In this document: piece by piece, positions 1-34,233 of the stretch
How positions within the stretch are numbered: the first letter of the stretch is position 1
Layout of the letters: each line of letters opens with the position of its first letter
NCBI GenBank assembly: GCA_902787125.1
Contig: CADAEX010000001.1
Location: 1 to 34,233, forward strand
DNA length: 34,233 nt
Source of the DNA: an uncultured Spirochaetaceae bacterium
GTDB lineage: Bacteria > Spirochaetota > Spirochaetia > CADAEX01
Reading direction: 5' to 3'
The notes under the pieces: generated by a model
Seen by the model: only the letters and a program-made list of their open reading frames with translations
What the model was told of the DNA's origin: nothing
The model's database searches: none
Program-made: the position numbers and the translations under genes

Positions 1-723
1 GAATACATAGATGAATGCCATAAATGGAACAACGATGGATGCAACCTTGGAGATTCTCTTGAGGCCACCGATGATTACCAGGCCGGCGAAGAATGTAACA
101 AAGAGGCCACCGATAACAGTTGCCCATGAATATGATGTGCCTGCGAACTCGAAGGCGATATGTGCGTTCTTGGGGTCAAATACATTGTTGATGGCAGAGG
201 TGATACCGTTGATCTGGGTCATGGTACCGATTCCCATCATTCCGGCCATTGCGCCGAATACTGCAAACAGGACTGCCAGCCACTTCCATTTTGCTCCCAT
301 ACCTTTCTCTATTGTATAGAATGGTCCGCCGAGAACATGTCCGTCCTTAGGGTCAACCTCGCGGTACTTGATTGCAAGCATACACTCGGCATACTTGGTT
401 GCTGTGCCCAGGATAGCGGCAAACCACATCCAGAACAGGGCACCAGGGCCGCCTGCTGCAATGGCGGTTGCAACACCTACGATGTTACCGGTTCCGATTG
501 TTGCCGAAAGAGCAGTACACAGAGCCGCAAAACCGGTAAGCTCTCCATAGCCGTTCTCTTCATTCTTCTTGAAGATAGACTTAAAGGCCAGCTTGCTCTT
601 TGTAAACTGGATACCGCGGCAAGCTATAGTCATAAGAAGACCGGTTGCCAGAATCAGGACAATGGTAGGAATTCCCCATACCACGTCATCAATCGCATTT
701 AAAAAAGCATCTAATCCGTTCAC
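1..723 (-). CDS. Sodium:alanine/glycine symporter (AGCS family), 3'-truncated by the window edge
   Basis: Not in the ORF track. Manual reverse translation from GTG at 723 (SD AAAGGGAG upstream) gives MNGLDAFLNAIDDVVWGIPTIVLIL...ALSATIGTGNIVGVATAIAAGGPGALFWMW...KYAECMLAIKYRE...GGPFY, the AGCS signature. Confidence 0.93.
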   Translation of the reverse strand, partial: MNGLDAFLNAIDDVVWGIPTIVLILATGLLMTIACRGIQFTKSKLAFKSIFKKNEENGYGELTGFAALCTALSATIGTGNIVGVATAIAAGGPGALFWMWFAAILGTATKYAECMLAIKYREVDPKDGHVLGGPFYTIEKGMGAKWKWLAVLFAVFGAMAGMMGIGTMTQINGITSAINNVFDPKNAHIAFEFAGTSYSWATVIGGLFVTFFAGLVIIGGLKRISKVASIVVPFMAFIYVF

Positions 724-735
724 TTTTTTCTCCCT

Positions 736-1329
736 TTAATAATTATCGAGCTCCTTTAAAAGAGCATCAAGTTTGTTTCCGTAATTTTTGTCCATGGCCC
801 AGGTTCCTGCCAGCTTCCATATTGTGGGGGCCTTTCCCCTTGGCTGCACATATTTGTAGCGTGGATCCACCAGCTTGTTCCTAAGCTTCTTATCCTTGGT
901 TGCAAAGGCATGGAGGTGCTGTATATGGGCCCGGACTCCTATGGTCTCGGAGGGGAATTTTTCTCCCGGGTTCTTCTTGTTCATAGCTCCAAGTCCGCAG
1001 TAGTTGTTGAACCATGGCTTAACCAGCCCTCCATATCGGAGAAATCCGGTCTCAAGGCACATCTGGCAGAACGCCACATCGGAATTTATTCCCTCGAACC
1101 TTCCTTCGTTCACATAGTAGCCTGCCAGCCGCATGACCTTGGCCTTGTCCACCTTCGGGTTATGGGCCAGGAAAAACTGCTCAAGTTCGTATGCATCCTT
1201 TATTCCCAGCGCCGCAATGTCCCGGGAGCACACCTTGGAGAAGCTCTGCTTTGTGTTCTCGTAGGTGGCACAGGAGAAGAGGAGGCAGGATAAAATAGTA
1301 AGCAGGATGGCAGAGAGCAGTTTGCGCAT
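736..1329 (-). CDS. Glucosaminidase (GH73-like) domain lipoprotein, putative peptidoglycan hydrolase
   Basis: Signal peptide with lipobox-like LLFS-C; motifs AFCQMCLETG, NNYCGLGA, HIQHL, DPRY and LAGTWAMDKNYG. Confidence 0.8.
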   Translation of the reverse strand: MRKLLSAILLTILSCLLFSCATYENTKQSFSKVCSRDIAALGIKDAYELEQFFLAHNPKVDKAKVMRLAGYYVNEGRFEGINSDVAFCQMCLETGFLRYGGLVKPWFNNYCGLGAMNKKNPGEKFPSETIGVRAHIQHLHAFATKDKKLRNKLVDPRYKYVQPRGKAPTIWKLAGTWAMDKNYGNKLDALLKELDNY

Positions 1330-1335
1330 TATATC

Positions 1336-2538
1336 TTACAGCTGTCCGTTCTGAAGAAAATCCAGGGCATTGCAGAACCGTATTCCGGACTCTGATGTAC
1401 CTGTTGTCTTATCAAGCGAAATAAGGACTCTTGGATAGAAATCCCTGATCTGTCTGAAGGGGCGCAGCTTCTTGTTAAGCACCTTTGTATCCTTGACAAA
1501 TGCTTCCACCTGGATGTACCAGGTCTGACCACCCTTTGATGCCACAAAATCGATGGTGTTGTTTCCCACCTTGCCCACGCAGATGTCGTATTGCTGCCGC
1601 TTGAGCTCCAGGAACACCAGGTTCCTGAGGATAGGATTCATCTCCGGCTTCTTTGTCAGCATGTTGCTCAGGCCCATATCTGCTGCATAGAAGGTAGGAA
1701 GGCTCTTGAGATTCTCCCTTTCCTTGATGTCATAGCGTCCGACACGGAAGATAAGGCCGCATTCCTCCATGAACTGCAGATAGTTCTCGGCGGTAGGCTG
1801 GGTAGTCTTGAATCCCTGCTCTGTCAGGGTGTCAGCCAGTTTCTTTGAGGAACATGATATGCCTGTGTGAGTGAGCATGTAGCTCATGGCCGCATCCAGC
1901 ACTTTGATTTCCTTGATAGGGTGGATGGAGGCTATATCCTGCACGATGATGGTGTTGTAAAGTCCCAGCAGGTACTGGTTGATGTTCCTTGAGTTCTTGA
2001 AAAGCTGCAGTGTGAATGGGATGTTGCCATACCGGGCAAAATCCATGAAGTGCTGCTCCACAGTCTGTTCTGCCACTGCCTTGAGCATGCTCTGCTTCTG
2101 AGCCTCCAGGTATTCTGCGAAGGAATAGGGAAGCATGGTGACAAGCTGGAAATCGGAAAGTCCTTCGGTCAGGGCAGTCCGGTTGGAGCCGGATATGTAG
2201 AGGTCGGCATTTCCCCTGGCAAGGAGGGAAGAGAGCACTTTCTGGAAACCTGTGCACTTGTAGGCATCGTCGATGAAGATATAGTTCATCACTCCTTCCT
2301 GGAGTTTCTCTACAATATAATCTTCCAGGTTTTTTGCATCCAGGAGCCTTGAGTAGGCACTTTCGTCCAGGTGGACAAAGATCATGCGGTTCTCCGGTAT
2401 TCCTTTCTGCATAAGCACTTTCTGGAAAAGTTCCAGAACCACTGATTTACCGCATCCGCGGATGCCTGTAATCACCTTGATAACATGCTTGTCCATGTGA
2501 CGGGCAAGCTCTTTCAGGTATTGAATTCTTCCAATCAT
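1336..2538 (-). CDS. AAA_14 ATPase with DUF4143 C-terminal domain
   Basis: Walker A GIRGCGKS, Walker B YIFIDD, and C-terminal NLVFLELKR...IDFV...YIQV. The ATG at 2538 (MIGRIQYL) is preferred over the track's TTG at 2565, which lies inside the predicted promoter. Confidence 0.85.
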   Translation of the reverse strand: MIGRIQYLKELARHMDKHVIKVITGIRGCGKSVVLELFQKVLMQKGIPENRMIFVHLDESAYSRLLDAKNLEDYIVEKLQEGVMNYIFIDDAYKCTGFQKVLSSLLARGNADLYISGSNRTALTEGLSDFQLVTMLPYSFAEYLEAQKQSMLKAVAEQTVEQHFMDFARYGNIPFTLQLFKNSRNINQYLLGLYNTIIVQDIASIHPIKEIKVLDAAMSYMLTHTGISCSSKKLADTLTEQGFKTTQPTAENYLQFMEECGLIFRVGRYDIKERENLKSLPTFYAADMGLSNMLTKKPEMNPILRNLVFLELKRQQYDICVGKVGNNTIDFVASKGGQTWYIQVEAFVKDTKVLNKKLRPFRQIRDFYPRVLISLDKTTGTSESGIRFCNALDFLQNGQL

Positions 2539-2544
2539 ACTTGG

Positions 2545-2573
2545 ATTATAGTTTGAAAATCTCAATAAATCAA
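2545..2573 (-). promoter_or_regulatory. Sigma70-type promoter of the AAA_14 gene, leaderless geometry
   Basis: TTGATT-N17-TATAAT-N6-ATG(2538); no SD present. Confidence 0.7.
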
Positions 2574-2602
2574 GTACTTTTTAAAATAAACTTCTATAAA
2601 GT

Positions 2603-2616
2603 TGCAGAAATATTCA
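2603..2616. promoter_or_regulatory. Candidate ArgR operator (ARG box)
   Basis: TGCAGAAATATTCA is one mismatch from TGCATAAATATTCA and lies upstream of argA. The AT-rich context lowers specificity. Confidence 0.35.
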
Positions 2617-2661
2617 AAATCAACTTTGAAACTTGGATATGATGAAAATGGCGATTTTCTA

Positions 2662-2690
2662 TTGCAAATATATATAAATCATTATAAGAT
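2662..2690 (+). promoter_or_regulatory. Sigma70-type promoter of argA, leaderless geometry
   Basis: TTGCAA-N17-TAAGAT-N6-ATG(2697); no SD present. Confidence 0.6.
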
Positions 2691-2696
2691 AAAGTT

Positions 2697-4022
2697 ATGG
2701 AAAATAGTGAATTAAACCAGGGACAGATCCAGGTACAGACTATCCGCGAGGTGTTCCATTACCTGCATCAGTTTAAAGGCAAGTGCTTTGTCATCAAGAT
2801 TGACTGTGACATTATTGACAATCCTCAGTTTCCTCTTCTTATAAGGGATGTGGTGAAGCTGCGGGAGGCCGGCATACGGATTGTGCTGGTGCCCGGAGCC
2901 AAGGAGCGGATCGACGAGGTCCTTTCCGACTACAGCATAAAGTACCAGTGGATTGACGGCATGCGTGTCACAGGGCCGGATGCCATTCCCTTTGTGGAGA
3001 TGGCAGCCTTTGATGTGGCCAACAGGATCATGACCAGCCTTTCTGCCTACGAATGCCCGGCAGTGATCGGCAACTGGGTGCGGGCCCGGGGCGTCGGAGT
3101 GGTGGATGGCACCGACTACCAGCACACCGGCTATGCAGAGCGTATCCTGACCAAGGAGCTCCTAAAGATCCTGGACGACGGCTTTATTCCTATTCTCCCA
3201 TGTGTGGGGTGGAGCTCCATCGGGCGCCCCTACAACCTCCTCTCCGACGATCTGGCTGTGGTCACCGCATCACGGCTGGGGGCTGACAAGCTCTTTTTCA
3301 TAACATCCCGGCCCGCCTTCATGGCAGCCGATTATAAACTGCCGGCCGGAGCCGTGGTAGCCACCACCGGCCGCATAAGCAACCTCAGCCTGCTTGATGT
3401 CCAGCAGTTCTTCAGGGACAACGAGCTGGTGCCTGGTCTGACACTGCTGGACAAGGCACGCCGTGCCTGCGAGGCCGGTGTCTCCCGCGTCCACATACTG
3501 GACGGCTGCAGCGACGGTGTTCTCCTGCGGGAGGTGTTCTCCAACCTGGGCTCCGGCACTATGGTCTACTCTAACCAGTACAGCGGCATCCGCTCCATGC
3601 GCTACGACGAGGTGGGGGATGTGCTCCGTGTCATGAAGCCTTTTGTGGACAAGAACATACTTCTTCCCCGCACCGAGGCTATGATAGAGGATGCTCTCAA
3701 CGATTTCATCGTGTTTGAGATAGATGGTGCAGTCCACGCTTCCTGCGCTCTCCATGTCTACCCGGAGGGGGTGGGCGAGATTGCGGCTGTGGCTGTGGAT
3801 TCTGCCTATTCCCACCTGGGTGTGGGACCGAAGATGATAGAGTTCCTGTGCGAAAGGGCCAAGAAGATGGGGCTTAAGAAGGTGTTTGTCCTTACAACCC
3901 GCACTTCAGACTGGTTCCTGGGAATGGGCTTTGAGGAAGGGGTTGTCTCCGACCTGCCCGAGAAAAAGAAAACTGCATATAACTATTCAAGGAACAGCCG
4001 GATCTTTATTAAAAACATTTAA
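2697..4022 (+). CDS. argA: Amino-acid N-acetyltransferase (N-acetylglutamate synthase)
   Basis: N-terminal amino-acid-kinase-like domain (FKGKCFVIKI, GVSRVHILDG, LLREVFSNLGSGT) plus C-terminal GNAT domain (GEIAAVAV, VFVLTTRTSDWF, YNYSRNSRIF). Confidence 0.93.
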   Translation: MENSELNQGQIQVQTIREVFHYLHQFKGKCFVIKIDCDIIDNPQFPLLIRDVVKLREAGIRIVLVPGAKERIDEVLSDYSIKYQWIDGMRVTGPDAIPFVEMAAFDVANRIMTSLSAYECPAVIGNWVRARGVGVVDGTDYQHTGYAERILTKELLKILDDGFIPILPCVGWSSIGRPYNLLSDDLAVVTASRLGADKLFFITSRPAFMAADYKLPAGAVVATTGRISNLSLLDVQQFFRDNELVPGLTLLDKARRACEAGVSRVHILDGCSDGVLLREVFSNLGSGTMVYSNQYSGIRSMRYDEVGDVLRVMKPFVDKNILLPRTEAMIEDALNDFIVFEIDGAVHASCALHVYPEGVGEIAAVAVDSAYSHLGVGPKMIEFLCERAKKMGLKKVFVLTTRTSDWFLGMGFEEGVVSDLPEKKKTAYNYSRNSRIFIKNI

Positions 4023-4031
4023 TAGCGCCGT

Positions 4032-5480
4032 ATGAATATTGTCGTAAAGCTGAAAGAGACCTGTATCTCAGTCGTTCCCATCATTGTCATAGTCCTTCTT
4101 CTCAACTTTACAATTGCCCCGGTGGGTTCTGCCACCCTGGTGCGGTTTCTGGCCGGCTCCCTGCTGGTCATTGCAGGGCTTACCCTGTTCCTGGTGGGAG
4201 CCGACCTGGGTATAAGCCCCATAGGACAGAAGGCGGGGGCTGCCCTTACTGCAAAGCGGAAGCTTCTGCTTCTTATAGGTGCCGCCTTTGCCATAGGCTT
4301 TTTCATCACCATAGCCGAGCCTGATGTCCAGGTGCTGGCCACCCAGGTGGTGGGGGTGAACCCGGCTGTCTCGAAGATTCCCCTTATTCTCATGATTGCT
4401 GTGGGTGTAGGCTTTTTTGTGGTCATAGGTCTGCTCCGTATCGTGTTCAATATATCCTATCGCTGGCTTCTGATTATCTTCTATGGCATTGTATTTCTGT
4501 GTGCCTACCTGACAAAGCCTGATTTCATGGCTGTAGGCTTCGATGCCGGGGGAGCCACCACCGGCCCTATGACTGTTCCTTTTATAATCGCCCTGGGTGT
4601 GGGTGTGGCCTCCTCCAAAGGTGGAGCCGCAACCCGTGATTCCAGCTTCGGTCTGACTGGAATAGCCTCCATAGGTCCTATCCTTGCAGTGCTGCTTCTG
4701 GGACTCCTGAGCAGCGGTACAGCTTCCGGGGCTGCTTCCAGCGACCCTGTGGAGTTCACAGGCTTTATTGATGTAATGCCTGATGTGGCAAAGGAGATTC
4801 TATCATCTCTTCTCCCTATGGCATTCATGTTCATAATATTCCAGCTTACCCTTATACATATGCCTCCATATCAGGTGCGGAGAATGGTCACAGGACTTAT
4901 CTACACCTTTGTGGGACTTGTCCTGTTCATGACAGGAGTGCAGGGGGGCTTTATGCCGGTGGGGAACAAAATCGGCGCAGTCATAGGAGCTCTTTCCTGC
5001 AGCTGGATTCTCATCCCCATAGGCCTTGTGCTGGGTGCTGTGGTCGTGTGTGCAGAGCCTGCGGTTTGGGTTTTGAACGGGCAGATAGAGGAGATTTCCG
5101 GAGGTCATATACGTAAGCGTTTTATGCTTATCTCCCTCTCTGCCGGTATAGCCCTGGCTATCGGACTATCCATGTACCGAGTCCTTTCAGGGGCTAGCCT
5201 GTGGCACTTCATCATCCCTGGCTATGCCTTGGCAATACTTCTCACATTCTTCACCCCGAAGCTCTTCACAGCTATTGCCTTTGACTCCGGTGGTGTTGCT
5301 TCGGGACCCATGACCTCCACATTCATTTTATCATTTACGCTGGGGGCATCCAGGGCGGCAGGGGGAAATCCTGTCCTTGATGCCTTTGGAGTCATTGCCA
5401 TGGTTGCCATGACACCTCTCATAACTATTCAGATTCTGGGCCTTGTGTTCAGCATGAAGGAGAAGCAGTATGGAAAATAA
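4032..5480 (+). CDS. DUF1538 family membrane protein (two fused DUF1538 repeats)
   Basis: Highly hydrophobic, with duplicated motifs ITIAEPD / VVCAEPA and GFDAGGATTGPMTVPF / AFDSGGVASGPMTSTF. Confidence 0.9.
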   Translation: MNIVVKLKETCISVVPIIVIVLLLNFTIAPVGSATLVRFLAGSLLVIAGLTLFLVGADLGISPIGQKAGAALTAKRKLLLLIGAAFAIGFFITIAEPDVQVLATQVVGVNPAVSKIPLILMIAVGVGFFVVIGLLRIVFNISYRWLLIIFYGIVFLCAYLTKPDFMAVGFDAGGATTGPMTVPFIIALGVGVASSKGGAATRDSSFGLTGIASIGPILAVLLLGLLSSGTASGAASSDPVEFTGFIDVMPDVAKEILSSLLPMAFMFIIFQLTLIHMPPYQVRRMVTGLIYTFVGLVLFMTGVQGGFMPVGNKIGAVIGALSCSWILIPIGLVLGAVVVCAEPAVWVLNGQIEEISGGHIRKRFMLISLSAGIALAIGLSMYRVLSGASLWHFIIPGYALAILLTFFTPKLFTAIAFDSGGVASGPMTSTFILSFTLGASRAAGGNPVLDAFGVIAMVAMTPLITIQILGLVFSMKEKQYGK

Positions 5481-6132
5481 GATGATCTATGCCCTTGTGG
5501 GGCGGAATTCCGGTGAGCTGCTGGTGAATGCGGCTAAAGGGGCCGGTGCCCGGGGAGGCACTATAATTCCCTGCCGCTCAATCTCTGACAACTCTGTGCT
5601 GCAGTTCTTCGGGCTGGGGGAGAGCGACCAGGATGCTGTGATTATTGTCACAGAAAGCCAGAATCTCAATCCTATCCTTGATGCTGTTCAGAATGCTGCC
5701 CTGGAGGATAAGAGACTTTCAGGCTTTGCAGCTGTGACAGGGGTAAGTTCTGTGATGAAGTTCATGGCAGAGAGCAACGGGATGGAATATTTCAAGACAG
5801 GAGAACAGACAATGAATAAAGAGACTTCTCATGAGATGATTTTTATTATCGTAAACTCAGGCTTTGCAGATGATGTGATGGCTGCGGCAAGAAAGGCAGG
5901 AGCCCACGGCGGCACTGTCCTGAATGCCCGGGGCACCGGAAAGCAGGAGGATGTGAAGTTCTTCGGCATAACTATTGTGCCGGAGAAGGAGATTCTCCTG
6001 ATCATAACAGAGAAGGAGAAGTCGGCCGCCATACTGGATGCCATCAAGGCCCTTGACTGCTTTGCCACACCGGGAAGCGGCATTGTCTTCAGCTCAGATG
6101 TTGACAACTTCACCATATTGGGGAAAAAATAA
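5470..6132 (+). CDS. Tandem PII-like (GlnB-like superfamily) signal transduction protein
   Basis: Two repeats: AAKGAGARGGTII...FFGL and AARKAGAHGGTVLNARGTG...FFGITIVPEKE...PGSGIVF. Overlaps the DUF1538 stop. Confidence 0.85.
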   Translation: MENKMIYALVGRNSGELLVNAAKGAGARGGTIIPCRSISDNSVLQFFGLGESDQDAVIIVTESQNLNPILDAVQNAALEDKRLSGFAAVTGVSSVMKFMAESNGMEYFKTGEQTMNKETSHEMIFIIVNSGFADDVMAAARKAGAHGGTVLNARGTGKQEDVKFFGITIVPEKEILLIITEKEKSAAILDAIKALDCFATPGSGIVFSSDVDNFTILGKK

Positions 6133-6992
6133 TGGCAGATACTATGGAAAACGGGTTTAAAAAAGTTCTTATAGTTTGCAATTACAATAAAGAGGGTGCC
6201 GGCCGTATCGCCATGGATATGGAGAAGTACCTTATGGAGAGGGATTACTCTGTCACTGTCATAAGGAACAGCCAGCTGGACCACTACAGGGTGGGAAGCC
6301 AGTTCTCTCTTCTTGTGACATTGGGTGGCGACGGTGCAGTGCTTGCGGCTGCAAGAAAAGCGGCTCCCTTTGATATCCCTATTCTTGCCATCAACTTCGG
6401 CACCATAGGATTTATGACCGAGGTGGAGAGAGACCAGTGGGAGAATGCCCTTGAAAACTTTGTGAACGGCACTTATGTATGCCGTCAGCATACCATGCTG
6501 GATGTCTCTGTCATCAGGAGCGGCGAGACTGTTGCCCACGGTCTGGTCCTCAACGAAGGGGTGATCAACTGCCCGGACTCAAGGACAGTGCGGATGGCTG
6601 TGGATATAGATGATGAGCGGCTTGGACGCTATATGGCAGACGGTCTTATTGTATCCACAACCACAGGCTCCACTGCCTATTCATCGGCAGCAGGCGGTCC
6701 TATTGTATATCCTGATATGGATACCACAATCCTCACTCCTATATGCCCATATTCATTCATTGTACGGCCTATTGTGGTGTCACCGGAGAAGAAGATCACA
6801 GTGACACTGGAGGCCAGGAACAGCAACATAATCCTGGCTCTGGACGGTCAGACCACCATATCCATCAGGAACACAGACAAGATTGTGTTCGAGAAAAGTG
6901 TATGCAAGGCCAGGGTGATCACACTGCCCGGCAGCGACAAGCGGTTCTTCTTCAAGTTCAGGGAGCGGATGAGCCTCCATGGAGCTGACTGA
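6132..6992 (+). CDS. nadK: NAD(+) kinase
   Basis: GGDG motif, NE motif and DGLIVSTTTGSTAYSSAAGG; TAATG coupling to the upstream gene. Confidence 0.95.
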   Translation: MADTMENGFKKVLIVCNYNKEGAGRIAMDMEKYLMERDYSVTVIRNSQLDHYRVGSQFSLLVTLGGDGAVLAAARKAAPFDIPILAINFGTIGFMTEVERDQWENALENFVNGTYVCRQHTMLDVSVIRSGETVAHGLVLNEGVINCPDSRTVRMAVDIDDERLGRYMADGLIVSTTTGSTAYSSAAGGPIVYPDMDTTILTPICPYSFIVRPIVVSPEKKITVTLEARNSNIILALDGQTTISIRNTDKIVFEKSVCKARVITLPGSDKRFFFKFRERMSLHGAD

Positions 6993-8650
6993 TGATTGAC
7001 GAGATAGTCCTCAGGAACTTTGCACTGGTGGAGGAATGCACCATCAGCTTCACCGAAGGGCTCAATATATTGTCCGGTGAGACCGGGTCGGGAAAATCCA
7101 TAATTGCCTCATCTGTGGCCATGCTTTGCGGCTGTAAGGGCGATGCCAAGATGGTGCGGACCGGCACCGATGAATGCCAGATAACAGGACGTTTCTTCAC
7201 TCAGAATCCAGAGGTTCTTGCCTGGCTCAAGGAGCACGGTATTGCAGATGATGAGGGCTCTGTGCTGGTGCGGCGTACCCTGCGGAAGAACGGAAGAGGC
7301 TCCATCTCCATCCAGAAAACAAGCATAACCAGGGACGAGCTATCAGAGTTTGCCTCCCTTGTGCTGGATATCCATGGGCAGCACGAGCAGTACACCCTGG
7401 TTAACCAGACCAGTCAGATGCGGCTTTTAGACAGCGGTGCAGGGCTTGGGAAAGAGCTTTCTGAGCTTAAGACCCAGTATGGTCAGCTTCTTGCCTGCCG
7501 CCGCTCCATAGAGGAGCTTGAGAAATCGGCAGCCGACAGGGAGCGGGAACTTGAGCTCCTGGCCTTTGCCATGGACGAGATCTCAAAGGCTGACCTTAAG
7601 GTGGGCGAGGAAGAGGAGCTTGATAACCGCATAAGAGTTCTTAACAGCCACGACAAGCTGTCCCATTATCTGGAAGAAGCCTCATCCTTCCTCTCCGGAA
7701 GCGGCAGTGCGGTCCAGGCTCTTAAGCAGGCGCGGAGCGCGGCAGAGCAGGGGGCAAAGATTGATCAGTCCCTGGAGGATCTTTCAAGGCGTCTTGATGA
7801 ATCCTACTACGAGGTGGAGGATATAGCCCAGAACCTTAAGGACTACCTGGCCCACGATGCCTATGATCCCGATGAGCTTGAACGGTGCCAGGAACGGCTT
7901 TTCCTTATAAGGCGCCTTAAGAAGAAATATGGCCAGACCATAGAGGATGTGATTGCCTATGGGGAGGAGGCCAGAAAAAACTACAGCCAGCTTTCTGATT
8001 TCAGCGGCAGCAGAGATGCACTCCTTAGGGAGGAGGGCAGGCTGGAGAAACAGGTTGTGACCTTGGCCCAGGCTGTCTCAAAAGCCCGTAAAAAAGAGGC
8101 CCAGAGTCTTGAGAAAGAGATTGAGGCTATACTCAAGGAACTTGGAATGCCAAAGGCAGTATTCCATATTGCAGTTGATGAGACTGAGCTTTCATCCACA
8201 GGTATAGATGCCATTAACTTCATGATCTCTCCCAACAAGGGAGAGCCTATGCGGCCTATAAGCAGCGCAGTGTCCGGAGGTGAGCTCTCAAGGATCATGC
8301 TGGCAGTCAAGAGTGCCTTTGCAAGCTCAGATCCTGTGGACACCATCCTGTTTGATGAGATTGATGCAGGAATAGGCGGCGAGGTTGCAGTTCAGCTGGG
8401 CCACTACCTCTCAAAGCTTTCTGCCAAGAAACAGGTGCTCTGCATAACCCATCTGGCCACAATTGCAGTCAATGCCGACAACCATATACTGGTGACCAAG
8501 CGGACCGAGGGGGAGCGGACCTGTACCGAGGCAGCAGTCATCACAGGACAGGAGCGTATCTCGGAGATTGCCCGGATGCTCTCCGGAAAGAGGGATGCCA
8601 TCTCCCTTGAGCATGCTCAGTCGTTGCTTGCAAAGAAGACCAGGTCCTGA
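6992..8650 (+). CDS. recN: DNA repair protein RecN
   Basis: Walker A SGETGSGKS, DIHGQHE, coiled coil, SGGELSRIMLA, FDEIDAGIGG and QVLCITHL. Confidence 0.96.
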   Translation: MIDEIVLRNFALVEECTISFTEGLNILSGETGSGKSIIASSVAMLCGCKGDAKMVRTGTDECQITGRFFTQNPEVLAWLKEHGIADDEGSVLVRRTLRKNGRGSISIQKTSITRDELSEFASLVLDIHGQHEQYTLVNQTSQMRLLDSGAGLGKELSELKTQYGQLLACRRSIEELEKSAADRERELELLAFAMDEISKADLKVGEEEELDNRIRVLNSHDKLSHYLEEASSFLSGSGSAVQALKQARSAAEQGAKIDQSLEDLSRRLDESYYEVEDIAQNLKDYLAHDAYDPDELERCQERLFLIRRLKKKYGQTIEDVIAYGEEARKNYSQLSDFSGSRDALLREEGRLEKQVVTLAQAVSKARKKEAQSLEKEIEAILKELGMPKAVFHIAVDETELSSTGIDAINFMISPNKGEPMRPISSAVSGGELSRIMLAVKSAFASSDPVDTILFDEIDAGIGGEVAVQLGHYLSKLSAKKQVLCITHLATIAVNADNHILVTKRTEGERTCTEAAVITGQERISEIARMLSGKRDAISLEHAQSLLAKKTRS

Positions 8651-9267
8651 GATCCCAGCTTTTTCATGAAATTTTTCGCAAAAGTACGGATATACCACTC
8701 AATGTTCTTCTTGTAAAGGTTCAAGGTGAAGAACCGGGCCGCAAGTCCCCGGAGTCTGCATTGGCCTGTATAGTAGATTGTGGCTTTATCCCCCTGATGA
8801 TCTGTTGATATGGTGTAGCTCAAGGTATCGATTATCTTTGTTATCCTCCCTTCATCCACCACGTCCAGCCTTATTCCGTCTGTTCCATTATCCATCGGTT
8901 TTACAGTGAACGATATGGAATATTCCCTGTTCTTCAGAAACCAGAAGTTGAGGGAAAACAGGATCCTGAAAATGCTTCTGTCCTGGATGAACTTCATACT
9001 GTTCAGTGTGCAGGTAAGCTTCTTTGCCTCGGGATCTTCCCGGGTAAGGCCGTCTAAAAGCCAGTTCTCGTAGTCGGCAAAATTCCACAGCACTGCATCT
9101 ATTTTTTCCTTGGAAGCAGAGAGTGATATCTGACCATAGGTGCTGTATCCCTCTTCCCTAGAATAGGTTGTGATAGGGTCCTCTGTCTCGTCAGCCGGCA
9201 GAAAAGGCCCTGTGAACAGGCCAAGCAGAAGAAAACTGAATAGCAGAACGCTGATTTTAGTGCTCAT
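8617..9267 (-). CDS. Secreted hypothetical protein, possibly SRPBCC/START-like
   Basis: Hydrophobic signal peptide. ISLSASKEKIDAVLWNFADYENWL resembles the SRPBCC N-terminal motif. It follows the EamA stop after a 1-bp gap. Confidence 0.6.
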   Translation of the reverse strand: MSTKISVLLFSFLLLGLFTGPFLPADETEDPITTYSREEGYSTYGQISLSASKEKIDAVLWNFADYENWLLDGLTREDPEAKKLTCTLNSMKFIQDRSIFRILFSLNFWFLKNREYSISFTVKPMDNGTDGIRLDVVDEGRITKIIDTLSYTISTDHQGDKATIYYTGQCRLRGLAARFFTLNLYKKNIEWYIRTFAKNFMKKLGSQDLVFFASND

Positions 9268-9268
9268 A

Positions 9269-10117
9269 TCAACCTAATTTTATCAGAACCAGACCGATGG
9301 TGATAAGTATTATACCGATGATCTTCTGCTTGGTAGGCTTTTCTTTGAGCACCACAAAGCCCAGTATGGAGGCCAGGATCACGGAGCATTCCCGGAGTGC
9401 CACAATGTAGCTGGCATGGTTTGACAGGCTGAAGGCAAACATTATGATAAGGTAGGTTCCCAGGGAGCCTAGCCCTATTACAGGGGCATAGGGCAGATGG
9501 TCCAGGTTCTCCCTCACTGTCTTGCCGAACCCTTTCCTGAAGGCAACAGGGTAAACAAGTATGAATGAGGTTATACTCATGACATTTATGCACACTATAG
9601 GATGATTGAAGCCTGCACTCCGGCTGTCTGCCAGGGAGTAGCCTGCTATGGTTATACCTGTGAGGAATGCGAAGAGGCAGCTTGTTATATCCTCCTTGGT
9701 CATGGTGTTGGAAAGTCCTACTGTAAGGATTCCTGATACTATCAGCAATATTCCTGTCCAGCCTGTGGCAGAGACATAATCATGGAGCACAAATACAGCC
9801 ACCAGGGCAGTCAGGGCAACGCCGGTACCTCTGGAGATAGGGTATGCTGCTGAAATATCACCGAACTTGTAGGAGTTGAACAAGGTTATGTAGTAAAAGC
9901 AGTGGAATGTGGCTGATGTCAGGATTGGAATCGCACCCTGCCAGTTGAAGCCGTTTCTTGCGATTATGACGATGGTGAAGGGGAGCAGTATCATGTTGAT
10001 GCACATGGAACCCAGCCAGAAGACAGGCAGATTGCCGGATATTTTCTTGGATAAGAAGTTCCAGCTGGCATGGGCCACCGCAGCCAGAATGACTAGAAAA
10101 AATACAAACGAGCTCAT
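9269..10117 (-). CDS. DMT/EamA family transporter
   Basis: About 10 hydrophobic segments; HASWNFLSKK, GDISAAYPISRG, ALRECSV and LKEK motifs. Confidence 0.9.
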   Translation of the reverse strand: MSSFVFFLVILAAVAHASWNFLSKKISGNLPVFWLGSMCINMILLPFTIVIIARNGFNWQGAIPILTSATFHCFYYITLFNSYKFGDISAAYPISRGTGVALTALVAVFVLHDYVSATGWTGILLIVSGILTVGLSNTMTKEDITSCLFAFLTGITIAGYSLADSRSAGFNHPIVCINVMSITSFILVYPVAFRKGFGKTVRENLDHLPYAPVIGLGSLGTYLIIMFAFSLSNHASYIVALRECSVILASILGFVVLKEKPTKQKIIGIILITIGLVLIKLG

Positions 10118-10126
10118 TCTTTTTTT

Positions 10127-10155
10127 ATTTTAATACGCGTATTTTCGGTTGTCAA
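10127..10155 (-). promoter_or_regulatory. Sigma70-type promoter of EamA, near-leaderless
   Basis: TTGACA-N17-TAAAAT-N9-ATG(10117); no SD present. Confidence 0.7.
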
Positions 10156-10177
10156 TTCAGAAAGCTCAGTCCTATTC

Positions 10178-10206
10178 TTGCATATATAATAATTATAGGA
10201 TATTCT
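10178..10206 (+). promoter_or_regulatory. Candidate sigma70 promoter of uvrA
   Basis: TTGCAT-N17-TATTCT. A second candidate, TTGTCA-N18-TATTCT, lies at 10149-10178. Confidence 0.45.
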
Positions 10207-10238
10207 TTACTCTGTATAACTATGTACTTTGGAGTATT

Positions 10239-13064
10239 ATGAATAAGATTATTATAAAAGGGGCAAGGGAGCACAACCTCAAGAATATTGATGTGGAGCT
10301 GCCCAGAGATCAGCTTGTGGTCATATCCGGCTTGAGCGGCTCCGGGAAGTCATCCCTGGCCTTTGATACTATATTTGCTGAGGGACAGCGGCGCTATGTG
10401 GAATCCCTCTCATCCTATGCCAGGATGTTCCTGGGGCGGATGGAAAAGCCTGACCTGGATTATATTGAGGGCCTTTCTCCTGCCATCTCCATAGAGCAGA
10501 AGACCACCCACAGAAACCCCCGTTCCACAGTTGGAACTGTAACAGAGATATATGACTATTTCCGTCTTCTCTTTGCCCGTATCGGCGTGGTGCATTGTCC
10601 TCAGTGCGGCAGGGAGATTCATGAGCAGTCTGTGGACCAGATCCTGGATGTGATCTATGCATTTCCCGACGGAACCAAGATGACAGTTCTGGCTCCTATG
10701 GTCTATGGAAAGAAGGGGGAGCACGAGAAGCTTATCTCCGATGCTGCCAAGGCAGGCTTTGCCCGGATCAGACTGAATGGGGAAATAAGGGAGCTTACCG
10801 AGACCATAACACTGGACAAGAAGAAAAAGCATTCCATCGACATAGTGGTGGACCGTATCAAGAAGAGCCAGGAGAACAAGAGCCGACTCAGCGAGGCTGT
10901 GGAGACAGCTGTCCATACCAGCGGCGGCCGCGTCATTGTCTCTGTAATGGAGGAGGGGGGCAGCAGCAAGGACTACTACTTCTCAGAGAAGAACTCATGT
11001 CCAGACTGCAACATCAGTATTCCGGAACTGCAGCCAAGGCTTTTCTCCTTCAACAACCCATACGGCGCCTGCCCATCCTGTGCAGGACTTGGCATAACCA
11101 TGGAGTATGACGAGAAGCTTATAATGCCGGACACGAGCCTTTCCTACAACGAGGGGGGCATACTGCCTTTCACACCCAAGTCGGCCTGGTACCACAGCTG
11201 GTTCGAGGCATTGGCCAAGGCATATAACTTCTCCCTGGACACACCACTCAAGGATCTGCCCAAGAAGATAATGCACATCCTTTACCACGGCTCCGACAAG
11301 GTGCTCCATATCTCCTACAAGAGCAGGCAGGGAGACCATACATCGGACTACAACAAGCCTTTCCCAGGCATCTTCAAGGAGCTGGAGCGGCGGCACAGGG
11401 GATCCTTCTCCGACAGCATGAGGGAATACATAGAATCCTTCATGAGCCAGCGGGAATGCACCGCCTGCCACGGCGCCCGCCTCAGGCCCGAGGCCCTGGC
11501 TGTCACTATCGGCGGCAGGAACATAGAGCAGCTTACATCATCCTCAGTGCAGGAGCTTAAAGCATTCTTTGACAAGCTGGAGCTCTCCGACACGGAGAAG
11601 CAGATTTCAGGTCAGATCATGAAGGAGATCAAGGCACGTCTTCAGTTCCTGGATTCTGTAGGGCTTGGCTACCTGACCCTGAACAGAAAGGCGGCCACCC
11701 TGTCAGGGGGCGAGGCCCAGCGCATAAGGCTGGCCACCCAGATCGGCAGCTCCCTGGTGGGTGTCCTCTATATACTGGATGAGCCTACCATAGGTCTCCA
11801 CCAGCGGGACAACGAGAAGCTTATAGATACACTCAAACATCTGCGGGATATAGGCAACACCCTTATTGTGGTGGAGCATGATGAGCAGACTATCAGAGCT
11901 GCCGACTATGTGGTGGAGCTGGGCCCCGGCGCCGGTGTCCACGGCGGCAGCATAGTTGCCCAGGGGACAGTGAAGGAACTTCTCAAGAACAAGAAGAGCA
12001 TAACTGCAAAGTTCCTGAACGGTGAGGAGAAGGTGGAGGTCAAGGAGAAGACCCGGATTCCCAACAATCATTGGATAACCATAAAAGGGGCAAAGGAGCA
12101 TAACCTCAAGAACATCGATGTGAAGTTCCCCCTGGGCAAGCTGGTGGTTGTGACTGGTGTATCAGGCAGCGGCAAGTCCAGCCTGGTGAACGACATCCTG
12201 TTCCCGGCCGCCTACAACCGGCTCAACCGTGCCTCTGAACCGGAGGGTGCATATAAGAGCATCTCCGGCCTTGAATACATAGACAAGATCATAAACATAG
12301 ACCAGTCGGCAATCGGACGCACACCCCGGTCCAACCCGGCCACATATGTGGAGGTCTTCGGAGCCCTCCGGGACCTGTTTGCCGAAGTGCCCGAGGCAAA
12401 GGCCAAAGGCTACAAGCCGGGCCGGTTCTCCTTCAATGTGAAGGGCGGCCGGTGCGAGAACTGCGAGGGTGGCGGCACCATCAAGATCGAGATGCACTTC
12501 CTCCCCGATGTCTACATAACCTGTGATGTCTGCGGCGGAAAGCGGTTCAACAGGGACACCCTGGAGATCCGCTACAAGGGCAAGAACATCTACGAGGTGC
12601 TGGAGATGACAGTGGAGGAGGCCTGCCTCTTCTTCAAGAACAACACGATCATAAGCCGCAAGCTCAATGCTCTGCGGGATGTAGGCCTTGGCTATATAAA
12701 GCTGGGACAGTCGGCCCTGACTCTGTCGGGCGGCGAGGCCCAGCGTGTCAAGCTGGCCTTTGAGCTTTCCAAGGTCAGCACCGGCAAGACCCTCTACATA
12801 CTGGATGAGCCTACCACAGGATTACATTTTGCCGACGTCAAGCAGCTTATGGAAGTTATAGAGAAGATTGTGGCCAAGGGCAATTCCGTGGTGATAATCG
12901 AGCACAATATGGATGTCATCAGAATGGCAGACTACATAATAGACTTAGGCCCTGAAGGGGGCACCGGCGGCGGCACAGTTGTGGCCGCAGGCACTCCCGA
13001 GGAGATTGCCAAATGTCCAGCCTCCTACACAGGCCGGTTCCTTAAGGAGATGTACCGCCTCTGA
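10239..13064 (+). CDS. uvrA: Excinuclease ABC subunit A
   Basis: GAREHNLKNI, two Walker A motifs (GLSGSGKSS, GVSGSGKSS), zinc fingers and LSGGEAQR twice. Start moved to ATG 10239, which has SD GGAG at 10231. Confidence 0.98.
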   Translation: MNKIIIKGAREHNLKNIDVELPRDQLVVISGLSGSGKSSLAFDTIFAEGQRRYVESLSSYARMFLGRMEKPDLDYIEGLSPAISIEQKTTHRNPRSTVGTVTEIYDYFRLLFARIGVVHCPQCGREIHEQSVDQILDVIYAFPDGTKMTVLAPMVYGKKGEHEKLISDAAKAGFARIRLNGEIRELTETITLDKKKKHSIDIVVDRIKKSQENKSRLSEAVETAVHTSGGRVIVSVMEEGGSSKDYYFSEKNSCPDCNISIPELQPRLFSFNNPYGACPSCAGLGITMEYDEKLIMPDTSLSYNEGGILPFTPKSAWYHSWFEALAKAYNFSLDTPLKDLPKKIMHILYHGSDKVLHISYKSRQGDHTSDYNKPFPGIFKELERRHRGSFSDSMREYIESFMSQRECTACHGARLRPEALAVTIGGRNIEQLTSSSVQELKAFFDKLELSDTEKQISGQIMKEIKARLQFLDSVGLGYLTLNRKAATLSGGEAQRIRLATQIGSSLVGVLYILDEPTIGLHQRDNEKLIDTLKHLRDIGNTLIVVEHDEQTIRAADYVVELGPGAGVHGGSIVAQGTVKELLKNKKSITAKFLNGEEKVEVKEKTRIPNNHWITIKGAKEHNLKNIDVKFPLGKLVVVTGVSGSGKSSLVNDILFPAAYNRLNRASEPEGAYKSISGLEYIDKIINIDQSAIGRTPRSNPATYVEVFGALRDLFAEVPEAKAKGYKPGRFSFNVKGGRCENCEGGGTIKIEMHFLPDVYITCDVCGGKRFNRDTLEIRYKGKNIYEVLEMTVEEACLFFKNNTIISRKLNALRDVGLGYIKLGQSALTLSGGEAQRVKLAFELSKVSTGKTLYILDEPTTGLHFADVKQLMEVIEKIVAKGNSVVIIEHNMDVIRMADYIIDLGPEGGTGGGTVVAAGTPEEIAKCPASYTGRFLKEMYRL

Positions 13065-16000
13065 TGAGAAAGCTTCTGCTGCTGTTTACAGTTCTGTTCC
13101 TCATTTCTGCATTCCCGGCCCTGGCCCAGGATGCTGGGGAACAGCCGGCTGGAACTGCACAGCAGGGCGACAAGGACACTCTTTTCTACCGCACCTTGGT
13201 TCGGGATATAGAGACTGCCAGCTACACCGAGCTGGTGGAGTGGTGCCGGACTGTGGGAGTGCCTGAGAATGGCGAAAGCGACACCCTTAAGAAGCGGCTT
13301 TTAGACTATTTTGAGCTTGAGAGCCAGCCCCCTGAGAAGAAGAACGGGGATACCTTCATCATCAGAAGTTCTGACAAGACCCGCTACTTCAATGTGGAGC
13401 AGGCAGACGAGAACTATGTCACCATAAGCGGCGGCGTAACACTGGAAGTCAACGAGGAGAAGGAGAATGTCCTCCACCAGATCCAGGCTGACAAGCTTGT
13501 CTACAACCAGAAGAAGCAGCTTATGACTGCCGAGGGCAATGTAATCTACACCAGGAAGGTCAAGGACAAGGAAGAGAAGTATTTCGGCGACAAGCTCACC
13601 TTTGATCTGGACGACTGGAGCGGAGTCTTCTTCCAGGGTATCTCTGAGAAGACCATAGATATGAAGGGTAACGATACCAAGTTCTTCTATTCCGGCGACA
13701 AGATATTCAAGTCGGGCAAGAATGTATCTGTCATGGAGAATGCCACCATCACCTCCAACGGCAATCCCGAGACCTCGTATTACAGGCTCAAGGCCAAGAA
13801 GATATGGCTTCTGGCGCCGGGAGAGTGGGGAGTGCGCAATGCTGTACTCTATGTGGGCAATGTCCCCATGTTCTACTTCCCCTTCTTCTTCAAGCCGGGA
13901 GACCGTTTTGTATTCCGTCCTTCAGTGGGATATCATGATGTGAAAGGACACTTTATCCAGACCACCACCTACTTCAAGGGAGAACCGACAGAAAGCGGCG
14001 AGAACCTCTCTTTCCTGGCAGCCTCAGATGCCGAGGACAGGCTTTACGAGAAGGAACTTAACGGCCTTTACCTTCGCCGTACCGACACTCTCAAGGAGAA
14101 CCCGGATGATGATTCATACGTCAAGCTCATGGTTGATGCCTACTATAACCTGGGACTTTACGGAGCTCTTCAGGGAGACCTGAACAAGACTGACCATATA
14201 AACGAGACCAAGTTCTATCTGGGTTTTGCCAAGACCCGTAACATATACGATTACTCAGGCTACAGCACTCCATACTATCAGTATGATGACGGCAGCCTGG
14301 ACGACTACTGGAACAAAGGCTATTTCGGCAGCACCGAGCTGCCATTCCGATACGGAGCAGAGCTGAATACCGGAATTGAGTTCAAATACTTCAAGTCCAC
14401 ACTCTCCTTCGATATCTATTCAGACCCGTATCTCCTCCGGGATTTCGAGAACCGCAGCGAGAACATGAACTGGGGCAAGATCCTGGGAATGGAGGAGGAT
14501 GTGGAGGATGAGGAAGACGAATATACCGGTGTCCGGGACCGTCTGTACTGGCTGTTCCACACTGAGTTCGATCCTACATTCAAGATTTTCGGCAACTATT
14601 TTGACCTTCAGGTGACCAAGCTTGACTTCTATATGAACTGGAAGAACAAGGCACGGGACATCTCCGGCTTCAAGGGACTTGATCCGTCTGAAGACAGATA
14701 TGTGGACCCAGGGCATAAGACCGATTACAGCTTCCCGGAGGCCACTTTCTACTATCCTGAGAACTATGTTCTTCCTGATCTGGCTGTCAAGGTGGACGGC
14801 ACTATCTTTGACCGGACTTTCAACAGGGACACTGCCCGGGAATCACGGGAGCAGCGCCGGGCTAAGGAGCTTGAGGAACGCAAGGCGGCCCAGGAGGCAG
14901 AGGAATCGGAGGAATCCGAGGAGGAGAAGGCAAGGAAGAAACAGCTTGCAGAGCAGCTCAAGGCTAAGGTCCAGTCTCCTTTTGCAGATGAGAAGGAGGA
15001 TGGGAAGGAGGAAATCTGGGGACTCCGTACCCCTGATGATATCTCTGATATCCCGATAACTCTCTATTCCGACAGGAACTTCTTTGAGCACAACCTGGGA
15101 TACCTGATCACCCCTAACTTCATCATAGATAACCGTCTCAAGGATGCCGATGTCCTTGTACCAAGCGATGTGGACTTTGACCGTACCTATTCTGTAATGC
15201 GTACATACGGTGAAGGAAAGCTCATGTACAAGGCCGGAATCCTGAATACACTGTTCACCATCAACGAGGATCTGGTGTTCAGCGGCGAGTACCGTAAGCA
15301 TGCCAACCGGGACGAGACTCTTACCGATAATGAGTGGGATAGCCTCAGACTTCAGGATTATATGTCTTCCAACTATCAGATCGAGAACGACCTGATGCTT
15401 AAGACTATGCCTCTTTTCATGTTTGACCGGATATCTGAAAGCTATCTTTCCTACTCGGTGGACACCATATTGTTCAAGAAGAGCTTTGACTATATAGACG
15501 ATAAGGATGATCCTGTATATGTTGAGGACACCTTCGAATGGGACAAGGAATATTTCAAGAAGCATGAGGCAGAGCTTATGCTCAGCTATCTTTCCGGCTG
15601 GCGGCAGTTCCAGACAGCCCGCTTCAAGACTGTTATGGAGCCTCTGAACAGGGAATTTGAGAATGAGGATATCATGCGCACCGGCCCCCTCACTTCATCA
15701 ATGTTCTTCAGGATGAAGGAGAATGATGATGGTGATGTCTTATACGATCCACTCAGGTTCACTGAGCGGCTTGAATATGGAAACAGCTATCTGCAGGGTA
15801 TTTACAGACAGAACCTGCAGCACAGCTATGCCCAGGATTACGAGCTGGAGGGCAAGATCAGCTTCTTCGATGACGACCTCTATTTCAAGCAGAGCTATAT
15901 GTATAATATTCACGAGGGACATCATCAGGAGGCAATATCAACTCTGAACCTGTGGTATCTGAACCTTATGTACAAGGCAGAGTGGATGCGCCCATACTAC

Positions 16001-16588
16001 TATGAGGATGGTGTAGGCTGGCTCCAGGAGGATGATGAGGATTTTGTTCCGTCAAAGTTTGTTGCCACATTGAACTTCTCCAAGTATGGAAAGCCTTTCT
16101 GGCGCAACAGGATAAGATATAAGACCGAGGCCAACATAGGGTACAACATGGATCTCCAGAAGTTCACCGACAACGCCCTGACTGCAAGCTTCGGCTTCCA
16201 TGCAAATATTTACAGGCTCTTTGATATCTCCTTCAAGACCACATCGGAGAACAACAGCACTTACCGCTATTCCAAGTCAAAGGCTGACAAAGTGGGTGAG
16301 GAATATATAAATCCGTTCACCGACCTGTGGAAATCCTTCTCCTTCTGGGACAAGGACAAACGGTATGAGTCAGGCTTCAAGCTGAAGAGCCTGGAGACAA
16401 AGATAGTACATCATCTGGGGGACTGGGATCTTTCCTATACCTACAAAGGATATCCTGAGCTGGATTCTTCGGGACAGACTCCGGAGTGGGACTGGAAGTC
16501 TGAGTTCTGCATCCTGGTGCAGTGGAACCCTATACCGGAGCTCAAGACCCAGGTCAGGAAGAACAAGGAAGACAGGTATACAATGTGA
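13064..16588 (+). CDS. lptD: Large LptD-like outer-membrane assembly protein
   Basis: Signal peptide; OstA/LptA-like beta-jellyroll region (IQADKLVYNQ...AEGNVIY); YRLKAKKIWLLAPGEW...LYVGNVPMFYFPFF; long aromatic-rich beta-strand C-terminal region. TGATG coupling to uvrA. Confidence 0.75.
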   Translation: MRKLLLLFTVLFLISAFPALAQDAGEQPAGTAQQGDKDTLFYRTLVRDIETASYTELVEWCRTVGVPENGESDTLKKRLLDYFELESQPPEKKNGDTFIIRSSDKTRYFNVEQADENYVTISGGVTLEVNEEKENVLHQIQADKLVYNQKKQLMTAEGNVIYTRKVKDKEEKYFGDKLTFDLDDWSGVFFQGISEKTIDMKGNDTKFFYSGDKIFKSGKNVSVMENATITSNGNPETSYYRLKAKKIWLLAPGEWGVRNAVLYVGNVPMFYFPFFFKPGDRFVFRPSVGYHDVKGHFIQTTTYFKGEPTESGENLSFLAASDAEDRLYEKELNGLYLRRTDTLKENPDDDSYVKLMVDAYYNLGLYGALQGDLNKTDHINETKFYLGFAKTRNIYDYSGYSTPYYQYDDGSLDDYWNKGYFGSTELPFRYGAELNTGIEFKYFKSTLSFDIYSDPYLLRDFENRSENMNWGKILGMEEDVEDEEDEYTGVRDRLYWLFHTEFDPTFKIFGNYFDLQVTKLDFYMNWKNKARDISGFKGLDPSEDRYVDPGHKTDYSFPEATFYYPENYVLPDLAVKVDGTIFDRTFNRDTARESREQRRAKELEERKAAQEAEESEESEEEKARKKQLAEQLKAKVQSPFADEKEDGKEEIWGLRTPDDISDIPITLYSDRNFFEHNLGYLITPNFIIDNRLKDADVLVPSDVDFDRTYSVMRTYGEGKLMYKAGILNTLFTINEDLVFSGEYRKHANRDETLTDNEWDSLRLQDYMSSNYQIENDLMLKTMPLFMFDRISESYLSYSVDTILFKKSFDYIDDKDDPVYVEDTFEWDKEYFKKHEAELMLSYLSGWRQFQTARFKTVMEPLNREFENEDIMRTGPLTSSMFFRMKENDDGDVLYDPLRFTERLEYGNSYLQGIYRQNLQHSYAQDYELEGKISFFDDDLYFKQSYMYNIHEGHHQEAISTLNLWYLNLMYKAEWMRPYYYEDGVGWLQEDDEDFVPSKFVATLNFSKYGKPFWRNRIRYKTEANIGYNMDLQKFTDNALTASFGFHANIYRLFDISFKTTSENNSTYRYSKSKADKVGEEYINPFTDLWKSFSFWDKDKRYESGFKLKSLETKIVHHLGDWDLSYTYKGYPELDSSGQTPEWDWKSEFCILVQWNPIPELKTQVRKNKEDRYTM

Positions 16589-17328
16589 TGTATCTTGCTA
16601 TGCCATTTTCAGACAGAAAAGCAGAGGTCTGCATCTCCCTGGCAGCTGCCGGCGACATGGGTGCCAACACAGAGCCCCACCTGGCGCACCGGGAGGCCTT
16701 TTTCAAGGCCTCGGGGCTCCCGGACCCGGAGCAGTACCCGCTGGTGCTGGAGCAGGTGCATTCCCACGTCATCTACGACGCAGAGGAGCTTGCTGGCCAT
16801 GGCTCAGCCGCCGACGCCCAAGGGCTGTTCCCCGGGGACGGCATAATATCCCGGGTGCCGAGAGCCCTGGGTGTCTCGGTGGCAGACTGCGTCCCCATAT
16901 TTCTCCGAGACACCCGCACCGGTGCGGTGGGAGCTTTCCATTCGGGCTGGAAGGGAACCGGCATAGCGGCCGAAGGTGCCCTGCGGATGGCAGAGGAATA
17001 TGGGTGCCGGCTTCAGGATATGGAGGCCTTGATCGGTCCTGCCATAGGTGGATGCTGCTACCGGGTGGAGCAGGAGCGGTATGACTTTTTTCTCAAGAGC
17101 TTCGGTCCCGCAGGTGTGACTTGCACCAAGACAAAAGATGGTGAAACTATTTATAGTTTAGATTTAAAACTGATAAATTTTGAACTTTTATCAAAGTTGA
17201 ATTTGAAAAAAATAATAAAATCTGAGGCCTGCACCTGCTGCGACACCAGGTTTTTCTCTTTCCGCAGGGCAATGGCAGAGGGGGCTCATTTCTCCCGGAT
17301 GCTTGCATATATAAAAATTTTAGAATAA
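16588..17328 (+). CDS. pgeF: YfiH/PgeF family (laccase-domain) protein
   Basis: QVHS, ADCVPI, HSGWKG, IGPAIGGCCY, CTCC and FFSFRR motifs. The ATG at 16588 (TGATG coupling) is preferred over the track start at 16522. Confidence 0.9.
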   Translation: MYLAMPFSDRKAEVCISLAAAGDMGANTEPHLAHREAFFKASGLPDPEQYPLVLEQVHSHVIYDAEELAGHGSAADAQGLFPGDGIISRVPRALGVSVADCVPIFLRDTRTGAVGAFHSGWKGTGIAAEGALRMAEEYGCRLQDMEALIGPAIGGCCYRVEQERYDFFLKSFGPAGVTCTKTKDGETIYSLDLKLINFELLSKLNLKKIIKSEACTCCDTRFFSFRRAMAEGAHFSRMLAYIKILE

Positions 17329-17329
17329 G

Positions 17330-19075
17330 GTGAGTATTATGATTGATACAGGAAAACAGCTTATAAATATAGTCTACGATGCCCTTTCGGCAGTGTTCAA
17401 GGAGGCAGGGGGCGAGGTTGATTTTACCCCCGATTCCATCATACCCGGAATCCCTCCCAAGCCGGAGCTGGGAGATGTGGCTTTCCCTATGTTTGCCTAT
17501 GCCAAGAAGCTTCGCACAGCGCCTCCTAAGATTGCAGCTGATGTTGCAGCCCATATCCAGGGCATACCTGGGCTCCAGGTCCTTACAGCGGGCCCATACG
17601 TCAATTTCAAGGTGGACCGGAAGGCTGTGGCGGAGCAGACTCTCAGCTCTGTCCTTTCCCAGGGCGATAACTACGGCCGCACAGATTCCCTTGAAGGAAA
17701 GAGGATCATGGTGGAATTCTCCTGTCCTAACACGAACAAGCCGCTCCATCTGGGTCACCTTCGTAACGACTCCTACGGCGAGAGCGTATCCCGGATCTTT
17801 GCGGCCAACGGCGCCGAGGTCAAGAAGGTTAACCTGATCAACGACCGGGGTATCCATATCTGCAAATCCATGGCAGCCTATCAGAAGTTCGGCGCCGGCA
17901 CAACCCCGGAGTCGGAGAATATCAAGGGAGACCACTTTGTAGGCGACTATTATGTGAAATACAATACATGGTCTCAGACCGACGACCAGGCTGAGCCTAT
18001 AGCCAGGGACATGCTGGTGAAGTGGGAAGCCGGGGATGAGGCTACAGTGGATCTTTGGAAGCTTATGAACAAGTGGACCATAGACGGCATTTTCCAGACT
18101 TATAAGAAGACTGGAATCTCCTTTGACAAGATCTACTATGAGAGCCAGACCTACAAGTCGGGGAAGGAGATAATTATGGAAGGGCTTGAGAAGGGCCTTT
18201 TCTATAAGAATGAGAAGGGTGCCATCTGTGTTGACCTTTCCGAGATCAATCTGGACACCAAGGTGCTTCTCCGTGGTGACGGCACATCTGTATACATAAC
18301 CCAGGATATCGGAACCGCCATTGCCCGGCATAAGGACTGGCCTTTCGATGCTCTTTTCTATGTGGTGGGCTCTGAGCAGCAGTATCATTTCAAGGTTCTT
18401 TTCTATGTGCTTCAGAAGCTGGGCTTTGACTGGGCCAGGGATCTGCATCACCTTTCCTACGGCATGGTCAATCTTCCTGAAGGAAAGATGAAGTCTAGAG
18501 AAGGAAAGGTTGTGGATGCCGACGACCTTATCGAAGAGCTTGAGAAGATGGCAAAGGAGGAGATTATTGCCAAGGGAAGAGAATCTGAGATCTCCGATGT
18601 GGACAAGGCTGCAGAGTCTATTGCTCTGGGTGCCCTGAACTATTTCCTCCTCTCAACAATCCCCACAAAGGATATGGTTTTCAACCCTAAGGAGTCCCTC
18701 TCTTTCAACGGAAACACAGGACCATACCTGCAGTACACCGGAGCCCGTATCTGCACAATGCTGGGCAAGTATGAGGGGACAACCGATTCAGTGGACTACA
18801 GCCTGGCCACCAGCGATGATGAGTGGGAGATAATCAAGCTTATAGGCAACTTCGGGGAGACTGTGAAGCAGGCAGGAACAGAGTACAATCCAATGCTCAT
18901 TGCAGGATATCTCTACAACCTGGCAAAGCATTACAGCAAATACTACCACGACTGCCCGATCCTGAAGAGCGAGCCCGAGGTTGCCAAGGCAAGGGTAGTG
19001 CTTTCAAAGGCAGTGCTTCAGGTGCTTAAGAACGGCTTTGCCCTTATAGGAATTCCGTTCCTTGAGGCTATGTGA
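17330..19075 (+). CDS. argS: Arginine--tRNA ligase
   Basis: EFSCPNTNKPLHLGHLRN (HIGH-like), KMKSREG and GNTGPYLQY. Start is GTG 17330 or ATG 17339. Confidence 0.97.
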   Translation: MSIMIDTGKQLINIVYDALSAVFKEAGGEVDFTPDSIIPGIPPKPELGDVAFPMFAYAKKLRTAPPKIAADVAAHIQGIPGLQVLTAGPYVNFKVDRKAVAEQTLSSVLSQGDNYGRTDSLEGKRIMVEFSCPNTNKPLHLGHLRNDSYGESVSRIFAANGAEVKKVNLINDRGIHICKSMAAYQKFGAGTTPESENIKGDHFVGDYYVKYNTWSQTDDQAEPIARDMLVKWEAGDEATVDLWKLMNKWTIDGIFQTYKKTGISFDKIYYESQTYKSGKEIIMEGLEKGLFYKNEKGAICVDLSEINLDTKVLLRGDGTSVYITQDIGTAIARHKDWPFDALFYVVGSEQQYHFKVLFYVLQKLGFDWARDLHHLSYGMVNLPEGKMKSREGKVVDADDLIEELEKMAKEEIIAKGRESEISDVDKAAESIALGALNYFLLSTIPTKDMVFNPKESLSFNGNTGPYLQYTGARICTMLGKYEGTTDSVDYSLATSDDEWEIIKLIGNFGETVKQAGTEYNPMLIAGYLYNLAKHYSKYYHDCPILKSEPEVAKARVVLSKAVLQVLKNGFALIGIPFLEAM

Positions 19076-19077
19076 TT

Positions 19078-19431
19078 TTACCTTATTGAGGTCTTTTTCC
19101 CGTTTTCATCCACTGCGGTGAATGTGATGGTGGTGGAGAATACAGGTTTTTTGTTCTCTTCCTTGTCATCTATTATGTAGACATCGCAGCTGTAGGTTGC
19201 GCTGGTGCAGCCTATATGCTTCTGCTTTGTATCGAACCGCAGTATGGAGCCGTTGGGTATGCCCCGGTTGAAGGAAGTCTCTCCCATGGCCCGGGTCACC
19301 AGTTTCTTGGTGGGGAAGTCTATGGCTGCGGCAATCCAGCAGAATTCGTCGATCCACAGCAGCATCTGGCCTCCGAAAAGGTGTCCATGCTGATTCAGGT
19401 GTTCTGTCCGTACAATAATATAGTTGTCCAT
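19078..19431 (-). CDS. Hotdog-fold acyl-CoA thioesterase
   Basis: HLNQHGHLFGGQMLLWIDE and FTAVDENGK motifs. Confidence 0.88.
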   Translation of the reverse strand: MDNYIIVRTEHLNQHGHLFGGQMLLWIDEFCWIAAAIDFPTKKLVTRAMGETSFNRGIPNGSILRFDTKQKHIGCTSATYSCDVYIIDDKEENKKPVFSTTITFTAVDENGKKTSIR

Positions 19432-19441
19432 GTTTTCTCCG

Positions 19442-20209
19442 TCAGATTGTTATCCTTAGACCGTCATAGGCCGGCTCTATCCCGGCAGGCAGCTCCGAAA
19501 GAAGCTTGGCGTGGTCTATGTCGTGGCACATGTGGGTGAAGTATGTGCGCTCAGCCCCTATTTTCCGGGCTAAAGCCAGGGCTTTATCCACTGTCAGGTG
19601 AGTAGGGTGATCCTTGTATTTAAGGGCATCCAGCACCAGAACCTTAAGGCCGTTCAGCAGATGCATGGAAGCCTTGGGAATATAGCTGCAGTCGGTAAGG
19701 TAGGCAAAGCTGCCGATTCTGTAGCCGAAAGTCTCCAGTTTTCCGTGGAGCATAGGAACAGGTATTATCTCCAGCTTGCCTCCATCCCTGGTAGGAATAT
19801 AGAATGGGCCTTCCACCGGGTAAAGCTGGATATGTGGTTTGCCGCCTCCTATCTGCGTAACGTTGAAGATATAATCGAAGCGTTTCCGTATTATCCCTAC
19901 CACCTTGGTGCTGCCGTAGACAGGCATAGGGCGCTTGAAAGTCATGGGACGGATATCATCCAGCCCGTGGAGATGGTCGGCATGGGTATGGGTTATAAGG
20001 ACTGCATCGGCTGTAGAGAGCTTTTCCCGCAGCATCTGGATCCGGAACTCCGGGGTCATGTCTATTATTATGTCTGCCCCCTGGGCCTTGACATAGACTG
20101 AACACCGGGTACGGTTGTTCTTTGGGTCGGTTGAGGTGCAGACAGGGCAGTCGCAGCCTATTACAGGTATTCCGTGGGATGTCCCTGTGCCTAAGAAGAT
20201 TACTTCCAT
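19442..20209 (-). CDS. MBL-fold metallo-hydrolase (PhnP-like phosphodiesterase)
   Basis: FLGTGTSHGIPVIGCDCPVC, THTHADHLHGLDD, YLTD, THMCH and AYDGL. Start probably ATG 20209. Confidence 0.9.
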   Translation of the reverse strand: MEVIFLGTGTSHGIPVIGCDCPVCTSTDPKNNRTRCSVYVKAQGADIIIDMTPEFRIQMLREKLSTADAVLITHTHADHLHGLDDIRPMTFKRPMPVYGSTKVVGIIRKRFDYIFNVTQIGGGKPHIQLYPVEGPFYIPTRDGGKLEIIPVPMLHGKLETFGYRIGSFAYLTDCSYIPKASMHLLNGLKVLVLDALKYKDHPTHLTVDKALALARKIGAERTYFTHMCHDIDHAKLLSELPAGIEPAYDGLRITI

Positions 20210-20216
20210 CTCTGCC

Positions 20217-20966
20217 TTATTTTCCGCTGCAATAGTAGTCGGCAATATTGGTGAAGATATCTGTTACACCCAGCTTCTCAAGCTCTGCAAAGTCATAGTG
20301 CTTGCATGGCTCCTTTCCGGGATAGAAAATCTCCTCCTCGTTCCAGACACGGATAGGAAGGTCTGTCTTCTCCCTGATGTTTGGAACATCCAGCATCTCT
20401 ACGTATGGATGCAGTGCATTCACAGGATACTTCTGAGAGAACTCAAGGCAGAGCTTCTCGGAGTCATAGAGGATTCCTGCATTGACATATGGGTACTTCT
20501 GCTTGATCAGCACGATGGAGTCAGGGTTGAAAGAAGAGTAGACAATGTACTTGTCCAGCCCCCATTCCTTGACCAGCGCCACAATCATATCCTCGATCCC
20601 TTCGTAGCGCACCTCGCTGGTCTTAAGCTCAATGTTGATGAGAAGGCCTTTGCTTAGGCACACAGGTTTGAGCAGGGTGAAAACCTCTTCAATGGTCGGG
20701 ACCTGGGTGTACTGCTTTATCCCATTCACAGGGTGGGTCTCTATCTTGAGGGCCTTGATCTCTTCTAGTGTGAAATCCTTCACCCAGCCTTTTCCATTGG
20801 TGGTGCGGTCCACTTTCTCATCGTGGATTACAACCATCTTGTTGTCTTTTGTAAGCTGGATATCAAGCTCTATTCCTGTCACAGGCAGCTTGCTGGCAGC
20901 CTCAAAGGACTGCAGTGTATTCTCTGGCCAGGTGTAGCAGCACCCTCTGTGGGCCCAAATTTTCAT
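20217..20966 (-). CDS. Glycerophosphodiester phosphodiesterase family protein
   Basis: WAHRG, PENTL, IELDIQLTKD, HDEKVDRTT and NIELK; SD GGAGG. Confidence 0.92.
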   Translation of the reverse strand: MKIWAHRGCCYTWPENTLQSFEAASKLPVTGIELDIQLTKDNKMVVIHDEKVDRTTNGKGWVKDFTLEEIKALKIETHPVNGIKQYTQVPTIEEVFTLLKPVCLSKGLLINIELKTSEVRYEGIEDMIVALVKEWGLDKYIVYSSFNPDSIVLIKQKYPYVNAGILYDSEKLCLEFSQKYPVNALHPYVEMLDVPNIREKTDLPIRVWNEEEIFYPGKEPCKHYDFAELEKLGVTDIFTNIADYYCSGK

Positions 20967-20996
20967 ATATGCCTCCGATTATTTTGCGTTTGTATA

Positions 20997-21025
20997 AGTA
21001 TATCACGGTTCTTTCCAGTTGTCAT
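20997..21025 (-). promoter_or_regulatory. Candidate promoter for GDPD-MBL-thioesterase
   Basis: ATGACA-N17-TATACT with extended -10 TG, overlapped by the inverted repeat TTTCCAGT-N7-ACTGGAAA (21012-21034). Confidence 0.5.
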
Positions 21026-22062
21026 TACTGGAAAAGTATTATGTTCTCCGGTCTTACAGCCAGCTGGCAACCGGCGCTCCGAAGCTTGAAGGGGTAGGTG
21101 TCATACACCTTGATAATGCCGCAGTCTGTATTTACAGAACAGGTGTAGCGGCTTCCGTAGAAAGTTCTGTCTGCTATTTTCCCTTTGATTATATTTTCCC
21201 CGTTTCCCTGGGCAGCTGTGCAGCATTCAGGACGGAAGAACAGTATCACCTGATCTCCGGCAGAGTACCGGTATGACCGGTTCTGAACCTTGAAAATCTG
21301 ACCCTGGCACTCTACCTCCACCATATCTCCGGCGGAGATCACCTTTCCTTTCAAGATGTTGGACTGGCCTATAAACTTGGCAGTGTATAGGGTTCTGGGC
21401 TGGAAGTAGATTTCCTGAGGTGTGCCGGTGCACTCTATGTTTCCCCGGCGGAAAACGGAGATGCGGTCAGAGATAGTCATGGCCTCCTCCTGGTCGTGGG
21501 TGACATAGATGGTGGTCAGGTGATTTTTCCGATGGGTCTCCAGAATCTGGGCCTTAAGCACCCCTTTCAGCTTTTCATCAGCCGCGCTGAGGGGCTCGTC
21601 CAGGAGGAGCAGAGCAGGGTTCACTGCAATGGCCCGGGCCAGGGCAACCCGCTGTTTCTCGCCTCCGGAGAGGGTGTCTGGTTTCCGCTTCCCGTACCCA
21701 GGAAGTGCAATTGCCTCCAGCAGTTCTTTTGTCCTGGACTCAATCCTCTCTTTTGGCCAGTGACGGGTCTCCGGGCCATAACTGATGTTTTTTGCCACTG
21801 TCATATTGGGGAAGAGGGCGTAATCCTGAAAGACTATGGATATGTTGCGCTTTTCGGATGGCATTTCAGTTATGTCTTTGCCATCAAGGTATATGCGGCC
21901 GGAATCGGGGGCAGTGAACCCTGCGATTATACGAAGCAGGGTAGTCTTTCCGCATCCGGAAGGTCCCAGGAAAGTGTGAAATTCTCCCTCTTTAAGCTCC
22001 AGGTCTGCATTCAGGGTGAATGCCCCATAGCTCTTCTTTATATTCTCCAGTTTCAGTTTCAT
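21025..22062 (-). CDS. thiQ: ABC transporter ATP-binding subunit (thiamine system) with C-terminal TOBE-like region
   Basis: GPSGCGKTT, LSGGEKQR, LLLDEP and YVTHDQEEA; coupled to thiP. The symbol is assigned from context. Confidence 0.85.
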   Translation of the reverse strand: MKLKLENIKKSYGAFTLNADLELKEGEFHTFLGPSGCGKTTLLRIIAGFTAPDSGRIYLDGKDITEMPSEKRNISIVFQDYALFPNMTVAKNISYGPETRHWPKERIESRTKELLEAIALPGYGKRKPDTLSGGEKQRVALARAIAVNPALLLLDEPLSAADEKLKGVLKAQILETHRKNHLTTIYVTHDQEEAMTISDRISVFRRGNIECTGTPQEIYFQPRTLYTAKFIGQSNILKGKVISAGDMVEVECQGQIFKVQNRSYRYSAGDQVILFFRPECCTAAQGNGENIIKGKIADRTFYGSRYTCSVNTDCGIIKVYDTYPFKLRSAGCQLAVRPENIILFQ

Positions 22063-23684
22063 AGGCTTATCTCTCCCAGCCGGTCAATTGCATAGAAGGC
22101 TGCAATGCATATCAGAAGAAGCACAGTTCCCATGGCACAGGCCTGGTAGAACCTGTATGCTCCTATAAGGCGGTAGATTGCCACAGGCATGGTGGTAAAG
22201 CCCTCAGGAGCAAGCATAAGGGCTCCGTTGACCTCTCCGGCCGATACTGCAAAGGCAAATATGCCGGCTGTGAATATACCGTTCTTTATCATCGGCAGCT
22301 TTACTGTCCATAGAATCCGCAGCGGTTTTGCCCCAAGACTTTTGGCACACTCTATGCACCTTCTGTTTATCCTGCTGTAGAACAGGGATATGGCTTTTAT
22401 GGTGAAGGGGAGGACTGCCGCTGTGTGGACAGCGATAAGGAGCAGCTTCCCGTTGGGTCTGAAGCCCAGCTTGGATATGGTCAGCATAAAACCCAGAGAA
22501 AGCAATATGGAGGAGATTCCTAATGATGCAAAGAAGAAAATCTGAATCAGGAATGCTCCCTTGGGCCATCTGGATATTACAGCAGAGATGATCAGGGAAA
22601 GTATTATTGCACATATCACGGTGGCGACAGCTATTAATATAGTGTTAAGCACCGGGTTGTACATGACCGGCTGTGTAAAGGCCCGGTACCATTTTAAAGT
22701 AAGGCTGTTTTCCTTTCCCCATCCGCTTTTTCCTGTCAGGGAATTCAGGGCAATGGTCACCATAGGCATGGCAATATAGAGAATCAGGAAAAATATGTAG
22801 AGGAGAGCAGGGAAGTGATGCAATGAAAGCTTTTTTGCCGGCACAGTTCCGTGCTTTCCTGCAGGGGCCGGATAGCTGCTCTTCTGATGCCCTGCGGCAG
22901 TATATACTGCGATGAAAAGCAGGGTTATAAGGGATTCTATGCCTCCCAGCGCACAGGCTTTTGTAATATTGGATGTGGTGCGGGCAAGCTTGTATATCTC
23001 CACCTCCATTGTTGAGTACTGAGGACCTCCTCCCAGCACCAGCACTATGGAGAAACTCATGAAGCAGAGTACAAATATAAGGGCGCAGGCTGCTGTTATG
23101 GCACACAGCAGCCAAGGACAGGTGACTGTCCTGAACAGCCGCCACCTGCCTGCTCCCAGGCTTTTGCCTGCCTCGTAGAGAGATACAGGTATATTCTCCC
23201 ACACCGGATATACAAATCGTATAAAGAGCGGGATGTTGTAGAAGGTGTGGGCTATGAGTATGGCCTTCATGCTGTAGAGCAGGCGCAGTGGCGGCTGTTC
23301 TGCGCCCGACAGGGCCATGAGGGCCCGGTTGACGATACCGTTGTTACCTATCAAAAGGACAATTCCCAGCACTGCCGCGATAGTGGGCAGTACGTAGGGC
23401 ACTGTTATAAGAGCCTTTATGAAGTTCTTCCCCCGGAATGTATACCGGGCCAGTATATATGCCCCAGGAAAGCCTATTGCGGCAGAGAGCAGGGTGCTCA
23501 GTACACCCTGCTTCAGCGAGAAAAGGCATATACTCCTGCAGTAGCTGTCAGTCAGTACAGATTTAAGCCCCTCCTTGGAAAAACCGGTGATGAAAACATT
23601 GATCACCGGCACATAAAAGAAGACCAGCAGAAGCAGGAAGGGGACTATGAACAGCAGCAGGAGTAAAAGTCTGTTCTCTTTCAT
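22059..23684 (-). CDS. thiP: Thiamine ABC transporter permease
   Basis: Double permease with two EAA-like loops (YEAGKSLGA, IECAKSLGA); FSIVLVLGGGPQYSTMEVEIY. Confidence 0.88.
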   Translation of the reverse strand: MKENRLLLLLLFIVPFLLLLVFFYVPVINVFITGFSKEGLKSVLTDSYCRSICLFSLKQGVLSTLLSAAIGFPGAYILARYTFRGKNFIKALITVPYVLPTIAAVLGIVLLIGNNGIVNRALMALSGAEQPPLRLLYSMKAILIAHTFYNIPLFIRFVYPVWENIPVSLYEAGKSLGAGRWRLFRTVTCPWLLCAITAACALIFVLCFMSFSIVLVLGGGPQYSTMEVEIYKLARTTSNITKACALGGIESLITLLFIAVYTAAGHQKSSYPAPAGKHGTVPAKKLSLHHFPALLYIFFLILYIAMPMVTIALNSLTGKSGWGKENSLTLKWYRAFTQPVMYNPVLNTILIAVATVICAIILSLIISAVISRWPKGAFLIQIFFFASLGISSILLSLGFMLTISKLGFRPNGKLLLIAVHTAAVLPFTIKAISLFYSRINRRCIECAKSLGAKPLRILWTVKLPMIKNGIFTAGIFAFAVSAGEVNGALMLAPEGFTTMPVAIYRLIGAYRFYQACAMGTVLLLICIAAFYAIDRLGEISL

Positions 23685-24706
23685 TTAGCCATAGTGCTCT
23701 CGAGCCAGCCGTTAAGCCAGCTGTCAAGATTCTTGTCTATTTCATCTGCCTTAAGCAGAAGCGGTCTGTCAGAGACAGGAGCACTCTTATAAGAGTCTGG
23801 CAGCTTTGTCTCTATTACAGGGTACATCCAGTTGGTAAGAGCCAATTCATTCTGGAAATCCTCGGTCAGGACAAAGTCCATGAACTTCTTTGCCGCATCC
23901 ATGTGGGGGGCATCCTTAAGAATTCCCATTCCTTCGGTCTGCATATAGTTGCCTTCCTCAAAGAGCACAGTCTTTATATGCTCGTCCTTATCATATTCCA
24001 CATGGTAGGCAGGGCTTGTAGTGTAGCTTGTGACCATAGGTGCCTCGCCGCTGGTGAAAAGGCCGTAACCGGAGCTCCAGCTGGAAGATACAGTAAGCAC
24101 GTTAGGCATAAGTTTCTTCCAGTATTCCTTGTAGCCTTCTCCCTTGCACTTGACAGTCCACATAAGAAATCCCAGCCCGGGGCTTGATGTCCTGGGATCC
24201 ATGATGATAAGGGATTTCTTATATTTAGGGTCGAGAAGATCATCCAGGTTCTTCGGCGGATTCTTTATCCTGTTGCTGTCATATACTAATGCGAAGAAGC
24301 TGTAATCGTAAGGGATCACATGATAGCTGCTGTCAAAGATAAGCTCTTTCTTGACATTCTTTATTCCGGCAGGTTTGTAAGGAACAAACAAGTCGTTCTT
24401 GAGAACGGTGGAGAGAAGGTTGTTGTCAACTCCGATTATGATGTCGGCTCCTGTCTTTCCTTTCTCCATTATTGCCAGATTAACAATCTCGCCTGCACTG
24501 CCTCCCTGGCGCTGCTCAATCTTGATTCCGAACTTTTCCTCAAACTTGGGAAAAACCACCGGGGCGGGTCCCCATTCGGAAAGGAAGGAGTCTGTGGCAT
24601 AGACCACAAGTACAGGTGCATCAGAAGAAGCCTTTTCCTTGGAAGCGCCGGCAAATGCTGATGCTGCACAGATGAGACACAAAACTGAAACCAGAATCTT
24701 TTTCAT
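23681..24706 (-). CDS. thiB: Thiamine ABC transporter substrate-binding protein
   Basis: DSFLSEWGP, DPRTSSPGLGFL, WSSGYGLF, SYTTSPAYH and TNWMYP; lies downstream of a TPP riboswitch. Confidence 0.93.
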   Translation of the reverse strand: MKKILVSVLCLICAASAFAGASKEKASSDAPVLVVYATDSFLSEWGPAPVVFPKFEEKFGIKIEQRQGGSAGEIVNLAIMEKGKTGADIIIGVDNNLLSTVLKNDLFVPYKPAGIKNVKKELIFDSSYHVIPYDYSFFALVYDSNRIKNPPKNLDDLLDPKYKKSLIIMDPRTSSPGLGFLMWTVKCKGEGYKEYWKKLMPNVLTVSSSWSSGYGLFTSGEAPMVTSYTTSPAYHVEYDKDEHIKTVLFEEGNYMQTEGMGILKDAPHMDAAKKFMDFVLTEDFQNELALTNWMYPVIETKLPDSYKSAPVSDRPLLLKADEIDKNLDSWLNGWLESTMAK

Positions 24707-24736
24707 ACTACCTCCGGAAAAGGGGTGGAGATGGTA

Positions 24737-24816
24737 CGGTTTTCCTACGCCAGCATTACCTGGATCAGGTCAAAGGGTATAATCTCAGAGATTCCTAGGA
24801 ATCCCACCCCAATTTA
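24737..24816 (-). ncRNA. TPP riboswitch (THI element)
   Basis: Minus strand reads GGGGUG-GGAUUCCUAGGAAUCU-CUGAGA-UUAUACCCUUUGACCUGAUCCAGGUAAUGCUGGCGUAGGAAA, containing the conserved CUGAGA and ACCUGAU...UAAUGC...GCGUAGG elements. Boundaries are approximate. Confidence 0.95.
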
Positions 24817-24819
24817 TAA

Positions 24820-24854
24820 ATAAAAAATTAAGGCTGCATTGCTGCAGCCTTTTT
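24820..24854 (-). terminator. Terminator-like hairpin after tRNA-Asn
   Basis: Stem AAGGCTGCA / TGCAGCCTT (24830-24851) with a 4-nt loop, followed by AATTTTTTATTT on the minus strand. Confidence 0.7.
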
Positions 24855-24927
24855 CTCCCCCGGACAGACTCGAACTGCCGACCTAGTGGTTAACAGCCAC
24901 CCGCTCTACCGGCTGAGCTACAGGGGA
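24855..24927 (-). tRNA. tRNA-Asn (GTT)
   Basis: TCCCCTGTAGCTCAGCCGGTAGAGCGGGTGGCT-GTT-AACCACTAGGTCGGCAGTTCGAGTCTGTCCGGGGGAG folds as a 73-nt cloverleaf; CCA is not encoded. Confidence 0.97.
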
Positions 24928-24938
24928 ATGATGGTTGT

Positions 24939-24967
24939 ATATTAATTAAATAGGGACTTTGTGTCAA
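24939..24967 (-). promoter_or_regulatory. Sigma70 promoter of tRNA-Asn
   Basis: TTGACA-N17-TAATAT; the -35 contains the Nudix stop codon. Confidence 0.65.
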
Positions 24968-25527
24968 CTTATTTTTGGAAAAATATTTGACACAGCCCTG
25001 CAGCCATCAAGTAATATCTGATCGTGGTCAAAAGCCAGGAAACAGCCCCTGCTGTCCTTTTTCAGCTTTATGGTGCTGTTCTCTACAGTCTCAAGCCCTT
25101 TATCAGAGAAGGATACTGAAAACCATTCTGCATCCGAAGCATCATCTCCTGCCTTTACTTCAAGCCTGCTCCTGTCTACCACAGTGTAGTAGGCGGCAGA
25201 TACCACCCAGCCCCTAGGATCCCGTCCAGGTGCGCTGTAGACCCCCAGAAGGGCAGAGCTCACTCCAGTAAGGCCTGTCTCCTCCTGAAGCTCCCGGTAA
25301 GCAGTCTGGGCCAGAGTCTCGCCTTTGTCGGCAAAACCGCCCGGGAATGCCCAGCGGGTCATGAAAGGATGCCCTTTTCTCTGGATGAGCAGAACCTCAA
25401 GTCCAAACTCTCTGCTGACAGAAAACAGCACATTGTCTGCAGTAAGAGAAGGCTTTGGATACTTGTCAGAATTATACTGACGGAGAAATTCCTCCTCCGT
25501 CAGTCCTTTCTTATCTCTCAGTTCCAT
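24964..25527 (-). CDS. Nudix hydrolase (ADP-ribose pyrophosphatase / NrtR-type Nudix domain)
   Basis: Intact Nudix box GFADKGETLAQTAYRELQEETGL; PGRDPRG, AGDDA and LAFDH motifs; no C-terminal wHTH apparent. Confidence 0.9.
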   Translation of the reverse strand: MELRDKKGLTEEEFLRQYNSDKYPKPSLTADNVLFSVSREFGLEVLLIQRKGHPFMTRWAFPGGFADKGETLAQTAYRELQEETGLTGVSSALLGVYSAPGRDPRGWVVSAAYYTVVDRSRLEVKAGDDASDAEWFSVSFSDKGLETVENSTIKLKKDSRGCFLAFDHDQILLDGCRAVSNIFPKIS

Positions 25528-25528
25528 A

Positions 25529-26746
25529 TCAGAAATCTACTTCTGTGTCGTAGTAGCAGCACTTGAGAAGCTTTTCCATCTCTGCCTGGTTAGGCTGTCT
25601 TGGGTTTGAACCTGTGCAGGCATCCAGGAGAGCGTTCTTTGCAATATCCGGAAGTCTCTTGAGGAATACATCCTCAGGAACAAAGCCCTGCTCGACAGGG
25701 TAGCTGTCTGCGCCGTAGTTCTTGATGCAGTGAGGGATGTTCAGCTTGTCGTTGAAACCTCTGATGTATTTGATGAGGGCTGCTACCTTCTCATCGTCAT
25801 TCTTTCCGCCCAGCTTCATGTAGTCTGCGATTACGCCATAGCGCTTCTTTGCCTCAGGGTTCTTTGCATTGTAAGCAATAACTTTAGGCAGGTACATTGC
25901 GTTTGCCGCACCATGGATGATGTGTGCTCCCAGGTCTGCAAAGACAGCTCCTGTCTTGTGGGCCATGGAGTGTACAATTCCCAGAAGTCCGGAGGAGAAT
26001 GCGATTCCGGCAAGACACTGTGCGCTGTGCATGTTGTCCCGAGCCTTCATGTCGCCGTTGTAGGAGTCAACCAGATCTCTCTGGATCATCTCGATGGCAT
26101 GGATTGCAGGTGCGTCGGTAAAGTCGCTGTGGACTGTGGATACATAAGCCTCGATTGCGTGTGTAAGAGCATCCATTCCTGTGTGGGCAACCAGTTTCTT
26201 TGGCATAGTCTCTGCCAGATCAGGGTCTACAATTGCAACATCCGGAGTGATCTGGAAGTCTGCGATAGGGTATTTGATACCTTTCTGGTAGTCGGTGATG
26301 ATTGAGAATGCTGTAACTTCTGTAGCTGTTCCGGAAGTGGATGATACAGCACAGAACTTAGCCTTTGTGCGCAGCTTCGGCAGGCCGAATACCTTGCACA
26401 TGTCCTCGAATGTTGTCTCTGGATACTCATATTTAATCCACATTGCCTTTGCGGCATCGATAGGGGAGCCTCCGCCGATTGCCACAATCCAGTCAGGCTT
26501 GAACTCCTGCATGACAGCAGCGCCTTTCATTACTGTATCTACTGATGGATCAGGCTCGATTCCCTCGAAGAGAGTAACCTTCATTCCAGCTTCTTCCAGA
26601 TATTTCTGTGCCCGGTCCAGGAACCCGAATTTCTTCATGCTTCCGCCGCCGACGCATATGATAGCTCTTTTTCCTTCCAGTGTCTTAAGCGCCTCAAGCG
26701 CTCCCTTACCATGGTAAATGTCTCTTGGGTTAGTAAATCTCTGCAT
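25529..26746 (-). CDS. Iron-containing alcohol dehydrogenase (NADPH-dependent butanol dehydrogenase-like)
   Basis: GIEPDPS, AIGGGSPIDAAK, TSGTATEVT, GMDALTHAIE, HSMAH and HGAAN; SD AAAGGAGA. Confidence 0.93.
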   Translation of the reverse strand: MQRFTNPRDIYHGKGALEALKTLEGKRAIICVGGGSMKKFGFLDRAQKYLEEAGMKVTLFEGIEPDPSVDTVMKGAAVMQEFKPDWIVAIGGGSPIDAAKAMWIKYEYPETTFEDMCKVFGLPKLRTKAKFCAVSSTSGTATEVTAFSIITDYQKGIKYPIADFQITPDVAIVDPDLAETMPKKLVAHTGMDALTHAIEAYVSTVHSDFTDAPAIHAIEMIQRDLVDSYNGDMKARDNMHSAQCLAGIAFSSGLLGIVHSMAHKTGAVFADLGAHIIHGAANAMYLPKVIAYNAKNPEAKKRYGVIADYMKLGGKNDDEKVAALIKYIRGFNDKLNIPHCIKNYGADSYPVEQGFVPEDVFLKRLPDIAKNALLDACTGSNPRQPNQAEMEKLLKCCYYDTEVDF

Positions 26747-26767
26747 TTAATTTCTCCTTTATATAAT

Positions 26768-27472
26768 TTATTTCAGAACTATTCTGTTGTTCTGGAGGCT
26801 GTCACGGAGTGCTGCGAAGCTTTTCTCCTCTACATCAATGTAGAGCTGCTTCTTTGCCACATCATCAAGGTAGTGGGCATCGGAGTCGGATATGACAGGG
26901 TATTTTGCATAGTCCTTGGCGTTGGCCGGATTGAATACCTCGATGGCAGTATATGTGGCATCGGGGAGGAACCCCAGCTGGGATACTATGGAAAAGACAG
27001 GCTTGTCCACATGGGCCGGGATGAAAAGACCGTTGCGGAAGAACACCTCTTCCCGGACATCATCTATGGAAAGGCCGCTGGCGTTGCCCAGGTACTTCTC
27101 GACTTCCCCAAGAATCTCCTCATTCTCGTCCACGTAGACCTGATCGCCGAAGACTTCGGGCTTGTTCTCAATATCAGGCATATATTTATAGACAAATTCG
27201 GAGAATTCAAGTGCTGTCTCCACATCTTCGAACAGGCACACGAGGTGTGCTTCCTCGCTGGAGGTGACCTCCATGCCGTAGAGGCTCCAGAGTCCCTGCT
27301 GGGCACAGTTTGCCTTGAATGCAGGGCAGTTCAGGGCTGTGTTGTGGTCGGTGAGGGCCACCAGGTCAAGCCCTTTCTCCTTTGCCTTTTCCGCAATGGC
27401 GGCAGGTGACATCTCCAGCGAGGCACATGGGGATACACAGGAATGAATATGGAAATCGGCTCTGACCAGCAT
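26768..27472 (-). CDS. PHP domain phosphoesterase
   Basis: DFHIHS, LTDHN, EEAH, PAHVD and SDSDAH metal ligands; TGATG coupling to the upstream DRTGG gene. Confidence 0.9.
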   Translation of the reverse strand: MLVRADFHIHSCVSPCASLEMSPAAIAEKAKEKGLDLVALTDHNTALNCPAFKANCAQQGLWSLYGMEVTSSEEAHLVCLFEDVETALEFSEFVYKYMPDIENKPEVFGDQVYVDENEEILGEVEKYLGNASGLSIDDVREEVFFRNGLFIPAHVDKPVFSIVSQLGFLPDATYTAIEVFNPANAKDYAKYPVISDSDAHYLDDVAKKQLYIDVEEKSFAALRDSLQNNRIVLK

Positions 27473-27804
27473 CAGTCCTTCATTTTTTCAGCAACTTTTG
27501 CAGATGCCTCAAACTGGGTCTCGGCTGTCTTGAAGAGAGCTACGTCGTTATCGTTGGCAGCTTCGATCATGTCTGAAGGGATAGCACGCTTGTTGCAGAC
27601 CAGTATAGCCCTGATTCCAGCCAGTGTAGCCACAGCGATAGTGTTCTTGTGTGCCTGGATGGTGATAAGGATGGAATCGGATGGGGCATTTGCCATGACA
27701 TCGCTCAAGAGGTCGCCGGTGTATCCAGCCTTGATTTCAAAATCTTCCATCTCATTCTTTGTCTCTCTGGTATAACCCAGTGCTTCTAAATCACTTACTT
27801 TCAT
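27472..27804 (-). CDS. DRTGG domain protein (HPr kinase N-terminal-like)
   Basis: GYTGDLLSDVMA...ILITIQAHKNTIAVA motif; 110 aa. Confidence 0.82.
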   Translation of the reverse strand: MKVSDLEALGYTRETKNEMEDFEIKAGYTGDLLSDVMANAPSDSILITIQAHKNTIAVATLAGIRAILVCNKRAIPSDMIEAANDNDVALFKTAETQFEASAKVAEKMKD

Positions 27805-28741
27805 CTTCTTCGTTCCCTAAATTGATTTTTATTTTTACTTCCGTACCTGTAACGTCGGAAGCTATCTGGAAGTCATTGCTGACTCTCTTTACATTCGGAA
27901 GACCCATTCCTGCGCCGAAGCCCTGGGACCTTATCCATTCGCTGGCTGTGGAGAAGCCGTCGGTGAGAGCTTTCTCCAGGTCTGGTATGCCGGGCCCCTT
28001 GTCCTGGGTCTTTATCATTATTGCATCGGGCAGAAGCTGGAATATAAGGACACCGCCGTCGGAATGGACAACCAGGTTTATCTCCAGCTCATAGGCCGCT
28101 ATGGAGACACGTCGGATTATACTCTGCTTTATTCCCCGTTCCTTGAGGATCTTCTTGATCTCGGAGGTGACCTTTCCGGCATTCTCAAAGTCGTACTTGT
28201 GGACTATGAACTGACGGTAGATCACTGTATCAGGTCTTATATCGGAAGGGTCCGGGTCGCTTAAGCGCATATTGAGCTTGTCATATTTCTGCAGCTGTTT
28301 GTTGATATTGTTAAGCATGGCGGCAGTAAGGTCACGGGCCGTTATCATGCCGGTGAGCTCTTTGTTCTTGTTTATTACCGGGAACCGTCTGAATTTGAAT
28401 TTATTGAAATAGTTGATGGCGAAGGATATAGGCATATCCTCTTCCAGCAGAATCACATCCCTGGACATGTACTTGCTTACTTTCTCGTCCAGGTTGCCGT
28501 TGTCATAGCAGGCCATGATGTCATAAAGACTTAAGATTCCTGCCAGTCTGTTCCCATCTACAACAGGAAGTCCGGTAAGGCCGTTATCCCTCATGATATT
28601 CTTTGCTGAGCGCATAGTATCGTCAGGAGCTACCTTCATAGGGTTGGCATTCATAGCCTCCTTGACCCTGACGGTGTAGATGCTCTCAAGAATAACTTCG
28701 TGAGAATCGTTTACGAAAAGAAGATTATTTACACTTCCCAA
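27791..28741 (-). CDS. CBS-pair plus RsbT/anti-sigma-like Ser/Thr kinase (HATPase_c) fusion
   Basis: Two CBS motifs (GLPVVD...LAGILS; RFPVIN...LTGMIT). Kinase N-box YELEINLVVH, DKGPGIPD, GFST and GFGAGMGLPNVKR. The TTG start is uncertain. Confidence 0.88.
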   Translation of the reverse strand: MGSVNNLLFVNDSHEVILESIYTVRVKEAMNANPMKVAPDDTMRSAKNIMRDNGLTGLPVVDGNRLAGILSLYDIMACYDNGNLDEKVSKYMSRDVILLEEDMPISFAINYFNKFKFRRFPVINKNKELTGMITARDLTAAMLNNINKQLQKYDKLNMRLSDPDPSDIRPDTVIYRQFIVHKYDFENAGKVTSEIKKILKERGIKQSIIRRVSIAAYELEINLVVHSDGGVLIFQLLPDAIMIKTQDKGPGIPDLEKALTDGFSTASEWIRSQGFGAGMGLPNVKRVSNDFQIASDVTGTEVKIKINLGNEEDESK

Positions 28742-29069
28742 GCAATTTCCCCAATTCGATGCAGGTAGTAAACATATTGTTCTTGGTGGAAATAAGGGTC
28801 AGCCCAGATTCCTCTGCCAGTGTCTTCATGGAAGTCTGGGGCCGTTTGCCATTTATAAGGATAACTCCGCGGGCTTCCACAATGTCGGCAGTCCGTACCA
28901 CCTGGTCAGTTGTAAGGGCCGTAACCAATATTCTGTTATCTTCATCTCCAACCAGAACTTCACTCATCATGTCTCCGGCAGAAACATTCTCAATAACAGC
29001 TGTATCAAAATCATTGCCTTTGTTTATTATCTCGCAGCTGATATGCTCAACAATCTCTTTGAAAGTCAT
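28725..29069 (-). CDS. DRTGG domain protein
   Basis: AGDMMSEVL...ILVTALTTDQVVRTA...VILINGKRP; SD AAGGA. Confidence 0.82.
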   Translation of the reverse strand: MTFKEIVEHISCEIINKGNDFDTAVIENVSAGDMMSEVLVGDEDNRILVTALTTDQVVRTADIVEARGVILINGKRPQTSMKTLAEESGLTLISTKNNMFTTCIELGKLLGKCK

Positions 29070-29148
29070 ATTCCTTATTGCCTCTTATAGCGTTTGGACT
29101 TATTGTACTGGCTTTATAAGGAAAAAACAAGATAGTATTTAAAAATAT

Positions 29149-30045
29149 TTATTTTGTGTTCCGGGCAAGTTCGGCAATGACAACTCCGCTCAGGATAAGC
29201 ACTGCACCAAGCACCGCATAGATGCTGAACGGCTCCCCAAGTATTATGGAGGACTCTATAAGGGTGAAGAGGGGAATCATATATATGAAGTTGTTTGTCT
29301 TGGCCGCCCCCAGGGCAAGTGTGGCTTTTCCCCAGATGTAATAGGCCATGGTTGAGGCAAAGAAAGCCAGCATAAGGAGATTGAAGGCGTTTTCCGGCTT
29401 GAGGAAGAGTCTGGGTTCAAAAGGAGCCTTTGTAAGGAAGTAGAGGGGCAGGATAGTCACCACTGCCCAGAAGAATGTCTTCCGTGTTATGTAGACAGTT
29501 GGATATCTGCTGTCCACCAACTTGAGGATTATGGAGTAAAAGCCCCAGGATACCACCGAGACAAGTGCAAGCAGACAGCTTATAGGCTGGATATATGGCA
29601 TGGCAATTCCGTTGTAGACCACCATGAATACTCCTGCCAGTGCAATAAGACCTCCCATTGTTATCTGCTTTGTTATCTTCTCGCTCTTGAGAAAACGGCT
29701 GGCCAGAAATATGGTGGCCAGAGGGGCTGTTGCCACTATGATGGCTACATTGGAAGGGGTGGAGTATTTTATGGCATAGGATTCCCCCAGGAAGTAGAGA
29801 GATCCTCCAGTTATTCCAAGTGCAACCTGCAGAAGTTCGGTCTTAAGTGACTCCGGCTTATGGAAATGGGGATAGAATGGAATAGTCAGCAGGTATGCAA
29901 GAATAAAACGATATACAAAGAGGTCTATGGGCTTGAAGTCATTAAGCAGTATCTTTGTCGAGACAAAGGTGGAACTCCAGAACAGGATGGTTATAAGAAT
30001 GAGAAGATAGTAGATGAAGTTACGGTTTTTCCCATTGTTTCCCAT
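29149..30045 (-). CDS. DMT/EamA family transporter
   Basis: FWSSTFVSTKIL, YRF and ILGE motifs; two EamA repeats with about 10 TM segments. Confidence 0.9.
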   Translation of the reverse strand: MGNNGKNRNFIYYLLILITILFWSSTFVSTKILLNDFKPIDLFVYRFILAYLLTIPFYPHFHKPESLKTELLQVALGITGGSLYFLGESYAIKYSTPSNVAIIVATAPLATIFLASRFLKSEKITKQITMGGLIALAGVFMVVYNGIAMPYIQPISCLLALVSVVSWGFYSIILKLVDSRYPTVYITRKTFFWAVVTILPLYFLTKAPFEPRLFLKPENAFNLLMLAFFASTMAYYIWGKATLALGAAKTNNFIYMIPLFTLIESSIILGEPFSIYAVLGAVLILSGVVIAELARNTK

Positions 30046-30059
30046 AGAATTTAATTAAT

Positions 30060-30087
30060 TTGACAAAAACTCCGATAGATATATTAT
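30060..30087 (+). promoter_or_regulatory. Candidate sigma70 promoter of pgi
   Basis: TTGACA-N16-TATTAT. Confidence 0.55.
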
Positions 30088-30117
30088 ATTTATCAAAAGG
30101 AATTAAGTCTATCAGAG

Positions 30118-31677
30118 ATGAACTATTTTGACCTGACGGAAACAGAAGCCTACAGAAAGCTGTGCGCCTATTACAAGGGAAAACCGGAGCTCAAGAAGCT
30201 CCTTACTCCCGAAGCAGTTGAGAAATATGTTGCCCCTGCGGGGAAAAACATTTCCTTCAGCTATGCTGGAAAAGGGATGACCCCTGAGCTTGTGGAGCTC
30301 TGCCAGAGCCTTGCAGACGAGCAGGAGTGCATAGCAAAATACCGGGATCTCCTTGCCGGCGGCATAGCCAATAAAGGGGAGAACCGGGCAGTGATGCACC
30401 ATCTGTGCCGCGGGACTTCCGGTCTGCCTGTCTCTGATGAATCAGCTGCCTGCGGCAAGTTCTATGCCCGGGAGAAGGAAAAGTTCTTTGCCTTTTCTGA
30501 CCAGATCCGTTCCGGCGCTTTAAGAGGCAGCACCGGCAAAAAGTTTGATACAGTGGTGCAGATAGGCATAGGCGGCTCAGGGCTCGGTCCCAAGGCTGTC
30601 TACCAGGGGCTCCTTGGCTACTGCCGGGCAGAGAAGGTATCGCCGATACTCAGGGCCGAGTTCATATCCAACATAGACCCGGATGAGCCTGTCTCTGTCC
30701 TTTCAGGAATAAACCCGGAGACTGCACTGTTCATTCTTGTGACCAAGAGCGGCACTACCCTTGAGACCCTTACCAACTATGCATTTGTAGAAGAATATTT
30801 ACGTAAGAACTGCCCGGCAGTGGATGTGAGAAAGCAGACAGCAGTTGTGACTGCCTCAGGCTCTCCGCTGGATGACGGGAAGCAGTTCCTGGCTTCATTC
30901 CACATTGACGATTCTGTGGGTGGCCGTTTCTCATCCACCAGCGCCTGTGCCGGTGTTCTTATTTCTGCAGCTTTCGGAAAGGATATCTTCAGCCGGTTCC
31001 TGTCCGGTGCCCACAGCAGCGATATCCTGGCTTTGAACGGGAAGGTGGGGGAGAACGGGGCTCTTATGGATGCCCTCCTTGAGGTGATAGATGTCAATAT
31101 CAGGAATATCCCGGTGGAGGCTGTGATTCCATATTCTGCTTCCCTGGCCCCCTTTGTGCTCCACCTGCAGCAGCTTTATATGGAGAGCAACGGTAAACCG
31201 GCAAGATATGCCACCTGTCCTGTGATATTTGCCTCGGTGGGAACCGACTGCCAGCACTCCTTCTTCCAGCAGCTTCATCAGGGAAAGGTTGAGATGCCGG
31301 TTGAGTTCATAGGCTTTAAGCACAGTCAGTACAGAACTGATGTACAGTACAGAGGCTCAAGCTCGCAGGCAAAGCTGGATGCGAACCTGGCTGCCCAGAT
31401 CACAGCATTTGCAGACGGCCGCTCCAGCTCTGATATCAATAAATGCATCCCGGGGAACAGGGCCACCTCTCTGCTCTTCGGAGACAGGCTTACACCTGAG
31501 AATTTAGGAGCTCTCTTTGCCCATTTCGAGAACAAGGTGATGTTCCAGGGATTCCTGTGGAATATAAACTCCTACGACCAGGAAGGGGTGCGGCTGGGCA
31601 AGGACCTGGCAAAAGAAGCCCTTGAATTTGAGAAAAACGATACCCCAGTTCTCAAAAGCTATTATTCTTTCTTCTGA
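30118..31677 (+). CDS. pgi: Glucose-6-phosphate isomerase
   Basis: GIGGSGLGP, TKSGTTLET, VGGRFS, QQLYMESNGK, QHSFFQ and DQEGVRLGK. Confidence 0.96.
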   Translation: MNYFDLTETEAYRKLCAYYKGKPELKKLLTPEAVEKYVAPAGKNISFSYAGKGMTPELVELCQSLADEQECIAKYRDLLAGGIANKGENRAVMHHLCRGTSGLPVSDESAACGKFYAREKEKFFAFSDQIRSGALRGSTGKKFDTVVQIGIGGSGLGPKAVYQGLLGYCRAEKVSPILRAEFISNIDPDEPVSVLSGINPETALFILVTKSGTTLETLTNYAFVEEYLRKNCPAVDVRKQTAVVTASGSPLDDGKQFLASFHIDDSVGGRFSSTSACAGVLISAAFGKDIFSRFLSGAHSSDILALNGKVGENGALMDALLEVIDVNIRNIPVEAVIPYSASLAPFVLHLQQLYMESNGKPARYATCPVIFASVGTDCQHSFFQQLHQGKVEMPVEFIGFKHSQYRTDVQYRGSSSQAKLDANLAAQITAFADGRSSSDINKCIPGNRATSLLFGDRLTPENLGALFAHFENKVMFQGFLWNINSYDQEGVRLGKDLAKEALEFEKNDTPVLKSYYSFF

Positions 31678-31690
31678 TTAAAATTGTTTC

Positions 31691-31737
31691 AAAAAAAATC
31701 CTGCCGGCTTCAGACGGGGAAAAGGTGCCGGCAGGAT
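31691..31737 (-). terminator. Rho-independent terminator, minus-strand orientation
   Basis: ATCCTGCCGGC / GCCGGCAGGAT (31698-31737), with an A8 run at 31691-31698 that is the U-tract on the minus strand. Confidence 0.8.
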
Positions 31738-31780
31738 ACACATAAAAGGAGGTTTATGAAAAGATTTCACATCTTTCATA
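31691..31780 (-). ncRNA. Candidate small RNA 1 (anti-SD motifs, intrinsic terminator)
   Basis: 5' hairpin (31751-31784), unpaired CCUCCUUUU region, and an 11-bp terminator stem whose loop carries CCUUUUCCCC, followed by a U-run. Preceded by TTTGTAACT-N15-GGTTT. The 5' end is estimated. Confidence 0.5.
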
Positions 31781-31784
31781 AACC

Positions 31785-31813
31785 AAACCGTCCAGTGAAT
31801 TTCAAGTTACAAA
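31785..31813 (-). promoter_or_regulatory. Candidate ECF-sigma-type promoter, copy 1
   Basis: TTTGTAACT-N15-GGTTT; same motif and spacing as copy 2. Confidence 0.45.
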
Positions 31814-31853
31814 TTTTTGATTAATTTTTCTGAATGTCTTTCAGATTTCAGGC

Positions 31854-31894
31854 AAAAAGAAACCTGCTGGAAAAGGAGAGAGAACCAGCAGGTT
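31854..31894 (-). terminator. Rho-independent terminator, minus-strand orientation
   Basis: Perfect 10-bp stem 31861-31870 / 31885-31894 followed by UCUUUUU on the minus strand. Confidence 0.8.
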
Positions 31895-31944
31895 AACATT
31901 GAATTATTTGGAAGAAAACTTTTTAGTTTTTTATCGCTTTGTAC
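31854..31944 (-). ncRNA. Candidate small RNA 2 (alternatively the cdd 3' UTR)
   Basis: Ends in the 10-bp stem AACCTGCTGG/CCAGCAGGTT with loop UUCUCUCUCCUUUU and a U-rich tail. Preceded by TTTGTAACT-N15-TGTTT. The 5' end is estimated. Confidence 0.42.
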
Positions 31945-31949
31945 TTAGT

Positions 31950-31978
31950 AAACAACTCTCCCTTATGACAGTTACAAA
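31950..31978 (-). promoter_or_regulatory. Candidate ECF-sigma-type promoter, copy 2
   Basis: TTTGTAACT-N15-TGTTT immediately after the cdd stop. Confidence 0.45.
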
Positions 31979-31983
31979 ATAAT

Positions 31984-32388
31984 TCAATTTTTTTTCAGAT
32001 CATGCAGGGAATCCATAGGATAGAGCTCAGAAACAGGAATCTCAACAGCTTTACCTTTGCTTCCGCAGCATATAACTGCAGCATCTGGGGCAGAGAACTC
32101 TGTTATTACCTGCCGGCAGGCTCCGCAGGGAGGAAGTGGATCTGCAGAATCTGGCGAATAGATTGCCACAGCTTTTATCGACTTCATTCCCATGGCCACT
32201 GCATGGGCAATTGCATTCCGCTCGGCACAGATTGTAAGGCCGTAGGAGCGGTTCTCCACATTCACCCCGGTGTAGATTGTCCCGTCGTCTGCAAGCACAG
32301 CAGCTCCCACCCGGAACTTTGAGTAAGGGGCATAGGCTCTGAGAGCGGCATTGGATGCCTCTGATATCAGTTTTTCCTTGTCTTTCAT
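31984..32388 (-). CDS. cdd: Cytidine deaminase
   Basis: AYAPYSKFRVGAA, NVEN, CAERNA and PCGACRQ. Start moved to ATG 32388 (SD AAGGA, 7-nt spacer). Confidence 0.96.
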   Translation of the reverse strand: MKDKEKLISEASNAALRAYAPYSKFRVGAAVLADDGTIYTGVNVENRSYGLTICAERNAIAHAVAMGMKSIKAVAIYSPDSADPLPPCGACRQVITEFSAPDAAVICCGSKGKAVEIPVSELYPMDSLHDLKKN

Positions 32389-32402
32389 ATTATTGTCCTT
32401 CA

Positions 32403-32431
32403 TTGACAGTATATTATCAGTATTATAAAAT
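32403..32431 (+). promoter_or_regulatory. Sigma70 promoter, leaderless geometry
   Basis: TTGACA-N17-TAAAAT-N6-ATG(32438); no SD present. Confidence 0.72.
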
Positions 32432-32437
32432 TGATAC

Positions 32438-33136
32438 ATGGAAAAGAAATTTTTTCTTTTTATTCCTCTATTTTTTCTCCTCTTTTCTTTTCTTTTTCCC
32501 ATAAAAGGGGGATCTGACCGGTATTTTATCCAATCGGCCCATGGTACAAAGACTGGGCCCCGGGTTCCTTCTTCCTATTCTGTCCAGCAGCCTGCCGGAA
32601 TGGTCATGACATGCAATTATTCCAATAAAGACTTTATTGCCTCTGGATTTCTGGATGGAACTCTTCTTGTCGACGGCAGACCTCTTGAGATCATGACTCA
32701 GAGTAAATATAAGACAATTTATGCAGTTGCCGCCTCGGATGATGGTGAATATCTTGCTGCTATAGCCGGCTTATATCCAAGGAGCCTCTATGTGTATCAG
32801 AAGAAGCAGGAGGGCTGGAATCTGTCCCGCAGGATCAACCTTGCAGATGATGTGCGGCGCACCCCTTTTCTTGCATTCTCGGGCAATATACTGCTTTTTG
32901 AGGACACAGCAGGGCTTTCGGTGCTGAATATGACCACATTCAATCTTTATTCCATGTCATTCAGCGGAACTCTGAAGGATGTGGCTTTTGACCCTGAGCA
33001 GGAGTATGTCTGGGTTGTATCGGCTGATGAGACAGGCGACCATATCCGCATTTTCCTTTACAACGGCAGTCTGGTTGCTTCGGCCCTGTATGACGGCAGG
33101 GAAGACATCAGGAATTTAAGGGTGACGGAGCAGTGA
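32438..33136 (+). CDS. Exported or membrane-anchored hypothetical protein, partial WD40/beta-propeller-like
   Basis: N-terminal hydrophobic segment; IASGFLDGTL, IYAVAASDDGEYLAAI and KDVAFDP resemble propeller blades. Confidence 0.65.
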   Translation: MEKKFFLFIPLFFLLFSFLFPIKGGSDRYFIQSAHGTKTGPRVPSSYSVQQPAGMVMTCNYSNKDFIASGFLDGTLLVDGRPLEIMTQSKYKTIYAVAASDDGEYLAAIAGLYPRSLYVYQKKQEGWNLSRRINLADDVRRTPFLAFSGNILLFEDTAGLSVLNMTTFNLYSMSFSGTLKDVAFDPEQEYVWVVSADETGDHIRIFLYNGSLVASALYDGREDIRNLRVTEQ

Positions 33137-33137
33137 T

Positions 33138-33869
33138 ATGAGAAATCTGATCCTTATCTTCTGTTTTATTATGACCGTATCCTTATTGACCGCCTTTGAT
33201 TCTCCGGCTCCTGACGGCAGGATGACTGCTTCTTTCGGAGCAGCGGTCAAGGGAGAGCTCAATACGGGAATAGATATCCGGACCCGGGATGTCATTGCCT
33301 CGGAAGACGGCGAGGTTCTCTACTATAGCTCCGATCTCATCGCCTTAGCCCATGATGATTCCATGCTTACTATCTATTCAGGTGTTGCTGTATCGGAGGC
33401 TCTGGCAAGGAATGTCCATGTGGAGCGGGGTCAGCTTCTTGGTAAGACAAAAGAAGGAGTCCTCCATTTTGAAGTCTATGACCTGGAGATGGAACGGTAT
33501 ATCAATCCGCTCCTTATGACTGAAAAAATTAAGAAATCTGAACTTCCGCAGGTCAAGGACCTTTCCTATGACTCTAAGACCGGTATGCTGAGTGTATATA
33601 TGTCTGATAAGGAGCTTATGGGACTTTGCAAGGTGCAGATTTCTGTGGATGGACAGGTGGTGAGCACTCTTGGATTCAGGACAATTCAGCGTAGGGGAGA
33701 GACTCTGGCACTGGAGCGGGAGGGCTTTGAATATAGAGTGCTGTATGGCCGGCAGGGGGCATTTACATTCCCCGATATTAAGCTTAAGCCCGGTGAAAAC
33801 AGTGTTGATGTGATTGTCACAGATTTTTATGGAAAAAAAGTTGTATTCCATGGTAGGATAACAGTATGA
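33138..33869 (+). CDS. M23/LytM family protein with degenerate active site
   Basis: Signal peptide; TASFG, NTGIDI, ASEDGEV, VERGQLLG, LHFEV and INPL motifs. Confidence 0.75.
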   Translation: MRNLILIFCFIMTVSLLTAFDSPAPDGRMTASFGAAVKGELNTGIDIRTRDVIASEDGEVLYYSSDLIALAHDDSMLTIYSGVAVSEALARNVHVERGQLLGKTKEGVLHFEVYDLEMERYINPLLMTEKIKKSELPQVKDLSYDSKTGMLSVYMSDKELMGLCKVQISVDGQVVSTLGFRTIQRRGETLALEREGFEYRVLYGRQGAFTFPDIKLKPGENSVDVIVTDFYGKKVVFHGRITV

Positions 33870-34233
33870 GAGAGAAGAAAAACAGTCATTGCTATTTTAA
33901 TGTCGGATATCCTGACAGCGGTATTTTTTCGAAATTTAATTTAAAAAAATTTAATAATAATTCTACACATTTGAAAGATGAAGAAGTAAAAATTCTTGAA
34001 AATAATGGATGCTGGGCCGAGAACTGGAAGCAGATTCAGGTAAAGCGTCCTTTTGATCCAAGCCTTATCCGAGGCACAGGATTCTATGGAACAGTTTATA
34101 TCGGGCGCCTTGAGAAAGGTTTCATCCAGTTCCATGGAGTATCTCATCCAATCGGAATATATGGCTGCCAGATAACCTCATCCTGCATTGACGATTATTC
34201 CTCTCTTTCCCAGAGCACAATCTCTGAATCTCT
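33866..34233 (+). CDS. DUF4954 family protein, 3'-truncated by the window edge
   Basis: Not in the ORF track. Open frame from an ATGA-overlap start at 33866 (alternative TTG 33971): ...HLKDEEVKILENNGCWAENWKQIQVKRPFDPSLIRGTGFYGTVYIG...GIYGCQI, which matches my recollection of DUF4954 N-termini. Confidence 0.72.
   Translation, partial: MREKKNSHCYFNVGYPDSGIFSKFNLKKFNNNSTHLKDEEVKILENNGCWAENWKQIQVKRPFDPSLIRGTGFYGTVYIGRLEKGFIQFHGVSHPIGIYGCQITSSCIDDYSSLSQSTISES

Follow-up and report, generated by a model that had tools for sequence, protein, structure and literature searches.

In this gut spirochaete, the convergent genes pgi and cdd lie 306 bp apart, and the question raised by this locus is what the two minus-strand units inside the gap are. 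The likely answer is two independent sRNA genes of ~90 nt, driven by an ECF sigma factor and each ended by its own terminator. Unit B would be one member of a family found across the Spirochaetia, unit A would be a gene specific to the genus, and the mechanism would be the blocking of Shine-Dalgarno (SD) sites. Below, we discuss the layout of the gap, the promoter motif common to both units, the RNA family represented by unit B, and the explanations that compete with this reading.

Layout of the gap between pgi and cdd

Both neighbouring genes are confirmed by Pfam. Within the window (the whole stretch of DNA that was analysed, 34,233 nucleotides), the features of interest are as follows.

30118 to 31677, plus strand: pgi, glucose-6-phosphate isomerase (Pfam PGI, 1.2e-85)
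31691 to 31784, minus strand: unit B RNA, ~89 nt, with a predicted 5' end near 31779-31777 (fold, models, covariation)
31785 to 31813, minus strand: putative unit B promoter (exact pattern; -35 TGTAAC at 31811-31806, -10 GGTTT at 31789-31785)
31814 to 31853, minus strand: variable spacer from the unit A terminator to the unit B promoter (alignment of genus genomes)
31854 to 31949, minus strand: unit A RNA, ~90 nt, with a predicted 5' end near 31943 (fold, identity to relatives)
31950 to 31978, minus strand: putative unit A promoter (exact pattern; -35 TGTAAC at 31976-31971, -10 TGTTT at 31954-31950)
31984 to 32502, minus strand: cdd, cytidine deaminase, the upstream neighbour of unit A (Pfam dCMP_cyt_deam_1, 1.5e-22; ORF list)

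The original prediction had described two units facing the same way, each opening with the same 9-mer at the same spacing and closing with a GC-rich stem, a large pyrimidine loop and a U-run, and all of these features are present. Each unit has one motif and one terminator, and the shared 9-mer, TTTGTAACT, is a direct repeat (D3) whose copies lie 165 nt apart and which an exact pattern search recovers at identical spacing. The unit A terminator is a perfect 10-bp inverted repeat (I6, 31861-31870/31885-31894) that encloses a 14-nt loop, UUCUCUCUCCUUUU (31884-31871), and is followed by a U-run at 31860-31854. In unit B, a perfect 11-bp inverted repeat (I4, 31698-31708/31727-31737) encloses an 18-nt loop, ACCUUUUCCCCGUCUGAA, which contains the conserved UUUCCCCGUC, and the U-run occupies 31698-31691. 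A simple terminator scan missed both structures because it accepted loops of 3-8 nt only, and a simple promoter scan found no sigma-70-type promoter ahead of either unit.

The unit A -35 element begins 8 nt after the cdd stop codon, the U-run ends 94-96 nt downstream of each promoter motif, and the U-run of unit B lies 14 nt from the pgi stop. Since pgi has no terminator of its own, the layout suggests that the unit B hairpin probably ends pgi transcripts as well. In genome G011, the homologous RNA is also convergent to a gene of similar 3' sequence, and that gene has a hairpin of its own. Large indels and poor conservation in the genus alignment are confined to the spacer between the units (31814-31853), of which only 23-75% aligns in pairwise comparisons. 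An inverted repeat (I1, 31895-31909/31977-31991) could pair the cdd stop region with unit A over a long range, but it was dropped because its arms show no co-variation by eye in the same alignment.

The shared promoter motif and the ECF sigma factor

An exact search for TGTAACT-N15-(G/T)GTTT in the 34-kb window finds two sites, 31976-31950 and 31811-31785, both on the minus strand, and finds none in 100 dinucleotide-preserving shuffles; the spacer after GTAAC is 16 nt at both units. The original prediction, which read this element as an ECF-like promoter common to both units, had proposed a genome scan and a survey of relatives, and both lend it support. Genome-wide, the exact motif is rare, with five copies in 1.46 Mb, two of which belong to units A and B while a third stands upstream of an ECF sigma/anti-sigma operon (C61:6447-6421), 6 nt upstream of the sigma ATG. 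The 174-aa product (genome G000, contig C61) is the best ECF sigma candidate of the genome, with PF08281 at 59 bits, Sigma70_r2, r4_2 and the ECF superfamily model TIGR02937 above cut-off, and a zf-HC2 anti-sigma gene downstream. By NCBIfam, only the general ECF superfamily model passed, and no named subfamily.

Conservation of the motif extends well beyond this genome. Ahead of the sigma gene it is kept in 9/9 genus genomes and in all 24 class orthologues examined, which come from many families. The sigma ATG follows it by 5-8 nt in 33/33 orthologues examined, a geometry that fits autoregulation with a leaderless sigma mRNA. Within the genus, conservation of the sigma promoter is confounded because, in this genome, its -35 falls on the final two codons (Cys-Asn) of the upstream ORF; the intergenic -10 and the promoters of other families are free of that coding confound. 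The motif also accompanies the RNA: GTAAC-N15-19-GTT lies just upstream of 24/24 class-level unit B matches listed and 9/10 family matches, although the search model for unit B was built without the promoter. Unit A retains its promoter motif in the six genus genomes aligned.

A collection of 49 promoters from other genomes shows no variation in TGTAAC; 42 of them have a 16-nt spacer and the other seven a 17-nt one. A matrix trained solely on these 49 ranks the unit A promoter first in this genome (27.0 bits) and the sigma promoter second; two sites reach at least 22 bits, compared with 0.1 in shuffles. The unit B promoter scores only 14.4 bits (rank 12 genome-wide) because of its GGTTTG, where relatives have TGGTTTA. 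At the level of whole genomes, all 61 RNA-bearing genomes have a sigma match and none of the 18 sigma-less genomes has the RNA, a co-occurrence that is one-sided and detection-limited, given sigma orthologues in 133/151 Spirochaetia genomes and the RNA in 61/151, and that is drawn from non-independent relatives.

Promoters of the type TGTAAC/TGAAAC-N16-17-CGxx are known from Bacillus subtilis sigma-X and sigma-W. The motif described here resembles them in its AAC-containing -35, its 16-17-nt spacer, its short -10 and the apparent autoregulation of the sigma, but its -10 is (T)TGTTT(A), not CGTx or CGAC, and its sigma mRNA appears leaderless. Under the preferred reading, the main ECF sigma (C61) would transcribe both units in vivo from promoters of the form TGTAAC(C/T)-N16 after GTAAC-(T/G)GTTT, and each RNA would end at its own intrinsic terminator.

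The unit B family and its relation to unit A

On the evidence of comparative models, unit B is a member of a structured sRNA family that is absent from Rfam and widespread in the class Spirochaetia. Its folding z-score is -6.4, and the family models R2 and R3 score it at 113 and 93 bits. Two elements that the original prediction did not contain are a 5' hairpin (31784-31751) and an invariant unpaired box, ACCUCCUUUU, at 31753-31744, flanked by AUGUGU. Identity of unit B within the genus is 91-94%, and that of third codon positions in the neighbouring genes is 54-69%. The family occurs in 61/151 Spirochaetia genomes, from 34 of the 87 genera sampled, and was not found in any other class sampled. 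Its members share a 5' hairpin, an unpaired ACCUCCUUU(U) box and a terminator; they are mostly single-copy, and matches are always full length. Typical members carry two ACCUCCUUU boxes, the second of which sits in the terminator loop in most lineages, while unit B in this genus is without it. The box is invariant across the family, and its flanks differ between genera.

Covariation, an analysis suggested along with the original prediction, is extensive: 24/24 modelled base pairs show double (compensatory) changes, a result that 0/500 shuffles reach. The alignment, itself fitted to the model, has 90.3% of its cells paired, compared with 38-54% when partners are slid. A strict pattern of promoter plus two boxes retrieves 13 stretches among the genomes of 185,579 species, all with titles beginning Spirochaet. 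The earlier statement that no described family covers the pair is borne out for Rfam. At the gathering threshold, neither unit has a match; at E up to 10 (31600-32050), the 16 matches include only sub-threshold, chance-level ones at the units, namely LhrC (29 bits), CyaR (20 bits) and two Bacteroides sRNAs (18-20 bits); and nothing matches at the RNA in eight typical loci of other genera.

A BLAST-type search with the whole gap reached only 5/8 genus relatives, and its other matches, short and of low complexity (22-51 nt, E 5e-5 to 0.006), were dropped. Two model matches were likewise set aside. One to R2 in genome G005 (27 bits, E 0.009) has neither promoter nor box and was treated as spurious, and a second R2/R3 match at locus L040 (1645-1725, minus) is the neighbouring gene's own terminator and not an RNA gene.

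Unit A has a narrower distribution. Its 5' part is A-rich with a small hairpin (31930-31915) in the predicted fold, its folding z-score is -3.2, and it is 93-98% identical to its counterparts in five genus relatives, while third codon positions of cdd and pgi are 54-69% identical. Model R1 finds it only in the genus (g1), in 7/20 family genomes. We read unit A as a genus-specific second gene, probably a diverged duplicate that keeps the promoter and the CU-rich terminator loop. The description of the two units as siblings is weakly supported, since unit A scores low against the unit-B family model (25-34 bits) and does so mainly via the terminator and its CU loop. At 29.4 bits, the best Rfam match of unit A at E up to 10, LhrC (RF00616), falls far short of the gathering threshold of 110, and membership in that family was therefore rejected; the terminator part alone aligns.

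Outside Borrelia, very little is known of the regulatory RNAs of spirochaetes. For Treponema denticola, a 2021 review gives no more than 11 RNAs, all of miRNA size (PMC8551640), and a literature search turned up nothing on ECF-dependent sRNAs in the phylum Spirochaetota. Against this background, the locus yields a consensus for the promoters of an ECF sigma conserved in 133/151 Spirochaetia genomes sampled, an RNA family from 34/87 sampled genera that lies outside Rfam and has a covariance model ready for curation, and a connection, open to direct test, between the sensing of envelope stress and the control of translation.

Proposed anti-Shine-Dalgarno pairing, a possible envelope-stress role and competing explanations

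The ACCUCCUUU(U) box corresponds to nine consecutive nt of the 16S rRNA 3' tail, which reads GGAUCACCUCCUUUCU in the two genomes G011 and G007. In the genome under study, GGAG peaks at -12 to -9 before ATG, which indicates that SD sites are used. The original prediction had pointed to CU-rich anti-SD loops, and this holds in part: a CU-rich anti-SD element is present, but the best-conserved one of unit B is the linker box ACCUCCUUUU, not the terminator loop.

Predicted targets of unit B are biased toward exported proteins. When start regions of this one genome are ranked by in-silico duplexes and classified with a crude signal-peptide rule, 33 of the top 100 targets of the unit B seed (31762-31737) are signal-peptide-like, against 98/855 (Fisher 1e-7). 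The 16S tail yields 13/100, five shuffled seeds 8-17/100, and the unit A loop seed, ranked in the same way, shows no bias (14/100). Most of the unit B signal comes from UUUUCAU, in the 3' arm of the 5' hairpin, and the figure falls to 18/100 (p 0.12) without it. The arrangement box-NN-CAU implies GGAG at -8, closer to the AUG than the -10/-11 usual in this genome. No single perfect target emerged: among 39 GGAGGT-N1-3-ATG sites in the genome, complementarity is extended only at the RNA gene's own antisense. The AUGUGU flank is invariant in the six genus genomes aligned although the second box is lost, which suggests a specific partner.

These features allow a broader proposal, which is possible although we consider it doubtful, that the family recognises the start sites of exported proteins generically and damps much of the secretome at once. 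The idea arises because the conserved series of a U-run, CAU, 2-3 nt and ACCUCCUUUU complements a strong SD followed by AUG-AAA-A, the usual start of a signal peptide (Met-Lys-Lys). If true, a single ECF-induced RNA would compete with the anti-SD tail of the 16S rRNA at the mRNAs of envelope proteins, individually evolved target sites would be needless, and the terminator loop would often add a second box.

An envelope-stress role had been suggested for the pair, by analogy with MicA/RybB. The gene degP/htrA is a classical member of the sigma-E regulon, and the CiaR regulon includes htrA. In the Spirochaetia, the strict promoter motif precedes an HtrA homologue in genome G052, an ATAAC variant precedes HtrA in 8/8 genus genomes shown, and upstream sites of at least 14 bits occur at 5/30 class homologues compared with 0/30 in-gene controls. 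In three other family genera (g2-g4), TGTAAC lies ~28-30 nt from a conserved TGT(T/A)TGTAT at HtrA, a spacing that makes these sites unfit for one ECF promoter. HtrA as a universal regulon member is not supported, given the 5/30 and the wrong spacing in g2-g4. The envelope-stress idea depends on these promoter-like HtrA-upstream sites, which are patchy across the class, and on the in-silico target bias of unit B. In the preferred reading, the ECF sigma, once freed from its anti-sigma, would induce its own operon, the unit RNAs and, in some lineages, an HtrA/DegP-type protease. The RNAs would pair with SD regions and block translation initiation, which would lower the envelope-protein load; the U-run and CAU just upstream of the unit B box fit the AUG-AAA-A start typical of exported proteins.

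Several known systems share parts of this design. MicA, RybB and MicL are sigma-E-dependent enterobacterial sRNAs that repress abundant envelope proteins (PMC1804206, PMC1851643, PMC4102768). The units resemble them as predicted RNAs of ~80-100 nt with ECF-sigma promoters alongside an autoregulated sigma operon. They differ in belonging to another phylum, in having no match to these families in Rfam at E up to 10 (31600-32050), and in carrying a generic anti-SD box in place of target-specific 5' seeds; moreover, no Hfq Pfam domain was found in this genome (G000, 95.7% complete). A structural parallel is offered by the streptococcal csRNAs, which are described as two stem-loops around an unpaired region with anti-SD and CAU (anti-AUG), present as several sibling copies per genome and with an envelope-related regulon (PMC3091779). 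Unit B and typical family members have the same order of stem-loop, unpaired anti-SD and stem-loop. However, the csRNAs depend on the CiaR response regulator and not on an ECF-type promoter, no csRNA is among the 16 Rfam matches at E up to 10, and here the CAU belongs to the 5' hairpin (its 3' arm), not to the unpaired stretch, and most members have a second box in the terminator loop. LhrC and RsaE/RoxS of the Firmicutes use repeated pyrimidine-rich motifs in loops and linkers to pair with SD regions. They share with the units CU- or C-rich repeats that include the terminator loop, and the unit A terminator has a CUCCCUUUU-like loop; their regulators and phyla are different, and unit A falls far below the LhrC threshold. 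If the proposed pathway is true, small anti-SD RNAs would be under the control of an envelope-stress regulator in three distant lineages, the CiaR two-component system in streptococci and an ECF sigma in enterobacteria and, as proposed here, in spirochaetes, a convergence of general interest.

Four alternatives need to be weighed against this reading. The first, which we regard as improbable, keeps the RNAs under ECF control but makes them mimics of the 16S 3' tail that compete for SD sites generally or titrate a protein or nuclease that recognises the tail. The nine-nt identity, the invariance of the box amid flanks that vary between genera, the two boxes of most members, one of them in the terminator loop, and the lack of a single extended target site in this genome all speak for such a role. 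Well-studied CU-rich/anti-SD sRNAs (the csRNAs), however, act on specific mRNA sets (PMC3091779). Unit B of this genus has also lost its second box yet keeps AUGUGU invariant in six genomes, and its full seed, unlike the 16S tail, prefers signal-peptide-like start regions.

It is less probable still that there are no separate RNA genes. The hairpins would then simply be where the cdd 3' UTR is terminated or processed, that of unit B would act bidirectionally for pgi as well, and the sequence would be conserved for its role in the UTR. Unit A does begin 8 nt past the cdd stop, and the unit B hairpin is the sole terminator-like structure after pgi. Ten RNA-library runs contain part of the stretch, and the analysis covered four of them, as contigs of depth ~3 that are unstranded and possibly include DNA. 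Among these low-depth, unstranded contigs, X3 extends without a break from pgi across both units as far as cdd and X1 covers the region partially, while X6 and X7 leave most of the gap uncovered, which carries no weight either way; contigs such as X3 do not demonstrate single transcripts, their ends or their strand. Against a UTR origin, both units share the bipartite motif of the sigma gene at fixed spacing, and in unit-B homologues the promoter and RNA stay together across 34 genera. Two same-direction terminators and a promoter-like element, kept against a neutral identity of 54-69%, would be needless for a UTR. Genome G011, moreover, contains a second RNA-like gene with the same promoter at an unrelated locus.

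We think it very unlikely that the motif is the site of another regulator (a repressor, an activator or a different sigma) and not a promoter of the ECF sigma whose gene it adjoins. Sigma dependence is deduced from motif sharing alone, and, besides the C61 gene, another ECF-type gene (C5, 46.9 bits) passes the Pfam cut-off in this genome, which also has two weaker matches. The motif nevertheless has an ECF layout, with its AAC-containing -35, 16-nt spacer and short -10; the 5-8 nt to the sigma ATG holds in 33/33 orthologues; and the link persists in single-ECF lineages such as G037, which has one candidate.

Hardly credible, finally, is a small protein encoded by one of the units, whether a 33-aa sense ORF (31779-31678), whose ATG lies 5 nt past the -10 in the same geometry as the sigma ATG and which would be leaderless, or a 22-aa antisense ORF (31756-31824), whose ATG is preceded by a perfect AAGGAGGT, a strong SD that exists because it is the complement of the unit B box. 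Coding readings were rejected on both strands, since 15 family members have no conserved reading frame on either and the hairpin arms change by compensatory pairs. Of these 15, three lack the sense ORF and the others have ORFs that resemble it in neither sequence nor length; on the antisense strand, ORF lengths run from 0 to 36 aa and the sequences are not conserved; and in the genus member G006 a 1-nt indel in the loop frameshifts the sense ORF.

Two candidate small RNA genes between pgi and cdd

The window, contig C1 of the 1.46-Mb source genome (193 contigs, 48% G+C), carries convergent pgi and cdd genes separated by a 306-bp gap. This gap appears to hold two candidate small RNA genes, units A and B, driven by ECF-type promoters, one of them representing a class-wide family. 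Comparative evidence largely supports the original prediction of a sibling sRNA pair with an ECF-like promoter, anti-Shine-Dalgarno loops and an envelope-stress role, and we consider the finding real. The gap is laid out as follows:

30118-31677, plus strand: pgi, converging with cdd
31984-32502, minus strand: cdd, converging with pgi
31978-31950, minus strand: unit A promoter, TTTGTAACT-N15-TGTTT, next after the cdd stop codon
to 31854, minus strand: unit A body, ~96 nt; at its 3' end a GC stem of 10 bp, the 14-nt loop UUCUCUCUCCUUUU and a U-run
between the unit A terminator and unit B promoter: A/T-rich spacer, 40 nt
31813-31785, minus strand: unit B promoter, TTTGTAACT-N15-GGTTT
to 31691, minus strand: unit B body, 94 nt in total; 5' part, a 5' hairpin, then unpaired AACCUCCUUUUAUGUGU
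ending at 31691, minus strand: 3' part of the same body, an 11-bp GC stem with a pyrimidine-rich loop of 18 nt, and a run of eight U

The motif pairs, stems, loops and U-runs all lie as first described. The window has two copies of the bipartite motif; 100 dinucleotide shuffles produced none. A simple terminator scan of the window reported neither unit hairpin, only because it capped loops at 8 nt.

The whole gap is present in 5/8 same-genus genomes at 82-88% identity. In the six-way alignment, both promoters and both RNA bodies are nearly invariant, and the stretch from the unit A terminator to the unit B promoter is indel-rich. Identity to each relative is 93-98% for unit A and 91-94% for unit B; cdd and pgi share 54-69% with the same relatives at codon position 3 and 87-96% at positions 1 and 2. 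This pattern argues for selection acting on the two units and not on the spacer between them. A protein-coding reading is ruled out, since one genus member carries a 1-nt deletion in the unit B 5' hairpin loop and a reading frame is kept on neither strand across 15 family members; the units are thus non-coding.

Two further features of the gap concern its flanking genes. On the plus strand the U-run of unit B reads as a run of A; the stop codon of pgi, which lacks its own terminator, is 14 nt from it (31677-31698), so the unit B hairpin may act in both directions and terminate pgi too. The counterpart of the pgi-side gene in G011, a genome of the same family, has a separate hairpin of its own. 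A 15-nt inverted repeat (31895-31909/31977-31991, 93% complementary) has one arm just ahead of the unit A terminator and the other around the cdd stop codon; its arms would pair solely in a cdd read-through transcript, and no co-variation between them was seen among relatives in an alignment judged by eye.

A predicted promoter shared with an ECF sigma gene

The genome scan proposed with the original prediction found the motif to be rare: the source genome has five exact copies of TGTAAC-N16-KGTTT, two of which belong to units A and B. A third (C61:6447-6421) lies 6 nt upstream of the start codon (ATG) of a gene for a 174-aa ECF sigma factor with Sigma70_r2, Sigma70_r4_2 and Sigma70_ECF domains, the best of four region-4_2 matches in this genome. 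NCBIfam places it in the general ECF superfamily, with no narrower assignment. Downstream of it lies a gene for a zf-HC2 protein of 180 aa, as is usual for sigma/anti-sigma pairs.

The sequence TGTAACTA-N14-GGTTGTTT, with an ATG 5-7 nt on, stands ahead of the sigma orthologue in 9/9 genus genomes. Conservation of the -35 element within the genus is confounded because TGTAAC also encodes the final two residues of the upstream ORF (Cys-Asn; ...CKKCN*); the -10 element is intergenic and its conservation is free of that confounding. In other families, where the upstream context differs, GTAAC-N15-19-GTT(GTT) with an ATG 5-8 nt behind precedes 24/24 orthologues. The sigma ATG (C61:6414; loci L018-L026 and L090-L113) lies 5-8 nt past the -10 element with no Shine-Dalgarno sequence in 9/9 genus and 24/24 class cases, and the mRNA appears to be leaderless.

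The training set of a position matrix consisted of 49 promoters of other genomes (29 before RNA homologues, 20 before sigma orthologues). All 49 contain TGTAAC, and 42/49 have a 16-nt spacer. Scanned over the source genome, the matrix ranks the unit A promoter first (27.0 bits), the sigma promoter second (23.9 bits) and the unit B promoter, in which GGTTTG replaces TGTTTA, twelfth (14.4 bits). Two sites reach at least 22 bits, versus 0.1 in shuffles, and five reach at least 18 bits, versus 1.2.

The next-best sites include two before envelope genes. One (17.2 bits, ATAAC replacing GTAAC) precedes a 500-aa HtrA/DegP-type protease with Trypsin_2 and two PDZ domains (C26:12373-10802, minus strand); the other (16.4 bits) precedes an LpoB-type lipoprotein (Pfam 7.7e-37; C92:2613-3268, plus strand). 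The HtrA site is kept in 8/8 genus genomes shown, and with that spacing is not kept in the family's other three genera. In G052, another sampled genome, the strict motif has four copies in 2.8 Mb, one before the sigma gene and one before an HtrA homologue (39% identical to the HtrA of the source genome, E 7e-109). Across the class, a site scoring 14 bits or more lies ahead of 5/30 HtrA homologues and in 0/30 in-gene controls. These are weak hints, and HtrA membership of the regulon would be lineage-dependent at best.

The unit B RNA family and the probable origin of unit A

Unit B is a member of a broad, class-wide, uncurated RNA family with anti-Shine-Dalgarno boxes. R2, its covariance model built without the promoter, gives a single full-length match in 16/20 family genomes, with all four genera represented, and matches in 43/151 class genomes sampled; a weak family match in G005 looks spurious. 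A second model, R3, which draws on 34 diverse members, finds the RNA in 61/151 class genomes and 34/87 genera. On a phylum-wide sample it matched 6/151 genomes; all six belong to this class, and the ~135 genomes from other classes gave no match. A strict DNA pattern combining the promoter with two boxes returned 13 stretches in species-representative genomes, all titled Spirochaetia, Spirochaetales or Spirochaetes, which places the source organism among the spirochaetes. Directly upstream of the RNA, outside the model, GTAAC-N15-19-GTT is found in 24/24 listed class matches and 9/10 family matches.

In a typical member UUUUUCAU ends the 5' hairpin, an unpaired (C/U)(G/A)ACCUCCUUUU follows, and the loop of the terminator holds a second ACCUCCUUUU. 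In the model-fitted alignment, which leans toward structure, 90.3% of cells are paired, versus 38-54% with partners slid, and the proposed covariation check gave double changes in 24/24 pairs, reached by 0/500 shuffles. Rfam 15 has no family at the RNA positions of the window or of eight typical loci. In G052, Rfam motifs TD-1 (102 bits) and TD-2 (53 bits) lie on opposite strands at L078:2143-2307, ~600 nt from the RNA gene. These motifs are named after Treponema denticola, a hint that G052 may be a Treponema.

Unit A is restricted to this genus: its model R1 matches 7/20 family genomes, including a diverged copy in G001 on another contig, behind CTGTAACT-N15-TGGTTT. Unit A scores weakly against the unit B family models (24-34 bits; E 1e-3 to 3e-2 for searches of ~56-200 kb). 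What aligns is the terminator with its CUCCUUU loop, a loop similar to a putative ancestral second box. In our reading unit A is probably a duplicate that has diverged, losing its 5' hairpin and the linker box; the proposed sibling relationship is plausible from this similarity but, the matches being weak, not proven. Another RNA-like gene in G011 occupies an unrelated locus (L162:1501-1625; TGTAACT-N15-ATGTTT, then ~95 nt that include UUUUCAUAAUACUCCUUUUU and a strong terminator of 13 bp) and carries the same promoter plus an ACUCCUUUUU box. Extra family copies thus exist outside the window's genus and arise repeatedly.

Predicted function, expression traces and neighbouring features

The 16S rRNA genes of G011 and of G007, from the same genus, end in GGAUCACCUCCUUUCU, so nine bases of the anti-Shine-Dalgarno tail are identical to the box. 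In the source genome GGAG has a sharp peak at positions -12 to -9 relative to ATG (48-79 occurrences versus ~10 background), which indicates that the organism uses Shine-Dalgarno pairing and that the box could occlude such sites.

Duplex energies of the unit B seed (31762-31737) were ranked against 955 ATG start regions bearing a Shine-Dalgarno sequence, 131 of them signal-peptide-like by a crude rule. Such regions number 33 in the top 100 versus 98/855 in the rest (Fisher 1e-7). The count is 18 (p 0.12) for the seed without UUUUCAU, 13 for the 16S tail, 8-17 for five shuffled seeds and 14 for the unit A loop. Most of the bias is due to the complement of AUG-AAA-A, which sits in a hairpin arm, closer to the box than normal SD-AUG spacing. 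It is a predicted lead only, and no extended perfect target of unit B was found in the genome.

Functionally, the closest systems are the enterobacterial sigma-E arm (MicA, RybB, MicL), to whose families the unit RNAs have no homology, and the streptococcal CiaR-dependent csRNAs. PMC3091779 describes in csRNAs an unpaired anti-SD/anti-AUG region between two stem-loops; membership of that group fails on homology and on the regulator, which is CiaR in csRNAs. We found no description of an ECF-dependent sRNA in spirochaetes in the open-access full-text literature, and a 2021 review (PMC8551640) gives only 11 miRNA-sized RNAs for T. denticola. The units would be a new entry in the stress-sigma sRNA class, and their value is that they give access to RNA regulation and to an ECF regulon in a phylum that has been little studied. 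They also raise the testable idea of a generic anti-RBS RNA aimed at the secretome.

RNA-library run X3 contains one 480-nt contig over 31547-32025, and run X1 pieces covering 31521-31714 and 31814-31955, all at a depth of ~3-4 with no strand or ends; DNA carry-over may be their source. The RNA runs in which this region occurs are labelled in their records as metatranscriptomes of ruminant or other guts.

Elsewhere in the window lie:

32438-33136 and 33138-33869, plus strand: two adjacent ORFs (232 and 243 aa), divergent from cdd
24855-24927, minus strand: tRNA gene
24725-24821, minus strand: TPP riboswitch, 55.8 bits, just over threshold

Neither of the two ORFs matches a Pfam family at E ≤ 0.001. 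Behind the riboswitch, a 341-aa, lipoprotein-like ORF starts MKKILVSVLCLICAASAFAG and could encode a thiamine-binding protein.
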